A stretch of 64,000 bases of DNA from an uncultured Spirochaetota bacterium. Lineage in GTDB: Bacteria > Spirochaetota > Brevinematia > Brevinematales > JAOACQ01. Numbering within the stretch: position 1 is the first letter of the stretch; every line of letters begins with the position of its first letter. The notes under the pieces are model-generated. The model worked only from the letters and a program-made list of their open reading frames with translations, did not search any database and was not told the DNA's origin. Location: contig CAWIGG010000002.1 of the NCBI GenBank assembly GCA_963835575.1, forward strand, positions 1,824,001 to 1,888,000, in the 5' to 3' direction. A program made the position numbers and the translations under genes. Positions 1 through 64,000 of the stretch are shown here, one piece after another.

Positions 1-353
1 TTCTCCCGGGATTCTTCAGCTAATCCGGTCTTTAACTGAATCTCTTTATGGCCCGGCCTGACATAAAACATGGTTATCGCGATGATGACGCAGAAAGCCA
101 GGGCGGCTGAAGCGGCGCGGAAGGCCCCGCTTCTCCAGAGCGAAAGGAGGAAAAAACGTTTTTTATTTTCTCTTCCGCTGAATTTAGCGAGCAGTTCCCG
201 CTTGAGGTCCTTTTCGAATTTTTTGTTTATCACAACATGCGGTTTAGAGGATAGAAGTTCGCCTATCGCCTTTTTCAAATCCTCCTCCTTATCCCGCAGA
301 CCGGGATCAATGCTGTAAAGTTCTTTTAAAATCATCTGAATTCTCTTTTCCAT
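1..353 (-). CDS. Putative anti-sigma factor, membrane-anchored (3' end runs off the window)
   Basis: Not in the ORF track. Hand-translated from ATG at 353 (GGAG upstream): MEKRIQMILKELYSIDPGLRD...FRAASAALAFCVIIAITMFYVRPG. One TM segment; directly downstream of the ECF sigma gene. Confidence 0.65.
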   Translation of the reverse strand, partial: MEKRIQMILKELYSIDPGLRDKEEDLKKAIGELLSSKPHVVINKKFEKDLKRELLAKFSGRENKKRFFLLSLWRSGAFRAASAALAFCVIIAITMFYVRPGHKEIQLKTGLAEESRE

Positions 354-364
354 AATTTTCTCCG

Positions 365-961
365 TTAATGCAGAATTTTGTAAAACAAAAACGCGAGAAA
401 GAGATTGAGGGGCATCGCCTCGCGGAGATAGTCCATTGCCCGTCTGAAGATCATCTTGCATGAGGCTTCGGATTTTCCCATCCAGCGCGATATTTCGCGG
501 TACGGCACATCGTCCCAGACGCGGAGCAGAACGATCTCGCGCTCGGTGCCGGATAGTTTCGCGAAATACGGCTTGAGCCTTTCCCAGAGAAGGGAGTTTT
601 CAGCGTCCAGTTCGAGGTTTTTGCCGTCGGATATGTCCCAGACATCCTCGATATCGACAGTTTTTTTTCTCCGGCGGTAAAAATCCATCAGGGCATTGCG
701 CGCGATACCGTAGATCCATGCCGAAAAATTCCCCGCCTCCGGCCGGAAGGTGGAAAGCTTTTCCAGCGCTTTTAAAAACACGGCGCTCGTCAGGTCCTCA
801 GCCGTTTCCCTGTGCAGGCAGCGGTAATACAGATAGAAATAGATTTTTTTAAAGAACTGGCCGTACAATTTCTCAAACGCTTCCGGTCTGCCCTTTTGGG
901 CAAGCATTGCCCATTTTTCGGCGCTGTCCTCTTGAAAATCACCGCTTCCGCTCCGATCCAT
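365..961 (-). CDS. ECF-family RNA polymerase sigma factor
   Basis: Region 2 motifs AEDLTSAVFLKA and FSAWIYGIARN; region 4 LSGTEREIVLLRVWDDVPYREIS. Confidence 0.92.
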   Translation of the reverse strand: MDRSGSGDFQEDSAEKWAMLAQKGRPEAFEKLYGQFFKKIYFYLYYRCLHRETAEDLTSAVFLKALEKLSTFRPEAGNFSAWIYGIARNALMDFYRRRKKTVDIEDVWDISDGKNLELDAENSLLWERLKPYFAKLSGTEREIVLLRVWDDVPYREISRWMGKSEASCKMIFRRAMDYLREAMPLNLFLAFLFYKILH

Positions 962-1441
962 TCATATCTCCTTTTACCAGCGTTTCTGTTTACATATGTA
1001 CTACGGAAAAGGAAGAAAAAAGTAACCGGTTTATTTTACCGGCCAGTTTAAAATATCACAAAATTTATTTCTGCAAATTTAAAACCGCACCGAACTTAAT
1101 AAGGGGTATCGCTTCACGGAAGACCGGATAATCCGCTAATGAACGCGAAGGGGGAATTGCATAAGGTGTATTTTTATTTTGATGTATTTATCAAGCCTTC
1201 CGAAATGCAGCAATACCTTTTAAGTGGATTTATTTTAAAGCAATTCGAATATTTGTTTTTTATTTATAAAAAAGCTAAAATTTCCCGATAGAAAACAAAG
1301 AAAAATCATTATTCATTTGAAAATTATATTTTACGCTTCCAATTTAGAAAAGAGATTCCGGTTTTATAACATTTAAATAAATGCGGCTTTACAATAATAA
1401 TTCCGGATATTTCAATTTAAAAATAAGGGGAAAGCATACAG

Positions 1442-3919
1442 ATGGCCGTCAAAAAAAGAATGACCATAGCGCTTCTAATCGACTGGCTGAACACGCCCTA
1501 TCATATGGAGATTCTTTCCGGCGTTGCTGATTATTCGGAAAAGAATGATATCAACCTTATCTGCATCGCCGGAGGCAGGCTGGAAGCGCCATTCGAATGG
1601 GAAAAGAACAGGAATGTCCTCTATGATTTTGTCGACCATGAAAGGATTGACGGGCTTGTGGTGGCGGCGCCATCGCTTGCCAATTACGCCGGAAATTCAA
1701 TCCTTGAAAATCTTCTCAAGCGCTTTATAAACATCCCCATGGTCAATCTCGGGGAAAACCTGCTCAACATTCCGGCGGTTTTACTGGACAATGAATCCGG
1801 AATCCGCGAGGTCATGAAGCATATGGCGGAATATCATGGCTACAAGCGGATCGCTTTTATATCCGGTCTTTCAGTCAGTACCGAGGCCAGCATCAGGCTT
1901 AACGCCTACAGAGAGATGCTTTCTCATTACGGTCTTCCGTATGAGCCTGAACTGGTTTATGAGGGAAATTTCAGCTTCAATTCCGGAAAGGACGCCATCA
2001 GGGAACTGCTGGATATCAGAAAAGTCAAAATGGACGCCATTGTATCGGCTAACGATCATATGGCCCTTGGTATTATTAACGAACTGCAGATGCGGGGAAA
2101 GATCGCCTCGGAAATCATGCCGATAGCCGGCTATGATGACATCAGCGACAGCAAGAGCGCGAAGCTGACCACGGTACACCAGCCGACGAGCGAGCAGGCC
2201 AGTCTTGCCGCCGAGCTTCTTGTCAGAATGATAAAAGGCGAAAAAATCCCGATGATCACACGGATGCCGACGGAAATCGTCATCCGCGAGTCCTGCGGGT
2301 GCTATTCAGCCGGCGTTTCATCAGCCGTCATCGGGAACTATACGCTCAAGGGCGATATTTTCGACAAATCTTTCAATAAAAATAAGGATGTCATTATTTC
2401 AAAGATCGCACAGACGGATATCGCCGCCTCGGGCTGGAATAAAAAATGGACCGCCGAGTGTTCGGCCAGGCTATTGGATTCACTGGCTCATATCTTCAGC
2501 GGGGAAAAATCCGCATCATTTTTATCGGAATGGAACCATATAATTCAGGAATGTTATGAAAATAATGAAAATCTTTCCAATCTGCATATATTGCTTTCCA
2601 TCTTCAGAAAAAATATTCTTCCATATATCAAAAGCAGACAGACACTGGGCCAGCTGGAAGACATGTTACAGGAAGCGAGGATCATGATAGGCGATGCCAT
2701 CCAAAAAACTGACCTCTTCACAAAGATCCTGGAGACATCCAAGCTGGAGCACCTGAATGATTTTGGGGCAAAACTCACCAGTACTTTCGATCTGGAACAG
2801 CAGTTCGACATCATTCAATCGGAATTGACCTCTCTCGGGATCAACAGCTGTTTTATCTCATTGTACAGTTTCCCTGAAAATCCGGTAAAAGAAGCGCGGC
2901 TTGTTTTCGGATTTCAGGACGGTCTTCGGCTGAACCTTCCCCAGGGCGGAACTTCTTTTCTTCCCAATGAAATCATTCCTTCAACGCTTATCCGGAATGA
3001 CCGTCGCTTTACCTATATTCTTGAAAACATGTTTCACAGGACATCACAGCTCGGCTTTATTGTCATTGAATACGGGCCGAAGGACAACAGGATATACGAG
3101 ATCATCCGCACCAAGATCAACGACAGCATCATGGGTACTATTATGTTCGAAAATATACAGAAGCAGGCAGACAGCCTTGAACAGCAGGTGCGGGAGAGAA
3201 CTTCAGAACTCTACAACACAAACGCGAGGCTCAATATTGAGATCCAGGAAAAGCGCATCGCTGAGGAAAAGCTCAAAAAAAGCGAGGAGAGGTTCCGTGA
3301 AATGGCGCTCCTTCTTCCCTCCGTGATCGTGGAAACCGATGTTTCGTTAAGGATTCATTTCCTGAATAAAGCCGGTTATGATCTTTTAGAGATCGGCGAC
3401 GATGATATCAGAAAAGGCATTTCTTTCCTTGATTTCATAGTGGAGGAAGAGCGACCAAGGGTTATAGAATACGCCGATAAAACGCTTCATAATGAAATAA
3501 CCAGCTTTTCAGAATTCCGTATCCAGAAAAAGGATGGTTCCAGAGTCACTTTTCTTGCCAAAACTGCCCCGCTCTATCTTGAAAATATGATCCAGGGGAT
3601 CCGCTGGAACGCGATCGACATCAAGCCGCTGGTCCTGACTGTTTTTGAACCCGGCGAATCCCTGTTTAAGGAATATTCTTTTACTCAAAGGGAAAAGGCG
3701 ATCGTGACTCACATCATTCAAGGTTACAAGAATAAAGAGATTGCGGCGGCTTTGTTCATACAGGAAGGCACTGTCAAAGATCATATTACATCCATATTCT
3801 CAAAAATAGACGTAAAAAACCGTGAGGAATTTTTTGATAAGCTCAAAAATTACCAGATCAAGCGCTTCGGATATAACTCATTCATTTTTTCCCTTCTCAG
3901 CAACATCTTGAAAGATTAA
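1442..3919 (+). CDS. Hybrid regulator: LacI-type sugar-binding domain, PAS domain and C-terminal LuxR HTH
   Basis: LacI sensor motifs (DNESG, RIAFISG, ANDHMALG, LTTVHQP, IRESCGC); coiled coil LEQQVRERT; PAS (SEERFREMA...KKDGS); LuxR HTH FTQREKAIV...GYKNKEIAAALFIQEGTVKDHITSIFSK. Confidence 0.88.
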   Translation: MAVKKRMTIALLIDWLNTPYHMEILSGVADYSEKNDINLICIAGGRLEAPFEWEKNRNVLYDFVDHERIDGLVVAAPSLANYAGNSILENLLKRFINIPMVNLGENLLNIPAVLLDNESGIREVMKHMAEYHGYKRIAFISGLSVSTEASIRLNAYREMLSHYGLPYEPELVYEGNFSFNSGKDAIRELLDIRKVKMDAIVSANDHMALGIINELQMRGKIASEIMPIAGYDDISDSKSAKLTTVHQPTSEQASLAAELLVRMIKGEKIPMITRMPTEIVIRESCGCYSAGVSSAVIGNYTLKGDIFDKSFNKNKDVIISKIAQTDIAASGWNKKWTAECSARLLDSLAHIFSGEKSASFLSEWNHIIQECYENNENLSNLHILLSIFRKNILPYIKSRQTLGQLEDMLQEARIMIGDAIQKTDLFTKILETSKLEHLNDFGAKLTSTFDLEQQFDIIQSELTSLGINSCFISLYSFPENPVKEARLVFGFQDGLRLNLPQGGTSFLPNEIIPSTLIRNDRRFTYILENMFHRTSQLGFIVIEYGPKDNRIYEIIRTKINDSIMGTIMFENIQKQADSLEQQVRERTSELYNTNARLNIEIQEKRIAEEKLKKSEERFREMALLLPSVIVETDVSLRIHFLNKAGYDLLEIGDDDIRKGISFLDFIVEEERPRVIEYADKTLHNEITSFSEFRIQKKDGSRVTFLAKTAPLYLENMIQGIRWNAIDIKPLVLTVFEPGESLFKEYSFTQREKAIVTHIIQGYKNKEIAAALFIQEGTVKDHITSIFSKIDVKNREEFFDKLKNYQIKRFGYNSFIFSLLSNILKD

Positions 3920-4019
3920 TACCATCTAGTTAATGGAAATCGTCAACCCTCTTTACCATCTAACTCATTTCAAAACAAGTAATTATTAAATTTTTATGAT
4001 GCAACATACTCAATAACCG

Positions 4020-4285
4020 CCCTTAAGTCGGGTAAGATCACGACCAATGGTCGGGTATTTTTATGACCATGAGTGGGTTAAAAAAGAATTAGTCCCTTCT
4101 TATAATATATGCGGATGAAATGGGGAAAAGCTCTCCCGGAAAGAAGAATTCATAAATAATCAACCCCGCCTTTTTTTTATATAGGATTATAAACTTCAGG
4201 CGAACATAATTCAAAATTAAAAAACCGATAAAATGCTTTTGCTTATGGATATTTTTAAAATGGAGGTCTTTATGACTGATAAAAC
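4020..4285 (+). repeat. Upstream regulatory region, copy 1 (near-identical to 9770-10046)
   Basis: Direct comparison: ccttaagtcgggtaagatcacgaccaatggtcggg...ggaggtctttatgactgataaaac occurs in both places. Confidence 0.95.
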
Positions 4286-6590
4286 AAGTAAACTTTCTCA
4301 AAAAAAGTTGTTCTTCTTGTTTTTTACTGCCTTGATTTTTCTCATTCTTTCAGGATGCGCCATGAATCCGGGAAACGGATCCGGCGGCGGCTCTTCGGGA
4401 AATTCCGGAGGCCATAATGGTAATGCGGGAATTCAGAACAGCTTTGCGGCCCTTCCCAACACATATCATTACGGCTTGCAGTATGCCGCGTCGCGTCTGA
4501 GCGACGCCGCCTTTGCGGGGGAGTATAATTCCTGGAAAAACACCTATATTGCGTATCCTGACGCTTCCTCCGCGAGGGTTAAGCGGGACATCGCCACCAG
4601 TTATGATACCGTGTCGGAAGGAATAGGTTACGGAATGCTCCTGGCGGTATATTTTCACGATCAGACGTTATTTGACCGCCTGTTCAACTATATGGCGCTT
4701 CATACCAACAAATCAGGCTTGATGCACTGGAGGGTCAGAAACGATAACATTAATATTGATGAGTTCGGGTTTGTAGTACCCTATAAAGATAACTTGTACA
4801 CGAACGCGGGGGCAACGGTTACAAATACTCTGGCCGTTCTGACAGCCACTGGTTATAGCCCCTCACAACTCGGGCAGTTCTCGGTAAACGGCAGGGGGTT
4901 AACAACCGCCTCGGACGCCGATCAGGACATGGCCCTGGCGCTCTGCATGGCCGCTAAAAGCTGGGTCTTATCCAAATATATTAATGGAAAGCCTTACTAC
5001 TTTGACCTGGCCACCAATATGATCGCTAGCATTATGCACTATGATATGCATCCCGGCTGGCTTAATACAGGACCCCTTTTCCTGGGCGCGGGCTGCTATC
5101 AGAACTATGACGGCTATTTGGGTACCTGGGGAGGTCTCTATACCGGATCCGGTTCAGTTGTCGCGCAAAATCAAGCCGGCTGGGACCCTTCTTATTATAT
5201 GCCCGCCTGGTATCCCGTGTTCAAGCTGTTAACCGGCGACGCCCAATGGGACCAGCTTAACGCTACTATGAGGACGCACAGCGATTATGTCAGCGCGGCC
5301 GACGCCGGGACCGGCCTCTTTCCGGACTGGTGCGACACATCATCAGGTGCATGTGTAAGAACGACGTTATGCAGCGAAATGGGCCCTCAGAGCTTTAACT
5401 TCTATTACGACGCCGTGCGCGTGCCGTGGAGAATGGCTATGGCCTACAGCTGGTTCCAGGATACGAAAGCACTGACAATAGCCGATCAAATTGCCACATT
5501 TTTTAATTCCAAGTTCTATGCAGATAACATTTATGACGGCTACACAATAACCGGCGGACCCTGGGCTGCTTCTCTGGCCGATCCGGGCAGCACGGCAAAC
5601 GGAGGGGTCGACCACTCTCCCGTGTTCTACGCCATGATAGCCGCGAGCACGCTGCCTTACGGCGATTCTGCCTATGCAAGCGATTTCTGCACGAAGGTTA
5701 TAAGTTCGTGGACCGATCCGGGTTCCACATATCATTATTTCGGAAATACCCTCAGGCTTCTCTCGCTTCTCTATCTATCGGGGGCCTTTATCAATCTTTA
5801 TGATAACAATAATTATACAGCGGTACCCGGCCAGGTAAACGCCGTGGATTATATCTTTAAGAATGCCACAAACCAATTGACCAATATCAATAATATCAAT
5901 TATATTATGCAAAATAGTTCCGCGGAATTCCTGATAAGTAATATGGCATCCTCCCCATACGCTCTGTTCAGCATTGCTGTTAATATTCTGGCAGATCCTA
6001 AAATGCCTCCCGGAACTTATGCGTCCCCATATTATCCTTATTATTACTGTTATGTCGATGGGGAATGTGTTCCGATGAATTCAAGCACTATTCAGCTTAC
6101 GCCGGGTTTGCACACAATAAAGATTGAATGCCATTCTTACGTTTACCTTAACTCATTCAATATCAGTTATCTGCAGGATTCTCCAATTACAACAATACCC
6201 GCGACCATCGATCCGAACAATTACGCCCTGTTGCACCCGAGTGCCAGCCTCAGTGTTAGGGACCCGCGTTTACCGGGAATCCCCGTGGTTGTCTCTTTTG
6301 GAGCTCCTTATACCGGTACACCGTATGTGGAATATATTGTCAACGCGCCCTCCGCCGGACAATATACCGTCAGCGCGCCGGTTTACAACAATTATTTTGC
6401 CAACAACAATATCTCCATTACTTCCGGAAACAACCTGCTGGGTAATATGGGGCCTATCCCTAACTCGGCATCTGTTCAAACTTTAAGCACTACAATAACC
6501 TTAAGCGCGGGTAACCAGCGTCTCCGTTTTAGCTCCGCATATGATGAGATGGGGCCTATCACAATCAGTCAAGGTGGTGGCAACTTATAA
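4272..6590 (+). CDS. Glycoside hydrolase family 8 lipoprotein with C-terminal CBM-like beta domains (paralog 1)
   Basis: GH8 motifs TVSEGIGYGMLLAV, ASDADQDMALAL, YYDAVRVPWR; lipobox ILSGC; start moved to 4272 because GGAGGT precedes it. Confidence 0.88.
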   Translation: MTDKTSKLSQKKLFFLFFTALIFLILSGCAMNPGNGSGGGSSGNSGGHNGNAGIQNSFAALPNTYHYGLQYAASRLSDAAFAGEYNSWKNTYIAYPDASSARVKRDIATSYDTVSEGIGYGMLLAVYFHDQTLFDRLFNYMALHTNKSGLMHWRVRNDNINIDEFGFVVPYKDNLYTNAGATVTNTLAVLTATGYSPSQLGQFSVNGRGLTTASDADQDMALALCMAAKSWVLSKYINGKPYYFDLATNMIASIMHYDMHPGWLNTGPLFLGAGCYQNYDGYLGTWGGLYTGSGSVVAQNQAGWDPSYYMPAWYPVFKLLTGDAQWDQLNATMRTHSDYVSAADAGTGLFPDWCDTSSGACVRTTLCSEMGPQSFNFYYDAVRVPWRMAMAYSWFQDTKALTIADQIATFFNSKFYADNIYDGYTITGGPWAASLADPGSTANGGVDHSPVFYAMIAASTLPYGDSAYASDFCTKVISSWTDPGSTYHYFGNTLRLLSLLYLSGAFINLYDNNNYTAVPGQVNAVDYIFKNATNQLTNINNINYIMQNSSAEFLISNMASSPYALFSIAVNILADPKMPPGTYASPYYPYYYCYVDGECVPMNSSTIQLTPGLHTIKIECHSYVYLNSFNISYLQDSPITTIPATIDPNNYALLHPSASLSVRDPRLPGIPVVVSFGAPYTGTPYVEYIVNAPSAGQYTVSAPVYNNYFANNNISITSGNNLLGNMGPIPNSASVQTLSTTITLSAGNQRLRFSSAYDEMGPITISQGGGNL

Positions 6591-6608
6591 AGGGGTTCAC
6601 TTATATTC

Positions 6609-6645
6609 AAAGCGCGGGCCGGTTTTCCCGGCCCGCGCTTTTTAT
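6609..6645 (+). terminator. Intrinsic terminator after GH8 paralog 1
   Basis: aaagcgcgggccgg-ttttc-ccggcccgcgcttt followed by T-run. Confidence 0.85.
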
Positions 6646-7103
6646 TTAAAACCGATGGAATTAAATATCCGTTTTTTTATCATCGTTATTTAAGCCGGAG
6701 GCATTATATAGAACCGGATATCGGTCATGTGAAAAGCGATTGTTCTCTCGGCCGTAACTACTTAAAAGGAAAAGAAGAGCTTCCCATTACATGCATAAAA
6801 TAAAAAAGGAGAATTTTTATGAAAAAGAACATGATTGTTTCCATAATGCTGATTACTTTGAGTGTTATGATCGCGGCTTGTTCTTCGTCACCAGGTTCTT
6901 CGTCTTCGGGTTCAGGTGGAGGGTCATTATCATCGAACTCATCGTCTTCTTCTGTTTCGTCATCATCGTCAAGCTTTAAATCTTCAAGATCCAGTTCCAG
7001 TTCTTCTTCATCGGCCGGGGGAACCAATTACATTTCTGCCAACATCGGTACGTTGAGGTATGTCCCCGCCGGTACTTTCCAACGGGATGCTACAGCCGCT
7101 AAC

Positions 7104-8825
7104 GACCCTGTCGAAAAAGCCAAAAACGAGAATAAAAACTGTCTTCTGATAACCGGATAGAGTATCATTTTTCATTTCTCTATCCGGATTTTCCATTTTT
7201 CCAATTTCAAGCCGGTATTATGGCTATGAACACCCCCTTAAATCTTACCAAATATCTGGATTTTACCAATATTATGCACTATACAGAACAAAAGCCACTG
7301 GATATTAACCTTACTCTTACCCCTGAGCGTAAAACGGTCCATACCTTTACAAGAACGGATGTTACCGAATACCGGCTCAATTATTCCCATCCTCCGGCTG
7401 TACAAATCCCTGATTTCCGGCAGATCAATTTTATTTACCATTTCTTTTGAATAGTTTTTATCCCCTCTTTTGTCCACCAGATATAATGTTCTTTGCCTTG
7501 TCTTATCGGGATGTTTTAAGCATTGTCCCCTTTTCCCGCATTTTGAACAATCCGCCTGCCTGGCCTGATATTTATGGCCGAAATTACTCAATTGCCTCTG
7601 GTATCCCTTATAGCTTAATATTTTTCCATTCGGGCATATATAAGTATTATCAGCTTCATTTTTTTCAAAATCGTGTTCCCGGTATTTCATCGGTTTCGGC
7701 TTGAACCTTCCCCGATCGGTAAACCGTTCATCCCTCCCTCGAAATTGATTGTCCGGTATCACAGCTTCCATCTTCTTTTCTTCCGCCAGATATTTTAGAT
7801 TTTCTTCGCTGAAATAATTCGTGTCCCCCAGTATTGTTTTTCCTTCCAGCGGATTTGTTTCTCCTTTTATCACGCTTAAATTTTCCTCCGTTATTTCAAC
7901 CATCGGCTTCAATACTTCCCCTTCCTGGCCTAAACCAAAAGCTTCCGCCGCGGTAATCACCTGATGCTTTGAATCCACTACCGCAAGTCCATTATAACCT
8001 TGTATCACACCGTGGGAACTCTTGATTTTCGCGCTTTCGTTATCGGTAATATTCGATTGGTTTTCACGTCCCCGCTTGCCGTATTTGGGATTCTGGGATT
8101 TGAGAAAGGCATCGATTTTCTCCGCTTTCTTCCGTATTTTTTCCGATCTTTTTTGAAGCGCTTTAGACTTTTCATTTTCGCCGGAGCAGTCAGCTTGCGC
8201 GTGTTTTTCCAGTAGAAATGCCGCCAGCTTTTCAAACTTTTCCTGTTTCTTTTTCAGGTCTTTGAATGTACCGCTCCATTCTTTAGAAGCGTTTGAAGGC
8301 AATTTACAGCCGTCAACGGCGAACATGTCCCCGCCGATCAATCCCGCAGAAGAACAGACCATCAGCACAAACTGAAATACTATTTTAATCCGGTCTTTCA
8401 TACCGGTAACAAAAGCGGCTATAGTGGAATGGTCTGGAACGGTATTCCCGGACAGGGCTTTGAAGATGACATTCACCCGGCAAGCTTCCTCAATCCTGCG
8501 TGATGTAGTAATACCTTTCGAATAGGCAAAAAGGATTATTTTCAGAAGAATTGCCGGAGAAATCGCTTTCGAGCCTGTTTTATCATTTTTATAATTTATA
8601 TCAAAACAGGAAAGGTCAGCCTTTTCCTCGATTAGGAAATTGAGTGTGTGTTCATATGTTCCTTCGATCAGCTGATCTGAAAAATTGAGCGGTATCATTT
8701 CCATCTGCTCATAATTAACTGTCTTGTATCTTGCCATATAACCTTCCGCTATTGATTTATTTCATTCATTATTTTAAGCTATATCGATAATAATTTACAT
8801 TAAATATCACTTTTTCGACAGACTC
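7104..8825 (-). mobile_element. IS1182-family insertion sequence, 1722 bp
   Basis: Terminal IRs gaccctgtcgaaaaag (7104-7119) and ctttttcgacagactc (8810-8825), 14/16 match; flanking AAC duplication at 7101-7103 and 8826-8828. Confidence 0.92.
7238..8737 (-). CDS. IS1182-family DDE transposase
   Basis: LLKIILFAYSKGITTSRRIE, PDHSTIAAF, AVDGCKLPSNAS, TDNES, YICPNGK..CSKC, IEPVFGNIR. Confidence 0.95.
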   Translation of the reverse strand: MARYKTVNYEQMEMIPLNFSDQLIEGTYEHTLNFLIEEKADLSCFDINYKNDKTGSKAISPAILLKIILFAYSKGITTSRRIEEACRVNVIFKALSGNTVPDHSTIAAFVTGMKDRIKIVFQFVLMVCSSAGLIGGDMFAVDGCKLPSNASKEWSGTFKDLKKKQEKFEKLAAFLLEKHAQADCSGENEKSKALQKRSEKIRKKAEKIDAFLKSQNPKYGKRGRENQSNITDNESAKIKSSHGVIQGYNGLAVVDSKHQVITAAEAFGLGQEGEVLKPMVEITEENLSVIKGETNPLEGKTILGDTNYFSEENLKYLAEEKKMEAVIPDNQFRGRDERFTDRGRFKPKPMKYREHDFEKNEADNTYICPNGKILSYKGYQRQLSNFGHKYQARQADCSKCGKRGQCLKHPDKTRQRTLYLVDKRGDKNYSKEMVNKIDLPEIRDLYSRRMGIIEPVFGNIRSCKGMDRFTLRGKSKVNIQWLLFCIVHNIGKIQIFGKI

Positions 8826-9769
8826 AACACCAGCACGGTAGCAGCCTTCCGCATGAGCGAGAAAGAGATTACCATGGAGCAATTTACTAACATTACAGGA
8901 CTGGCAAATCCCAGTAGTTCTTTCACTGGAGTGGTTAATGGGCCGGTACAAATGGTTAACTGGTACCATGCCCTTGTATTCTGCAACAAGCTGAGTATGA
9001 AAGAAGGCCTGACTCCGGTGTACAGCATCAGCGGCAGCGCTAATCCTGCCGTTTGGGGAGCAGTACCGATGACAAATGATGCAAACTGGAATGCGGCCGC
9101 CGCGAACTGGTCAGCCAACGGTTATCGCCTGCCTACGGAAATGGAATATATGTGGACGGCTATGGGAGCCGATACGGCGAATGCCGGGCAGGTTAACACG
9201 AACGGATACCTCAAGCCATTTGCGGGCAGTACGGGGGTTAATCTTGTTGGCGACTATGCCTGGACTTATGAAAACAGCGGTAATACCACCCACCCGGTAG
9301 GGACCAGGCTGGCCAACAAGCTTGGCTTGTACGACATGAGCGGAAACGTGTGGGAGTGGTGCTGGGACCGGTATGCGTCTTATCCAACGGGAGCGCAGAC
9401 AGACTACCGGGGAGCGGCTTCGGACTCGTCGGGCGCGGGCCGCGTCCTACGCGGCGGCAGTTGGGGCAGCCTTGCGACTAACGCTGCGGTTGCCAATCGC
9501 GTCAGCGACATCCCGTATGGCCAGTTCAACACTTTCGGTTTCCGGGTTGTGCGCCCTTGAGTTCTGCGGTATGCGCCTGAGCATCTGCAGAACCAGCCTG
9601 CTTCCTGCGGCACAAGCCGCGAATACTCAAGCTGGCGCCCGGCCGTAACTATTCGAAGAGTAAAGAAGATGACAGAAGAAAATATATGCCAATTAAAAAA
9701 TTTGAGGTTTGAATTCGTAATTTGGACAGCAATTATCTGATTTATATGATGCTAAAATCATCTCACCCT

Positions 9770-10046
9770 CCCTTAAGTCGGGTAAGATCACGACCAATGG
9801 TCGGGTATTTTTATGACCATGGGTGGGTTAAAAAAGAATTAGTCCCTTCTTATAATATACGCGGATGAAATGGGGAAAAGCTCTCCCGGAAAGAAGTATT
9901 AATAAATAATCAATCCCGCCTTTTTTCTGTACAGGATTATAAACTTCAGGCGAACATAATTCAAAATTAAAAAAAATCAAAAAGCTGATAAAATATTTTT
10001 ACCGCATGGATATTTTTAAAATGGAGGTCTTTATGACTGATAAAAC
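9770..10046 (+). repeat. Upstream regulatory region, copy 2 (near-identical to 4020-4285)
   Basis: Direct comparison; a few substitutions and one small indel near the A-run. Confidence 0.95.
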
Positions 10047-12438
10047 CGTTCAAAATTCTCAGAAAGGGGTTTGCCTGTTGTTTTTAACATCTGTGATTTA
10101 TCTTATTCTATCAAGTTGTACTATGAATCCCGGCGGCGGGGGCTCATCCGGATCCACCGGCAATAATAACGGCGATTCGGGAATTCAAAAGAGCTTTATC
10201 GCCATTCCCAACACTTACAAATACGGCCTGCCGTATATTCCATCACGCATGAACAATACACAGCTACTAGCAGAGTATAATGATTGGAAGGCTCATTATG
10301 TGGTCAGCACGGGTTGTCCAGGGGGCGCCCTGAGAGTCCAGAGAGATTCCTCGACAGGTAACGATACCGTATCCGAATCTATGAGCTATGGCCTGCTTCT
10401 GGCAGTCTATTTCAACGATCAGACCACTTTCAACGGCCTTTATAATTATGTGCTGGCTCATACCAATGGACAGGGGCTGATGCACTGGAGAATTGACCAG
10501 TACGGAAACAACATTGATGAAGTCGGCTATAATATTCCTGCCGGAACCCAGCATGGGTATTTATTTACTAACGGTTCCGGAGTGCAAACCAATGCCGACG
10601 GCACTGTAGTACAAAGCAGCATTCTGGCCCAGGCAGCAGCAACACCGGTTCCCGCCGGCTACGGTCTTTATGAAAATCCCAGAGGCCGCACTTCCGCGAC
10701 AGATGCCGATGAAGACATAGCAGGTGCGCTTTGTATGGCTATCAAGGTCTGGGGCAGTGCTTACCAGGCTGCGACGCTTATGATGGTCAATAATCTGACA
10801 AATGATATGATGCCGGGATGGCTGCATGGAGATAAACAGGTGTTCCTGGGGGCCGGCGATTATGATAACGGCCCTGGAGCGTTCGGAACCTGGGGCGGCT
10901 ATACAGCCGAAGGCAATAAAGCCGGATGGGATCCTTCCTATTACACCCCCCAGTGGTATCCTATATTCAAGTTTGTCAGCGGCAATGCGATATGGGACCA
11001 ACTGACAAACATTATGTGGCAGCAGTGCGCCATTGTCGGACAGGCCAACAACGGCACAGGCCTTTTCCCCGACTGGTGTGACACATCTGCAAACATTTGC
11101 CAGCAGACCGTGTTAGCCAGCGATAAAGGCCCGCAGGATTTTGCATTCTACTACGACGCCGTACGCGTTCCGTGGAGAATGTCTATTGCTTACAGCTGGT
11201 ACAGCGATCCGGCAGCCTTTAATATTGCCTATCAGAATGCGACTTTCTTCGAATCCCTGTTTTACGCCGGCAATATAAAAGACGGCTATACGATCACAGG
11301 AATACCTGTTAACACACTTTCCTCCGCTCAGCAGCAGGCCGTGTACGGCGCCGGCAGCGTTCCCAACTTTGATTCCACGCCGATGGCCCAGGACGCCGTA
11401 TTCCTTTCTATGATCGGATCGTCGGTCCTGCCCTTTGCCCAGCCTTCCGGGAATCTTGATTATGCCAACAGATTCTACATTGCCATTACAAACAGTAAGG
11501 TCCCTTATACCAATCCCTACGGACATTATTTCGGCAACACCCTGCGCCTTCTGGCGCTTCTGTACCTCAACGGGGAATTTGTGAATTATTATGATACGAA
11601 CAATTATAAAACCGCGACAGTCAATCCCATACCCGGCACTGTGAATATCGAGGATTACGTCAACACAGGCAATATAAATTACTTGACAAACCTCGGCGGA
11701 ATCGCCGCTGCCTGTCAGGGTACGGGAAAAACCCTCAGTTATATGGTCAGCAATACCTATGCCGCCTCCCAATACGGGCTCTATCAGATCGTCTACACAG
11801 TTTATTGCTATCCCGTCTCATCAAGTCCGGGCTTTTCCTACGATCCTCAGTGGGTCACACTCACTGTAGATAGTTTATTGCAGGCTGAAAGTCATGGGAA
11901 CGGGGTTTTAAACGCCTGGGCCACAGTGACCAATATTGTACTGATGACTCCGGGAGTTCACAACATCACTCTTGGAATCTGCCCAAATCCGGGCTGGTTC
12001 TCCGCCAACTTTGGAATAGGGTCGATGCAGTTCACATACCTGGGCGTTCCTTCCATAGTTTCAGCTACGGGAATGCTTAATCTGACAAATTACGCTTATA
12101 TCAACAATGCGAGCACGACAACTAACACGATGAGTTTTGGCCTGTATAATCGTTCCGGACAGTTCGCGGCCTATGTCCTTAATGTACCCGGAATACCGGG
12201 CGTAACACCGGCCAAGAACTACACCGTCAGTTTTTACGGCCTCGGCGTAACTTACCATGGTGCGACTTTCACTTCCTGGTATAATATGTCGACATCAACC
12301 TCGACGTTCATTGATTATTCATACAGCGGTTCGGGCACTCCGCCTTTTGTCAGCGGAACGATATCCCTTAATCCCGGACTGCAGGTATTGGTGATATCAT
12401 CGGGAGCGCAGATGATCTCCAACGTGTCTATCAAATAG
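10033..12438 (+). CDS. Glycoside hydrolase family 8 lipoprotein with C-terminal CBM-like domains (paralog 2)
   Basis: TVSESMSYGLLLAV, ATDADEDIAGAL, YYDAVRVPWR; lipobox ILSSC; GGAGGT before ATG 10033. Confidence 0.88.
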   Translation: MTDKTVQNSQKGVCLLFLTSVIYLILSSCTMNPGGGGSSGSTGNNNGDSGIQKSFIAIPNTYKYGLPYIPSRMNNTQLLAEYNDWKAHYVVSTGCPGGALRVQRDSSTGNDTVSESMSYGLLLAVYFNDQTTFNGLYNYVLAHTNGQGLMHWRIDQYGNNIDEVGYNIPAGTQHGYLFTNGSGVQTNADGTVVQSSILAQAAATPVPAGYGLYENPRGRTSATDADEDIAGALCMAIKVWGSAYQAATLMMVNNLTNDMMPGWLHGDKQVFLGAGDYDNGPGAFGTWGGYTAEGNKAGWDPSYYTPQWYPIFKFVSGNAIWDQLTNIMWQQCAIVGQANNGTGLFPDWCDTSANICQQTVLASDKGPQDFAFYYDAVRVPWRMSIAYSWYSDPAAFNIAYQNATFFESLFYAGNIKDGYTITGIPVNTLSSAQQQAVYGAGSVPNFDSTPMAQDAVFLSMIGSSVLPFAQPSGNLDYANRFYIAITNSKVPYTNPYGHYFGNTLRLLALLYLNGEFVNYYDTNNYKTATVNPIPGTVNIEDYVNTGNINYLTNLGGIAAACQGTGKTLSYMVSNTYAASQYGLYQIVYTVYCYPVSSSPGFSYDPQWVTLTVDSLLQAESHGNGVLNAWATVTNIVLMTPGVHNITLGICPNPGWFSANFGIGSMQFTYLGVPSIVSATGMLNLTNYAYINNASTTTNTMSFGLYNRSGQFAAYVLNVPGIPGVTPAKNYTVSFYGLGVTYHGATFTSWYNMSTSTSTFIDYSYSGSGTPPFVSGTISLNPGLQVLVISSGAQMISNVSIK

Positions 12439-12458
12439 CGATACCCCCTTTATAAAGT

Positions 12459-12516
12459 AAAGGCAGGGCTGCCTCCGGCCGGGAAACCGGTTCGGGAGGC
12501 AGGCCTGCCCTTTTTA
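12459..12516 (+). terminator. GC-rich hairpin/terminator after GH8 paralog 2
   Basis: ggcagggctgcctcc...ggaggcaggcctgccc followed by T-run. Confidence 0.7.
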
Positions 12517-12585
12517 ATTAATAGCAAATCCTGTTATTTTTTTTAGATTTGAATTTTATAATGAGTTCGACTAAGGAGGCCCAGC

Positions 12586-13665
12586 ATGTTCATTAAACCG
12601 GCAATCATGGCTCTTTTATTTTTTCTTTGCGGATGCAGTATCGCCCCCAATCCAGGCTCTGCGGGCGGCGGCAATAATTCGTCCGGCAGCTCCGCTCACA
12701 ATTATAATATCGCGACGGCTGTCGGCAGCGGAAACCCCGGCTACAGCGGAGATAACGGTTCAGCATCCTCGGCGCAGTTCAACGCGCCCTACGGGGTTTT
12801 TTCCGACCCGGCCGGCAACCTTTATATCGCCGATTGCGGCAATAATGTCATCCGCAAGGTGTCGACGAACGGGATTGTCACGACAGTAGCGGGAAAAGGC
12901 TCTTCCGGCAATACCGGCGACAGCGGCCCGGCGACCAACGCCGAACTGTCCGGCCCCTCCGGCGTCTGCGTCGATTCCAACGGCGTCATTTATATTGCCG
13001 ACAGCGGGAACAACTCTGTCAGGAAAGTGGATACAAACGGAATCATCAGCACCATAGTCAGTTCATTGGATAATCCCATGGGTCTCTGTCTGGATAAAAA
13101 CGGAAATCTTTATATCTCCGATTATGGAAATTTTGTCATCCGCAAACTGAATCCTTCCGGCGTGCTCAGCGTCATTGCCGGCACTATCGGTACTCCGGGC
13201 TGCAGCGGGGATGGAGGCTATGCCGTTAACGCTCTTTTGGGAAACCCGCGCGGCCTATTTGCCGATAACGCAGGCAATCTCTATATCGCCGATTTCGGCT
13301 TTAACGTCATCAGGCTCATTAACCCGTCCGGGATAATTCATACCCTGTGCGGATCGGTGTCTTACGGCTACAGCGGGGATGGAGGAAAAGCCGTAAATGC
13401 CCGTTTATTCGCTCCCGGCGGAGTCTATGTTGATTCCGGAAACAATATATTCATAGCCGACACGGGAAATAACGTCATCCGGAAAATCGATGCCGCCGGT
13501 ATTATCACTACCATAGCCGGTACCGCCGGGACAAACGGCTACAGCGGCGATAACGGACCGGCGACAGCGGCCCTGATGAATTACCCAGTCTCTATCTGGG
13601 GTGACTCATCAGGCAGTCTGTATATCGCCGATGCCAATAATTACGTCATCAGAAAATTGTATTAA
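12586..13665 (+). CDS. NHL-repeat beta-propeller lipoprotein
   Basis: Lipobox LCGC; repeated GNLYIAD.GNNVIRK and GYSGDGG/GDNG units. Confidence 0.9.
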   Translation: MFIKPAIMALLFFLCGCSIAPNPGSAGGGNNSSGSSAHNYNIATAVGSGNPGYSGDNGSASSAQFNAPYGVFSDPAGNLYIADCGNNVIRKVSTNGIVTTVAGKGSSGNTGDSGPATNAELSGPSGVCVDSNGVIYIADSGNNSVRKVDTNGIISTIVSSLDNPMGLCLDKNGNLYISDYGNFVIRKLNPSGVLSVIAGTIGTPGCSGDGGYAVNALLGNPRGLFADNAGNLYIADFGFNVIRLINPSGIIHTLCGSVSYGYSGDGGKAVNARLFAPGGVYVDSGNNIFIADTGNNVIRKIDAAGIITTIAGTAGTNGYSGDNGPATAALMNYPVSIWGDSSGSLYIADANNYVIRKLY

Positions 13666-13680
13666 TTTAAACATCCATTA

Positions 13681-13714
13681 AAAAAAAGGCGGAGATTTTC
13701 ATCTCCGCCTTTTA
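13681..13714. terminator. Bidirectional terminator between convergent genes
   Basis: aaaaaaaggcggagat-tttc-atctccgcctttt. Confidence 0.85.
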
Positions 13715-14053
13715 TTATAAAACATCATCACCATGCTCGCTTGTCCTGACCCGGACAGCGTCCGTCACATCGCTTATGAAGATCTTTCCATCGCCGATCT
13801 GGCCTGTTTTCGCAATGGCGATTATGGCCTCGACAATCTTGTCGGCCTGGCTGTCTTTCACGACAATCTCTATCTTTATCTTCGGCACAAACTTGATGTC
13901 GTACTCGCGCCCCCTGAAAATCTCTTTCATGCCCTTCTGGCGGCCATGGCCCTGGACTTCAGTATAATTAAGTCCGGGATAGCCCAGTTCCCCAAGCTTT
14001 TCCACAACAGCGTCCAGCTTTTCAGGCCGGATGATCGCTTCTATTCTTTTCAT
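13715..14053 (-). CDS. glnK: P-II nitrogen regulator
   Basis: MKRIEAIIRPEKL, GHGRQKG T-loop, TGQIGDGKIF; adjacent to amtB; start moved to 14053 (AGGAG upstream). Confidence 0.93.
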   Translation of the reverse strand: MKRIEAIIRPEKLDAVVEKLGELGYPGLNYTEVQGHGRQKGMKEIFRGREYDIKFVPKIKIEIVVKDSQADKIVEAIIAIAKTGQIGDGKIFISDVTDAVRVRTSEHGDDVL

Positions 14054-14069
14054 AATCATTCTCCTTTTT

Positions 14070-15383
14070 TTATTCTTGCAGCTCGCCGTGAAGGGCCATA
14101 TCCAGCCCGGCCGATTCCACCTGATCGGTAACACGCAGTTTTATTCTAAAGACCTTCTCGATTAAAATCAAGATGAACAGGGTCCCCGCGACGGATAGCA
14201 CTATTCCAACGCCGGCAGAGATTAGCTGAACGAAGAACTGAGCCGGCCTGCCGTAGAAAAGCCCGGCCGCCCCGCCGACTATCGGATTGGCAAAGAGGCC
14301 CGTCAGGAGAATGCCGATCGTCCCGCTCACGCCATGAATACCGAAGGCGTCTAGCGAATCGTCATAACCCAGCGCTTTTTTGACGATCGCCACAAAAAAG
14401 TAAGTGCAGAGCCCTGCCAGGATTCCGATGAGGATCGCCGCCGGAATATCGACATAGCCGGAAGCCGGTGTTATCGTGGCAAGACCTGCCACAAGTCCGC
14501 TCGTCCCGCCGATGACGCTCGGCTTCTTGATCCTGATCCATTCGATGAGCATCCATGTAAGGGCTCCGAAAACAGCCGCAGTGTTTGTCACCATAAAAGC
14601 GCTTCCGGCAAGGCCTCCTGAGACAAGAGCGCTGCCGGCGTTAAACCCAAACCAGCCGAACCAGAGAAGCCCGGCGCCGATGAATGTCAGGACGATGCTG
14701 TTGGGCATCACAGGGTCTTTTTTGATGTTTTTTCTCTCACCCAGGTACAGCACGGCGACAAGCGCCGATACACCCGATGAAAGATGGACGACAAGCCCGC
14801 CGGCAAAGTCAAGCGTGCCCAGTCCCGGCGCGCCGATCAAATTTCCGAGCTTTGACAGCCAGCCCCCTCCCCAGACCCAGTGCGCCAGCGGTGTGTAAAC
14901 GATAAGCGTCCATAAAACAACAAAAACAATCCACGCGCCGAAATTCATTCTCTCAACAACAGCGCCGGAAATCAGCGCCACTGTGATGATGGCGAACATC
15001 ATCTGGAACGCCGAAAAGACAAATTCCGGTACCGAGCCGGAAACGCTGTCCTTTGTAATTCCCATAAACAGGAACTTATCCAGGTTCCCGATAATACCGC
15101 CGGTATCCTTCCCGAACGCCAGGCTGTACTGGAAGAGGATCCAGAGCGCGCTCACGATGACGGCCGCGGCAAAGCTGTAGTACATCGTTGAAAGAATGTT
15201 TTTCTTCCTGACCATGCCTCCGTAGAAAATGGCGAGAGCCGGCATTGTCATCAATAGTACCAGCGCGCTGGATGTCAGTATCCAGGCCGTGTCGCCGGAA
15301 TTGGCCGGCGCACCGCTCTGCGCGAACAGGCTGACCGAGCAGGCTGTAATAAATATCAATATCATTATTACCTTTTTGATCAT
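14070..15383 (-). CDS. amtB: Ammonium transporter
   Basis: DTAWILTSSALVLLMT, FQMMFAIIT, DFAGGLVVH, WFGWFGFNAGS, DDSLDAFGIHG. Confidence 0.97.
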   Translation of the reverse strand: MIKKVIMILIFITACSVSLFAQSGAPANSGDTAWILTSSALVLLMTMPALAIFYGGMVRKKNILSTMYYSFAAAVIVSALWILFQYSLAFGKDTGGIIGNLDKFLFMGITKDSVSGSVPEFVFSAFQMMFAIITVALISGAVVERMNFGAWIVFVVLWTLIVYTPLAHWVWGGGWLSKLGNLIGAPGLGTLDFAGGLVVHLSSGVSALVAVLYLGERKNIKKDPVMPNSIVLTFIGAGLLWFGWFGFNAGSALVSGGLAGSAFMVTNTAAVFGALTWMLIEWIRIKKPSVIGGTSGLVAGLATITPASGYVDIPAAILIGILAGLCTYFFVAIVKKALGYDDSLDAFGIHGVSGTIGILLTGLFANPIVGGAAGLFYGRPAQFFVQLISAGVGIVLSVAGTLFILILIEKVFRIKLRVTDQVESAGLDMALHGELQE

Positions 15384-15536
15384 ATATTCCTCCTTCTATA
15401 ATTAATAGCTTTTTTGAACAGACTCTCTATCAAATTAAACACAAAGAGCACCAAGAACACGAAGATCACAAAGAAAATTTGTTTTTATTAATATAAGCTG
15501 ATTTTATGTAAGATTTATATAATAATCATGTCCTTT

Positions 15537-15552
15537 ATCAAGAAATATGCCA
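15537..15552 (-). promoter_or_regulatory. Candidate sigma-54 (-24/-12) promoter of amtB-glnK
   Basis: Minus strand TGGCATATTTCTTGAT; correct spacing, but GA replaces GC at -12. Confidence 0.4.
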
Positions 15553-15900
15553 GAATGAAAATAAAATGAGGATTTTATAAAAATGATGAATAATCACTTC
15601 GGCTTGAAATGAAAAAATATTATAATTGATTATCTGATAAAGATTTGATTCGATTATATGCGATTAACTTATAATGATCATTCTATTTTGAAATTCTATT
15701 AAGAACTTAACAAATTAAATATCCTTTTGATTAGAAAATAAGCATGGTGAAAAATTGTGGCTAATGAATGGGCGGGGTTGATCTGATCCTTTTCAAGATT
15801 GCCACAGACACACAGAGAACTCAGAGATTTTTTCGATTTTTGGTTCCCTCCACGTACTGTGGTGAATAAAAAAAAGGGCTTTTGGAATAGCCCCATTTTT

Positions 15901-16563
15901 TTATTTCCTGTATGGTTTGATCAGCCCTTCATAATCATTTTTGACATTGCCCACGGCGCCGGAGACTTCATAAGAGTCCATTTCCTCGGAAGGGTACGGC
16001 TTTAAAAGCGAAGAAAGTTTTTCTCTGTCAAAAAAGCCCGTATTCAGCCAAAGATCGTAATCCCTTTCATTGAGAATAACCGGCATTCGGTCATGAAGGA
16101 TTTTCACAAGGCTGTTTGCCTGTGTGGTGATGATCGCGCAGCTTCTTATTTCATTGCCGTCCGGCGGCGTCCATGTGTTCCAGAGCCCGGCAAAAGCGAA
16201 CGGTTTTTTATTTTTCATAAAAAAATAATACGGCGTTTTCTTTCCGCCGGAAGGTTCTTTCTTCCATTCATAAAAACCGTCCGCGACGATAAGGCACCTG
16301 TTTTTTTCAAAAAGCGAATAAAATGTCTTTTTATCGATCAGGGTATCATCCCGGATATTGATAAGGCCGCAGCCCTTCCGGACAGACCATTCGGTAATAA
16401 TGCCCCAGTTAAAGAGTACAAGCTCTCTCTCGTCAATCTTTACTACTGCCTTAATTTTATCCGACGGGGCATAATTGAACTTAAACTCTTGAGAACTGTC
16501 CTTCGGCTTTGCTTTAAATTGATCTTCAATCTTTTGCGAAAACTGGGCAAACCGTCCGCACAT
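15901..16563 (-). CDS. SOS response-associated peptidase (SRAP, YedK/HMCES family)
   Basis: N-terminal MCGRF, RCLIVADGFYEW, FAFAGLW, HDRMPVIL. Confidence 0.95.
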   Translation of the reverse strand: MCGRFAQFSQKIEDQFKAKPKDSSQEFKFNYAPSDKIKAVVKIDERELVLFNWGIITEWSVRKGCGLINIRDDTLIDKKTFYSLFEKNRCLIVADGFYEWKKEPSGGKKTPYYFFMKNKKPFAFAGLWNTWTPPDGNEIRSCAIITTQANSLVKILHDRMPVILNERDYDLWLNTGFFDREKLSSLLKPYPSEEMDSYEVSGAVGNVKNDYEGLIKPYRK

Positions 16564-16727
16564 AATTGCCTCCTTCTTAATGATTTTTTTAATTGCGGCA
16601 ACCGTTGAGAGGCAGACTCATGATAAATTAAATTTATAAAAATTTCCACAAGAGATACCCGCTTATTCTTTGATTTAATCGGCTTTGTATTGTAAGATTA
16701 TTCTGTAAACTCTCAGGGGAGATTTTC

Positions 16728-17378
16728 ATGATAGAAACAGGCAAAACGCATTCGGGCAAGGGCATTCTCCTGATTCTCTTCCTGCTTCTGCTTTCCGGGG
16801 CGGCGGTCTGGCTTATCAACACTTCTCTGAAAAATAAAAAAATCGATCTCGAAAAATCGCTTGCATCCATGAAATCCGAATTTTCATTCGCTGAAATCAA
16901 AGTCATTCATAAGACCAATGATAAAATCCGTTTTAATCTGAGGCTTCTCAGTATTGAAGGCGGCTCAATTCTGGAAAAATCTTATGAACTGGCGGGAAAC
17001 GATATTTTTATAGAATCAAAAGTGGTTGTTATAGAAATCCATGGAGATAAAAAATCTTTTGTGTTCCCTTACAGCCTGTATACTGATAGAATCCCTCCTC
17101 AAAAAGGTGAATCTCTCATTAAGTTTTATACGGAAGGCGGGTTTCCACAAATTTATAAAACCGCACAGGCTGATGAATCTTATACTTTTACAATCCAGAA
17201 GATTTTTAATTACGCTTTCAATGATGATGAGGAGCAAACAGGGTTTGGTATGGGGGAAAACAGTTTGAAAATGGACATATCGCTTCATCAAGGCGATTTT
17301 CACAGTTTCGAGGAAAATCTGACCTACCGCTGCACCGTCCATCCGAACGGGGGACTGGAACTAACGGAGGTAAAGTAA
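16728..17378 (+). CDS. Hypothetical single-pass membrane protein
   Basis: ORF with SD sequence and N-terminal TM; shares motifs with the next ORF. Confidence 0.7.
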   Translation: MIETGKTHSGKGILLILFLLLLSGAAVWLINTSLKNKKIDLEKSLASMKSEFSFAEIKVIHKTNDKIRFNLRLLSIEGGSILEKSYELAGNDIFIESKVVVIEIHGDKKSFVFPYSLYTDRIPPQKGESLIKFYTEGGFPQIYKTAQADESYTFTIQKIFNYAFNDDEEQTGFGMGENSLKMDISLHQGDFHSFEENLTYRCTVHPNGGLELTEVK

Positions 17379-18269
17379 ATGGAGAATCTAAAAGCCATAC
17401 AGAATCTGGAAGGCGCAATCAACGCGTTTCTCGGCCTTATCGGACCTATTGCCGGCATAGCCGGATTTCTTTTCCTGACTGTCTGGGGCTGGCTTATAAT
17501 CGGGACCGCCCTGCTCCTCCTGATCATCAGAAAATCAAGGAATAAGGAAGGCCGCTTTTCATTCGGAAACTTATTCGGGACACTGTCCGAACTCTTATTT
17601 TCTTTTTATTCCAATATCACTTCCGTCATCATAGGGCTTATCCTTCTTTTCTTTATGTCATTTGTCTATTCGGTTTTGAAAGACCTCTCCGGCAGCCTCA
17701 CTCTCTACCGTGAAGTGAAAATGCTCGAGGCGGCCCTTAAAAATTTAAAAACCGAACGAAAGATCATGGAGCTGAGGGCCGGCCCGAAAATGGAAGGCGA
17801 AGACAGGAAGATCCAGGTTAAAATAAAATTTTACGCCTATTCACCGGCAAAAGATGCCGACATCGCAGCCGGTGATGCGGAATACATTATTCCCGGCAGG
17901 CGGCTTTTTGCCGATTTCGGCGTTTTTAATTTTGATTATTCGCTTATTGAGAAAGGCCTTGCGAAAAACATAGCCTTTCCTTACAGGCTTTACAGCGACA
18001 GTCTGAGCCATGAAAACGGAGAGAGCATTTTTTTCCGGAAGGATGCCCTCCCTTATACTTTCAGCCTTGATGAAAAGGATATTTATATTCTCGACAGGAA
18101 TGATTACCAGACGGAAATATTTAAAATAATCTCCGCGGTCACAAATGAATCCGCGGCCCATAAACTCGGCGTTCGGACAAGCTACGGCGAAGCCTTCGGC
18201 CTGGTGCCGAACCCTGAACGGACTTATACTTTTTATTCAACAGGGACCGGAGGAATCATCGTGAGATGA
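17379..18269 (+). CDS. Hypothetical membrane protein, paralog-like to the upstream gene
   Basis: ATG directly abuts the upstream TAA; N-terminal TM segments; FPYRLYSD motif. Confidence 0.72.
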   Translation: MENLKAIQNLEGAINAFLGLIGPIAGIAGFLFLTVWGWLIIGTALLLLIIRKSRNKEGRFSFGNLFGTLSELLFSFYSNITSVIIGLILLFFMSFVYSVLKDLSGSLTLYREVKMLEAALKNLKTERKIMELRAGPKMEGEDRKIQVKIKFYAYSPAKDADIAAGDAEYIIPGRRLFADFGVFNFDYSLIEKGLAKNIAFPYRLYSDSLSHENGESIFFRKDALPYTFSLDEKDIYILDRNDYQTEIFKIISAVTNESAAHKLGVRTSYGEAFGLVPNPERTYTFYSTGTGGIIVR

Positions 18270-18305
18270 GATTTGATTTATTCTATTGTTCACTATAAAA
18301 TTAAA

Positions 18306-18590
18306 GCAGTTACAAAACTTGTTGTGTGGTTCGGCAGCAGACTGTGTGAAAAGTCGGTGTTTTGCATCGTAATTCTATATTTTTCGTTCCGTAACTTCAA
18401 TAAATACGTGGCGAAAAATAGTTTTCACACAGTCTGCAGGCTCACCAACCAAGTTTATCGAACCAACAAATGTTTTGTAACTGCCCGGTAGTAAAAAAGC
18501 TTAAAATTAATGTAAAGGGCGCTGCCGCGTTTAGTATGCACAGCATACGCAGCGGCAGCAAGTTTCAGCACTACAGCGGTGGTTCCAAAG
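18306..18590. repeat. Composite REP-like palindromic element (related copy at 59081-59235)
   Basis: gcagttacaaaacttg...caaatgttttgtaactgc followed by ccgcgtttagtatgcacagcatacgcagcggc...ggttccaaa. Confidence 0.8.
18338..18436. mobile_element. 99-bp MITE with 15-bp perfect terminal IRs and CAG target duplication
   Basis: cagactgtgtgaaaa ... ttttcacacagtctg; CAG at 18335-18337 and 18437-18439; non-coding. Confidence 0.8.
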
Positions 18591-18696
18591 TTTTTTAAAT
18601 AATGTTTATATAAAAATATTACAAAATATAAAGTGGTCATTGGGACCGCCTGTTAATAAATAAAGAGCGTTTTGTGTTAATAATCGGGAGGGAAGC

Positions 18697-21600
18697 ATGA
18701 GTGTTTTTATCAGCGTAGTCACAGCGTTCCTTTGTATTTTTCTTATTCTTTATTTCAGAAGAATGGACAAAAGGAATACCCAGCTTCAAACCTTAAAGAA
18801 TTTTATCGCGAACTCTGTCGCCAATATGAAAAGGATGTTCCAGGACAAAGAAAAAGAGCTCCTTGATAAAACGATCAACCTGGATATCTCTCTAAAAAAA
18901 CTCGACAAAGCCACTACCTATATCAACAATAAACTCATCGAAATCAAAGAAAACTTCGGCCAGTTTCAGGAATTCAGGGAAAAGTTTTCCGGGGACCTGA
19001 AGGAAGCCGTTCAATTCGACAAGCAGATATCCGCGATGAAAGACAAATTGGGCGATATTATCAAATTATCAGAGCAGATGGAATTTATAAAAAAAGATAT
19101 GGTCGACACAAAGAAGATTTCATCGCAGATAAAAGGCGAAATCGAGCAGTCCAGGGTATGGGCCCAGGACAGCATTGAAGATTTCATGAAAAAGACGCAG
19201 GATGACATTTCGGGCTACAAAGTAAGCTCCATCGATCAGATTGAAAAAATCCAGGGCCAGCTTGAAAGTAAAACAGAAGAGGTCGAGTCCCTGGTTTCGC
19301 ATATAGACCAGTCCGTTGAAGACGCGAAGAAGAACATGGATGAATTCAGGTCTTCCATTATGGGAGAACTGGATGACAAGGAAAGGGAAATCGAGGAAAC
19401 GATTGAAAAGAATATGGCCGACCTCAGCACGCATTATCAGGGAATGGCTTCGGATATTCAATCCGTTCTGCAGGAAAAAATCGACTCTTATAAACTGGAC
19501 ACCGATAAAGCCTCCAAAGAACTGACGGAACAGATCAATGAAGCGAAGTCAGAATTCCTTACCGGCGCCCAGAATTTAAAGCAGAGCGTTACGAATACTC
19601 TGGGCGAGTTCAACGGACGCTGGAATGAGGCGATCAAGCGCTTTAATGAAATGAATAATGAAATCATCTCGAAAAACTCCGAGCTGGAAGAAGAGATGAA
19701 GCAGAATGAAAAAACGCTTTCCAGAAAGTTCTCCGACATCGAAAAATCATTCATTGAAAGGATGAACGGTTTCGAGGAAGAAATGACGGATATCCTGAAG
19801 CAGAAGACAAACCAGTACGAGGAAGAAATACTCAAAGCGGAATCGAACGCAAAATCTTATTCTGAAAGCATAGCAAAAAAGATCGAGGAAAACCTGGAAG
19901 GCCTCGGTTCCCTCTATGATGAAAAAGCATCAGTCATCGAGGACGCTCTGGAGGAAAAAATCAAATCCTATAAGGACGAGGCGGATGAAGTGTCCAGGTC
20001 GCTGGGCGAACAAATCGACGAGGCGAAAAAAGATTTCATCACCAATACGCAGAATTTGAAGCAGAATGTCGCGAGCACGCTTGGCGAGTTCAACGGGCGC
20101 TGGAACGACGCCGTTAAGCGCTTTAATGAAATGAACAAGGAGATCATTTCGAAAACAGCCGACCTGGAAGAACAGCTCAACCGGAACGAGAAGGTCGTCA
20201 ATAAAAAGATCGTGGAAGCCGAGGATTCCCTGTCCGAGCGCATGGGCGATTTTGAAGCGCAGATGTCGCAGATCCTCAAACAGAAAAGCGAGCAGTATGA
20301 AAAGGAATTTTCCAAGATCGAATCCGGTTTCAAGACAAGAGCGGATACTGTTTCCAGGAGTATTGAAGGCAACCTCAACCAGACTGAAAAAGAACTGCGG
20401 GAAGCGCTGGAGGGAAAAATCGGTTCGATCGATTCGGAAATGCGCGGAATTATGAAGGAATTCGAGGGCAAGCGCTCCGAAATCAGCGAAAAGATCGGGG
20501 CCCTGACTCAGAATCTGGAAAAACAGTTCAAGTCGCTTGAAAGCGATTATAACATAAAGATCAACGACATGGAACAGAGGTTCGGCAAGATCAACGCCGA
20601 GATCATCATACTCGAAAAGAAAATCCAGAATGAGGCGGACACCCTGTTCACTAAAGCCAACACCGAGCTGGCCAGGGAGATCGACGCTCTCAAGAAATCT
20701 GTTGAAACAAATGTTGAAGAAAGGCTTGACCAGCTGGACAATAAATATGTCGAAGCGGAGGATACGATCGAAAAAGGCATGACCGAACTCAGCACCAAAT
20801 ACCAGGAGATGGCCGCAGATATTCAGGAAGCCCTTCAGGAAAAGATCGAATCTTATGAGAAGGAATCCTCGACGGTTTCAAAATCACTGGAAAACAAGCT
20901 GAACAATATAAAGAAGGAATTTGTTTCCGGCTCGCAGAATTTGAAGCAGAACGTCAATACAACCCTCAGCGAGTTCAACGGCCGCTGGAATGACGCCGTT
21001 AAGCGCTTTAACGAAATGAACAAGGAAATTATCTCCAAATCATCAGAACTGGAAGAGCAATTAGGCCAGAATGAGAAGGTTGTCAATAAAAAGATTGTGG
21101 AAGCCGAGAGTTCGATTACTGAGCGCATGGGTGATTTTGAAGCCCAGATTTCCCAGATCCTCAAGCAGAAAAGCGAGCAGTATGAAAAGGAATTCTCCAA
21201 GATCGAATCCGGATTTAAAATAAAAACAGACCAGGTTTCTAAAAATATTGTTTCCAATCTGAATGAGACTGAAAAGGAGCTACGGGCGCACCTGGAGGAG
21301 AAAGTCTCATCCCTGGATTCCGAAATGCGCGGCATCCTGAAGGAATTCGAGGGCAAACGCTCCGATATCACTAAAAATGTCGGTTCCCTGATGGACAATC
21401 TGGAAAAGCAGTTCAAAGCCCTTGAAAATGATTATAATTCAAAGATCAACGGTATGGAACAGCGGTTCGGAAAGATAAACGCCGAGATCATCATCCTTGA
21501 AAAGAAAATCCAGACGGAAGCGGATTCATTATTCACCCGCGCTAATACGGACCTTTCCAAGGAGATTGATTCCCTGAAAAAGTCCGTCGAAAACAATGTC

Positions 21601-24600
21601 GAGGACAGGCTTTCTCTGCTGGATGAAAAATACAAGGACACAGAGGAAACGATCGAGAAAAATCTGGCCGATCTCAGTGCCGGTTATCAGCAGACAGCCG
21701 CTGAAATTCAGGAAGCCCTTCAGGAAAAGATAGAGGCATATCAGCAGGAATCGGAAAAAGCTTCCAAGGAATTGGAGGAAAAATTAGACACGGTCAGGAA
21801 GGAGTTTCTTGCCGGTTCGCAAAATTTGAAGCAGAACGTCAATACAACGCTTACTGAATTCAACGGACGCTGGAATGACGCGGTAAAGCGCTTTAACGAA
21901 ATGAACAAGGAAATCAGTGCAAAATCCTCGGCGCTGGAAGAGCAATTAGGCCTGAATGAAAAGGCAGTCAATAAAAAGATCAGCGAAGCGGAAGATACCC
22001 TGTCGGGGCGTATGGCCGATTTTGAAACCCAGATTTCACAGATCCTCAAGCAGAAAAGCGAGCAGTATGAAAAGGAATTCTCCAAAATAGAATCCGGATT
22101 TAAATTAAAAACAGACCAGGTTTCTAAAAATATTGTTTCCAATCTGAATGAGACTGAAAAGGAGCTACGGGCGCACCTGGAGGAGAAAGTCTCATCCCTG
22201 GATTCCGAAATGCGCGGCATCCTGAAGGAATTCGAGGGCAAACGCTCCGATATCACTAAAAATGTCGGTTCCCTGATGGACAATCTGGAAAAGCAGTTCA
22301 AAGCCCTTGAAAATGATTATAATTCAAAGATCAACGGTATGGAACAGCGGTTCGGAAAGATAAACGCCGAGATCATCATCCTTGAAAAGAAAATCCAGAC
22401 GGAAGCGGATTCATTATTCACCCGCGCTAATACAGACCTTTCCAAGGAGATTGATTCCCTGAAAAAGTCCGTCGAAAACAATGTCGAGGACAGGCTTTCT
22501 CTGCTGGATGAAAAATACAAGGACACAGAGGAAACGATCGAGAAAAATCTGGCCGATCTCAGTGCCGGTTATCAGCAGACAGCCGCTGAAATTCAGGAAG
22601 CCCTTCAGGAAAAGATAGAGGCATATCAGCAGGAATCGGAAAAAGCTTCCAAGGAATTGGAGGAAAAATTAGACACGGTCAGGAAGGAGTTTCTTGCCGG
22701 TTCGCAAAATTTGAAGCAGAACGTCAATACAACGCTTACTGAATTCAACGGACGCTGGAATGACGCGGTAAAGCGCTTTAACGAAATGAACAAGGAAATC
22801 AGTGCAAAATCCGCCGAGCTGGAAGAACAATTGAACCGGAACAATAAAATCGTTAATAAGAAAATAACGGAAACGGAAGATACTCTCTCAGAAAAAATGG
22901 GTAATTTTGAAAAGCAGATTTCACAGATCCTCAAGCAGAAAAGCGATCAATATGAAAAGGAATTCTCCAAGATCGAATCCGGATTTAAATTAAAAGCGGA
23001 CCAGGTATCCAAAAATATTGAATCAAGCCTCAATGAGACTGAAAAGGAGCTCCGCTTGAACCTGGAGGAAAAAGCCTCATCCCTTGATTCCGGCATCCGG
23101 GTCATATTGAAGGAATTCGAGGGAAAGCGTTCCGAAATAAACGAAAAAATCGATGGCTTAACGGATGGTCTCGAAAAACAATTCAAAGTCCTCGAAGACG
23201 GCTACAATTCCAAAATCACCGATATGGAACAGCGGTTCGGAAAGATCAACGCAGAGATAACCATTCTTCAGAAAAAGATCCAGAACGAGGCAGATACTCT
23301 GTTTACGCGCGCCAATGCGGAACTGGCTAAAGAGATTGATTCTTTAAAGAAGACCGTGGAAGAAAACGCCGAGGAAAGGATCAAACAGATGGACGAACAG
23401 TATTCCGAATCCTCCAAAAAGTTCGAGGAGGAGTTCTACTCGCAGATCAAGAATATGAACGCTAAACTGACGGCAAACTCCACGGCTATAAACGAAATGG
23501 GCGGCAAGCTTTCCAGGTTTGTGAAGGATGTGACTGAAAAATTCAAGGCCGATGTGGTATCGCTTAAAAATTCGGCTTCGGTCGAAGCTAATAGTTTTAT
23601 AGAAGAAATTAACGCGAAAGAAAAAATGCTGAACACATCGGTGCAGAAACTCCAAACAGAGCTTTCTAAAACCGGCAATGATATTAAAACAATGAGCCAG
23701 GATGCCGTAGACTTGGCTGTCGAACAAATTAAGGAAAGAGAAAAAGTGATCTATGAGGATATTGAAAAATCCTCCGGGGAAATTTCGGAACGCCTTGATC
23801 AGATTGATAATACCATCAATAACTTTGAAACTGAAATCTCTAAAAAAGTAAAAGGCGTCCAGGACAGCCTGATGAGAGAGATTGAAGATTATAAAAAGAA
23901 CGTGGAAGGCCTCAAATCCAGCGGCTTTAAGATAGAATCCGGCATACAGGATATTATTTCCGGAAAATCCAAGGAAATCGACATATACATTGAAAATCTG
24001 AAGGAAGGGTTTGTCGGCGATTATAAAAAGCTGATCAGCAACACAAAGGATGAAATCGTACAGCTTAAAAAAGAGATCGAAACGACCCAGAAAAGCGTTT
24101 CCGGGCAGAAAAATTCCATCGTTAATGAAATCACAACTTCCATTGAAGACGCGAAGAGCTGGAGCCTCGGCCAGATCGGTGAATTAAAGGACGAGATAGA
24201 AAGCGCCAAACTGCGGGCTGCCGGTATGATTGAAGACGCGAGGGAGGAATCCGAACAGAGGATCGCGGATTATAAAAAGCAGTTCAATCAGGAATTGAGC
24301 AAAATTATAAAAGATTCCGACAGCGACTTTAACGCAAAACGGGCCGAGATGAAAAGCCTGACCCAGGAAATGATCATTCAGCTTAACGACAAGGAAAAAG
24401 AGCTGAATAAGAAAATGGAAAGACTGGACGATATGATAGCGGAGTCCATTAAAAAAACAGATGCCCAGCTGAATTCCATCAATAAAACAATTGAGCAGAA
24501 GCTTAAATTTGTTTATGATGATCTGTCGGAAAAGGGAGAAGTAGGAATACAGAGATTAAGAAAGGAAATAGACGCCATCATCGAAGAGCTTAAATCGGAA

Positions 24601-26547
24601 ACATTCGACAATATTGATGTCTATAAAAACGAACTGGCAGAGATGAACGCCGCTTTAAAAGACAACAGGGAGGAAATTCTCCAGCTGCAGAAGGAACTTG
24701 AAGAATCGCAGAATATACTCACTGGATCAAAAACAAAAACCGCGGAAGAATTGAAAGTGATGCAGGTCCGTTTTGAGGAAATGAAAAAACAGATAGTATC
24801 CCTGGAAAAAGCGATAGAGGATAAAAAGACGTCTTTCGAAGGAAGCATGAAAGAGAAAATCAAGGAAATGTATTCGGCGATCGACGAAGAAAAAGCGGGC
24901 CTGGATGAGGAACTGGGCAATTTAAGGAAAAGCCATGTCGAGTTCCTTCAGGAAATGAAAGAACAGGACAAGAAATTCATCGCGAAGAGCGCCGCTGATA
25001 ACCTGAAGCTCCTTGAGTCGTCCCTCAAGGAATATAAAGATAAAATAGATTCGGAGATCGAAAACTTCAAGGAATCATTTTTACCTCCCACCGATGAAAT
25101 ACTGGAAAGGCTGTCCGGAAAGGCAAAGGAAGTCGAGGATGAATTCGAGAAAAAAACAAGCGGTTTTTCCGGTGAAATAGAGGAATATCTTCAGAGTATT
25201 AAGGAAAAGGAAGAAAACATTTCCGAAAAGGTTGACGGCCTTATCGAGGAGTATAACGCTAAAATTGATGAATATAAAAACAATTTTACGGACAATATGG
25301 GCGAATATATTTCCCGTTCAGAAAACGAGTACAAAAAAATGCTGGAAAAGATCACTGATATTGATAAAGAACTTAAACATTTTGAAGAAAAAACAATTGA
25401 CTCAATCCACAGCAAAGCTGTTATTGTGGAAGGCGAAATAACAAAGAAAATAAAGGAAATCGCGAATGATTTTGACGGCTATATTAAGAAAAACGAACAG
25501 GAACTCGGCCGCAGCGTCGAAAGCGGCAGGAAAGAGATCAACAGCCTTCTCCAGCAGCTGAAAAACGAAAAGAATGAATTCAAAGAAGAAATTATGAGCG
25601 ATATTAAAGAACTGAATAAAAGGACCAGGGAAATAGAAACAAGGTATGACAATCTTATTAAAAAGACATCCATTCTGGACAGGGCGGAAAATATCGCCGA
25701 CAAATCGAATAAGAGCATGAACCAGATAGGCCAGTTCCTGAAAGAACTTGATACGCGCCGCAAGGATATTGAAGAAGCCCTTAAAGCGCTTGACATTATA
25801 AAAACAGAAAACAAGGACCTTTCAAACATAATGACCAGTATAAACACCAATAAAAAAGAAGCTTCTCTGATTTACCAGACCGTTACCGACGCCCTTCAAA
25901 AGGCCAAGGAGACGGAAGAGCTTCTCGGCATGATCGAAAAACAGCAGGATAAAGCGGAAGAGGTAAAAAACATTCTTGTCGAAACCCTGAAATATTACGA
26001 AGACATAAAGGAAAAAGCCGCCGATGTCGAGAAAAAGCGCGATGTCATCAATAAGATATTGAGTTCCATCGATACTTCCAAAGATGATATAAAAGACATG
26101 CAGGGGAAAGTGACAACAGCGGAGGAAAAAATAAGCGGAATAAATAAATTGGCCAAGAAGATTGATGATGATATTAAAAACGCCCAGGCTGAGATCGCCA
26201 AACTCTTCGGCGACCAGGACCGGGTCAGCTATGCCGTGGACAAGATCGTCGACATAGAAAATCTCCTGATGCATATTGAGGAAGAATCCAAGAAAGTCCA
26301 GAAGATGCGGGACTGGACGGCAAAACTGGAAACCCGCCTGGAACGGATCAAAGACACTCAGGAAACTGTTCTGTCCGGAAAAAGCGGAAGCAAAAAAACC
26401 GCCGATATCGAAAAAGACGCCGACGAGGATGTTATAAAGAATATCCTGCGCCTGAAGGAACAGGGCTGGAGCATCGAGGAAATCTCAAAAAGCCTTAAAA
26501 TCTCCCGGGCTTATGTCGAGCTGATAATAGAAAGATACGAAGAATAA
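18697..26547 (+). CDS. Giant membrane-anchored coiled-coil protein (SpiroCoCo-like) with internal 295-aa repeats
   Basis: N-terminal TM; E/K-rich heptads over 2616 aa; C-terminal HTH-like KEQGWSIEEISKSLKISRAYVELIIE. Confidence 0.8.
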   Translation: MSVFISVVTAFLCIFLILYFRRMDKRNTQLQTLKNFIANSVANMKRMFQDKEKELLDKTINLDISLKKLDKATTYINNKLIEIKENFGQFQEFREKFSGDLKEAVQFDKQISAMKDKLGDIIKLSEQMEFIKKDMVDTKKISSQIKGEIEQSRVWAQDSIEDFMKKTQDDISGYKVSSIDQIEKIQGQLESKTEEVESLVSHIDQSVEDAKKNMDEFRSSIMGELDDKEREIEETIEKNMADLSTHYQGMASDIQSVLQEKIDSYKLDTDKASKELTEQINEAKSEFLTGAQNLKQSVTNTLGEFNGRWNEAIKRFNEMNNEIISKNSELEEEMKQNEKTLSRKFSDIEKSFIERMNGFEEEMTDILKQKTNQYEEEILKAESNAKSYSESIAKKIEENLEGLGSLYDEKASVIEDALEEKIKSYKDEADEVSRSLGEQIDEAKKDFITNTQNLKQNVASTLGEFNGRWNDAVKRFNEMNKEIISKTADLEEQLNRNEKVVNKKIVEAEDSLSERMGDFEAQMSQILKQKSEQYEKEFSKIESGFKTRADTVSRSIEGNLNQTEKELREALEGKIGSIDSEMRGIMKEFEGKRSEISEKIGALTQNLEKQFKSLESDYNIKINDMEQRFGKINAEIIILEKKIQNEADTLFTKANTELAREIDALKKSVETNVEERLDQLDNKYVEAEDTIEKGMTELSTKYQEMAADIQEALQEKIESYEKESSTVSKSLENKLNNIKKEFVSGSQNLKQNVNTTLSEFNGRWNDAVKRFNEMNKEIISKSSELEEQLGQNEKVVNKKIVEAESSITERMGDFEAQISQILKQKSEQYEKEFSKIESGFKIKTDQVSKNIVSNLNETEKELRAHLEEKVSSLDSEMRGILKEFEGKRSDITKNVGSLMDNLEKQFKALENDYNSKINGMEQRFGKINAEIIILEKKIQTEADSLFTRANTDLSKEIDSLKKSVENNVEDRLSLLDEKYKDTEETIEKNLADLSAGYQQTAAEIQEALQEKIEAYQQESEKASKELEEKLDTVRKEFLAGSQNLKQNVNTTLTEFNGRWNDAVKRFNEMNKEISAKSSALEEQLGLNEKAVNKKISEAEDTLSGRMADFETQISQILKQKSEQYEKEFSKIESGFKLKTDQVSKNIVSNLNETEKELRAHLEEKVSSLDSEMRGILKEFEGKRSDITKNVGSLMDNLEKQFKALENDYNSKINGMEQRFGKINAEIIILEKKIQTEADSLFTRANTDLSKEIDSLKKSVENNVEDRLSLLDEKYKDTEETIEKNLADLSAGYQQTAAEIQEALQEKIEAYQQESEKASKELEEKLDTVRKEFLAGSQNLKQNVNTTLTEFNGRWNDAVKRFNEMNKEISAKSAELEEQLNRNNKIVNKKITETEDTLSEKMGNFEKQISQILKQKSDQYEKEFSKIESGFKLKADQVSKNIESSLNETEKELRLNLEEKASSLDSGIRVILKEFEGKRSEINEKIDGLTDGLEKQFKVLEDGYNSKITDMEQRFGKINAEITILQKKIQNEADTLFTRANAELAKEIDSLKKTVEENAEERIKQMDEQYSESSKKFEEEFYSQIKNMNAKLTANSTAINEMGGKLSRFVKDVTEKFKADVVSLKNSASVEANSFIEEINAKEKMLNTSVQKLQTELSKTGNDIKTMSQDAVDLAVEQIKEREKVIYEDIEKSSGEISERLDQIDNTINNFETEISKKVKGVQDSLMREIEDYKKNVEGLKSSGFKIESGIQDIISGKSKEIDIYIENLKEGFVGDYKKLISNTKDEIVQLKKEIETTQKSVSGQKNSIVNEITTSIEDAKSWSLGQIGELKDEIESAKLRAAGMIEDAREESEQRIADYKKQFNQELSKIIKDSDSDFNAKRAEMKSLTQEMIIQLNDKEKELNKKMERLDDMIAESIKKTDAQLNSINKTIEQKLKFVYDDLSEKGEVGIQRLRKEIDAIIEELKSETFDNIDVYKNELAEMNAALKDNREEILQLQKELEESQNILTGSKTKTAEELKVMQVRFEEMKKQIVSLEKAIEDKKTSFEGSMKEKIKEMYSAIDEEKAGLDEELGNLRKSHVEFLQEMKEQDKKFIAKSAADNLKLLESSLKEYKDKIDSEIENFKESFLPPTDEILERLSGKAKEVEDEFEKKTSGFSGEIEEYLQSIKEKEENISEKVDGLIEEYNAKIDEYKNNFTDNMGEYISRSENEYKKMLEKITDIDKELKHFEEKTIDSIHSKAVIVEGEITKKIKEIANDFDGYIKKNEQELGRSVESGRKEINSLLQQLKNEKNEFKEEIMSDIKELNKRTREIETRYDNLIKKTSILDRAENIADKSNKSMNQIGQFLKELDTRRKDIEEALKALDIIKTENKDLSNIMTSINTNKKEASLIYQTVTDALQKAKETEELLGMIEKQQDKAEEVKNILVETLKYYEDIKEKAADVEKKRDVINKILSSIDTSKDDIKDMQGKVTTAEEKISGINKLAKKIDDDIKNAQAEIAKLFGDQDRVSYAVDKIVDIENLLMHIEEESKKVQKMRDWTAKLETRLERIKDTQETVLSGKSGSKKTADIEKDADEDVIKNILRLKEQGWSIEEISKSLKISRAYVELIIERYEE
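20050..23400 (+). repeat. Intragenic 885-bp tandem repeats
   Basis: The QNLKQ..EFNGRWN motif starts at 19570, 20050, 20935, 21820 and 22705 (spacings 480, 885, 885, 885). Confidence 0.92.
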
Positions 26548-26850
26548 TATGAAACCGCTAATACACGCGAATGAACGCTAATATAACTAGGAATGGGAAA
26601 CCGCAAATAACACGAATTAAAACGAATAAATTTGAATAAGTTAAAGAAAGTTAAATGATCTATAAGGGCATTAAATAATTAATGAAGTAAATTTTCAATT
26701 AGCGTGACTTCGCGTGGCTTAGCGGAAGATTACTAGTTATCTGCTAATACACGCTAATAAATGTGAATTATTATGGATGATTTTTTATCGTTAATTTATG
26801 TAATTCGGGGTAAGTAATGTAATTTTAACTAAAATAAAAGGCAGGTTAAT

Positions 26851-28128
26851 ATGATTGATGTGAAATTGATATTGGAAAACGAGGCTGAAATCAAATTAAA
26901 ATTAAAGGACCGGCTTAAAACGCCGGAACTATTGGGTAAGATTTCAAGCCTTTACAATGAAAAAAAGGAAGTCCAGCAAAACGCCGACGAACTCCGGCAC
27001 CAGAAAAAGACCCTGTCAAAAGAAGTCGGCATGCTTAAATCGAAAGGGGAAGACGCTTCCGACATTATGAAACAGGTGGAGGAGATCAATCTGAAGCTGT
27101 CCGGGCTGGAGGAACGGGAAAAAACGATCGCCGAAGAAGTGGACGCCGCGCTCCTGATGATACCCAATATCCCGATGGACGGCGTTCCGGAAGGAGCGGA
27201 TGAAACTTTCAATAAGGAAACAAAAAAATGGGGCGGCCCTCGGGAATTCAGCTTCAAGCCCCTTCCTCACTACGAAGTGGCTGAAAAGCTCGGAATTCTG
27301 GATTTTGAGCGGGGTTCCAAGATCGGCGGAAGCGGTTTTACGCTTTATCATGGCATGGCCGCCAGGCTTGAAAGGGCGCTCATCAATTTTATGCTGGATA
27401 CTCATGCGGCCGGCGGTTATGAGGAAAAATTTGTGCCTTTTATGATCAACGCCGCGGCGCTCCGGGGCACGGGACAGCTGCCGAAGTTTAAAGAAGACCT
27501 TTATAAAATAGAGGGGCTCGATCTGTATCTCAATCCGACAGCCGAGGTGCCGCTCACTAACATTTACCAGAACGAAATACTCAAGGAATCCGACCTGCCC
27601 GTCTGCATCACCGCTTACGCTCCCAGTTTCAGGCTGGAAGCGGGAAGCTACGGCAAAGATACGCGGGGCATCATACGCCAGCACCAGTTTAATAAAGTTG
27701 AGCTGGTTAAATTCTCCAGACCGGAGGATTCCGAGAAAGAACACCAGAGTATGCTGGAGGAAGCGGAAAAAATCCTTCAGCTCCTCAATCTTCCTTACCG
27801 GGTGGTCCTTCTCAGCAAAGGGGACATGGGCTTTTCCGCGGCGAAATGCTATGATATAGAAGTCTGGTTACCCAGCATGAATTCCTATAAAGAAATTTCT
27901 TCAGTCAGCAACTGCCTGGATTTCCAGGCCAGAAGGGCCAATATTAAATTCCGCAGGGAAGCCGGCGGTAAAGTGGAATATCTCCATACATTAAACGGCT
28001 CCGGGCTGGCCGTTGGAAGGACGCTTGTGGCCGTTCTGGAGAATTATCAGCAGGAAGACGGGAGCGTCATAATACCCGATATCCTTCAGAAGTATATGAA
28101 CGGTGTGATTGCCATTAAAAAGAAATAA
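26851..28128 (+). CDS. serS: Serine--tRNA ligase
   Basis: [61 protein letters not shown]. Confidence 0.98.
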
Positions 28129-28132
28129 TTTA

Positions 28133-28170
28133 AGGGCAGTTATAAAAATGCGGGTTTTTTGAACTGCCCT
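28133..28170. repeat. REP-like palindrome/terminator after serS
   Basis: agggcagttataaaaa-tgcggg-ttttttgaactgccct. Confidence 0.7.
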
Positions 28171-28293
28171 TAATATAATATTAATGATTTTCCCTCCAAT
28201 CTCAGCGGTAGAGGGAAAATCATACTTTCTCAAAAGACTTGATATATTTTCTTTTTATTGTATAATTTGAGTGAGAGTAAATAGGGAGGTTAT

Positions 28294-28605
28294 ATGCAAT
28301 ACGCGAGAAGCGCGCTGGAGAGCGATGTCGTTCAATACTCCATCAGCGGTGATTTTACAATATTCTTTTTAAATAACATTAAATTAGATATAGAAAAGGA
28401 TATCGCGAGCGGTCATGTCGCGCTCCTCGTTTTCGACCTCAGGAATGTCAATTATATCGATTCCGCCGCCATCAGCCTTCTGATCATGTCAGGGAAATAT
28501 AACGACACAAAAGGAAAACGCCTCATCATAAAAAACCCGACCGATGTCGTCAAAAGGATCATTGACAACGCCGAGCTATCGTTTGTCGACTATCAGTACT
28601 CCTGA
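28294..28605 (+). CDS. STAS-domain anti-sigma factor antagonist
   Basis: FDLRNVNYIDSAAISLL motif; 103 aa. Confidence 0.88.
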   Translation: MQYARSALESDVVQYSISGDFTIFFLNNIKLDIEKDIASGHVALLVFDLRNVNYIDSAAISLLIMSGKYNDTKGKRLIIKNPTDVVKRIIDNAELSFVDYQYS

Positions 28606-29135
28606 TTTCAATATTAACCACAAAGGCACAAAAAGCACTAAGGACCACCAACGAGGGCGGCCTCATATATTTTCCATTCTTTGTTAATTGCTTTCTATCT
28701 TTTATTATTCCAGCATTCTTTTTTTACCAAGGGCACAGAACTAATGTCACATTGAAACCTTAGTGGAAAAAATTCCTTCATTTGAAGGTCACGAAGGGCA
28801 CGGAGAGTAGAAATGGATAGCTTTGTGTTCTCTATATTTTAATTTCTTCAATCATCTTTAAAAAAAACTAAATCCTCCAAAATCCATCTAATCCGTGAAA
28901 ATCAGTGTGGAATTGGGGTCTCTCCAGCCGCTTTAATACAAATAGACATGAATTCTCCAACAAAATCTTTCATCTGCCGGGCGTAGCCCCTAAAAAATTC
29001 TCCTCCAGCGTCCTATTTTATGCCATGCTTCGAGTAAAACAGACAGGCTTCAGAAATTAAAACTAAATCCTATAAATCCGCTTTAATCTGTGTAATCTGT
29101 GTGAAAAATCAGATATTATAATAAAGAACCGATTA

Positions 29136-29738
29136 TCAAATAGTAGTATTCATCGAATAGCGGCAGCCGCAGTAATTCTGGCGGTAAATTCCGTATTTTT
29201 CACAGATTTCAACCGATTTTTTAAAACCGTTGTTCTTTTTAAAATCCGAAACGATGTATTCAATCCCGTATTTTTTCGATAACGCCCGTCCGGCCTCATT
29301 CACCTTACCGGCATCCTTCCAGGGACTCAGCGTCAACGTTGTGGCGGCACAATCATAACCAAGTTTTTTTGCCTTAATGAAGCTTTCCTCAAGGCGGAAT
29401 TCATAACAAAAAAAGCATCTTCTGCCTTTTTCAGGCTCATCTTTATATTGCAATGCAAACTGCTCCCAGGCTTCACGCCTTGAAGCGGAATCATCATCAA
29501 CAGAATCAATCAGAAAATTGTTTTTTGAAAATATCCCCAGATAGCGCGATACTTCTCTTTTTCGTTTTTCATATTCTTCAACTGGAAATATATTCGGATT
29601 GTCAAAATAAACGGAGATATTATAATCCGGTTTGTCCGGCAGCGCTTTTTCCCAGGCATCAAGGCCGGCCATGACATTCAGGCATTGAGTGAGACATGGC
29701 GCGCAGCATGTATGAAGAAGCAGCCTTTTCTTTTTCAT
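29136..29738 (-). CDS. queH: Epoxyqueuosine reductase QueH
   Basis: LLLHTCCAPC, NPNIFPVEEY, EPEKGRRCFFCY, YRQNYCGCRYS. Confidence 0.93.
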   Translation of the reverse strand: MKKKRLLLHTCCAPCLTQCLNVMAGLDAWEKALPDKPDYNISVYFDNPNIFPVEEYEKRKREVSRYLGIFSKNNFLIDSVDDDSASRREAWEQFALQYKDEPEKGRRCFFCYEFRLEESFIKAKKLGYDCAATTLTLSPWKDAGKVNEAGRALSKKYGIEYIVSDFKKNNGFKKSVEICEKYGIYRQNYCGCRYSMNTTI

Positions 29739-29742
29739 AGGC

Positions 29743-30384
29743 TTACTCCCTGTAAAGGACCGGCTCCTCTGGAAATGATTCGCAGGATATTCTTTCTTCG
29801 GTAAACATTCTGATAACGGCCGGAAGCACTTTATGCTCTTTTTCCAGCACCCTGGCCGCCAGTTTCTCTTCGGTATCGCCGGGCTGTATCGGGACGCGGG
29901 CCTGCATGATCATCTTCCCGCCGTCCGTCACTTCATTCACAAAATGCACCGTACACCCCGCCTCTTTATCATGGGCTTCCAGCGCCTTCCGGTGTGTATG
30001 AAGGCCGGGATATTTAGGTAATAGAGAAGGGTGTATATTGATGATGCGGTTTGTAAAGCTGTTTATAAAATCCGGCTTTATAATCCTCATAAAACCGGCC
30101 AGGATTATCAAATCGGGTTTTTCTTTATTGATCCTTTTAATATAATTCATTTCGGCTTTGCCTTCAAGCTTTGTCCTGAACACTCCAGGGTTTAAATATT
30201 CCGCTTTAATTTTATGTTTGGTGCATATTTCAAGTGCTTTAGCCTCCGGATTATCGCTTAACACAAGTGCTATTTTAACGTTCTTTAAGGATCCGTTTTC
30301 TACAGCTTTTATAATCGCTTCCATGTTTGAGCCCCTGCCGGATACCAGAATAACGATTTTAAATATTTTCTGTGCCAAACACAT
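29743..30384 (-). CDS. purN: Phosphoribosylglycinamide formyltransferase
   Basis: LVSGRGSNM, LAGFMRII, INIHPSLLP, GCTVHFV. Confidence 0.96.
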   Translation of the reverse strand: MCLAQKIFKIVILVSGRGSNMEAIIKAVENGSLKNVKIALVLSDNPEAKALEICTKHKIKAEYLNPGVFRTKLEGKAEMNYIKRINKEKPDLIILAGFMRIIKPDFINSFTNRIINIHPSLLPKYPGLHTHRKALEAHDKEAGCTVHFVNEVTDGGKMIMQARVPIQPGDTEEKLAARVLEKEHKVLPAVIRMFTEERISCESFPEEPVLYRE

Positions 30385-30386
30385 AA

Positions 30387-31727
30387 TTATCTTCCTAAAA
30401 ACATATTGAAGATATCATTATAAGTGACAAGGACCGCAAGGATAATGATGCACACAAGCCCGACCATTTCAATAATCATCCTTACCCTTTCCGGCAGCTT
30501 TTTTCTTGTTATGAATTCCATTATGCTCAGGATAGCATGGCCTCCGTCAAAGCCAGGTATCGGCAGAAGGTTAAAAAAGCCCAGTGCCACGCTGATAAGC
30601 GCCATAAACCTCAGGAGTGTGGAGAAATCCGTTTTTGTCGCTATTTCTCCGGTTATCTGGAGAATACGCACCGGCCCGGCTATGCTTTTCTGGATATCAA
30701 TTTTTCCGAAGATAATAACGCCGAGGCTTTTAAGCGTTTCAACAAGAAATGTATTGGCCTGGTCAAAACCGTCTTTAAAAGCCATGAGAAATCCCTGTGA
30801 TCTGGTTGTTTTTGTGAATGTCGGGAAATTATTTGCCGGATTTACACCCAGATATCCCTTCCCCTCAAAGCGTGAGAGAAGGATTTTTTTAGTAAATAAA
30901 TTATTTGTATTTGAGATTGTTACCGTGACAAACTGGTTTGTCTTATTCTCAATATATTTTTCAATTTCATAATAATGAGCGATTTTTTTCCCGTCCAGCG
31001 CTGTAATCTCATCACCGGGCTGAATACCGGCCGCGGATGCCGGCGAATTGGATGTCACTGATCCCACTGTATTATAATAGAAGGGAGTCACGCCGATATA
31101 GTTCATTCCCTTTTCCTTGCTGAAGCGCGGAGCGAATCTGGAATGGTTTGTCGTATTATTCCTTAAAAAGGAAATTTCCATTTCCCTGTCCATGCTTAAG
31201 CCGATAACGCGGGGTATGTCGTTATAGCTTTCGATTTTTGTTCCGCCGAGGGACAGGATCGTATCGCCTGACCGCAGGCCGGATAACTGGGCCGGGGTCG
31301 GTTTTCCACCCGCGTCTTTCTCTAATACGGCCACCTGTGAAGTAATTAGTGTCTCCTTATAACCCGCCAGCAGAACAAAAGCCATAACAATCACGGCAAA
31401 TATATAGTTGAAGACAGGTCCTCCAAGAACTGTCGCCAGTCTTGAGAGAGCCGGCCTGTTGTACATGGCCCTGGCATCATTTACGGCTCCGGTTTCCCTG
31501 TCTTTGGATTCCTCGCCGCGCATCTTGCAGTAGCCCCCGAAGGGAATGATTGCTATGCGGTAATGCGTCTCACCGATGTTAAACCCGATCAGTTCTTTTC
31601 CGAAACCGATGGAAAAAGTGTCCACTCCGATCCCGTTTATCTTTGCCATAATAAAATGACCGAATTCATGCACAAAGACCAATACTCCCAGAACAGGCAG
31701 CGCAATAATAAAATCTAACACATTCAT
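30387..31727 (-). CDS. rseP: RIP metalloprotease RseP (site-2 protease with PDZ domains)
   Basis: HEFGHF, GGYCKM, PDZ motif SPASAAGIQPGD, NLLPIPGFDGG; start at 31727 (GGAGG upstream). Confidence 0.95.
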   Translation of the reverse strand: MNVLDFIIALPVLGVLVFVHEFGHFIMAKINGIGVDTFSIGFGKELIGFNIGETHYRIAIIPFGGYCKMRGEESKDRETGAVNDARAMYNRPALSRLATVLGGPVFNYIFAVIVMAFVLLAGYKETLITSQVAVLEKDAGGKPTPAQLSGLRSGDTILSLGGTKIESYNDIPRVIGLSMDREMEISFLRNNTTNHSRFAPRFSKEKGMNYIGVTPFYYNTVGSVTSNSPASAAGIQPGDEITALDGKKIAHYYEIEKYIENKTNQFVTVTISNTNNLFTKKILLSRFEGKGYLGVNPANNFPTFTKTTRSQGFLMAFKDGFDQANTFLVETLKSLGVIIFGKIDIQKSIAGPVRILQITGEIATKTDFSTLLRFMALISVALGFFNLLPIPGFDGGHAILSIMEFITRKKLPERVRMIIEMVGLVCIIILAVLVTYNDIFNMFLGR

Positions 31728-31909
31728 TAACTGACCTCCAAATCTGAACACATGATTTTATGGTAAAGCTTTATTTTGGTCAAGATAAAGAGCGTGAAGC
31801 AAAAAGCTATACAGGCACCCCTCTCCAATGGTTCCCAAGCGGAGCTTGCAGTGAGCCTGTCGAGCCTGCCGTCTATGATAAAAGTCAAGTGTTTTTTAAA
31901 AATTATTTT

Positions 31910-32995
31910 TTATGCCGCCTTTTTTAATATTCTTTCATATTCATTCATTTTGGTCTTATGATTTTCTTGGTCAATATATCTGTAATATTCTCCATTTTTC
32001 AGCATCCAATATATAGCGACAAGTACCTTTCTTACTAAAGCAACTCTCGCTTTGCCTTTAGTCTTGCCCTTACTCTTCTTTAAATAAAACAAATCCATCT
32101 TCCGGCTTGATTTCCTGAAATGATTTATGGATTCCACCATTAAGGTCATCGTTAAATAACGCGATTGTTTGTTTAGATGACCTATTTTTACTGTATTACC
32201 GGATGCGTCTATACCCGGTGCTGCCCTGAGATATGAACAGAAATGCTTCACGTTTTTGAATCGGTTGATATCAACAACATCTGCCATAATCCCGATTGCC
32301 ATAAAAATGCTTATCCCCATTATACTGACAAGCAGATCTATTTCTTTCTGGAACATCTTACCCGCTATCATTATCTGCTTTTTTGTCTCTTCCATTTTAT
32401 TCTCTAAGAAATTGATTATGCTTAAGAGTGATTCTATTTCCGCTCTGACAGTGTCGCTCATCTTGGCGGAAGTAAGATTTTTCTGCACATTCTGATATGA
32501 TAAGTTTGCTTTTTTAAATCCGAATATCCCGTTTTGTTTCAACAAAGAGCGGATCATATTTTTATTCATATTCTTCTGTCTTTTATATATGTCATATACC
32601 GTGAATAAACTTCTGACCTCCCGAACTTCCTTAGCCGGCATATATACCAGAGGAAACTCAACATCAGATGGATTGAATAAAATATAATACTTCAGTCTGG
32701 CGGCTATCTTTTCCGCGTCAATCTTATCCGTCTTCTTATTCGTTCGGTAGATGGTCGAAAACTTCCAGGTATTAATGATATAACACTCCTTGACAAGGTC
32801 CTTGATCTGGTCAATGAACCAGAAAGCGTTTGTTGTGGATTCCACCGCTACATAATCCTCTTTTGTCACTATTCTCTTGAACTTGCCGAAATACTCCGGC
32901 AATAAAGAGCAGCTCATTCTTTTTGGAACAATCCCTGTGTTATCAAAGCAAGCTGCTTTAAAGTTTTCATCTCCCGGGTCTACTCCGTAAAACAT
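31910..32995 (-). CDS. IS110-family DEDD transposase/recombinase
   Basis: YGVD, VAVES, KTDKID (DEDD); LVSIMGIS; APGIDASG (catalytic-Ser loop); start reassigned to ATG 32995 with GGAGGA SD. Confidence 0.93.
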   Translation of the reverse strand: MFYGVDPGDENFKAACFDNTGIVPKRMSCSLLPEYFGKFKRIVTKEDYVAVESTTNAFWFIDQIKDLVKECYIINTWKFSTIYRTNKKTDKIDAEKIAARLKYYILFNPSDVEFPLVYMPAKEVREVRSLFTVYDIYKRQKNMNKNMIRSLLKQNGIFGFKKANLSYQNVQKNLTSAKMSDTVRAEIESLLSIINFLENKMEETKKQIMIAGKMFQKEIDLLVSIMGISIFMAIGIMADVVDINRFKNVKHFCSYLRAAPGIDASGNTVKIGHLNKQSRYLTMTLMVESINHFRKSSRKMDLFYLKKSKGKTKGKARVALVRKVLVAIYWMLKNGEYYRYIDQENHKTKMNEYERILKKAA

Positions 32996-33049
32996 TTGAC
33001 ATCCTCCAACTATCGTAGTAAAATACCTTTGAGGATCAAAAATTATCCT

Positions 33050-33280
33050 TCGGTTAAATAAAGGATAAACCTTGACGGGCTGAAAGGCAGCCATTCGTCT
33101 ATTCGGGTTCGGGAGATTCCTCAATTTTATCTCCAGTCCCATTTTGTTGGTAAGGAAGAAGGCTGGACTAAACGAAGGATCGGGCTCCTGACAGGATTTC
33201 TATCCTGGCATCATAATGTCCCAGACAGGCTCCCAGCCTTCTTCTGTCTTATTAATACCTCTACAGTATTTCCTAAAGAC
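33050..33280 (-). ncRNA. Candidate IS110 bridge/seek RNA (boundaries approximate)
   Basis: 12-bp stem 33155-33166/33233-33244 encloses GAGCCTGTC and TCCTTCG (target matches); a second loop contains ATAGACG (donor-junction match). Confidence 0.7.
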
Positions 33281-33477
33281 AGATTATACCTTTCTTCCTT
33301 ATCCGTCAAGTCTTTCTATTCCTTTTATCATAACAGCGAAGGGATGGGATGGGAAGGGGTGAGGCCAGTTATTATTTTGATTAAAATTGACAATCAAAAT
33401 CCAAGCTTGTAAAATATCATTCAATAGTGATAAAATAATTTATAATTCCTATTTATTACACATCGATTGGAGGAGAT

Positions 33478-35166
33478 ATGCGCCTTGCAGGCCAGGATAT
33501 ATGGTTGTTTATTCTTATTATATTCTTATCTTTTTCGGCAATCATAGTATTTTTTTATTTATACAAAACAAAAATCATTAACAAAATATTCTCGGAATCT
33601 CAGCGGGAGCTTCTTTTATCCAACCTCAATTTCCGCAGCCGTTTTTTGAAGATTGTCCTGATCATCACGGCTTTGTTTTTCATCTCTTTTTCGCTCCTGG
33701 ATCCCCGCTGGGGTACAAAAAATGTCCAGGCAAGCATCGAAGGCATCGATGTCGTATTTATCATGGACGTTTCCCGGAGCATGCTGACGCCGGATACCGT
33801 TCCCAACAGGCTCGAGGCCTCAAGAAAATTCGCTCTCCAGCTGATGAGCCTGCTTGTGGGAAACCGAATCGGCATAACGGCCTTTGCCGGCTTTGCCTTC
33901 AATGTCATCCCGCTGACGACAGACTTCGACGCGGCGGCGCTTTTTATAAACGAGCTTTCACCTGATATGATCGATATACAGGGTTCAAACTTGGAAGACG
34001 CGCTCAAAAAGGCGCTGGAACTTTTTGAAAAAGAAGCCCTCACTCATAAAGCGATTGTCATCTTTACAGACGGTGAAGACTATGAGTTTTCTCCTCTCAA
34101 AGAGGTAAACAGCATAAAGGAAAAAGGCATTTCCATCTTTACGGTAGGAATCGGTACGCCCGGCGGCGGGCAGATCCCTCTTTATGATGAAAATGGAAAG
34201 TTAACCGATTATCTGAAAAAGGACGGACAGATTGTCATATCCCGGCTGAATGAAGCCCTGCTTACCCGGATTTCCGAAGAAACAAAAGGGGCCTATCTTG
34301 CGGGCAGCGACAATTCGATCATAGAACTTGCCAGGAAACTTGATGAGATTAAAAAAACACAATTCGGCTCCAGCATTTATGATTTTATGGAACCCCAGTT
34401 TCAATATTTTCTCCTGATCGGGATCCTGCTGCTCTTCATATTCCTGTTTCTTCCTGAAAGAAGAATAATTTTCAACCGTTTTACGCTGATATTTTTCATA
34501 CTCTTTTCAAGTATAATTTTCAGCCGGCCTGCTTTCGCATCTGACGCTTCAAAAGGATGCAGAGAGTACCAAAAAGCTAATTATGAGGATGCTCTCAAGC
34601 TTTTTCAAAAATCCATCGTGAAAGACCCGAAAAATGAAAAGCTCCGCTTTAATGAAGGAGATAACTTTTACCAGCTCCAGCAGTTTGACAAAGCCGGCGA
34701 ATCCTTCAGCGCGCTGACAAACTCAAAAAACAAGGAACTCGGAGCCGGGGCTCTCTATAATATGGGTAATTCATACCTGGAAAAACAGGATTATGCCGGA
34801 GCGATCCGGTCTTATAAAAAAATCCTGGAAGATTCCGACGTTTCTTCTGAAATCTACAAGAAAGCCCTTCAGAATTTTGTTTACGCAAAACAGCATCTGA
34901 TGCTGAAAAATCATGACCAAAATCAGTCAAAAGATCAAAATAAGGATAAAAACAAAAAACAAAATGAAAAAGAAAATCCCAAAGATAAATCAAATAAGAA
35001 CAATAATCAGAAAAATAAAGAACAGCAGCAGCAGGTCCGGCAAAAGCCTGTCAGCCCTTCTGAAATAGAAAATCTATTGAATCTCATTGAGGAAGAGGAA
35101 AAAAAGCACCTGAGTGAAAAAGAAAAAACGAAAGGGATCAGGGTTTACCCGAAAAACGAATGGTAG
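33478..35166 (+). CDS. vWA + TPR membrane protein (BatB/BatC-like fusion)
   Basis: DVSRSM MIDAS motif, PLTTD, FTDGED, GIGT; TPRs (ALYNMGNSY); Q/K/N-rich linker. Confidence 0.88.
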   Translation: MRLAGQDIWLFILIIFLSFSAIIVFFYLYKTKIINKIFSESQRELLLSNLNFRSRFLKIVLIITALFFISFSLLDPRWGTKNVQASIEGIDVVFIMDVSRSMLTPDTVPNRLEASRKFALQLMSLLVGNRIGITAFAGFAFNVIPLTTDFDAAALFINELSPDMIDIQGSNLEDALKKALELFEKEALTHKAIVIFTDGEDYEFSPLKEVNSIKEKGISIFTVGIGTPGGGQIPLYDENGKLTDYLKKDGQIVISRLNEALLTRISEETKGAYLAGSDNSIIELARKLDEIKKTQFGSSIYDFMEPQFQYFLLIGILLLFIFLFLPERRIIFNRFTLIFFILFSSIIFSRPAFASDASKGCREYQKANYEDALKLFQKSIVKDPKNEKLRFNEGDNFYQLQQFDKAGESFSALTNSKNKELGAGALYNMGNSYLEKQDYAGAIRSYKKILEDSDVSSEIYKKALQNFVYAKQHLMLKNHDQNQSKDQNKDKNKKQNEKENPKDKSNKNNNQKNKEQQQQVRQKPVSPSEIENLLNLIEEEEKKHLSEKEKTKGIRVYPKNEW

Positions 35167-35353
35167 TGCAGTTCCAAAAACCCAAATTATTTTGGAACTG
35201 CACTGAGTTAAATAAACTTTTTGGTTTATATATATACCGCTGTCCCTCACCATTTTGTCAGGCTGCGCCGGTGGAGCTCAAAAAATGGTGAGGGACAGCA
35301 AAATACAGAACAACATTGGCAGTTCTAAAAATGCGAATTTTTTGAACTGCCCT
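35164..35353. repeat. Cluster of three palindromes between convergent genes
   Basis: agtgcagttccaaaa..ttttggaactgcact; gctgtccctcaccatttt..aaaatggtgagggacagc; ggcagttctaaaa..ttttgaactgcc. Confidence 0.85.
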
Positions 35354-36635
35354 TAGCCATCCTCTTTTTTATTGACTCTGCATGGGCCTGCAGCTCCTCG
35401 AACTCTGCCATGGCCGCGATTTCATTTCCATTTTCTTTTATATATTTCTTTGTGAGCGATATAAAGCTTGTCCTCTTGACAAAATCATATACTCCCAGGG
35501 GAGATGAGAAGACAGCCGTCCCGTTTGTCGGAATGACATGGTTCGGGCCAGCGTAATAATCGCCCGAAGCGACAGGAGACCAGTTCCCTATGAATAGTGC
35601 GCCGGCGTTCTGAATACGGGATATGATTTTATTTGCATCCATTTTAATCATCACCTCGACATGCTCCGGGGCTATCCTGTTCACAATATCAAATCCCTCA
35701 TCATAATTTCCGACAGTCACGGCATAGGCGTTTTCGTTAATCGATTTTTTAATCAGTTCATTCCTGGGCAGATCCGGAATAATTTCAGCGAGGGCTTTTT
35801 CAGTTTTATGTATGAGATTTTCTGAGGTTGATATCAGTATGACAGTATTATCACCTGTATGTTCGGCCTGGGCGCAGAGGTCAAGAGCGATCCAATCCGG
35901 ATTTGCCGAATCATCGGCAAATATCACAACCTCGCTCGGGCCGGCTATTGAATCGATGCCGACATGCCCCATCACAAGAAGTTTTGCCGCGGCGACATAA
36001 ATATTCCCGGGGCCCATTATTTTTGAGACGGCGGGAACCGTTTCCGTTCCGTAAGCCATGGCCGCGATGGCCTGCGCCCCGCCTGTCTTAAAAATACGGG
36101 TGACTCCAAGCTCGGCGGCTAACGCTATTGACAGCGGGTTTTTAATCCTGCCGTCCCGGCCCGGGGGTGTTGAAATATAGATTTCCGGAACACCCGCTAT
36201 TTTAGCCGGGATGACATTCATCAGTACAGTTGAAGGATAGAAGGCGGAGCCTCCCGGCACATATAGCCCCGCTCTTTCGAGCGGGCTGAATTTCATCCCG
36301 TAAAGACAGCCTTTTTTTTTATATAAAAAGCCCTCTTCCTTCTGCTTTTTATGAAATTCACGAATGTTCTTTGCCGCGTTGAGAAAATAACGGGAAACAT
36401 CAGAATAATTTTTTTCGGTCAATTCCCTCGCTTCCTCAATTTCCTTTTCAGTGACAGCAATCGAATAATCATGCGCTTCAACTTTATCAAATTTCCGGGC
36501 GTATTCAATCAGAGCGGCATCGCCGTTTTTCCTGACATTCTCTATCACTTCCGCCGCAATATCAAAATATTTCTGCTCAATTTCATTCATGCTTCTTTTA
36601 TAATTTTTCAATTCCGAATAAGACATCCTTTTCAT
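35325..36635 (-). CDS. hisD: Histidinol dehydrogenase
   Basis: GLYVPGG, GGAQAIAAMAYG, GPGNIYV, AGPSE, AQAEH, APEH, GDYYAGPNHVIPT. Confidence 0.97.
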   Translation of the reverse strand: MKRMSYSELKNYKRSMNEIEQKYFDIAAEVIENVRKNGDAALIEYARKFDKVEAHDYSIAVTEKEIEEARELTEKNYSDVSRYFLNAAKNIREFHKKQKEEGFLYKKKGCLYGMKFSPLERAGLYVPGGSAFYPSTVLMNVIPAKIAGVPEIYISTPPGRDGRIKNPLSIALAAELGVTRIFKTGGAQAIAAMAYGTETVPAVSKIMGPGNIYVAAAKLLVMGHVGIDSIAGPSEVVIFADDSANPDWIALDLCAQAEHTGDNTVILISTSENLIHKTEKALAEIIPDLPRNELIKKSINENAYAVTVGNYDEGFDIVNRIAPEHVEVMIKMDANKIISRIQNAGALFIGNWSPVASGDYYAGPNHVIPTNGTAVFSSPLGVYDFVKRTSFISLTKKYIKENGNEIAAMAEFEELQAHAESIKKRMAKGSSKNSHF

Positions 36636-36837
36636 AAAAACTCCTTGAATCTCTTTGATATTACTAATCTATTTAGTTTAAAATAATCTGAAGCTTTAGT
36701 CAAAATGAGACCATGTATTCTTTGTTTTAAACATAAAATATTTGCCATTTCCCATATATTTTATTATATTATTCAAATAATATACTGAATATCCTTTTTT
36801 TAAAAAAAGATCGGTTATTCAATCAAAGGAGTTTTTT

Positions 36838-37365
36838 ATGCGTAAAGTTATTATAATAGTGATTATAGTTGCTGTTTTTGCCTCTGTAACGGCATTTGTT
36901 GTGTTAAGCGGAAAGAATAACAAAACCGGCAATAATAAGCAAACCGCTTCTGTGTCCGCGCCGGATTTCTCGGAGCTGGATCTATTCGGAAAAGACATGA
37001 TTTCGTTAAAAAGCTATTCCAATAAGGTCATTCTCCTTAATTTCTGGGCTACATGGTGCCCGCCCTGCAAAGCCGAAATACCCGACCTGATCCGGCTCTA
37101 CAACCAGTACAAGGGCAAATTCATCATCATCGGGATTTCAGTCGACCAGACCGGGGCCGATACAGTCCGTGAATTCTATAAGAATTATAAAATGAATTAC
37201 CCGGTTATCATGGCTACTTCCGGAATACTTCAAAATTACGGCGGCATCACCGCGATTCCGACATCATTTCTTATCAGCCCTGACGGCAAACTCATCAAGA
37301 CCATTGTCGGCTACCGGAGTAAAGACCAGTATGAGGCTGAAATAAAACCGTATCTGCCGAAGTAA
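36838..37365 (+). CDS. TlpA/ResA-like thiol-disulfide oxidoreductase
   Basis: NFWATWCPPC; N-terminal membrane anchor. Confidence 0.93.
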   Translation: MRKVIIIVIIVAVFASVTAFVVLSGKNNKTGNNKQTASVSAPDFSELDLFGKDMISLKSYSNKVILLNFWATWCPPCKAEIPDLIRLYNQYKGKFIIIGISVDQTGADTVREFYKNYKMNYPVIMATSGILQNYGGITAIPTSFLISPDGKLIKTIVGYRSKDQYEAEIKPYLPK

Positions 37366-37455
37366 TTGATCCGGTTCATATATCCCTGATTTCTCAAAAG
37401 TTTATTTAAGCATACCATTATTTAATATTCCAAAAATAATATTATTTTAAACTTC

Positions 37456-37484
37456 TTGACAAGCATATTATATCGATATATAAT
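37456..37484 (+). promoter_or_regulatory. Consensus sigma-70 promoter of the padR operon, overlapped by palindromes
   Basis: TTGACA-N17-TATAAT; overlapping atattatatcgatatataatat and adjacent tatatcgttctgatata. Confidence 0.8.
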
Positions 37485-37523
37485 ATATCGTTCTGATATA
37501 TTGCATTTTGATAGGAAGTTATT

Positions 37524-38042
37524 ATGATAGAATTTATTATCCTCGGTTTTCTCATGGATAAAAAGATGAGCGGATATGAAATCAAACAGTTTATGACCAA
37601 CAGCACAGCTTATTTTTTTAACGCCAGCTACGGCAGCATATACCCTTTGCTTAAAAATCTGGAAAAGAAAAACTGGATACAATCGGAAGAAGTGGTGGAA
37701 GGCGGCAAATATAAAAAAATATATACAATACTGGAAAGCGGTAAAAAGGAATTCCTGCAATGGCTTTCCCTGCCGATAGAAAAGTCGAAAGAAAACGGAA
37801 GTCCTCTTATTAAAATCTTCTTTTATAACTTTCTGCCGAAAGAAAAAGTGATTTCACTTTTAACACATTTCATCTGTAATCTCCGGAAGCAAAAGAAAGA
37901 ACTTGAGGAACTGGAGCCCGTTATTTCTCCCATAGCTGATCAATACCAGCTTTTAATCCACCAGTACGGCAAGGATTTTTATCAGTTTATGGCAGACTGG
38001 TATGAAAATTATTTAAAAGAATTGAAGAGCAAGGAGAAATAA
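37524..38042 (+). CDS. PadR-family transcriptional regulator
   Basis: ILGFL..MSGYEIKQ, ASYGSIYPLLKNLE, KKIYTILESGK. Confidence 0.93.
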   Translation: MIEFIILGFLMDKKMSGYEIKQFMTNSTAYFFNASYGSIYPLLKNLEKKNWIQSEEVVEGGKYKKIYTILESGKKEFLQWLSLPIEKSKENGSPLIKIFFYNFLPKEKVISLLTHFICNLRKQKKELEELEPVISPIADQYQLLIHQYGKDFYQFMADWYENYLKELKSKEK

Positions 38043-38043
38043 T

Positions 38044-38859
38044 ATGCCTGAAATGTCCGCCTCTCTGCGGTATTTTACAGGCACCGGAAATTCCTGGAGG
38101 GTCCTGGATACCTGCAGGGAAATTCTGGAAAAAAGAGGCTATTCCGTCACCAACCGTATCATAACACGGCCGGACGCCGAGCCTCTAAAGGATTCTTCCC
38201 TGACAGGCTTCTGTTTCCCTGTTTACGCCCTAGGCATTCCCAGAATAGCGCGGAATTACCTGAGATCTCTCAATAATACAACTCCAGGAACAAAAGCATT
38301 TATTTTCGTGACAGGAGCACATCCGAAGCCGGGCGGCAATTGCGGATGGGCGCTTGTTGAAAGCCGGAAAATCCTGGAAAGCAAGGGTTATCATGTCGCC
38401 TATACCGAACTGTTTGTTATGCCCGACAATTATCTTCCTTTTGATGAAATACTTTCACATGATGAAGCCGCGGCTGTGAACGCAATAGCGGAAAAAGAAG
38501 TGCGGGATCATATGGAAAAAATCCTCTGCGGGGAAGAATACCACAAGCCGCTGGACCTTCACGTTTTCGGTCCCCTGCTTTCAAGGATTACGCGTTTTGC
38601 CTTCCATAAAATCGGCATCCGCAGAGCATGGCAGATGTTCAACTCAACAAAGGAATGTTCTTCATGCGGCATCTGTGAAAAATACTGCCCCGTTAAAGCC
38701 GTGCGCCTTGTAAAAGGCAGGCCGCAATGGAACAGAGCCTGCGAGCAGTGCATGCGCTGCATCAACTATTGCCCGGAAAAAGCGATCCGACAGTTCTGGC
38801 TCGGCAAAAATAAAAACCGTTATCATGAGCCGCATTTTAAACCGGCGGAAAACTCATAA
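38044..38859 (+). CDS. EFR1-like flavodoxin/ferredoxin fusion
   Basis: YFTGTGNS, FPVY; CSSCGICEKYCP and CEQCMRCINYCP. Confidence 0.88.
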   Translation: MPEMSASLRYFTGTGNSWRVLDTCREILEKRGYSVTNRIITRPDAEPLKDSSLTGFCFPVYALGIPRIARNYLRSLNNTTPGTKAFIFVTGAHPKPGGNCGWALVESRKILESKGYHVAYTELFVMPDNYLPFDEILSHDEAAAVNAIAEKEVRDHMEKILCGEEYHKPLDLHVFGPLLSRITRFAFHKIGIRRAWQMFNSTKECSSCGICEKYCPVKAVRLVKGRPQWNRACEQCMRCINYCPEKAIRQFWLGKNKNRYHEPHFKPAENS

Positions 38860-38891
38860 GAATTTATTATTCTTATCCTGACGGAGGGTAT

Positions 38892-39275
38892 ATGAAAAAG
38901 GAACAATTAAATAGAATGACTGCTGTTTTTCTTCTTGCCGGCGCCGTTTGCCTTGTGCTTATCTGGGTTATTTTCTTTTTAACAGGAATAACAACTGATT
39001 TCTTTTCTCATTTCGGATTCCATAATCTATTCTTAATGATCGCTGAAATGATAACCGCAGTAATGATGGCCGCTGCCGGGACCGGGATTTTAAAAAAGAA
39101 GCTTTGGGCTGAAGGAATGAAATACCTCGCTCTGGGCATGCTCTCATACGCCCTCATACTGGGCACAGGCCAGTTTTTAGAAAGCGGAATATATATCGTT
39201 GTCATTTTATTTTTACTGGTTTTATCTGCCGCACTGGTTATTTTATACCTTAACCTTTTCAGGAAAAAAGAATAA
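38892..39275 (+). CDS. Hypothetical 4-TM membrane protein
   Basis: Hydrophobic ORF with GGAGG SD, within the operon. Confidence 0.7.
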   Translation: MKKEQLNRMTAVFLLAGAVCLVLIWVIFFLTGITTDFFSHFGFHNLFLMIAEMITAVMMAAAGTGILKKKLWAEGMKYLALGMLSYALILGTGQFLESGIYIVVILFLLVLSAALVILYLNLFRKKE

Positions 39276-39337
39276 CAGCTCTTTATATTGACTGACTTTA
39301 ATATATCAAAAAAACTATTTATTAACAGGAGTAATAT

Positions 39338-40252
39338 GTGAATAAAAGCATAACAAAGACAGAAATTGTTTTTCCCTTTGTAATTCTCTTTATATTTATC
39401 GCCTCGAGTGCCGGGATGTGGTTCTATACAAAAAACGGCTTCTTCTTCTTTGACCTGCCATACATCGGCTTTTCAATTTTTTTAGGAATGATGCTCAATA
39501 CTTTTCTGCCTCTTAGACACAAGGGATGGGGCAGAAGGATCACACAGCTCCTGGTCGGGTTTTATTTTCTCTATTTTCTCGGCTTTGTGCTGAAAGTAAA
39601 CATGCAGATTGAGGGATTCTTTTTCTTTATCTTTATGGGCATCTTCAGCGGCCCAACCCTGCACTATTCCATCGCCAAGATCTTCGGCCCTCTCGTTTTC
39701 GGCAGGGGCTTCTGCGGATGGGCATGCTGGACGGCGATGGTCCTGGATTTTCTTCCCTGGAAAAAAACGTCAATCAGGAAAAGATATTTCGGGATATTCC
39801 GCTATATCCATTTTCTGCTTTCATTAAGCCTCACTTTCATTTTGTTTTTTATTTTAAAAGCGTCGCCCGGTGATTATACAATTACCGCACTCTACTGGTT
39901 TGTAACCGGCAATCTGCTTTATTACGCGATTGCCGTAACCATTGCCGTGATACTGAAAGACAACCGGGCATTCTGCAAGTATGTCTGCCCTATCCCGACC
40001 CTGCAGAAGATCACCTCACGTTTCGCTGTTTTTAAACTGAAAGTGGATAACGGCAGATGTAATCAATGCGGCGTCTGCGAAAAATCCTGCCCGATGAATA
40101 TAAAAATCCTGGATTACGCGAAAAAAAATAAAAGGATTCTCTCAACAGAATGCATTCTCTGTACAACCTGCACCGGTGTCTGCCCCAAAAAAGCGGTCCA
40201 TATCACGGCCGGTTTTGACGCCGGTATAAAAGAAAAACTGAGTATAGAATAG
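39338..40252 (+). CDS. Membrane 4Fe-4S protein (NapH/MauN-like)
   Basis: GRGFCGWAC, FCKYVCP, two CxxCxxCxxxCP motifs. Confidence 0.88.
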   Translation: MNKSITKTEIVFPFVILFIFIASSAGMWFYTKNGFFFFDLPYIGFSIFLGMMLNTFLPLRHKGWGRRITQLLVGFYFLYFLGFVLKVNMQIEGFFFFIFMGIFSGPTLHYSIAKIFGPLVFGRGFCGWACWTAMVLDFLPWKKTSIRKRYFGIFRYIHFLLSLSLTFILFFILKASPGDYTITALYWFVTGNLLYYAIAVTIAVILKDNRAFCKYVCPIPTLQKITSRFAVFKLKVDNGRCNQCGVCEKSCPMNIKILDYAKKNKRILSTECILCTTCTGVCPKKAVHITAGFDAGIKEKLSIE

Positions 40253-40271
40253 TATAAAAAGGAGATAAAAT

Positions 40272-41651
40272 ATGAAGATCATAGTTTTAAACGGCAGCCC
40301 AAAGGGAAATATGAGCGTAACAATGCAGTACATTCATTACGCTCAGAAAATATTTCCCCGGCATGAACTAAAAATTATCAATATTGCCTCATCCATAACA
40401 AAAATTGAAAGAGACAGGCCGGCCTTTGACGCTATTATAAGAGAAATTAATAAAGCCGACGGCGTGCTCTGGGCATTCCCGCTCTATTATTGGATAGTTC
40501 ATTCCGGCTATATGCGCTTTATCGAACTGATCCGGGAAAGAGGCGTTAAAAAAGTTTTTAAAGACAAGTACGCGGCTGCATTTTCGACTTCGATCCATTT
40601 TTTTGATAACACGGCCCATAACTATATGCATGCCGTCTGCGACGATCTCGACATGAAATACACCGGTTTTTACTCAGCGGACATGCATGATCTTCTGGAC
40701 GCAAAAATGAGAGTTCAGATCACAGCCTTTTTTGAGGATTTCTTTTCCGCGATTGAAAATAAAGTTCCTTCAACAAAAGCCTATCTGCCGGTCAATTATT
40801 CGCCGAAAAAATACATTCCCGGCGCAGTGAAAAATAAAATTAATACTTCGGATAAAAGAATCCTCATTATTACAGATTACACTGATAAAGACACAAATTT
40901 AAAAGGGATGGCCCTTCGCTTAAAAGATTCATTTAAACAGCCGGCCCGGATTATCAATATAAATGATATTTCAATCAAAGGCGGGTGCCTCGGCTGCATC
41001 CAGTGCGGGTTTGATAATAAATGCGTCTACGGCGATAATGACGACATCAAAAAAGTCTATAATACGGAAATAAAAAACTCGGATGTCCTCATATACGCGC
41101 TTAAAATCACCGGCAGATATTTTTCTTCCCGCTTTAAGATGTTCCTCGACAGGAGCTTCCTCAACACCCATCAGCCGCGGAATATCGGCAAGCAGATCGC
41201 CTTTGTCATTTCAGGGCCGCTGGCTCAAAATCCGAATGTCCGTGAAATTGTTCAGGCCTACGCCGAATTGACCGGAGGGAATTTTAACGGCATCATAACG
41301 GACGAAGCGCCCAATCCGGCGGAAATCGACGGCCTGCTGGACAGCCTGGCTCTTAAACTTGTCTCTTCCGCGGTCAGGAATACCATTAAACCGATGACCT
41401 TTCTCGGCGTCGGCGGCTTAAAAATATTCAGGGATGACCTTTTTGCGAATCTCAAATTCGCTTTTCAGGGCGACTACAAGTATTATAAAAAGCATGGGCT
41501 TTTTGATTTTCCGCAGAAGAATTTCAGGATAAGGCTTTTTAACTTTTTTATGATCCCGTTCTCTAAAATTCCGCCAGTCAGAGAATCCATCCGGAAAGAC
41601 ATGAAAAAGCATATGATTGAACCGTATCAAAAAATCATGAATACAATTTAA
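40272..41651 (+). CDS. Tandem-flavodoxin NAD(P)H-dependent oxidoreductase (iron-sulfur flavoprotein-like)
   Basis: LNGSPKG, FPLYY, GCLGCIQC..C. Confidence 0.82.
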   Translation: MKIIVLNGSPKGNMSVTMQYIHYAQKIFPRHELKIINIASSITKIERDRPAFDAIIREINKADGVLWAFPLYYWIVHSGYMRFIELIRERGVKKVFKDKYAAAFSTSIHFFDNTAHNYMHAVCDDLDMKYTGFYSADMHDLLDAKMRVQITAFFEDFFSAIENKVPSTKAYLPVNYSPKKYIPGAVKNKINTSDKRILIITDYTDKDTNLKGMALRLKDSFKQPARIININDISIKGGCLGCIQCGFDNKCVYGDNDDIKKVYNTEIKNSDVLIYALKITGRYFSSRFKMFLDRSFLNTHQPRNIGKQIAFVISGPLAQNPNVREIVQAYAELTGGNFNGIITDEAPNPAEIDGLLDSLALKLVSSAVRNTIKPMTFLGVGGLKIFRDDLFANLKFAFQGDYKYYKKHGLFDFPQKNFRIRLFNFFMIPFSKIPPVRESIRKDMKKHMIEPYQKIMNTI

Positions 41652-41666
41652 CGGGAATAGCATATT

Positions 41667-42482
41667 ATGGAGATGCCTATGAACAAAAAATTAATCAGCC
41701 AGGGCAGGACCGCTGAAGTATATGATATCGGTAATAACAGAATTGTAAAATTATTCAGAAATAATTTTCCTTCCCGGGCAATTGAAGATGAATACAATAT
41801 CTCCCTCATGCTTAACACATCAGGTCTGAGCGTGCCGGAATTCTTTGAAAGAAATAAAACAGACGGCAGGACCGGCCTGGTTTTTGAAAAGATAAACGGA
41901 ACATCCATGTTGAATCTAATGTTTATGAAGCCATGGCGCATCAAATACTACGCCAGGAAAATGGCTGAAATTCACGCTCAAATTCATACAAAGAAACTCG
42001 ATGGGATTCCGGAATTAAAGACAAGGCTGGAATATTTTATCAATCGGACGGATGAGATATCTGATAAAATAAAAGAACCTGTCATAAAGTACCTGCGTCA
42101 ACTCATAACAAACGGGACTTTATGCCACGGCGACATGCATCCGGAGAATATTTTAATATCAAAGGACCGCTATTATATCATCGACTGGATGACGGCAGCG
42201 TCAGGATGCCCGGAGGCCGATGTCGCCCGGACTCTGGTTATTTTGAGGTACAGCAAGGTGCCCAGGAAAATCCCTTTGATATTCAGGATACTGGCTTCCA
42301 TCTCTAAAAATTTATTATGCGGCGCTTATTTAAAGCATTATCTCAAAATAAGCAGACTAAGCCTTGCCGAAATCAACAAATGGCTGCTGCCCACCGCCGC
42401 TGCCAGGCTTTTCGAGAACGGCCCGAATGAAGAAAAAACGGCGCTCAAAAAACTTGTCATGAAAGAATTAAACCGCTATTGA
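41667..42482 (+). CDS. Aminoglycoside phosphotransferase-like kinase
   Basis: GRTAEVY, LCHGDMHPENI, IIDW. Confidence 0.88.
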   Translation: MEMPMNKKLISQGRTAEVYDIGNNRIVKLFRNNFPSRAIEDEYNISLMLNTSGLSVPEFFERNKTDGRTGLVFEKINGTSMLNLMFMKPWRIKYYARKMAEIHAQIHTKKLDGIPELKTRLEYFINRTDEISDKIKEPVIKYLRQLITNGTLCHGDMHPENILISKDRYYIIDWMTAASGCPEADVARTLVILRYSKVPRKIPLIFRILASISKNLLCGAYLKHYLKISRLSLAEINKWLLPTAAARLFENGPNEEKTALKKLVMKELNRY

Positions 42483-42588
42483 CAGCGCGTTTCCCGGCAG
42501 GGTATAATTTTTCCCGGCAGGAATAATAATTCTTTATAAAATTGTTATGATCCCTGGCTTGTAAATTTGATATTCTGCGAGGTGACAA

Positions 42589-43395
42589 ATGAAACGTGAT
42601 TTTAAAAGCCGGCCCAGGGTCGGGGCTCTTGTGGACAGGAATCCCGATGACGCCAGCAGGACCGCCAAGAGAGCGGCCAGGACCCTCGGCAGCTCATCCT
42701 TCGGCTCTGTTGTCTTAAGCATGGTCGGCGGTTATGTGGATACGTCCGGTTTTATCCTTCTTTTCGGCCTCTTTACCGCTCATGTCACCGGAGACCTTAT
42801 AACGGCCGCCGCGGCCATAACCCAGGGACCGGACAGGGGCGCCTGGGTTCGCCTGACCATGATCCCGGTCTTTATCGTAACAGTCGGGCTTATCACGCTC
42901 TTTACGCGCGCCATCCGCAGACGCGGCGCCGAGACCGTCGCGCCTCTACTCGCTTTGATGACCGTCGCCCTCGCGCTATTCGGCGCGTCGGGCTATTACC
43001 TCCAGCCGTATGCCAGGAAGGCCGGCGCTGTGGCCGTCGCTGTAATAGGCGGATTGGGCGTCGCCGCTATGGGCATCCAGAACGCGCTGATGAAGGGCGC
43101 CCTGCGGAGCTTTGCCCAGACGACGCTTATGACAGGCAACCTTACGCAGTTCACAATCGATCTTACCGACTTCCTTTTTCCTGCGGCACCAAAGGAGAAT
43201 AAAAGGGAACGCTCTCAATTGCGGCGTATCGCGGGGATACATTTGAATAAATCCGGCCTGCCGCTCCTCGGCTTTTTGGCCGGCGCCGCGCTCGGCGCAT
43301 GGCTCACAAAGCTCTACGGATTCCTTTCCATTGCCGCGCCGACCGGAGCCGTGGCATTACTCAGCCTGATCGCGGCCGTGAGGTCGAGAAAATAA
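42589..43395 (+). CDS. YoaK/DUF1275-family membrane protein
   Basis: GGYVD, FTAHVTG, AMGIQNA, TTLMTGNLT. Confidence 0.9.
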   Translation: MKRDFKSRPRVGALVDRNPDDASRTAKRAARTLGSSSFGSVVLSMVGGYVDTSGFILLFGLFTAHVTGDLITAAAAITQGPDRGAWVRLTMIPVFIVTVGLITLFTRAIRRRGAETVAPLLALMTVALALFGASGYYLQPYARKAGAVAVAVIGGLGVAAMGIQNALMKGALRSFAQTTLMTGNLTQFTIDLTDFLFPAAPKENKRERSQLRRIAGIHLNKSGLPLLGFLAGAALGAWLTKLYGFLSIAAPTGAVALLSLIAAVRSRK

Positions 43396-43704
43396 TGAGA
43401 TTAATAAATCTATTCTTTTTAGTTTTATTATCACGCAAAGCCTGCACTGAGCTAGCCGAATGTGACGAAAAGCCCGCAAAGTTTCAATCAATAAAATTAG
43501 TGAACCCCATTCTCCTCGACCTCTGCGTCTCTGCGGTGAAATAAATACTTTTACTAACCAACTGTCTTAAATAATAACTAAATCCTCATAAATCCGTCTC
43601 ATCTGTGCAATTTTGTGAAATTGGGGACAGCATAATGGTTTCATTTTTTTGCCTTATTCATTATTTTCTTTTAAAATAATTCCAGAAGTTTTAAAGAGGA
43701 ATTT

Positions 43705-43809
43705 ATGTACTCTGCCGCAGACAGAATTTTAAGAACAACATCAAAGCCCGCTCATAAGATTGTCAATCAGAACCGGCGCAGCCTGTCTGCATGGAGTCCT
43801 GTTTTATAA
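43705..43809 (+). CDS. Putative 34-aa leader peptide MYSAADRILRTTSKPAHKIVNQNRRSLSAWSPVL
   Basis: GAGGA SD; ORF ends inside a hairpin immediately before a terminator. Confidence 0.55.
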   Translation: MYSAADRILRTTSKPAHKIVNQNRRSLSAWSPVL

Positions 43810-43828
43810 AAAATAAAACAGGATAAAT

Positions 43829-43870
43829 CAAAACCCGCAGGCTTCCCGCCAGCGGGTTTTTTTATTTTTT
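43829..43870 (+). terminator. Intrinsic terminator/attenuator in the 5' leader of the 43881 operon
   Basis: aaaacccgc-aggcttcccgcca-gcgggttttttt; ends just before AGGAGG. Confidence 0.8.
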
Positions 43871-43880
43871 AGGAGGTATT

Positions 43881-44564
43881 ATGTTAAAGGCAAAACAAAT
43901 CAAAAAAATCGCCGCAAAACTCGGCGCTGACATCTGCGGGATCGCATCCGCCGGGCGTTTCAATGGAGCGCCGGAGGGATATCACCCGAAGGACATTTAT
44001 AGTGACGCGAAATCCGTGATCGCTTTCGCGAAGAGATTCCCTGTTTCCGCTCTTTCTTCGAATTCCTTCGCTCCCTACACTGTTTTCTCAGATATTGTAC
44101 GAGAAGAAGTCTCGAAAATAGCCCTTCAACTGTCCTATATAATAGAAGACAGCAGCGGCGTCGGAATACCCATACCTTCATCACCCTACACTTACTACGA
44201 TGAAGCGAAAAAAGAAGGCCGCGGGACCTTGTCGTTCCGGCATGCCGGTTATCTGGCGGGCCTGGGCTTCCTTGGTAAAAACACACTGCTTGTTAATAAG
44301 AAATACGGTAATATGATTACACTTGGGGCCGTCATCACAAACCTGGAACTGGAAAGCGATTCTATCGTTGATTACAACTACTGCCGGGAAAGCTGCTTGC
44401 TCTGTCTTAAAAATTGTCCCTCAAAAGCGCTGGACGGCACAACCGTCAATCAGAAGCTCTGCCGGGAAAACTCGGAGTTTATAAACAAAAAAGGGGATGT
44501 ATTTTACTCATGCGGCCGCTGCAGGACGGTGTGCCCGTATAAAACAGGATATAAAATAAATTAA
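43881..44564 (+). CDS. QueG-like/reductive-dehalogenase-like 4Fe-4S protein
   Basis: GADICGIA, SFRHAGYLAGLG..GKN, CRESCLLCLKNCP, CGRCRTVCP. Confidence 0.8.
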   Translation: MLKAKQIKKIAAKLGADICGIASAGRFNGAPEGYHPKDIYSDAKSVIAFAKRFPVSALSSNSFAPYTVFSDIVREEVSKIALQLSYIIEDSSGVGIPIPSSPYTYYDEAKKEGRGTLSFRHAGYLAGLGFLGKNTLLVNKKYGNMITLGAVITNLELESDSIVDYNYCRESCLLCLKNCPSKALDGTTVNQKLCRENSEFINKKGDVFYSCGRCRTVCPYKTGYKIN

Positions 44565-44599
44565 TTCACATCAAATATAATAATGGAAGCGGTTTGTTT

Positions 44600-45331
44600 A
44601 TGAAGGCATATAATTATCAGATCTGGAAGCTGCCGGATATAGTCAAAAATTATTTATCCGGCAGCAGGCTGGCTTTCCCCGGCGCTGTACAGCAGATCGA
44701 ACAGATGCTTAAATTGATTAATTATAATTCAAGCGCTGTTAATTCATTTCTCGATCTGGGCTGCGGCGACGGATTATTAGGTGCTTCAGTACTGGAGAAA
44801 TATCCGGGTTCCAGAGGCGTGTTTCTGGATTTTTCCGGGGAAATGCTTTCTTCCGCTAAAGAGAGGATGAAACAATTTAATAAAAGGATTAAACTGATCA
44901 ATTATGATTACAGTAATCCGGAGTGGACTGTAAAAGTCAATCCTTATGCTCCGTTTGATGTCATAATTACCGGCTATTCTATCCACCATCAGCCGGATAT
45001 CAGAAAAAAAGGGATATATTCTGAAATATACGGTCTTCTTCGGTCAGGCGGGATTTTTCTCAATATTGAACATGTCAAGGCCGGAAGCGTGTGGATCGAG
45101 CGTGTTCACAATGAAAACTTCATTGATGCTTTATATGAATATCAGAAAAATGCCGGCCCCCCAAAAACAAGGGATGAAATATCCAATGATTTTTATACCC
45201 GGGGCGATAAGCAGGCAAACATACTAACCCCGGTCGAAACTCAATGCGGTTGGCTCCGGGATATTGGTTTTAAGGATGTTGACTGTTATTTTAAGATTTT
45301 TGAAATGTCCCTGTTCGGAGGAAGAAAATAA
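44600..45331 (+). CDS. Class I SAM-dependent methyltransferase
   Basis: FLDLGCGDG, LDFSGEML, YSIHH. Confidence 0.9.
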   Translation: MKAYNYQIWKLPDIVKNYLSGSRLAFPGAVQQIEQMLKLINYNSSAVNSFLDLGCGDGLLGASVLEKYPGSRGVFLDFSGEMLSSAKERMKQFNKRIKLINYDYSNPEWTVKVNPYAPFDVIITGYSIHHQPDIRKKGIYSEIYGLLRSGGIFLNIEHVKAGSVWIERVHNENFIDALYEYQKNAGPPKTRDEISNDFYTRGDKQANILTPVETQCGWLRDIGFKDVDCYFKIFEMSLFGGRK

Positions 45332-45379
45332 ATTGGGTTTTTTACTCATTCCATTTAAAATAATTCTGGAGGAAGTTAA

Positions 45380-46128
45380 ATGTCCGATTCCATCAGACGT
45401 TTTTCAAACCGGGCCGATGATTATGTTAAATACAGGCCGGGCTATCCCCCGGAGATTATTGATTTACTCAGAAAGGAAATTCAACTCACCCCTCGGCAGG
45501 TTATCGCTGATATCGGCTCAGGAACAGAAATATCATCAGAGATGTTTCTAAAAAACGGCAATATTGTCTGCGGCATAGAGCCCAATAAGGAAATGAGGTC
45601 CGCAGCCGAAAAATCTCTAAAAGAATACAAATATTTCATCGGCATTGACGGGCAGGCTGAGAAAACTCAATTAAACGAAAGATCGATTGATATAATCATA
45701 GCCGCTCAATCATTCCACTGGTTTGACCGGAAAAGAATAAAAAAAGAATGGCCAAGGATTTTAAAAATAGACGGATATGTGGTATTATTATGGAACGAAA
45801 GAAAAAGAACCGGCAGTCAGTTCCTGGCCGGATATGAGCTTCTGATAAAGAAATTCGCGAAGGATTATGAAAAGGTCAGGCACTTAAATATCGACAGCAG
45901 TATTTTCAGGGATTTTTTCAAATCCGGTTCTTATGAAACGGTTCAATTTAAAAATGAACAGGTTTTCGGCTTCGAAGGATTGAAAGGCCGGGCTTTATCA
46001 TCATCCTATATGCCGGCCGAAGGCGAAGTCGGTCATGAAATGAACTGAAAGCCCTGTTTAACCGGTGTAATGAAGATGGAAAAATACGATTAGAATATGA
46101 CGTAAAAGTTTATTGGGGAGAAATTTAA
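45380..46128 (+). pseudogene. Class I SAM methyltransferase, frameshifted near the 3' end
   Basis: YVKYRPGYP, ADIGSGTEIS, AQSFHWF; ORF stops at 46048, while a family-like tail ELKALFNRCNEDGKIRLEYDVKVYWGEI continues in another frame to TAA at 46128. Confidence 0.7.
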
Positions 46129-46148
46129 TAAGCTGAAAGGAGATTTAT

Positions 46149-46520
46149 ATGAGTTCAAAATATTTGATGCCCGGCTTATTAATTATCATTTATATTATTC
46201 TGATGTTCCTCATCAAATCATTAAGGGATAAATTGATCCTATCCATTCCGTTATTTTCTCATGGCTTTTCTTTTATTTTAGTCTGCCTGTCTGTATTATT
46301 GAAACGGCCGGTATTGCTGGTCTCAATTTTCGCCTACCTGGTTTTATTTTCTTTGATCATTTGTTTTTTACTGGGCGTCATATTGCTATTTTTTATAAAA
46401 AAGGAAAACAAAAATCTATTGAATTACTCATTATTATCAGCATTCAGCCTGCTGAACGGAATTATTTTATTCCCGGCTTTCATAGTTTATGATGTATTTA
46501 TTTCCGGGCATTTTTTATAA
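46149..46520 (+). CDS. Hypothetical membrane protein
   Basis: Very hydrophobic ORF with AGGAG SD. Confidence 0.6.
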   Translation: MSSKYLMPGLLIIIYIILMFLIKSLRDKLILSIPLFSHGFSFILVCLSVLLKRPVLLVSIFAYLVLFSLIICFLLGVILLFFIKKENKNLLNYSLLSAFSLLNGIILFPAFIVYDVFISGHFL

Positions 46521-46596
46521 ATTTAAATAATCCAAAAGTTTTTTGTAAAAAATATTTTAAAGATATTCCATTTATATTCAAATTAAGGGGATCCAT

Positions 46597-47274
46597 ATTA
46601 AATACAAGGGCATCATTTTCGACTTCAACGGCACGCTCCTATGGGACTCTGAATTCCATGACGAAGCCTGGAATATCATGTCATTTGAACTCAGAGGCCG
46701 TCCGTTCACATTCGATGAACTTCACCTGAATATGTACGGAATGACAAACAGAGACATCATAGAATATCTTATGCAGAAGAAGCCTGATGAAAAGACATTT
46801 TTGGAACTTTCCCGAAAAAAAGAAGAACTTTACAGAAAAATGTGCCTGTCACATCCCGATAAGTTCCTATTCGCGGAAGGCGTTACCCACTTTCTCGATT
46901 TTTTAAAAGAAAATCAAATTCCCCGCACTATTGCGACAGCTTCAGGCCGGGATAATGTAGAGTTTTTTAACCGGCATTTAAAATTAGAAAAATGGTTTGA
47001 TATAGACTCAATCATTTATGACAACGGCTCGATTCCGGGAAAACCCGCGCCGGATTTTTATCTCTTGGCGGCGGACAAGATAAGGTTAAAACCCTTCGAA
47101 TGCGTCGTCATTGAAGATTCGGCCGCCGGGCTTCTTTCCGCTGAAAGAGCTGGGATCGGAAAGATAATCGCGCTGGTTTCCGATCCGGAAACAAATACCA
47201 TGGAAAAGATGGATAGAATATCTCAAATCATTCATAATTTTAAAAGTATTGATTACTATGAGGTTTTTAATTAA
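46597..47274 (+). CDS. HAD-family phosphatase, apparent ATT start
   Basis: Motif I (IIFDFNGTL) lies in frame upstream of ATG 46678; GKPAPD and IEDS motifs. Confidence 0.8.
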   Translation: MKYKGIIFDFNGTLLWDSEFHDEAWNIMSFELRGRPFTFDELHLNMYGMTNRDIIEYLMQKKPDEKTFLELSRKKEELYRKMCLSHPDKFLFAEGVTHFLDFLKENQIPRTIATASGRDNVEFFNRHLKLEKWFDIDSIIYDNGSIPGKPAPDFYLLAADKIRLKPFECVVIEDSAAGLLSAERAGIGKIIALVSDPETNTMEKMDRISQIIHNFKSIDYYEVFN

Positions 47275-47313
47275 AATATACTTAAGAAAAAATAAAAACA
47301 TACGGGTATATTT

Positions 47314-48225
47314 ATGGAAAATTTTTCTGATATCATTATTTCAGAAAGCGCCAAGAAAAACAGTGTGCTGGTCGTAGGGCTTGACCCCGATTTGTCCAAC
47401 TTTCCTCATTTTATTACATACCAGGTTGACACGCATAACCTGGAAACTATTGAAAACGCCATCGTTCATTTTAATACGATTGTCATTGACAGTGTTTATC
47501 CGCACGCGCTGGCTGTTAAGACTCAGCTTGCCTATTATGAACTATACGGCAGTTACGGCATCAGGGGCCTCGAAAAAACCATCAAATACGCAAAATCAAA
47601 AGGCCTGATCGTCATCAATGACGCCAAGAGGGGAGACATCGATTCGACTTCCGCCGCCTACGCGAAGGCTTTTTTATCCGGCGGCCCGCTTACCGGCGAT
47701 ATGATGACAGTTAACCCATTTATGGGATCGGACAGCTACTGGCCGTTTATAGAAGAAGCGGAAAAGAATAAAAAAGGTATTTTTTTACTTCTAAAAACAT
47801 CCAATCCTTCATCCGATGATTTTCAGAACCAGATTTTAAAAAGCGGCAAAAAATTTTACGCTTATATGGCCGAACAGTTTTATGATCTTACCTATAAAAC
47901 AATCGGCAGGAATGGATACTCCTACATCGGCTTTGTTGTCGGGGCTTCTCAGCCCGAAGCCGCAAAAGAAATCAGAAAGATGCTCCCCTATTCTCTATTT
48001 TTAGTACCCGGCTTCGGTTTTCAGGGCGGCAAAGCGGACAAACTCGGCTTTTATTTCAGCAGCCAGGGAAACGGCGCATTGATTTCCTCCACAAGGGCCA
48101 TCATTTACTGCTATAAAATGGAATTCCCGGGGAAATCCATAACAGAAGAAGAAATGAAAAAATGCATCGGCGCGAAAGCGCTAAAAGACAATGCGGATTT
48201 AAACAAAGTCAGAAAACAAATTTAA
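47314..48225 (+). CDS. pyrF: Orotidine-5'-phosphate decarboxylase
   Basis: VGLDP, DAKRGDI, TVNPFMG, KTSNP, VVGA, LVPGFGFQGG. Confidence 0.95.
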   Translation: MENFSDIIISESAKKNSVLVVGLDPDLSNFPHFITYQVDTHNLETIENAIVHFNTIVIDSVYPHALAVKTQLAYYELYGSYGIRGLEKTIKYAKSKGLIVINDAKRGDIDSTSAAYAKAFLSGGPLTGDMMTVNPFMGSDSYWPFIEEAEKNKKGIFLLLKTSNPSSDDFQNQILKSGKKFYAYMAEQFYDLTYKTIGRNGYSYIGFVVGASQPEAAKEIRKMLPYSLFLVPGFGFQGGKADKLGFYFSSQGNGALISSTRAIIYCYKMEFPGKSITEEEMKKCIGAKALKDNADLNKVRKQI

Positions 48226-48241
48226 CAGCAGGCTATTTTAT

Positions 48242-48835
48242 ATGAAGGCAATCGTCATAGTAGCGCATCCTGATAAAAAAAGCTTTAATCATGTGATCGC
48301 CGAAACAGCGGCGGAAGCACTTCATGAAATGGATTATTCTGTTATATTTCATGACCTTTACAGCGAAAAGTTTGATGCTCTTCTGCCCTCACATGAAATA
48401 CTGAAAAGCGGAAAGTTGGATAGTAAAATAATTAAATACTGCGATGAGTTAATCAGTGCCGACGGTATTATTTTTGTCCATCCCAACTGGTGGGGACAGC
48501 CGCCCGCGATTCTGAAAGGCTACATCGACCGTGTATTCCGTCCCGGCATAGCTTATGAATTCGAGGAAGGCGACAGCGGCGAAGGAATTCCAATAGGATT
48601 ATTAAAGGGTAAAACCGGCCTTGTTTTCAACACATCCAACACACTTCAGGAAAGGGAAATAAGTTTCTTCGGCGACCCTCTCGATCTGATCTGGAAAAAA
48701 TGCCTGTTTGAATTCTGCGGCATCACTCATTATCAAAGAAAGATGTTCAATGTAATCGTCACCAGCACTCTGGAACAAAGGCAAAAATGGCTTGAGGAAA
48801 CCGGAGAAACAGTCGCGGAATATTTTCAAAACTAA
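48242..48835 (+). CDS. NAD(P)H dehydrogenase (quinone), flavodoxin-fold
   Basis: AHPDKKSFN, HDLY, PNWWGQPPAILKGYIDRV. Confidence 0.92.
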   Translation: MKAIVIVAHPDKKSFNHVIAETAAEALHEMDYSVIFHDLYSEKFDALLPSHEILKSGKLDSKIIKYCDELISADGIIFVHPNWWGQPPAILKGYIDRVFRPGIAYEFEEGDSGEGIPIGLLKGKTGLVFNTSNTLQEREISFFGDPLDLIWKKCLFEFCGITHYQRKMFNVIVTSTLEQRQKWLEETGETVAEYFQN

Positions 48836-48991
48836 CCGCTTTTTTAAGTCCCGGCAGTAATTTCACGGGCAGCCGGTTTAAATCAGAAATTGACATCTTG
48901 ATATCCAAATGATAATTATTTCCCTTTGACCGATCCAATTTATACTATGTTACACATTTTAAATATGTATAAAATATTTGCATCAGAACTA

Positions 48992-49049
48992 TTGACAAAC
49001 GGATTTCATCGTGTTACAATATATGCACAAGTATATATTTTGAGTAACA
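48992..49049 (+). promoter_or_regulatory. Sigma-70 promoter with candidate operator TGTTAC-N26-GTAACA
   Basis: TTGACA-N17-TACAAT (48992-49020); inverted half-sites at 49012-49017 and 49044-49049. Confidence 0.6.
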
Positions 49050-49059
49050 GGATAATTTT

Positions 49060-49872
49060 ATGGATTTCAGAAAAAAATACCCTTTAACCATGTCCGAGGT
49101 CATCAATGATTTTGTTGTTTTCCGGGAAAACATCCCCTTCATGTCGAAGCTTCCCTTTCCCTCTCCCGCCGGGATCAGGGACTTTGCCGAATACGCCGGC
49201 TATTCCTACAGCGCGGTCCGGACGGCGCTGTCCCGTGCCAGGGCCGAAGGGAGAATCGGCTCTTTTACCGACAGCCGGGGAAAGATCCGCTACAGGCTGA
49301 CCGAACTGCATAAATCCATCAGCAAGGCCGTCAGCCAGCAGTTCAGCCGGCCCGAGGGATTCATTCTGGCCGTATTTTCGTTTAAAAAAGACAATGAAAA
49401 GGAAAGAAAATCGGTCAGGGACACTCTCAAGCTCCACGGCTTTAAAAAGCTGGCTCAAAACACTTATATCAATGGAAGGATCGACACGGAAGGTATGCTG
49501 AAGTCTATGCGTGAATACGGCGTGGAAAAAAATCTCTATCTCTTCCACTGCCCCGATATCAGCGACCCATCCCTGAAGGAAAAGATTCTTTCCGTATTCA
49601 ATATCGAAGGCAGAAAGATAATCCTTTCTGAATTCTATGAGAGTCTCGTTCAATTCCTGACCGAGAAAGACACATCCGATGATGAAACGGCCAGAAGGCT
49701 TTTTTATGTCGGTCCCGTTCATTACAGAATCTGCTTTGTCGAGGAACCGCCGTTTCCCGAAAAATACCTGCCCAATGATTATCCGTTAAAAAAGATCATT
49801 GATTTTTTCACTGAAACAGCAGAGAAGAACGGGAATAAATTTATTCAATATTACAGCCAAGTCAACAAATAA
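49060..49872 (+). CDS. PaaX-like transcriptional regulator
   Basis: SAVRTALSR wHTH, YRLT, RDTLKLHGFKKL, PFPEKYLP.DYP. Confidence 0.75.
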   Translation: MDFRKKYPLTMSEVINDFVVFRENIPFMSKLPFPSPAGIRDFAEYAGYSYSAVRTALSRARAEGRIGSFTDSRGKIRYRLTELHKSISKAVSQQFSRPEGFILAVFSFKKDNEKERKSVRDTLKLHGFKKLAQNTYINGRIDTEGMLKSMREYGVEKNLYLFHCPDISDPSLKEKILSVFNIEGRKIILSEFYESLVQFLTEKDTSDDETARRLFYVGPVHYRICFVEEPPFPEKYLPNDYPLKKIIDFFTETAEKNGNKFIQYYSQVNK

Positions 49873-49886
49873 AAAGGAGGAATTAT

Positions 49887-51389
49887 ATGGATAAAAAGAT
49901 CGTTATTATCGGTGGCGGCATAGCTGGCCTTTCCGCAGGATGCTACGCCAGGATGAACGGCTATGATACCGAAATTTATGAAATGCATTCTCTGCCCGGC
50001 GGATTCTGTACCGCATGGAAAAGGAACGGCTATGTCTTTGACGGCTGTATACACTGGCTTTTCGGATCAGGTCCGGCTCAGCCTTTTTATAAATACTGGG
50101 AAGAACTCGGCGCTATTCAGAACCGACGGATTTTTAACGCGGATGTATTTTTTCGCTTTATCGGACAGGACGGCCGCATATTGAACTTTTACGCGGATGT
50201 TGACCGGCTGGAAAAACATCTGAAGGAGTTTTCGCCTCAGGATTCCGAAAGCTCTGAAGAACTCTGCCGGCTTATCCGGACTATAAGCAAAATGAAAATA
50301 GACATGGATAAACCCGCCGAATTATATAATATTAAAGATTTTTTAAAAATGATGCATGACATCAAGCCGATGATGAAGGAATTTTTATACTGTTCTTCCA
50401 TAAGCGTGTCTGATTTCGCTCAGAAGTTTAAGGACCCTATGATCCGCGAATGCCTGCCAAAATTGATCTCGCCGGACACAATTCTCAGCGGTCTCGTTAT
50501 GAACCTGGCCGCCCAGAACACAAAAAGCGCCGGATTTCCCGAAGGCGGTTCACTGGAATTCGCTAAAGCAATAGAAAAACGTTTTTCCGCGCTCGGAGGA
50601 AGAATTTTTTATAATAAACGCGTTGAAAAAATCCTTGTTAAAAATAATAAAGCCTGCGGCATCCGCCTTGATGATGGAACGGAAATTCCCGCAGACATTG
50701 TCGTTTCAGCAGGCGATGTCAAAACGGTTCTGGAGAAAATGCTGGACAGGAGATACAAGACCCAAAAGCTCGATTATTTATTCAGCGAGGTTCCAACCTA
50801 TTCCACCGGCTTGCAGGTATCTTTAGGCTTGAAAAATGATTTTTCTGCCGAGTCGGATACCGTAGGCACAAGATTCAAATTAGATAAACCAATGGAAATA
50901 GCCGGTGAAAAAAAGGAATGGCTGCATTTTAAAAATTACAATTTTGACAAAACCATGGCCCCGGCCGGCAAGACATTTGTAATGTCTTTGATTACATCCG
51001 ATTTTAATTACTGGAAAAAACTGCGGCAGGACACAGCGGCTTATAATAAGGAAAAAGAAAGTATCGCGGAACTGGTCATTAATGAGCTTGATAAAAAATA
51101 CCCCGGTTTCCGAAGCAGTGTCGAAACGATCGATGTCGCCACTCCAGTGACTTATGAGCGTTATACTGGAAGCTGGAAGGGGGCCTATATGACATGGAAA
51201 ATGATGCCTCAAAACAGCCGCCTGCTTCAAAGCATTCCCAAACAGATCAAAGGATTGAAGAACTTTTATCTCGCCGGTATGTGGGTTATGTCGCCTGGCG
51301 GCCTTCCATCGGCTGTTAAAACCGGCCGTGATGTAGTCCAGATCATCTGCAGAAAAGACAGGAATATTTTTAAGACAACAAAGCCTTGA
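49887..51389 (+). CDS. Phytoene-desaturase-like FAD oxidoreductase
   Basis: IIGGGIAGLSAG, FDGCIHWL, DVATPVTYERYT, AGMWV.PGG. Confidence 0.9.
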   Translation: MDKKIVIIGGGIAGLSAGCYARMNGYDTEIYEMHSLPGGFCTAWKRNGYVFDGCIHWLFGSGPAQPFYKYWEELGAIQNRRIFNADVFFRFIGQDGRILNFYADVDRLEKHLKEFSPQDSESSEELCRLIRTISKMKIDMDKPAELYNIKDFLKMMHDIKPMMKEFLYCSSISVSDFAQKFKDPMIRECLPKLISPDTILSGLVMNLAAQNTKSAGFPEGGSLEFAKAIEKRFSALGGRIFYNKRVEKILVKNNKACGIRLDDGTEIPADIVVSAGDVKTVLEKMLDRRYKTQKLDYLFSEVPTYSTGLQVSLGLKNDFSAESDTVGTRFKLDKPMEIAGEKKEWLHFKNYNFDKTMAPAGKTFVMSLITSDFNYWKKLRQDTAAYNKEKESIAELVINELDKKYPGFRSSVETIDVATPVTYERYTGSWKGAYMTWKMMPQNSRLLQSIPKQIKGLKNFYLAGMWVMSPGGLPSAVKTGRDVVQIICRKDRNIFKTTKP

Positions 51390-51727
51390 AATTACATTTA
51401 AACCGGTATATATTTTTAGACTATAAAATCGCGCTATCTGCGGAAACGTTCGTCACCCGGATCAAAAATAAAAAAATGCCGGTCCCGAAGATGTTCGACC
51501 TGATGCGGTTCCCTTTTACCCGCTCAATGATGGAATCCTATTTCAAGAAGGTTATGCCCAGGGACTGCGAGTATTATACAAAAAACGGCTGGCTGAAATC
51601 GGACTATTATTATGATGTAAAACTGAATCCATTGAAAAAAGCTCTCGGATTCTGGTTTGACTCGATGGGTAAAAAGTTCTCAAGAAAAATGGAAAATGAT
51701 ATTAAGAAGGAAGGGATTAGAAATTAA
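51386..51727 (+). pseudogene. Probable C-terminal remnant of a flavodoxin/FMN-reductase-family gene
   Basis: RDCEYYTKNGWLKSDYYYDVKLNPLKK resembles a flavodoxin-family tail; no N-terminal domain; TTG start without a clear SD. Confidence 0.45.
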
Positions 51728-51931
51728 AATTTCATAAAAAGCCAAATAAACCTTATGATAGTTTGTCAGAAAAACAAAGTTAGCGTAAAATAATTCCCAT
51801 ATTTTATTTTCTTTCCATATTTTATGGATTTACAATTTTTATTGACATAAAATATATGTTCAGGCAGAGTATTCCATGTTTCAATTAAAAAAATTTCTTT
51901 CTTTATCTGCCTGTCCAATCCAGGAGGCAAT

Positions 51932-52513
51932 ATGAATAAAAATATGAGAATTTCTATTATTACACTCTTGTTTGCTGCCGCTTTAACTTTTTCCGGCTAT
52001 AGCCAGATGGTTGTCTCAGGCGGTGGAAACAGCTATTTTGGATCTACGGGTTTAATATTCGGCGGCGGCCTGGGACTTGAATACTGGCTCAGTTTAACTG
52101 AGAAGCGTGCTTCAGAAGGTTTAATGATGGGTTTTGGCCTGGAGTACATTTCATTGACCACCGAAATTACTAAAACTCGCGGCAGCGGCTGGATCTTTCC
52201 GTTAACATTAAAATACGGCTTTAACGTTAATAAAAAATTCAATCTGGGCCTGGGAGGGGGAGCGGCCATGGTGATGAATGATGCGGATGTGGAAGATTAT
52301 GACGGCAACTATTATGTCAGCTCGGAATTAGGCTTCGCCCCTTTTACAGAGGCAGGTCTTACCTATTTCATATCTTCTCAATTTAATTTACAGATCGCTT
52401 TTCGGGGCGGAGAACTCATTAATGAAGGCGGCAGTTACCCCTTTTTCGGCATAAAGCTGTATGCGGGGTATTATATAAATTTACCGGAAAAATCTGATGA
52501 ATCAGACTATTAA
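51932..52513 (+). CDS. Exported outer-membrane beta-barrel-like protein
   Basis: Signal peptide; alternating Gly/aromatic beta strands. Confidence 0.65.
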   Translation: MNKNMRISIITLLFAAALTFSGYSQMVVSGGGNSYFGSTGLIFGGGLGLEYWLSLTEKRASEGLMMGFGLEYISLTTEITKTRGSGWIFPLTLKYGFNVNKKFNLGLGGGAAMVMNDADVEDYDGNYYVSSELGFAPFTEAGLTYFISSQFNLQIAFRGGELINEGGSYPFFGIKLYAGYYINLPEKSDESDY

Positions 52514-53745
52514 TTAGACTGGTTTATTTTGATACCTTTTTTTGCCACCTGCGGCAGGAGCTTTTCTATTTCCTTAAAGATCTGAGAGGAAACAGGCGGA
52601 CAGCCCTTAATAAAGATGCCGCTCTCTTTCTGTATCAATGTACAGTTCCCGATCAGGAGCGTATCCCCCGATTGAGGTCCGATCGTTTTCCCGATGGCGA
52701 TCCTCAACGGCTTTTCAAAGGAAAGATAATCGGCAAAATCATTGTAATAGCGCTTGAGAAACATCAGGACCGTCGAGAGGCACGCGCTGCATGAATCCTT
52801 ATCCTCAACAAGGACATTTTTATATTCAAGGGATACTTTCTGCGGCGGAGCCTGTAATGAAACGCCCCATTGCATATAATCCGCCGGATCGGCGGTTATC
52901 GGATCCTTTTCAAAATCATACCGGCTGTCTCTTTCCTTAAGCTGATTGACTGCTTCCCGCAGATGATAAACATTCAGAGGATCAAAGCCCATTAATTTTA
53001 CAGCTATTGTGTCAGCCGCAAGGCAGTTTTCCGAAGCGATGACAAGACCTGCCTCTTTCTGCTCGCCGGCGCTCGGCCCGAGACCTTCCTGCGCTATTGT
53101 ACCGTCAATAAGAGTCAAATCAGGAAGAAGGACCTTCGCCAGATCGGCAATGGCCATATCCAGCGGCTTAACCGGCGGAACTACTGATTCCGAAGGCGGA
53201 AGCTGATGGAGCAGGACCTTTTCCCTCCTGTACAGACAGCCCTTCATATTCTTCAATCCCAGCGACACCTGAGTATGCATATGGGTTTTCATTACAGGTA
53301 CTGAAACAATATAATTATTACCCAATATCTCGCGGCAGATTTTGAGCTTATGTATTACTTTTCCATCCGGGATATTTACTATTACTGGAGAAAGCGCGTC
53401 CAGGTCTATTATGGGGATATTCCGTTTTTTTGCCTCTCCGGCTATACCGCTCATCTCAAGGGACTCAAACGCCTTGACGCCCAAAATCGGGCTTTCAGCG
53501 ACAGCGATATTTTTAAAACCCAATTCAAGAAAATGATCCAAAACACCGGCGATTACATCTGGGTTTGTATTGATCCCCAGCCGGGGCTTTACCATTCTTC
53601 CGGCATTCGGCTTGATGATGATCCGCTTATCTTTTATTTTTTCCTCATCAAGCTTAAGGCATTCTAAAACTTCCCGGGGCAATTTATAATAATTATTCCC
53701 TTTACCCACATAAACCGTATTAAAACCCATACTGCGTTTCCCCAA
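52510..53745 (-). CDS. DUF362-domain Fe-S protein
   Basis: IIIKPN, VPVMKTH, SLGLKNMKG, EGLGP, SCSAC, IGNC, GCPP. Confidence 0.88.
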   Translation of the reverse strand: MGKRSMGFNTVYVGKGNNYYKLPREVLECLKLDEEKIKDKRIIIKPNAGRMVKPRLGINTNPDVIAGVLDHFLELGFKNIAVAESPILGVKAFESLEMSGIAGEAKKRNIPIIDLDALSPVIVNIPDGKVIHKLKICREILGNNYIVSVPVMKTHMHTQVSLGLKNMKGCLYRREKVLLHQLPPSESVVPPVKPLDMAIADLAKVLLPDLTLIDGTIAQEGLGPSAGEQKEAGLVIASENCLAADTIAVKLMGFDPLNVYHLREAVNQLKERDSRYDFEKDPITADPADYMQWGVSLQAPPQKVSLEYKNVLVEDKDSCSACLSTVLMFLKRYYNDFADYLSFEKPLRIAIGKTIGPQSGDTLLIGNCTLIQKESGIFIKGCPPVSSQIFKEIEKLLPQVAKKGIKINQSN

Positions 53746-53859
53746 TCAATCATATTTAATTTATAAGAATAAATATTCTAAAACCTCCGGTCTTTATTTG
53801 CAAAAGATTCATAAAATTTATTTGAGACCTTTGAATAATTATAGAATTTGGCTTTAAAA

Positions 53860-53976
53860 CGCAAAAAGCCGCTCAATATGTCAATTTCGAGCCTTCAGGC
53901 AAAGCAATCTGATTAACTTTGTAGATTGCTTCGGCACAATTGAGCCTCGAAATGACAGTTAACAGGCTTTTTGCGG
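53860..53976. repeat. Large palindromic element resembling Rickettsia palindromic elements (RPE)
   Basis: gcaaaaagcc..tgtcaatttcgag..aagcaatct / agattgcttc..ctcgaaatgaca..ggctttttgc. Confidence 0.75.
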
Positions 53977-54201
53977 CATGTTTTATGAATTATGAAAAGT
54001 TCAGATTTTTTCTCTTAATCAATTAAAACAATTTATTTTTAATATTTGCTGAAAAAGTAAAAATTTCAGCCCGCCTAATAATAGTTTTTGACTTTTTTAT
54101 CTTATGAAGATAGAATTTTTATCACTGATATCATTTATTTTATTGATTGTTTTTTTTAAACATATTGAAGATTAAAATATTATCAAATGGAGGAAAGATA
54201 T

Positions 54202-54843
54202 ATGAAGAAGCTACTCGGTCCGGCAGTATTAATACTGACAGCTTTGTTTATTGCTTCCTGCGGTACTCCGGTTAAAAAGGAAGCCAGCACAACGGCAAGT
54301 TCAGCGGCGACGGAAACAGCGGCAAAAAAGACCGCTGCAATGAACCCGGCTAACGGCATCGTGATCGCCAATTTTGAATATGATTCTCCGCAGGTGACCA
54401 CCTATCAGGGCCCGCAGTCCAAGGTGTCAGCGGTTTATATTAAGGATATTGTTAATAAAGGCAAACAATCCCTGCATGTCATGAACGATACAAAGGATTG
54501 GGGCGGAGCGCTTCTCGGCCTTTCCGATGAATTAGCCGATTGGTCTGCCTACAATACCTATAAGATGTGGGTATACGGTAAAAACTCGGGATGCGGGTTT
54601 ACCATTACTCTTGAAGAAACAAAAGATCTGGAACTCTGGGTCTATCCTGTTGTTGATAACTGGAAAGGCTGGAAACAGATCATTATTCCTTTAAAGTCCT
54701 TTACTGAAAGGGCAGACTGGCAGCCGGATAAAGCCGTGAAAAACGGAAAAATTGATTATCCGCTTAAGTCATTCCAGTTCTGCACAACGGCCAACGGCAC
54801 ATTTGATCTTTATTTCGGGCAGATAGAGGTGACAAAAGAATAA
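54202..54843 (+). CDS. Lipoprotein with a CBM11-like carbohydrate-binding domain
   Basis: Lipobox IASC; DWSAY, DNWKGWKQIIIPLKSF, DWQP..NGKID. Confidence 0.78.
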   Translation: MKKLLGPAVLILTALFIASCGTPVKKEASTTASSAATETAAKKTAAMNPANGIVIANFEYDSPQVTTYQGPQSKVSAVYIKDIVNKGKQSLHVMNDTKDWGGALLGLSDELADWSAYNTYKMWVYGKNSGCGFTITLEETKDLELWVYPVVDNWKGWKQIIIPLKSFTERADWQPDKAVKNGKIDYPLKSFQFCTTANGTFDLYFGQIEVTKE

Positions 54844-54976
54844 ACAATAGATAAAAATAAAGCGGCGATCATTTCACCGCTTTATTTAACGACCTCTTTT
54901 TTTAGAGAAAAGCCTTCCGCCGATTATCCCGAATATATTTTTAGTGAATGTTATTGACTGAGAAGAATCATGGCCT

Positions 54977-55741
54977 TTGAAGGACACAGATATGAGAATT
55001 AATTTTCATCAGGTATTAATCGGAATTCTACTCCTGATGTCTTCAGCAGTGATCTATTATTTAAGTATCTTTTTATTCAAACAGCCGGGAACCACTCTTT
55101 TTTATATAGTCCAGGACATCGCTTTTATTCCGCTCCAGATACTTATTGTCACGCTCATTTTAGACCGGCTGCTGTCAAACCGGGAAAAAAACGCCATCCT
55201 GCAGAAACTCAATATGGTCATCGGGGTATTCTTCGGCGAAATGGGCAATTATCTGATCCGGTCTTTCCTGGATATGGATGAAAAGGCGCCGGAATTACGG
55301 GATAAAATACTGCTGATTCAGAACTGGGACAGCGGGGATTTAAAGCAGTTTCAATCCTTCCTTAAATCAGTTAATACTTCTGCACAAACCAGCGGGAAAA
55401 GGCTGGAAGCGTTGAAAAAATTCCTTCTGGAAAAAAGGGGGTTCCTGCTTGAACTTATGGGCAATCCCAACCTGCTCGAACATGAAAGATTCTCCCAGCT
55501 CCTCTGGGCGGTCTTCCATCTCACTGAAGAACTTCAGTACAGGAGCAATGTGTTGAATTTAACCGCTCCCGACCGGAAGCATGTGGAAAATGACATTCTG
55601 AGGGCAGATCAGCTCCTGATTCTGGAATGGGTTTATTATATGCGGCATCTTAAATCGCATTATCCCTATCTCTTTTCGCTGGCAGTCCGGCTGAACCCGT
55701 TCCTGGAACATCCATCCGCGGCAATAAAACAAAATTCCTGA
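54977..55741 (+). CDS. Conserved hypothetical membrane protein
   Basis: 2 TM segments; KLNMVIGVFF, NPNLLEHE, HLTEEL, YPYLFSLA. Confidence 0.75.
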   Translation: MKDTDMRINFHQVLIGILLLMSSAVIYYLSIFLFKQPGTTLFYIVQDIAFIPLQILIVTLILDRLLSNREKNAILQKLNMVIGVFFGEMGNYLIRSFLDMDEKAPELRDKILLIQNWDSGDLKQFQSFLKSVNTSAQTSGKRLEALKKFLLEKRGFLLELMGNPNLLEHERFSQLLWAVFHLTEELQYRSNVLNLTAPDRKHVENDILRADQLLILEWVYYMRHLKSHYPYLFSLAVRLNPFLEHPSAAIKQNS

Positions 55742-55880
55742 CATGGATTATGAGTTATAAATATATGATTTACAGAGCAGTTAATATTATCCTGACATTG
55801 ACGGATTTAGTTTCCTGAACTTGATAATTATATTATAATAGTTATAATTCAATCATAAAATCAAAATTAAGGATTTAATT

Positions 55881-56570
55881 ATGCCTATGATAGCAGAGTT
55901 TCAAAACGTGACAAAATCTTATGCGGCGGGAGAGTCAAAAACAGCCGTCCTGCATAATCTCAATTTTTCCATCGGCACGGAAGAGATGACGGCCTTTGTC
56001 GGGCCATCCGGCTCCGGAAAAACCACAATACTGAACCTTCTCGGCTGTATAGACCAGCTGGATTCGGGGCGCATCAGCCTGGACAATCAGGATGTGACAG
56101 CGCTTTCGTCCGGCCGTCTTGCCGAGCTCAGGAACGAAAAGATCGGTTTCATCTTTCAGAGCTTCAACCTGATCCCGGTGCTGACGGCTTTTGAAAACGC
56201 GGAATTTCCACTCCTTCTCGGCGGTATGAAAGATGCCGGTGAACGTAAAGAAAAGGTGATGGAAATTCTAAAGCTTGTCGGGATAGAAAAGCTCTCGCAC
56301 AGAAGGCCCAGCCAGCTTTCCGGCGGCCAGCAGCAGCGCGTCGCCATAGCCAGGGCGCTCGTAAAAAAGCCCCTGCTGGTACTCGCCGACGAGCCGACCG
56401 CGAACCTTGACTCCAAATCCGCCGCGGAAACGCTGGAGATCATGCGCAGGATGAACAACGAGCTCAAGACGACCTTTGTCTTTTCGACCCACGACCAGAA
56501 GCTCATGCAGTTCGCGCGGCGGCTGATGGTCCTTGAAGACGGGAATATTATTAAGGATGAGACAAAATGA
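55881..56570 (+). CDS. ABC transporter ATPase (LolD/MacB-like)
   Basis: GPSGSGKT, LSGGQQQRVAIARAL, ADEPTANLD. Confidence 0.95.
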   Translation: MPMIAEFQNVTKSYAAGESKTAVLHNLNFSIGTEEMTAFVGPSGSGKTTILNLLGCIDQLDSGRISLDNQDVTALSSGRLAELRNEKIGFIFQSFNLIPVLTAFENAEFPLLLGGMKDAGERKEKVMEILKLVGIEKLSHRRPSQLSGGQQQRVAIARALVKKPLLVLADEPTANLDSKSAAETLEIMRRMNNELKTTFVFSTHDQKLMQFARRLMVLEDGNIIKDETK

Positions 56571-57844
56571 TAGAGCCGAAGGAATTGTTCAAGCTGGCCG
56601 CCAGGAATGTCCGGCGCAACCATGTCAGGACCTTGCTGACCGTGGCGGCGATCGCCATTGGAATACTGGCCTATCTGATGTCAAGCGCCGTGATCGGCGG
56701 TATTGACGAGACATCCATCAGGAATATGATCAACGCTGAAACCGCCCATATCAAAATTTATGATAACGCCTACTATCCGGATAGAAAAGAGATGTATCTT
56801 GAAAACCTCATTTCAAATTATGAGGCGCTTTCAGGAGAGATAACTTCATTGAATAAAAATATTTCCGTTACGGCGCGGCTTAAATTTCTCGGTTCCGTGG
56901 CGATGCCGGATGAAGACGCTCCATGCACCGTAATCGGCGCCGACCCGCAGAAAGACGGCCTTGTCTTTAATGTCCTCAGAAGCATTGTGCCTTATACAAA
57001 AAGTCCTGAAAATGAAAAAAGAGAAGCCCTCAATAAGTTTCAAAGCGATCCCCACTCATGCCTTGTCGGCATCAAGTTCGCCGATTACATCGGCGTGAAG
57101 CCCGGAGACGAGATACTGGTTTCAGGACGAACAATGCACGGCACATACAACGCCGACAGTTATACAATAGCAGGCCTTGTATCCAGCGATAATCCCGGGA
57201 TCGACGCCTTTGCCGTTATTCTGCCCCTTCAATCGGCCCTCGTTTTCGCTGATACAGGCGGCAGAGTCAGCGAAATCGATATAAAAGCGGATTCCAGAAA
57301 CCCGGCGAAACTAAACATCATTAAGGATGAATTAACAAGGATTCTCCCGGCGGGCCTTTCCGCCTATACATGGGAAGAGGAGCTTTCCGACATTCTGACC
57401 GTATTTAAAATCAGGCGCCTGGCGCAGAAAATTATCATCGCTCTTCTCCTGATCGTCGCTATCGCTGGAATAGCCAATACCATGCTGATGGCAGTTTTTG
57501 AACGGACCAAAGAGATCGGCACGCTGGCGGCGATGGGCATGAAAAAACGCGAGATAGTCCTCCTCTTTCTTTTTGAGGGAATGCTCATCGGCATCATCGG
57601 CGGCATCGCCGCCATGGTTATTTCAGCCGTGCCGATGACGCTCCTGATCAATGTCGGTATTCAGGTCAAGGGGACTGAAATGCTCGCTAATATCCCCGTA
57701 TCGAGCAGGATATACGGCTACATCGAGTGGTACCAGCATATCCTCGCTTTCATTATCGCGGCGCTGACGGCTGTTTTTGCCTCGGCCTACCCGGCTTTAA
57801 AAGCCGCGAGGCTCAACATCGCCATGATACTCAGGAGTAAATAA
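56567..57844 (+). CDS. ABC permease (FtsX/LolC-E type)
   Basis: RNVRRNHVRTLLT, ERTKEIGTLAAMG, YPALKAARL. Confidence 0.92.
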   Translation: MIEPKELFKLAARNVRRNHVRTLLTVAAIAIGILAYLMSSAVIGGIDETSIRNMINAETAHIKIYDNAYYPDRKEMYLENLISNYEALSGEITSLNKNISVTARLKFLGSVAMPDEDAPCTVIGADPQKDGLVFNVLRSIVPYTKSPENEKREALNKFQSDPHSCLVGIKFADYIGVKPGDEILVSGRTMHGTYNADSYTIAGLVSSDNPGIDAFAVILPLQSALVFADTGGRVSEIDIKADSRNPAKLNIIKDELTRILPAGLSAYTWEEELSDILTVFKIRRLAQKIIIALLLIVAIAGIANTMLMAVFERTKEIGTLAAMGMKKREIVLLFLFEGMLIGIIGGIAAMVISAVPMTLLINVGIQVKGTEMLANIPVSSRIYGYIEWYQHILAFIIAALTAVFASAYPALKAARLNIAMILRSK

Positions 57845-59079
57845 TGCATTATCTTATTTCATTCTCCTTTAAAAATATCACACGTAATAAACGCAGGACG
57901 GCATTGACCCTTATCGGAATCACACTGGCCGTGGCTGTGCTGATCATGGGCAATTCCGTATTGAATGGCGTGCTGAACCAGGTGCTGGAAGCGGCGATGA
58001 AATCCAGCGGCCACATCAGCATCCAGACAAAAGAATACACAAAGTCCGAAAGGCTTCTGCCTCTCGACAAGGGAATTGACAACCTTCAGGGCCTGATGGA
58101 GACATTAAAGAAATACAGTGAAATAGAATACGCCGTGCCCCGCCTGAACTTCGGCGGTCTTTTTGTCACGAATGACGAAAGCTACGCCGCTTTCGGAAGT
58201 TCCATAGATCCGGTCCTGGAAAGCAGCTTTATCCGGCTGGCGAATAATATCGTCGCCGGTTCCTATTTTACCGGCGGAACAAACGAGGCCGTCATCGGCC
58301 TGGAAATAGCCAAAAAATTATTCTATAAGCCGGGCGATACCGTCCTACTAGTATCCAGGAACAGCTATAACTCAATCGCCGCCAAAAAGCTCAAGATCGT
58401 CGGCATCGCGGACTTTAATATGTTTGATCTGAACCGGACATTTTACATCGATCTGAAAACAGCTTCAGATCTGCTGAAAATCAATGACAGCCCGCAGAAG
58501 GTCATTGTGATCCTCAAAAACCAGGACGATATGAATATGATGAAGTGGAAGCTTTTGAGGGACCCGTTTATTAAGGAATCCGGCCTTCAGGTTTTTAAAG
58601 CCGACGAGGTCGGCCTTTTCCAGACAATGTTTCCCATCATCTTCTGGATATTCAGGTTTGTGATGCTGATATTCCTTCTCGCCGCGACAATGACAATCGC
58701 CAACACAATGATGATGACGGTGCTGGAAAGAACGGCCGAGATCGGCGTGCTGGAAGCCATGGGTATGAAGCGGTATACCGTAATCCTGATGGTTGTGCTG
58801 GAAGCGGCCGTCATCGGGCTGATCGGGAGCCTTATCGGGGCCCTGGCCGGCGGCTCTCTCGCGTTTTACCTCAAGAAGACCGGCATACTCCTGGGCGAGA
58901 ACATAGCCAAAGGAATGCCGATACCGATGAAGAATGTCATTTATCCCGGTGTTAATGTATCTTTGATCCTGACCATTATGGCCGTCGGCATCGGCATCTC
59001 GATGATCGCCGGCGCCGTACCCGCCATCCTCAAGCTGAGAAAGCTCAAACCCGCCGAAGCGATTAGAACGAAAGGATAA
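57844..59079 (+). CDS. ABC permease (FtsX/LolC-E type)
   Basis: RNKRRTALT, ERTAEIGVLEAMG. Confidence 0.92.
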   Translation: MHYLISFSFKNITRNKRRTALTLIGITLAVAVLIMGNSVLNGVLNQVLEAAMKSSGHISIQTKEYTKSERLLPLDKGIDNLQGLMETLKKYSEIEYAVPRLNFGGLFVTNDESYAAFGSSIDPVLESSFIRLANNIVAGSYFTGGTNEAVIGLEIAKKLFYKPGDTVLLVSRNSYNSIAAKKLKIVGIADFNMFDLNRTFYIDLKTASDLLKINDSPQKVIVILKNQDDMNMMKWKLLRDPFIKESGLQVFKADEVGLFQTMFPIIFWIFRFVMLIFLLAATMTIANTMMMTVLERTAEIGVLEAMGMKRYTVILMVVLEAAVIGLIGSLIGALAGGSLAFYLKKTGILLGENIAKGMPIPMKNVIYPGVNVSLILTIMAVGIGISMIAGAVPAILKLRKLKPAEAIRTKG

Positions 59080-59080
59080 A

Positions 59081-59235
59081 GCAATTCCAAAACTTGCGGT
59101 GAGCTATTCGAACCGCAATGTTTTGGAATTGCCGGTTATATAGACTACAATATGACAAAAAGGCCGCAACCGCGTTAGTATGCGCAGCATACGCAGCGGC
59201 TGCATGCCTCTGCACTATGGCATTGGTTCCAAAAA
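59081..59235. repeat. Composite REP-like element (related to 18306-18590)
   Basis: gcaattccaaaacttgcggtgagctattcgaaccgcaatgttttggaattgc; ccgcgttagtatgcgcagcatacgcagcggc. Confidence 0.8.
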
Positions 59236-59257
59236 CCCTGGTTTTTGGTTGTGCCTT

Positions 59258-59297
59258 TAATAAAAAGAGAGGGATTAAATCCCTCTCTTTTTATTAA
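59258..59297. terminator. Bidirectional terminator
   Basis: taataaaaagagagggat-taa-atccctctctttttatta. Confidence 0.85.
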
Positions 59298-59318
59298 ATT
59301 ATTTTTTATATTATTCTT

Positions 59319-60737
59319 CTAATCATTCGAAAGAATAAATGCATCAATCGAATAATATAAATTCAGCCATTGACTGGTATATCCGGCGTTTGTGAATGGT
59401 ATGCATTCAATTCCGTTTGAGTCCGGACCGGCTATTTTCACATATCCGCCCGGTAAAAGAACTTCATTAAAGACCGGGATAATATTTGTAAAATCAGTAT
59501 CTTTCAGGCTGCTGTTTGTCAATTCCGTATAAAGATTATGATCCAGCAAGCCTCTCAATGTAAAATTAGTGTCTGAAAGCTTAAGACAATAAACACCTCC
59601 ATTTATGGCGCCTGTTACTGTATGATTATCATTGGTTGTATAAAAAACAGGGTCTCCGGCGCCGTCCAGTTCAACAAAAAGGCTTCTGAGCGATGGCGCA
59701 TTGTCCAGATATCTTCCCAGATTTATTTTTATACCCAATGAGTCGATCGTATTCGTCACATTTGAAACGACGGTCTGCAGATATAAAGCGACCGAATTGC
59801 CGTTGAGAGACGAACCCAGATTCGTGGCCAGATAACCTAAAATCTGCTGTAAATCAGCAGGCATACCTGATGGAATTAAATCCAGGTTCGTTTTGCTTAT
59901 TCGCATAGCTTCATATTGAATTAAAAATTGGTCCAATTTATCTGCGGCGCGGAGCAGATAGGTCTTTGCCGCGGCATATTTTGAAGCGTTCCTCAGCGTT
60001 CCGAAACCGGGCGTGCTGAAGGGGTTGTAAAATATGCTGTTTATGAATGACGGGGCCGGCATACCCTTGCCGTCATAGGCCATTAAATTTGTCATCATAT
60101 TGATCATATTGGGCATATTGACGTCCAGATTCTGCGCGTCCAGGAGGCTGGCCAGTCCCGCAAAAGCAGAGAGAATGACATCCGCAGCGTAAAATTCAAC
60201 CGCGTCGAATTTGATCAAATTCGTATTTGTTTCATGGTTTCCTGTTAAGAGTTCCCTGAAATGCAGGACATCGAAAATGATGCAGGCGTTTTCCGTCTCC
60301 AGAGCACTCAGTTTGGGCAGAATAAGGTCAACTCTTGTCAAAACTTCCGAATCCAAAAAATTCTGGATTGTGCTGACATTTTTAGAATTGAGATAATTCA
60401 GGAGTTGGTTCATATTTGTCGGAACTGTCGGCGCGTTCGTTTCAGTCATTTTCATTAAATCGACTATAGAATGCGGAAGACCGCTGACGCCGAAACCGGA
60501 CGCGAAAGAATGCACACCGGAATCCGCCATAAAGGCATTGGCCGTGTTGATGATAAAAATAAAATTGTCGTTGGATACGCCGCACTGATTAAGCTGGTCC
60601 TTGAATGAAGTTTCCTGCGGAGTTGAAGTATTTGAAGACTGCCCTGAAGACGGGCTGACGGCGCAGCCTGACAGCGCAAGTGCAAAGGCGATCATGAAGG
60701 CTAAAATAAGAGTTGAAAATACACTTTTTTTTCTCAT
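59319..60737 (-). CDS. Hypothetical lipoprotein
   Basis: Lipobox LSGC; Ser-rich linker; 472-aa ORF. Confidence 0.75.
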   Translation of the reverse strand: MRKKSVFSTLILAFMIAFALALSGCAVSPSSGQSSNTSTPQETSFKDQLNQCGVSNDNFIFIINTANAFMADSGVHSFASGFGVSGLPHSIVDLMKMTETNAPTVPTNMNQLLNYLNSKNVSTIQNFLDSEVLTRVDLILPKLSALETENACIIFDVLHFRELLTGNHETNTNLIKFDAVEFYAADVILSAFAGLASLLDAQNLDVNMPNMINMMTNLMAYDGKGMPAPSFINSIFYNPFSTPGFGTLRNASKYAAAKTYLLRAADKLDQFLIQYEAMRISKTNLDLIPSGMPADLQQILGYLATNLGSSLNGNSVALYLQTVVSNVTNTIDSLGIKINLGRYLDNAPSLRSLFVELDGAGDPVFYTTNDNHTVTGAINGGVYCLKLSDTNFTLRGLLDHNLYTELTNSSLKDTDFTNIIPVFNEVLLPGGYVKIAGPDSNGIECIPFTNAGYTSQWLNLYYSIDAFILSND

Positions 60738-60910
60738 ATAATCCCCCTATCCTTTTTTTATATTTTTATGAATTATTCAAATATAATCAACTTTAAAGGG
60801 ATTAAATATTTTTATGGGGAATTTGTATTTTCACCAGATTTTATATTATTTTATCATCAATTTATCAATAAAACAAATAAATCTATTTTTTATTATCAAT
60901 TCTGTTTCAA

Positions 60911-60938
60911 TTGACACCTTTTTAAAAAATTGTATAAT
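60911..60938 (+). promoter_or_regulatory. Sigma-70 promoter
   Basis: TTGACA-N16-TATAAT. Confidence 0.65.
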
Positions 60939-60987
60939 ATTACAGATTTAAAAATACTACTGTAATTTTTAAATTCCGGAGTGATTT

Positions 60988-61350
60988 ATGGAAGAAAGAA
61001 GGCAGGAAATACGCACAATCCTTGACTCAATGCCGGACAGCATGAAAAAGGTGGAAATAAAACCAGATGGAATGAAAAACTGTCCGGCCGTTACCGTTGA
61101 TATCAGCAGCATCGGGATGGCTTTTATGACAACCGGAAAACCGGAACGCAATCTGGAAATCGGCAGCCAGGTCGTCATTCACTTCAATGAGCCGAATTAC
61201 ACTTTAAAGGCTAACGTCGTCTATTCCTATCCTGTCCTTGATTCCTACAGCAGGATCGGCGTTCTCTTTAAAAAAGATAATGCCATCAAGCAGTTTTATA
61301 AGATGCTCGACAAAGCCATGGAAATGATCAACAGCGGAAAGAATAAATAA
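60988..61350 (+). CDS. PilZ-domain (c-di-GMP-binding) protein
   Basis: ERRQEIR (RxxxR) and DISSIG (DxSxxG). Confidence 0.85.
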   Translation: MEERRQEIRTILDSMPDSMKKVEIKPDGMKNCPAVTVDISSIGMAFMTTGKPERNLEIGSQVVIHFNEPNYTLKANVVYSYPVLDSYSRIGVLFKKDNAIKQFYKMLDKAMEMINSGKNK

Positions 61351-61373
61351 AAATTCATTTTTTTAAAAAATTT

Positions 61374-62390
61374 ATGGGGTCAATAATGATTAAAAACAGA
61401 ATCAGAATAGAATGGTTTACAGCGCTCATGTTTTTCACTCTCTCAGCGGCATGCGCAGGGGAACCTTCCATAATCAACAAATCTGATTTTATCCCGGATA
61501 ACGGCTGTTATACCGGGATTTTTACCGGCGGCGAAAGTATTGTCGCTGTTGAAAAAAGAATGAAGGTCAAATTCGCAATCAACATGGTGTTCTCTTCCTT
61601 CCAGACAGGCAATGAAAGCCTTCCACTCGGTTTTATTGAAGCAAACTGGGCTTTAGGCCATCTTTCCAGCTTTACTATTGAACCCCAGCTCTGGACTCTG
61701 CAGGAAATCATAGACGGAAAACATGACAATTCCTTTAAAAGATGGGCCGGAGACGCGGCCAAATTCGGCAAACCTATCATGATCCGCCCGATGCATGAAA
61801 TGAACGGCAACTGGTACGCATGGAGCGGCGTGAAAAACGGCGGAGGAGAGACAAAAGGCTACGGCGACCCGTCAAAGCCCGACGGCCCTGAAAGGTATGT
61901 CGACGCCTTCCGCCATATTCACAGGATCTTTGACGAGGCCGGCGCGGCGAATATCATCTGGGTATGGTGCCCGAACGACGATGTCGGCCAGAATGAGTGG
62001 AACGGCCCCTGGAACCGCATCGCCAATTACTACCCGGGCGATGAATACGTCGACTGGCTGGGAATGGATGTCTACAACTGGGGCGACGGCGCCGGATTTA
62101 TCTGGAGAGATTTTTCATCGATGTACTCGGGAATATATTATGATATGGAAGCGATCAATAAAGACAAACCGATGCTGATCGGCGAATTCGCCTCGGAAGA
62201 CGACGGCTCCCGAAAAGCAGGCTGGATGAAAGACGCCTTTTTTCAAATCAGGAACAATTTTAAAAGAATTAAAGCCTTTGTGTGGTTCAACATTTACAAG
62301 GAAAGAAAATGGCCCATCGATTCCAGCCCTGAATCGCTGAAAGCTTTCCAGGAAGCCATGAACGATCCCTATTTCAAAAAAGGATTTTAG
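61374..62390 (+). CDS. Glycoside hydrolase family 26 (mannanase/endoglucanase-like)
   Basis: IRPMHEMNGNWYAW, WVWCPN, YYPGDEYVDWLGMDVY, KPMLIGEF. Confidence 0.92.
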   Translation: MGSIMIKNRIRIEWFTALMFFTLSAACAGEPSIINKSDFIPDNGCYTGIFTGGESIVAVEKRMKVKFAINMVFSSFQTGNESLPLGFIEANWALGHLSSFTIEPQLWTLQEIIDGKHDNSFKRWAGDAAKFGKPIMIRPMHEMNGNWYAWSGVKNGGGETKGYGDPSKPDGPERYVDAFRHIHRIFDEAGAANIIWVWCPNDDVGQNEWNGPWNRIANYYPGDEYVDWLGMDVYNWGDGAGFIWRDFSSMYSGIYYDMEAINKDKPMLIGEFASEDDGSRKAGWMKDAFFQIRNNFKRIKAFVWFNIYKERKWPIDSSPESLKAFQEAMNDPYFKKGF

Positions 62391-62490
62391 ATATTAAAGT
62401 TTTTATATATTCAAAAAGATAAAGACTTACTAAATACGGACCTACTGTGAATAGCGATACAGCATATTGTTATATTAAGGGTTTGGGGTC

Positions 62491-62585
62491 AACCACGAAG
62501 AACGCGAAGCACACGAAGTTTATTTATTCTAGAGTCCAGACTCTTTCATGGATAGCAGCTTCGTACACTTCGTGCGCTTCGTGGT
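62491..62585. repeat. Inverted pair of 9-bp-periodic repeats
   Basis: aaccacgaagaacgcgaagcacacgaag ... cttcgtacacttcgtgcgcttcgtggt. Confidence 0.85.
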
Positions 62586-62629
62586 GTAAAAAACCGCTCA
62601 GTTTTGAAAAGAATCTCTGGAGGTTAAAA

Positions 62630-64000
62630 ATGAAGATTGTTTTTATATCCGTTTTTTTTCTTTTGACGCTATCCGCCTATTCCGCCGACTGGCCTATATA
62701 TAAGGGCAATCTTTACTTTACCGGCAATAACGATCAGATCATCGTGAAGAACAACAGCCTGAAGTGGCTATTCATGGCTTCTAATTACATCTTCAACCCG
62801 ATTGTTTCCGACGGCAGGGTCTATTTCTCCGATATGGACAAGATCGTATACTGCGTCGACGAGGAAACCGGCAGGCAGATCTGGAATCTGGACATGAAGG
62901 CCGTCTCCAGCCACTTTGCCGGTTCTGCCGGAGTGCCGGGCAAGGTCAAATACCCGATCATCCGCGGGAATTCCCTTTTTCTATCCGACGCGACGGCGAT
63001 CTACTGCCTGGACAAGACCAATGGAAGGATCCTCTGGGCCAGGGCCGGGCTGCAGGAAAACGAAAAGAAGGCCGCCGTCATCGACGGAATCTATGCCGAC
63101 CCCATTCTGTCCGGCGATAATCTCTATTACGGCACCAGAAAGAATTTCATCGCCCGCGAGGTCTATAACGGTCATGTTGTCTGGTCAAACCAGGAGATAG
63201 AAAGCTACAGCGGCTTTCCCACATATTACGACGATAAAATACTGGCGCAGTCCAGGGATTATAAGAACAATGCTTTCTTTATCCTCTGCCTGGACCAGTA
63301 TACGGGAAAAACTATCTGGAAAAAGCAGATCGACAATCCCCTCCAGATCTTTTCGCCGGTCGTTTACCAGGAAAAAGTCTTCATTCCGTCCGGTAAAAAG
63401 ATTTACTGTCTTTCTTTAACCGACGGCGCGATACTCTGGCAGAAGGAGTACGGGGATTACATCACATCCAATCCAAGCTTTACCGACAGGGAAGTGCTCC
63501 TCACGATCGGAAATCAGAGGATCGCCGTTTTAAATCCCGACACAGGTTCTGTCAATTATGAACTGGATTTCGGCGCGAGGTCCGCTCCTTATTATGTGAC
63601 GGTAAACGACCAGATCTACACGGCATTTAATTATAATAAGAACGTCGGCGGTAAGGATATCACATTCACTTCCGCCAGAGCTTACGCCTTCGGCGATAAC
63701 AAACCCATCTGGGAATTCCTGCCGCCTTTTCCCGGCAGCGCTTCCCAGCCGATCGCTTCCCGCGGGACATTATTCATCCCGGCGGGCAATTATCTTTACG
63801 CGATCGGCACCTATTACGACCGGCCTATTATTTTCGGAAATGACGGCAGCTCGACACTGGCTCCGGAGGAAAGCTCATCCGGAACGGCATCATCCGCGGC
63901 AATGCTGGCATTAGCGGATACTTCCTCATCCTCTGCTCAATCCTCAATTGAATGGAATGACAGTTCTGAAAAACAGTCCGTTTCAAGCGTTTCCTCATCA
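62630..64000 (+). CDS. Exported PQQ-like beta-propeller repeat protein (BamB-like); runs off the window end
   Basis: Not in the ORF track. GGAGG then ATG 62630: MKIVFISVFFLLTLSAYSADWPIYKGN...PIVSDGRVYF..YCVDEETGRQIW; Ser-rich linker at the window end. Confidence 0.85.
   Translation, partial: MKIVFISVFFLLTLSAYSADWPIYKGNLYFTGNNDQIIVKNNSLKWLFMASNYIFNPIVSDGRVYFSDMDKIVYCVDEETGRQIWNLDMKAVSSHFAGSAGVPGKVKYPIIRGNSLFLSDATAIYCLDKTNGRILWARAGLQENEKKAAVIDGIYADPILSGDNLYYGTRKNFIAREVYNGHVVWSNQEIESYSGFPTYYDDKILAQSRDYKNNAFFILCLDQYTGKTIWKKQIDNPLQIFSPVVYQEKVFIPSGKKIYCLSLTDGAILWQKEYGDYITSNPSFTDREVLLTIGNQRIAVLNPDTGSVNYELDFGARSAPYYVTVNDQIYTAFNYNKNVGGKDITFTSARAYAFGDNKPIWEFLPPFPGSASQPIASRGTLFIPAGNYLYAIGTYYDRPIIFGNDGSSTLAPEESSSGTASSAAMLALADTSSSSAQSSIEWNDSSEKQSVSSVSSS

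Follow-up and report, generated by a model that had tools for sequence, protein, structure and literature searches.

The element at this locus raised the question of where an insertion sequence belongs, and how it would move, when its ends are of the IS1111 type and its long non-coding region lies upstream of the gene, as in the IS110 group. The window, i.e. the whole stretch of 64,000 nucleotides analysed here, comes from a Spirochaetota genome. End mapping and a genome copy search delimited a single-copy IS110-family element at 31870..33338 on the minus strand (both CG copies included), which measures 1,467 bp when counted with one CG core. The core was identical at both ends, its left copy lying at 33337..33338 (-) and its right copy at 31870..31871 (-). 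Non-coding DNA amounted to 343 nt upstream and 38 nt downstream of the recombinase gene. The element is flanked by divergent rseP and batB-like genes and interrupts a REP-like repeat, the right half of which was located by flank comparison at 31811..31869 (-) and the left half at 33339..33372 (-). No copy beyond this one was found in its own genome, and an Rfam search of the window gave no match.

Removal of the element together with one CG restored a 15-mer that was present exactly four times elsewhere in the genome (0.002 expected), and this restored target word belongs to a family of abundant 13-mers. Contig C4 of the same genome holds a paralogous repeat, empty of any insertion, to which the rejoined flanks aligned over 92 bases. 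Since the restored word recurs in the genome and an empty repeat exists, the boundaries proposed in the earlier note are supported without the promoter argument used there. Words of the form TTCG[A/G]CA[A/G]GCTCA were encountered 41 times in the genome, against less than one expected, and the same REP-like target word was programmed in at least six relatives from other genomes. The search for a candidate RAYT-type transposase of the target repeat returned two weak Y1_Tnp matches. The two flanking genes, batB-like and rseP, have good sigma-70-like sites (33387-33415 (+) and 31755-31783 (-)); as these fall outside the interrupted repeat, both genes may stay intact after insertion.

A repeat scan placed the left subterminal inverted repeat at 33322..33331 (-), 7 bp inside the end, and the right one at 31875..31884 (-), 3 bp inside the end. 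The repeat had initially been described as 11 bp long; it is indeed present in that form (33322-33332 and 31874-31884), but a 10-bp reading starting from ATG is the better one, because the eleventh pair (33332 on the left) is the first T of the junction -10 box and because 7 bp on the left and 3 bp on the right then remain outside. This is the geometry of IS1111 ends (7 or 6 bp on the left and 3 bp on the right; PMC11187229), with a repeat length of 10-11 bp at the short end of the usual 11-13.

The relatives gathered for comparison represented 128 loci, the window's own and duplicates included. Named records among them were mostly from Spirochaetota and some from Bacillota. Ends were searched at loci with a complete gene end only, over 150-520 nt upstream and up to 90 nt downstream, a scan that presupposes the layout. 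Loci were retained if their two ends carried an identical 2-bp core, if they scored 12.5 or more and if the upstream region measured 200-450 nt; this left 67 loci corresponding to 56 distinct elements; loci at contig ends, fragments and loci failing the same-core test were dropped before counting. Independent support for these ends came from an unbiased repeat scan, which found the same ends in many loci, and from the guide covariation described below. The earlier note had allowed for other copies defining different ends; the three full copies found in one other genome (G276) diverged exactly at the corresponding, predicted points.

Ends of the clade followed the pattern core-5 nt-ATG on the left and CAT-3 nt-core on the right, the median non-coding lengths being 268 nt before the gene and 13 nt after it. 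The core was CG in 38 of 51 elements and TG, GG or CA in the other 13. Inverted repeats were weak in many relatives, a contiguous match of only 4 bp being found in 27 out of 56 and 9-10 of 14 being typical. The ATG...CAT signature was also displayed by IS4321 and two haloarchaeal elements. Ten loci (L038, L042, L044, L045, L047-L049, L051, L052 and L098) failed the same-core test; by eye, this group carries an extra base between core and left repeat, some of its right ends lack CG, and its register may differ.

When the two ends are joined through one CG, TTGACT (31883..31888 (-)) and TATGAT (33327..33332 (-)) come to lie 17 nt apart as predicted -35 and -10 boxes directed toward the non-coding region and the recombinase. 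The excision-circle promoter postulated in the earlier note was thus recovered at the positions given for it, and the pair was not peculiar to this element: a -35 box of at least 5/6 with a -10 box of at least 4/6 at 16-18 nt was formed in 48 of the 56 distinct elements (the window's included), 43 of these 48 at exactly 17 nt. Exceptions included the multi-copy G276 element (3-4/6). A contig built from DNA sequencing reads spanned only 31690-32010 and contained no junction, which bears neither way on circle formation. Junction promoters have been reported for IS621, ISEc11, ISEc21 and ISPpu10 (PMC11208160, PMC11187229, PMC12288879), which makes the present one an ordinary, textbook feature of the family.

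The upstream region folded better than its shuffles (z -3.2) and contained two loops with conserved stems, which covaried across relatives. In the target-binding loop, the 5' strand of the stem (beta; 33233..33244 (-), from fold and alignment) is directly followed by the first target guide (33224..33232 (-)), which at eight of nine positions is complementary to the right flank (element strand) together with one core base, the ninth being a G-U wobble. The second target guide (33180-33173; left flank plus core, 6/8) is followed by a handshake dinucleotide (33172-33171), both within 33171..33180 (-). Next comes a segment called gamma (33149..33166 (-), from fold and pairing), which closes the target-loop stem as its 3' strand and then leads, as a linker, into the donor loop. 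Of the donor guides, both placed by covariation, the first (33144..33148 (-)) is complementary to the five bases inside the left end (4/5) and the second (33096..33102 (-)) is identical to the last five bases of the right end plus the core (7/7). A folded A/T-rich hairpin followed by five T (33038..33068 (-)) may mark the end of the bridge RNA; it was not called by the terminator scan and was not conserved in the alignment. Among the relatives, one copy (L099:700-1230) lacked the left end and target loop and kept gamma, donor loop and gene, and in another locus (L025) the inside of the target loop was missing.

Guide positions were taken from the loop framework and their matches compared with those of permuted elements. 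The first target guide matched the reverse complement of its cognate right flank at 6.06 of 9 positions (permuted 3.01; n=51) and the second target guide its left flank plus core at 6.30 of 8 (permuted 3.44; n=44). Of the donor guides, the first agreed with the reverse-complemented left end at 4.11 of 5 (permuted 2.57; n=44) and the second with the right end plus core at 6.80 of 7 (permuted 6.14; n=51). None of 5,000 permutations reached the cognate score for any of the four guides, a significance which such tests overstate since the relatives are kin and not independent. Read on the element strand in the order of IS621, the target guides scored 2.75 of 9 (null 2.20) and 3.02 of 8 (null 2.99). 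Elements with non-CG cores displayed the same order as the others, with 4.62 of 9 (null 2.73; n=13) and 7.12 of 8 (null 2.84; n=8) for the two target guides. Taken individually, 40 of 44 elements favoured the IS1111 order, two tied and two favoured the other order by one base. The two handshake bases after each second guide matched the partner present after strand exchange (1.81 of 2, null 0.98, and 0.92 of 2, null 0.50; n=48) and avoided the one present before it (n=48), as do the handshake guides of IS621 (PMC13626964, Discussion).

In both loops the guide complementary to the top strand thus precedes the bottom-strand guide, which is the order of IS1111 elements (PMC11187229) and not that of the IS110 group. 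The reversal relative to IS621 that had been noticed for the target guides was confirmed and extends to the donor guides. As target and donor loops are flipped together, the arrangement amounts to an ordinary bridge reaction read on the other strand. In this flipped frame, the window's plus strand displayed left target-core-right donor at 31860-31875 and left donor-core-right target at 33330-33345, which are the products expected from the bridge rule.

The leader preceding the loops harbors a second, predicted promoter-like motif (33283..33309 (-)), with TTGACG at 33309-33304 and TATAAT at 33288-33283 separated by a suboptimal 15 nt. It had been listed in the earlier note, and its -10 box proved to occupy a homologous, conserved position: a -10-like hexamer was mostly found 37-56 nt before the first guide, with a score of at least 5 in 30 of 51 elements (11.6 in shuffles) and of at least 6 in 20 of 51 (2.1 in shuffles). 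A TG extension was frequent in distant members; in close members TTGAC preceded the hexamer by 15-18 nt, and several of these had a poor -10. That the internal TTGACG serves as an RNA helix strand only was considered and dropped, the conserved -10 being favoured. TTGAC/GTCAA occurs four times in the element, namely in the right end, in the leader, after the donor loop (33073-33078 (+)) and before the start codon. The third of these copies was conserved and had no evident -10.

Between the internal -35 and -10 boxes, directly preceding the latter, lies a segment named alpha (33289..33301 (-)), which by duplex prediction is complementary to gamma across the clade. Mean duplex energies were -17.1 kcal/mol for cognate pairs, -11.1 for non-cognate pairs and -9.3 for shuffled alpha, with 37 of 46 below -8, gamma being mis-anchored in a few of the 46 rows, which were kept. 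Substitutions favoured G-U pairs on the sense strand 28 to 11 (37 of 46 aligned). Alpha as a mere duplicate of beta was rejected: in 15 of 46 elements the distal 6-mer of gamma was completely paired by alpha, and in none of 46 by the beta side. The predicted probability of the target stem in the window's element fell from 1.00 in a short form to 0.01 in a long form; among relatives it fell by more than 0.2 in 15 of 46 and rose in none of 46, the stem mostly still forming in the long form (mean 0.84 short, 0.62 long). As a transcript from the junction contains alpha and one from the internal site does not, the two may fold differently.

Two readings of the leader were weighed. According to the first, which involves no switch, the junction promoter would make one long bridge RNA in which alpha would serve as a structural strand and close a junction or multi-loop that surrounds the donor loop; the internal boxes, -35 and -10 alike, would be by-products. 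This has somewhat less than an even chance of being right. Gamma can accommodate alpha and beta together, pairing is possible between the internal TTGACGG and CCGTCAAG downstream of the donor loop (81.7 % of cells paired), multi-loop donor regions have been reported for IS1111 orthologues (PMC11208160, section 12), and the persistence of the target stem in the long form of most relatives, the variable box spacing (15 to 18 nt) and the poor -10 of several close relatives all agree with it. The long-range TTGACGG helix, however, displayed one compensatory pair only and was not predicted by RNAalifold, a -10 box, often TG-extended, directly follows alpha in many relatives, and alpha overlaps the partner of beta by up to 9 nt, which a static fold would not need.

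The second reading, offered tentatively, is a switch between two promoters. The internal promoter would supply a short, correctly folding bridge RNA while the element is inserted; the longer junction or read-through transcript would carry alpha, which may compete for the target-loop stem, so that this RNA would act as message and not as guide. In the window's subclade a predicted antisense promoter could provide a third control. Such a switch is no more likely than a static junction within one long RNA. If the switch were true, an inserted element would have its own built-in source of bridge RNA before any circle exists, and this in a deep branch where IS1111 ends are combined with a 5' bridge RNA; for the inserted state of IS621, read-through has been reported as the RNA source (PMC13626964). 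The switch would also constitute a new mode of regulation for RNA-guided transposition, and engineers should then express the short form. The freely accessible literature that was searched contained no account of the alpha segment or of this clade; 86 bridge-RNA models have been published (10.64898/2026.10.21.760802), and the supplements of that work may include the clade.

The antisense site (TTGACA-17-TAAAAT; 32996..33024 (+)) was detected by a promoter scan over the ribosome-binding site and is predicted to direct transcription toward the bridge RNA. Among 18 loci inspected (two of them extra copies of counted elements), 15 displayed TTGAC[A/T] at this site with a readable -10; in 12 of these 15 the -10 scored at least 4/6 at 17 nt, with varied sequences in between, the background for -35-like sites taken from the whole of that strand being 15/300. 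Of the 40 more distant elements that were scored, none reached 9 of 12. A conserved promoter at this place is therefore a predicted feature of the window's subclade; the literature searched held no account of it, and antisense RNAs over the leader are known in ISPpu9 and ISPpu10 (PMC8450116, PMC12288879).

Domain and homologue analysis assigned the recombinase gene to 31910..32995 (-), coding for 361 amino acids. The protein displayed PF01548 and PF02371 and matched NF033542 (IS110 family RNA-guided transposase, NCBIfam) above cut-off. Residues D6, E52, D90, D93 and S265 were invariant in 42 homologues, in agreement with a DEDD RuvC domain followed by a Tnp domain with a catalytic serine; to judge by its sequence, it is an intact DEDD/serine protein of the IS110 family. 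A single-sequence search of solved structures gave no match, those of IS621 and ISCro4 included, while a profile search matched both. Its C-terminal motif was YLR..P....SG. Full-length relatedness to IS1111, the GL-P----S/TG motif and the length of 330-350 amino acids usual in that group were all missing (IS4321 serving as proxy). Residue 257 was an invariant arginine where the family motif has glycine (YLR..P....S), a signature of the clade, and SG was replaced by SS in many clade members. Three distant IS110-family recombinases (26% identity) were noticed in the same genome, at C2 ~474900-475700, C5 ~7100-7900 and C2 ~1620200-1620900; the first groups with ISLin1, and two copies end in TTGACA...CAT-AGA-AG.

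Best named matches of the recombinase were ISLin1, ISMch4, ISAtu7 and haloarchaeal elements (23-28% identity), which are placed next to one another at the end of the identity matrix in PMC11187229. The recombinase phylogeny suggested in the earlier note was carried out as two quick trees, computed without IS621, ISEc21, IS110 and IS1111 themselves and weak in their deep forks. Both recovered the clade (support 97 and 99) beside ISLin1 (82 in the wider group, and 88), apart from IS4321/ISShdy1 and ISEc32 and outside crown IS1111. The alternative of a distinct subgroup, also put forward in the note, stands.

The hybrid architecture stressed in that note was real as far as IS1111-type repeats and an upstream non-coding region are concerned; it was not unprecedented, upstream non-coding regions being known exceptions among IS1111 elements (PMC11187229). 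The usual downstream non-coding region of IS1111 was missing, the upstream region typical of the IS110 group was present, and the subterminal repeats exceeded the none or 2-3 bp of that group. As the defining traits of neither group were complete, the element was filed only under the broad IS110 family. It appears to work like IS1111 at its ends and like IS621 in the position of its RNA.

A crown IS1111 element whose guide RNA moved upstream recently, as in ISMtsp17, would present the same end geometry and guide order, such cases have been published (PMC11187229), and grouping with crown IS1111 was not rejected by an AU test (p=0.24). This origin is nevertheless improbable: the recombinase scored 23.9 bits against IS4321 and 103 bits against ISLin1, the clade (97-99) grouped with ISLin1 (82-88) while crown IS1111 formed its own long stem, the motif was YLR..P....S and not GL.P....SG in a protein of 361 instead of 330-350 amino acids, and the upstream RNA position was clade-wide and not recent.

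The orientation is considered fixed because both loops display the IS1111 order, also in relatives with non-palindromic cores. As the genome holds only one copy, the orientation tally relative to the REP-like repeat that the note had called for was made on relatives: all seven elements inserted in this repeat word, like the three full G276 copies, shared one orientation. The proposal that the symmetric CG core lets an IS621-like element insert either way, here backwards, draws on the palindromic core of 38 out of 51 elements, a quasi-palindromic target word (one relative, L022, scores both ways) and the small excess of the first guide in IS621 order (2.75 vs 2.20), yet it is contradicted by donor guides that are flipped as well, an unchanged order with TG, GG and CA cores, the 40 of 44 elements favouring one order and the co-orientation of these copies, and is most improbable.

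The locus is thus very probably occupied by an IS110-family element with IS1111-type ends and an upstream guide region, which is likely to be excised as a circle, to be expressed from the junction promoter and to insert in one orientation into REP-like repeats by a bridge reaction on the strand opposite its gene. Ends, core, guides, handshake dinucleotides and their covariation over about 50 elements, as well as the ISLin1 layout, can be read directly from the DNA. By analogy with IS621, ISEc11 and kin, the element would excise as a circle whose junction promoter would drive both recombinase and bridge RNA; the recombinase would bind that RNA, and strand exchange would carry the circle into the repeat in a fixed orientation, with four guide segments matching the target and the element's own ends.

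The position of the bridge RNA (5' or 3') and the handedness of the donor are therefore separate traits in the IS110 family. Since a whole clade, with programmed targets that vary among its members, joins a 5' bridge RNA to IS1111 handedness, a two-group scheme that ties the position of the RNA to the type of ends is incomplete. The move of the RNA from one end to the other that has been proposed can now be studied on real intermediates, and about 50 natural guide-target pairs are available for a branch of bridge recombinases without a characterised member in the papers found.

Compared with known systems, the element resembled the IS1111/seekRNA group (ISEc11, ISKpn4, ISPa11 and IS4321; Siddiquee et al. 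2024, PMC11187229) in its 7+3 bp, ATG repeats, predicted junction promoter, leading top-strand-complementary guide, single orientation and REP targeting (as in ISPa11). It differed from that group in its upstream guide RNA, with only 38 nt downstream, in its shorter and weaker repeats, and in a recombinase located outside the crown clade with another C-terminal motif. With IS621 and ISCro4 (Durrant et al. 2024, PMC11208160; PMC13626964) it shared a putative bridge RNA of two loops upstream of the gene, four guides into which the core is included, handshake dinucleotides that favour insertion, a predicted junction promoter and a REP target. In contrast to these, its whole donor/target frame is inverted relative to the gene and its subterminal repeats are longer; moreover, inserted IS621 relies on read-through (PMC13626964), whereas this clade displays a predicted internal promoter-like site.

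ISPpu9 and ISPpu10 (PMC8450116, PMC12288879) likewise belong to IS110 and reside in REPs; they possess a native promoter and a structured leader over which an antisense RNA runs (Asr9, Asr10), the antisense transcript being a prediction here. They lack subterminal repeats, and the accessible text of these reports does not describe an alpha-gamma pairing linked to a promoter inside the element.

ISLin1 (ISfinder; Leptospira; locus L129) was the nearest named recombinase found (24% identity) and is listed as family 'IS110' in the source data of PMC11187229. Inspection of one copy by eye revealed an upstream region of about 250 nt, the same loop framework and guide order, ATG/CAT repeats and TTGACA in the right end; unlike the present element, it has an AG core, a left repeat set 6 nt away from that core, and no evident alpha. 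The end of a second copy lies directly upstream at this locus, and a tandem 36-bp target repeat follows the right end. IS1111-type ends combined with an upstream or two-sided non-coding region are also known from ISMtsp17, ISHvo10 and ISAcp5 (PMC11187229), and two haloarchaeal relatives carried about 200 nt of non-coding DNA on each side. ISMtsp17 is a single exception inside crown IS1111, whereas the layout described here is fixed over a clade.

Follow-up and report, generated by a model that had tools for sequence, protein, structure and literature searches.

The window, that is, the whole stretch of 64,000 nt that was analysed, is DNA from an uncultured Spirochaetota bacterium and carries on its minus strand an insertion sequence, which we designated "W" (Table 1). 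An earlier note, made from the sequence alone, had called this locus an IS110 element, and the protein searches bore this out: the product of its single recombinase gene contains the Pfam domains PF01548 and PF02371 and matched the NCBIfam model NF033542, "IS110 family RNA-guided transposase," with 163.2 bits against a cut-off of 140. The recombinase has an N-terminal DEDD RuvC-like domain and a C-terminal Tnp domain with a conserved serine, and residues D7, E53, D91, D94, and S266 were invariant in an alignment of 12 homologous sequences. When the recombinase was searched as a single sequence against the PDB with phmmer, there were no matches. A profile of the homologue alignment matched ISCro4 (PDB 9t56, 4.9e−23), the best match among the solved structures, in two stretches that covered both domains, and IS621 (PDB 8wt6, 1.7e−21); the match to IS621 is at the profile level only, and the distant ISCro4 transposase sequence is likened to W by the protein profile alone. 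The best plasmid matches to the recombinase in tblastn had at most 28% identity and were named only "IS110 family." The C-terminal motif of the protein, LRAAPGIDASG, retains the P----SG part of the IS1111 pattern, given as GL-P----S(t)G in PMC11187229, but not its GL-P part.

The ends of W were read from its two junctions. On the plus strand, with a slash at the element end, the low-end junction is GAGCCTGC-CG/TCTATGAT (31862–31879) and the high-end junction is ATAACAG/CG-AAGGGA (33330–33344). The CG core named in the earlier note is present at both junctions, and its rebuilt empty site, GAGCCTGCCGAAGGGA, is correct from both junction sequences. The insertion occurred without target duplication, the core dinucleotide being common to the two junctions, and an uninterrupted paralogue of the joined flanks (G000 C4:143252–143336; 75 of 88 positions identical) spans the junction with one copy of the core. 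This paralogue is intergenic and matched no family in Rfam. A DNA search of the whole 4.39-Mb assembly with W matched only W itself, indicating that there is no second W insertion in the genome; the other tblastn matches in the same genome were three paralogues only, with approximately 26% identity. The 11-bp subterminal inverted repeats of W are perfect, and its right end (RE) extends only 38 bp beyond the stop codon, with the RNA upstream of the gene.

Table 1. Coordinates of W, its guide RNA, and the flanking target sequence, counted from the first nucleotide of the window (LE, left end; RE, right end)
Feature	Position	Strand	Basis or remark
Insertion sequence W (IS110 family)	31872..33336	-	1465 bp; CG at both junctions, uninterrupted flank paralogue, single genome copy
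Element ends in recombinase sense	LE starts 33336; RE stops 31872	-	
Core dinucleotide CG, RE junction	31870..31871	.	Read from sequence; co-varies (CG/TG/GG/AG) with both 3′ guides in homologues
Core dinucleotide CG, LE junction	33337..33338	.	Read from sequence
RE-side target half-site GAGCCTGC	31862..31869	+	Predicted to be read by 5′ target guide; 8 Watson-Crick + 1 G-U over 9 positions including core G
LE-side target half-site AAGGG (element sense CCCTT)	33339..33343	+	Predicted to be read with core by 3′ target guide; 6/7 identical, the seventh being U opposite G
Subterminal inverted repeat in LE, TATGATAAAAG	33322..33332	-	Inverted-repeat search; includes TATGAT 33327–33332
Subterminal inverted repeat in RE, CTTTTATCATA	31874..31884	-	Inverted-repeat search
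Recombinase gene, 362 aa	31910..32998	-	ATG at 32998; GGAGGA 8 nt upstream
Bridge RNA core (target + donor module)	33069..33248	-	Covariance model R1: 97.3 bits, E = 5e−25
5′ stem-loop CUGUCUU...AAGACAG	33244..33282	-	MFE fold
Target module outer stem, 5′ strand GAAGAAGGCUGG	33233..33244	-	12-bp inverted repeat; 9/10 modelled pairs with double changes
5′ target guide GAGCCUGUC	33224..33232	-	Predicted to pair with element-sense strand of RE-side flank + core G
Target module inner hairpin, GGGAC...GCCC	33182..33222	-	Covarying fold (helix 2)
3′ target guide UCCUUCG + 2-nt handshake UU	33171..33179	-	Sense of LE-side flank + core + first LE bases
Target module outer stem, 3′ strand CCAGCCUUCUUC	33155..33166	-	12-bp inverted repeat; stem in 14/14 homologues with differing sequences
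5′ donor guide region	33143..33150	-	AACA 33148–33145 predicted to pair with LE bases 2–5; W 3/4
Donor module inner hairpin, GGGAC...CCC	33105..33140	-	Helix 4: 3/3 pairs with double changes, 100% paired
3′ donor guide AUAGACG + 2-nt handshake AA	33094..33102	-	RE end + core; 7/7 in W
Terminal hairpin GGCUG-CCUUU-CAGCC	33078..33092	-	Left-end fold; unchanged in G024 despite differing LE end
TTGACT, −35 half	31883..31888	-	Read from sequence; TTGAC at same place in 13/14 homologous REs
TATGAT, −10 half of predicted junction promoter	33327..33332	-	Listed by promoter scan as −10 paired with a flank hexamer
Internal promoter-like TTGACG-15 nt-TATAAT	33283..33309	-	Read from sequence; GGTATAMT conserved in homologues
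Leader strand UAAGGAAGAA	33292..33301	-	10-bp perfect inverted repeat with 33151–33160, overlapping outer-stem 3′ strand

A guide RNA had been placed by the earlier note in the non-coding end upstream of the gene, and this reading held on folding the minus strand, as had been suggested there, and on comparing homologues. The 341-nt left end folded at −100.8 kcal/mol (z = −3.05), better than all 100 shuffled sequences. The perfect 12-bp stem described earlier is a 100% complementary inverted repeat (GAAGAAGGCTGG at 33155–33166 and CCAGCCTTCTTC at 33233–33244, plus strand), and the strings singled out with it all lie on the minus strand where they had been placed (GAGCCTGTC at 33232–33224, TCCTTCG at 33179–33173, ATAGACG at 33102–33096, and CAGC at 33082–33079). 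When positions 31700–33500 were scanned against Rfam with E-values of up to 10, only three chance-level matches were found (E = 1.8–6.5), far below the gathering thresholds. In the predicted organization, the RNA would consist of a target module and a donor module that are pseudo-symmetric, each composed of a 5′ guide, a U, a GGGAx-hairpin-xCCC segment, GA, a 7-nt 3′ guide ending in the core, and a 2-nt handshake; the donor module of W reads ...AACAAAA-U-GGGAC-hairpin-CCCGA-AUAGACG-AA.

Searches of the order and the phylum yielded 13 further full elements with 30–50% protein identity, giving a set of 14 with W. Homologous elements occurred in 12 of the 400 other genomes sampled, or approximately 13 of 401 when the genome of W is included, and relatives of W were found in many metagenomes besides these sampled genomes of the phylum. 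An outer stem closed the target module in all 14 elements, with 9–13 pairs and differing sequences, and both inner hairpins occurred in nearly all of them, the short target hairpin of G191 being open in the minimum free energy (MFE) fold. An alignment with MAFFT and RNAalifold recovered only 14 pairs and misaligned the outer stem. A covariance model (R1) built on a structure of 19 pairs that we supplied had 45 matches in 44 of 52 loci and left L029, L039, L046, L049, L051, L058, L092, and L094 unmatched. In the model alignment, 89.5% of the cells were paired and 17 of the 19 pairs had double changes, with 0 of 500 shuffles reaching this level and slid controls giving 28–55%. Because the covariance alignment was fitted to the model structure, the fold count, with the outer stem in every one of the 14 elements, is the support less open to bias. 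In the genome of the window, the model matched W at 33069–33248 (97 bits), which it does by construction since W was among the seed sequences, and also the RNAs of two paralogous elements (29.9 bits). The 3′ guide of these paralogues corresponds to the left flank plus core at 7/7 positions in one and 6/7 in the other, indicating that the same polarity holds at 27% protein identity.

In W itself, the two target strands pair with the flanks at all 16 positions (14 Watson-Crick and 2 G-U). The ends of the homologous element in G024 are fixed by three copies, and its left end shares with that of W the outer stem, UGGGAY, CCCGA, and the whole 3′ part of the donor module as conserved blocks. The 9 nt before UGGGA differ between the two elements (GAGCCUGUC in W and CUGCUCCCC in G024), as do the 7 nt after CCCGA (UCCUUCG in W and AGCUGCG in G024). 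The G024 element is flanked on its left-end side by ..GCTG-CG and on its right-end side by CG-GGGGGCA, CG-GGGAGCA, or CG-GGGGGCG; in other words, the variable blocks of the RNA track the flanks. Where guide and flank differ in W and G024, a U in the guide stands opposite a G, as expected for RNA-DNA pairing.

To extend this comparison to all 14 elements, the junctions were set from the offsets of the subterminal repeats, independently of the guides: TATGA lies 4 nt inside the left end and TCATAG(A/T) is followed by the core at the right end in every element, and TTGAC lies approximately 13 nt from the right end in 13 of them (TTTAC in the remaining one). Each RNA was compared with its own flanks (cognate) and with those of the other elements (non-cognate) in 5,000 permutations, with n = 13 for the right-flank measures, as G088a is without a right flank; the homologues are kin, so that the permutation counts overstate their independence. 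The 3′ target guide agreed with the sense of the left flank (5 bases) and core (2 bases) at 6.5 of 7 positions on average for cognate flanks and 2.9 for non-cognate flanks (91/98 positions; 0/5,000). The 5′ target guide formed 6.4 Watson-Crick pairs out of 9 (7.2 with G-U) with the core G and the 8 adjacent bases of the right flank, compared with 3.0 for non-cognate flanks (83/117 Watson-Crick; 0/5,000). The two bases after the 3′ target guide, the target handshake, were the first two bases of the left end at 23 of 28 positions (3/5,000), and the base after the 3′ donor guide, the donor handshake, was the first base of the right flank in 11 of 13 elements (0/5,000). The segment 2 nt before the donor hairpin, which serves as the putative 5′ donor guide, paired with bases 1–4 of the left end at 3.1 of 4 positions, compared with 1.8 for non-cognate ends (44/56; 0/5,000). 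The 3′ donor guide agreed with the right-end and core sequence at 6.7 of 7 positions, compared with 6.1; since this guide hardly varies, its support in the 14-element set comes mainly from its core, which tracks the core at the junctions (CG, TG, and GG). When W is compared with its own sequence, its donor handshake AA agrees with 0 of 2 flank bases and its target handshake with 1 of 2; the 5′ donor guide of W pairs only weakly (3/4).

An independent set was obtained by scanning metagenomes with a closer protein alignment, which gave 56 loci, 44 of which were matched upstream of the gene by an HMM of the RNA. Two of these 44 were dropped for failed anchor columns, and the 42 kept represent 25 distinct guide pairs; a left junction was available for 22 of these and a right junction for 21, and one lacked both. 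All seven measures pointed in the same direction as before, each with 0 of 5,000 permutations, including that of the 3′ donor guide; the cognate and non-cognate means were 5.05 and 2.73 for the 3′ target guide, 6.71 and 2.92 for the 5′ target guide, and 3.09 and 2.07 for the 5′ donor guide. Four of the 22 left junctions scored only 0–2 of 7, and at least the L072/L062 rows among them were judged by eye to be one-base register shifts. In L038 and L052, the TATGA site was picked among several by its complementarity to the right-end repeat. The L038 protein is 53% identical to that of W, its 5′ guide is exactly that of W, its 3′ guide is CCCUUCG, and its flanks agree at 9/9 and 7/7 positions. L034–L037 aim at near-identical sites, suggesting that the subfamily seeks the same motif in other organisms. 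The guide polarity of the six-copy element L094–L099 gave no clear reading, and four of its six left flanks are themselves repeats. Covariation of guides with targets among homologues, on which the earlier note had staked its proposal, holds in the 14 elements and the 25 guide sets, or 39 distinct guide sets with the cores CG, TG, GG, and AG.

These comparisons bear on the view that the left-end structure serves only in protein binding or translational control and that the flank matches are features of the DNA rather than RNA guides. The MFE fold does pair the GGAGGA ribosome-binding site with an upstream AUCCUC, so part of the left end may regulate translation. However, the segments that match the flanks are unpaired within a fold that has co-varying stems, their sequence shifts along with that of the flanks in the 14 and the 25 elements, their mismatches are strand specific and of the U-G kind, and the solved members of this recombinase family use such RNAs, which leaves this view with hardly any probability. 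The target loop strands drawn in the earlier note are the true target guides and co-vary with the flanks in the homologues. W is a real, intact-looking RNA-guided IS110-family element, and from sequence comparison it very probably represents an IS110-family copy that combines a DEDD/serine recombinase and an upstream two-module guide RNA with the guide order of the IS1111 type. The reverse strand was also considered as the RNA strand and rejected: only the recombinase-sense strand is consistent with the core-proximal guide ends, the U-G mismatches, and the promoters.

The donor module is arranged differently from the loop drawn earlier. In that drawing, which corresponds to an IS621-type bridge RNA, the first loop is the target loop, and a second loop closed by GGCUG/CAGCC is the donor loop, with ATAGACG as its 5′ guide and CAGC as its 3′ guide. 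ATAGACG does correspond to the right end plus core, a sense that in IS621 belongs to the 5′ (left) donor guide, and CAGC is complementary to the core G and the CTG of the left end. However, ATAGACG is preceded by ...GGGAC-hairpin-CCCGA in just the way that the 3′ target guide is, which identifies it as a 3′ guide, and the segment that co-varies with the left end, AACA(A) at approximately 33144–33148, sits upstream of the donor hairpin. CAGC forms part of the terminal hairpin stem, and CAGCC is unchanged in G024, the left end of which begins with ATGT rather than CTGT; a guide role for CAGC is not supported. By reasoning, the rules of IS621 applied to the two loops as drawn would also give an element orientation opposite to that observed. 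Covariation thus largely refutes the IS621-type donor loop with CAGC, and such a bridge RNA is very unlikely here. ATAGACG stands as a true donor guide, as the 3′ strand of the second module, and the loop around it does not, so that half of the guides had been read correctly in the earlier note; the guide order is the reverse of the IS621-type geometry that the earlier note had implied.

With this arrangement of two modules, the 5′ target guide would pair with the element-sense strand of the right-end flank and the 3′ target guide with the opposite strand of the left-end flank, so that both together would specify CCTTCG^(A/G)CAGGCTC around the CG core. On the donor side, the 3′ guide AUAGACG would read the right end plus core and the 5′ guide AACA bases 2–5 of the left end, and the handshake would recognize the bases immediately beyond each new junction. 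By analogy with IS621, a recombinase tetramer would hold both modules, exchange strands at the core, and insert the circular element, and the strand cut first would probably be the antisense strand of the element.

In IS621, according to Durrant et al. 2024 (PMC11208160) and Hiraizumi et al. 2024 (PMC11208158), recombination links the left target to the RNA-encoding left end, and the 5′ guides have the sense of left flank with core and of right end with core. In W, by contrast, the LE-side flank with its core and the right end with its core are represented in sense by the 3′ guides, whose handshake bases continue into the new junction sequences, as in the predicted scheme. Since both modules read the strands opposite to those read in IS621, the RNA gene in this clade is inverted relative to the ends, and the arrangement reads as the IS621 geometry with that inversion; because both modules are reversed together, the scheme would be self-consistent and would give the observed orientation. 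IS621 resembles W in having a DEDD and serine recombinase, an RNA encoded upstream of the gene within the left end, two modules with an outer stem, a 5′ guide of approximately 9 nt, a 1–2-nt linker, a stem-loop and a 2-nt linker, a 3′ guide ending on the core, a 2-nt handshake, a core within the pairings, a promoter split between the right and left ends, and a repeated intergenic motif as its target. It differs from W in the reversed guide polarity (the 5′ guides of IS621 correspond to the 3′ guides of W), in its CT rather than CG core, in its 3′ target guide of 4 nt rather than 7 nt, and in its subterminal inverted repeat of 2–3 bp rather than 11 bp. Repeats of 2–3 bp are given for the IS110 group and of 7–17 bp for the IS1111 group in PMC11208160.

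According to Siddiquee et al. 2024 (PMC11187229), IS1111 and IS110 elements carry their top- and bottom-strand matches in opposite orders, the top-strand match being the 5′ one in IS1111. The IS1111 seekRNA elements ISEc11, ISKpn4, and ISPa11 described there are like W in having the match to the top strand 5′ of that to the bottom strand, in their long subterminal inverted repeats with short terminal extensions, and in their promoter at the circle junction, but their non-coding region and RNA are downstream of the gene, whereas those of W are upstream. The same paper mentions a few IS1111 members with an upstream non-coding region, such as ISMtsp17, which, although known by name in the text alone, is like W in combining this region with IS1111-type features. 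ISEc21 shares with W an upstream RNA, which in ISEc21 is required for circle formation and insertion, and a promoter at the junction; unlike W, it has the match to the top strand on the 3′ side of that to the bottom strand. In a 2026 preprint, 32,190 bridge RNAs were modelled with 86 covariance models, many of them unlike IS621 (bioRxiv 10.64898/2026.10.21.760802). The combination of an upstream RNA, the IS1111 order, and long repeats was not found described in the literature searched, and it may already be catalogued in this preprint.

The guides of W specify (U/C)CCTTCG^(A/G)CAGGCTC, and the corresponding 14-mer GAGCCTGCCGAAGG has four further copies in the genome, compared with 0.02 expected. 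All four, as well as the C4 flank paralogue, which is without the exact 14-mer, lie in GC-rich islands, and four of these five sites are outside any stop-free frame of at least 80 aa. The REP-like repeat proposed in the earlier note therefore stands as an over-represented and mostly non-coding motif, although its copies are few; "REP-like" is a fair term only in the sense of a short, over-represented intergenic motif. The site occupied by W has a G where the U of the 5′ guide and the A of the donor handshake fit an A better, so that it looks near-cognate, and the exact preferred variant of the 14-mer, with T, is absent from the genome. These features, together with the presence of one copy although four equally good sites are free, raise the possibility that the system is rightly read but that this copy is a relic without activity, which was acquired horizontally in a single insertion and has become immobile at a near-cognate site. 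On the other hand, the recombinase reading frame is uninterrupted and encodes every catalytic residue, the two 11-bp subterminal repeats match each other perfectly, the stems are intact, and a U-G wobble would still pair; we regard an inactive relic as the less probable state of W, but a realistic one.

Bridge and seek RNA recombinases are wanted as programmable tools for DNA insertion without double-strand breaks, and W would be a compact system of this kind, with a 362-aa protein, an RNA core of approximately 180 nt, a target read-out of 16 positions, and a palindromic CG core. The clade of W displays natural retargeting, and it mixes features by which the IS110 and IS1111 groups are told apart in the literature, a point of relevance to the evolutionary movement of the RNA from one element end to the other. 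The guide order cannot be assumed from the position of the RNA when such elements are annotated or reprogrammed. The mechanism was described in 2024 and has since been surveyed in tens of thousands of loci, of which W is otherwise an ordinary example.

We tentatively consider that the relatives of W, with 27–57% identical recombinases, might form a distinct third layout, in which the RNA takes one of two folds according to the promoter used, although we hold this to be doubtful. The RNA would lie upstream, as in the IS110 group, and the guide polarity and long subterminal repeats would be those of IS1111; IS1111-type polarity and repeats combined with an upstream RNA would mean that the RNA-gene cassette is inverted relative to the recombination ends. 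A conserved duplicated strand in the leader could replace part of the closing stem of the target module, and the fold adopted would depend on the promoter used, either that of the circle junction or the internal one. If this were true, such a layout could stand between the IS110 and IS1111 groups as an evolutionary intermediate; it could also be a natural switch that couples the shape of the guide RNA to the circular state.

A promoter split between the element ends is known for the IS110 family. When the RE and LE of W are joined via one CG, TTGACT comes to lie 17 nt from TATGAT, and the junction of the circle would thereby rebuild a predicted TTGACT-17-TATGAT promoter; as it is present only in the joined form, it cannot be scanned for in the window. 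The promoter scan, which required a spacer of 16–18 nt, omitted the internal TTGACG-15-TATAAT, the spacer of which is short. The leader strand is paired in all 14 homologues, at −20.1 kcal/mol compared with −11.1 kcal/mol for non-cognate combinations (0/2,000 permutations), and this conserved pairing suggests that the RNA may start upstream of the internal promoter or have two forms.

In the RNA of the single-copy IS110-family element of the window (hereafter W), part of the 5′ strand of the outer stem, the 12-bp stem that closes the target module, is duplicated in a leader segment lying directly upstream of an internal TATAAT box, and the 3′ strand of the outer stem together with the bases beyond it is a possible pairing partner of this leader. 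The pairing was kept in all 14 homologues despite their differing sequences, and none of 2,000 permutations reproduced this. Pairing with the leader would lead to one of two structures: an alternative fold, or a three-way junction formed around the 5′ stem-loop.

Two hairpins were predicted between the RNA and the recombinase gene. The first, UAUCCUU...AAGGAUA followed by AUUUUUG, looks like a weak terminator; in the second, the ribosome-binding site GGAGGAU is paired with GAUCCUC. Jointly, the two hairpins could restrict how much recombinase is made by read-through translation.

Coordinates of the RNA features of W, its insertion site, and the copies of two further IS110-family elements in the same genome (G000; C, contig)
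Feature	Position	Strand	Remark
Leader segment	window 33292-33301	minus-strand RNA	can pair with 33151-33160
Two predicted hairpins between RNA and gene	window 33003-33070	minus	fold prediction
GC-rich intergenic unit, ~88 nt	window ~31813-31871 and 33337-33369		W inserted mid-unit
Second element, L094-L099	C5:164638, C2:669122, C5:349660, C2:1644864, C2:1052592, C6:241032		six copies
Third element, L090-L092	C2:474573-475832 (L090), C5:6961-8220 (L091), C2:1620032-1621018 (L092)		three copies

The ends of the unit that W interrupts are complementary to each other (GGCACCCCTCTCC ... GGAAGGGGTGAGGCC), and the genome holds one uninterrupted paralogue of it (C4:143252-143336, corresponding to 353-437 of locus L033), identical at 75 of 88 positions. 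No Rfam match to the unit was found.

The second IS110-family element of this genome is present in near-identical copies, with an open frame of 432 aa that scored 101.8 bits against NF033542 (IS110 family RNA-guided transposase), under the cut-off of 140 bits. Its left end is very short, and approximately 180 nt of right end, with the terminus ...TTGACTTAACTAAAACAATCTTCCTGT, extend beyond the stop codon; this layout, with the non-coding region downstream of the gene, is similar to that of IS1111. R1, the covariance model of the bridge RNA core, did not match this element. The left flanks have the same sequence in four of the six copies, so that the true left boundary, or the target, is itself a repeat. 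The third element, whose protein is ~27% identical to the W recombinase, has two intact copies and one with an in-frame TAG. A related RNA lies upstream (R1 match, 29.9 bits), the core is AG, and the 3′ target guide CACAGAG equals the left flank plus core at 7/7 and 6/7 positions.

The contigs bearing most of the close recombinase homologues (proteins P0002-P0084) are only 1.2–1.9 kb, approximately the element size, as expected if the element were multi-copy and broke assemblies in those samples. One 3.2-kb metagenome contig (L045) has two RNA-model matches on opposite strands, at 104-261 (+) and 2797-2942 (−), suggesting two elements in facing orientation. A multi-copy relative at 29% identity with an AG core (L067-L080 and kin) has identical guides across its 17 metagenome loci. 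Of the loci that extend beyond the right end, most share one right flank, GTTAAGCAAATG, and the left flanks differ (..TTGCAG, ..CTCGCAG, ..ATACAG); this points to a right half-site that is long and conserved and a left one that tolerates variation.
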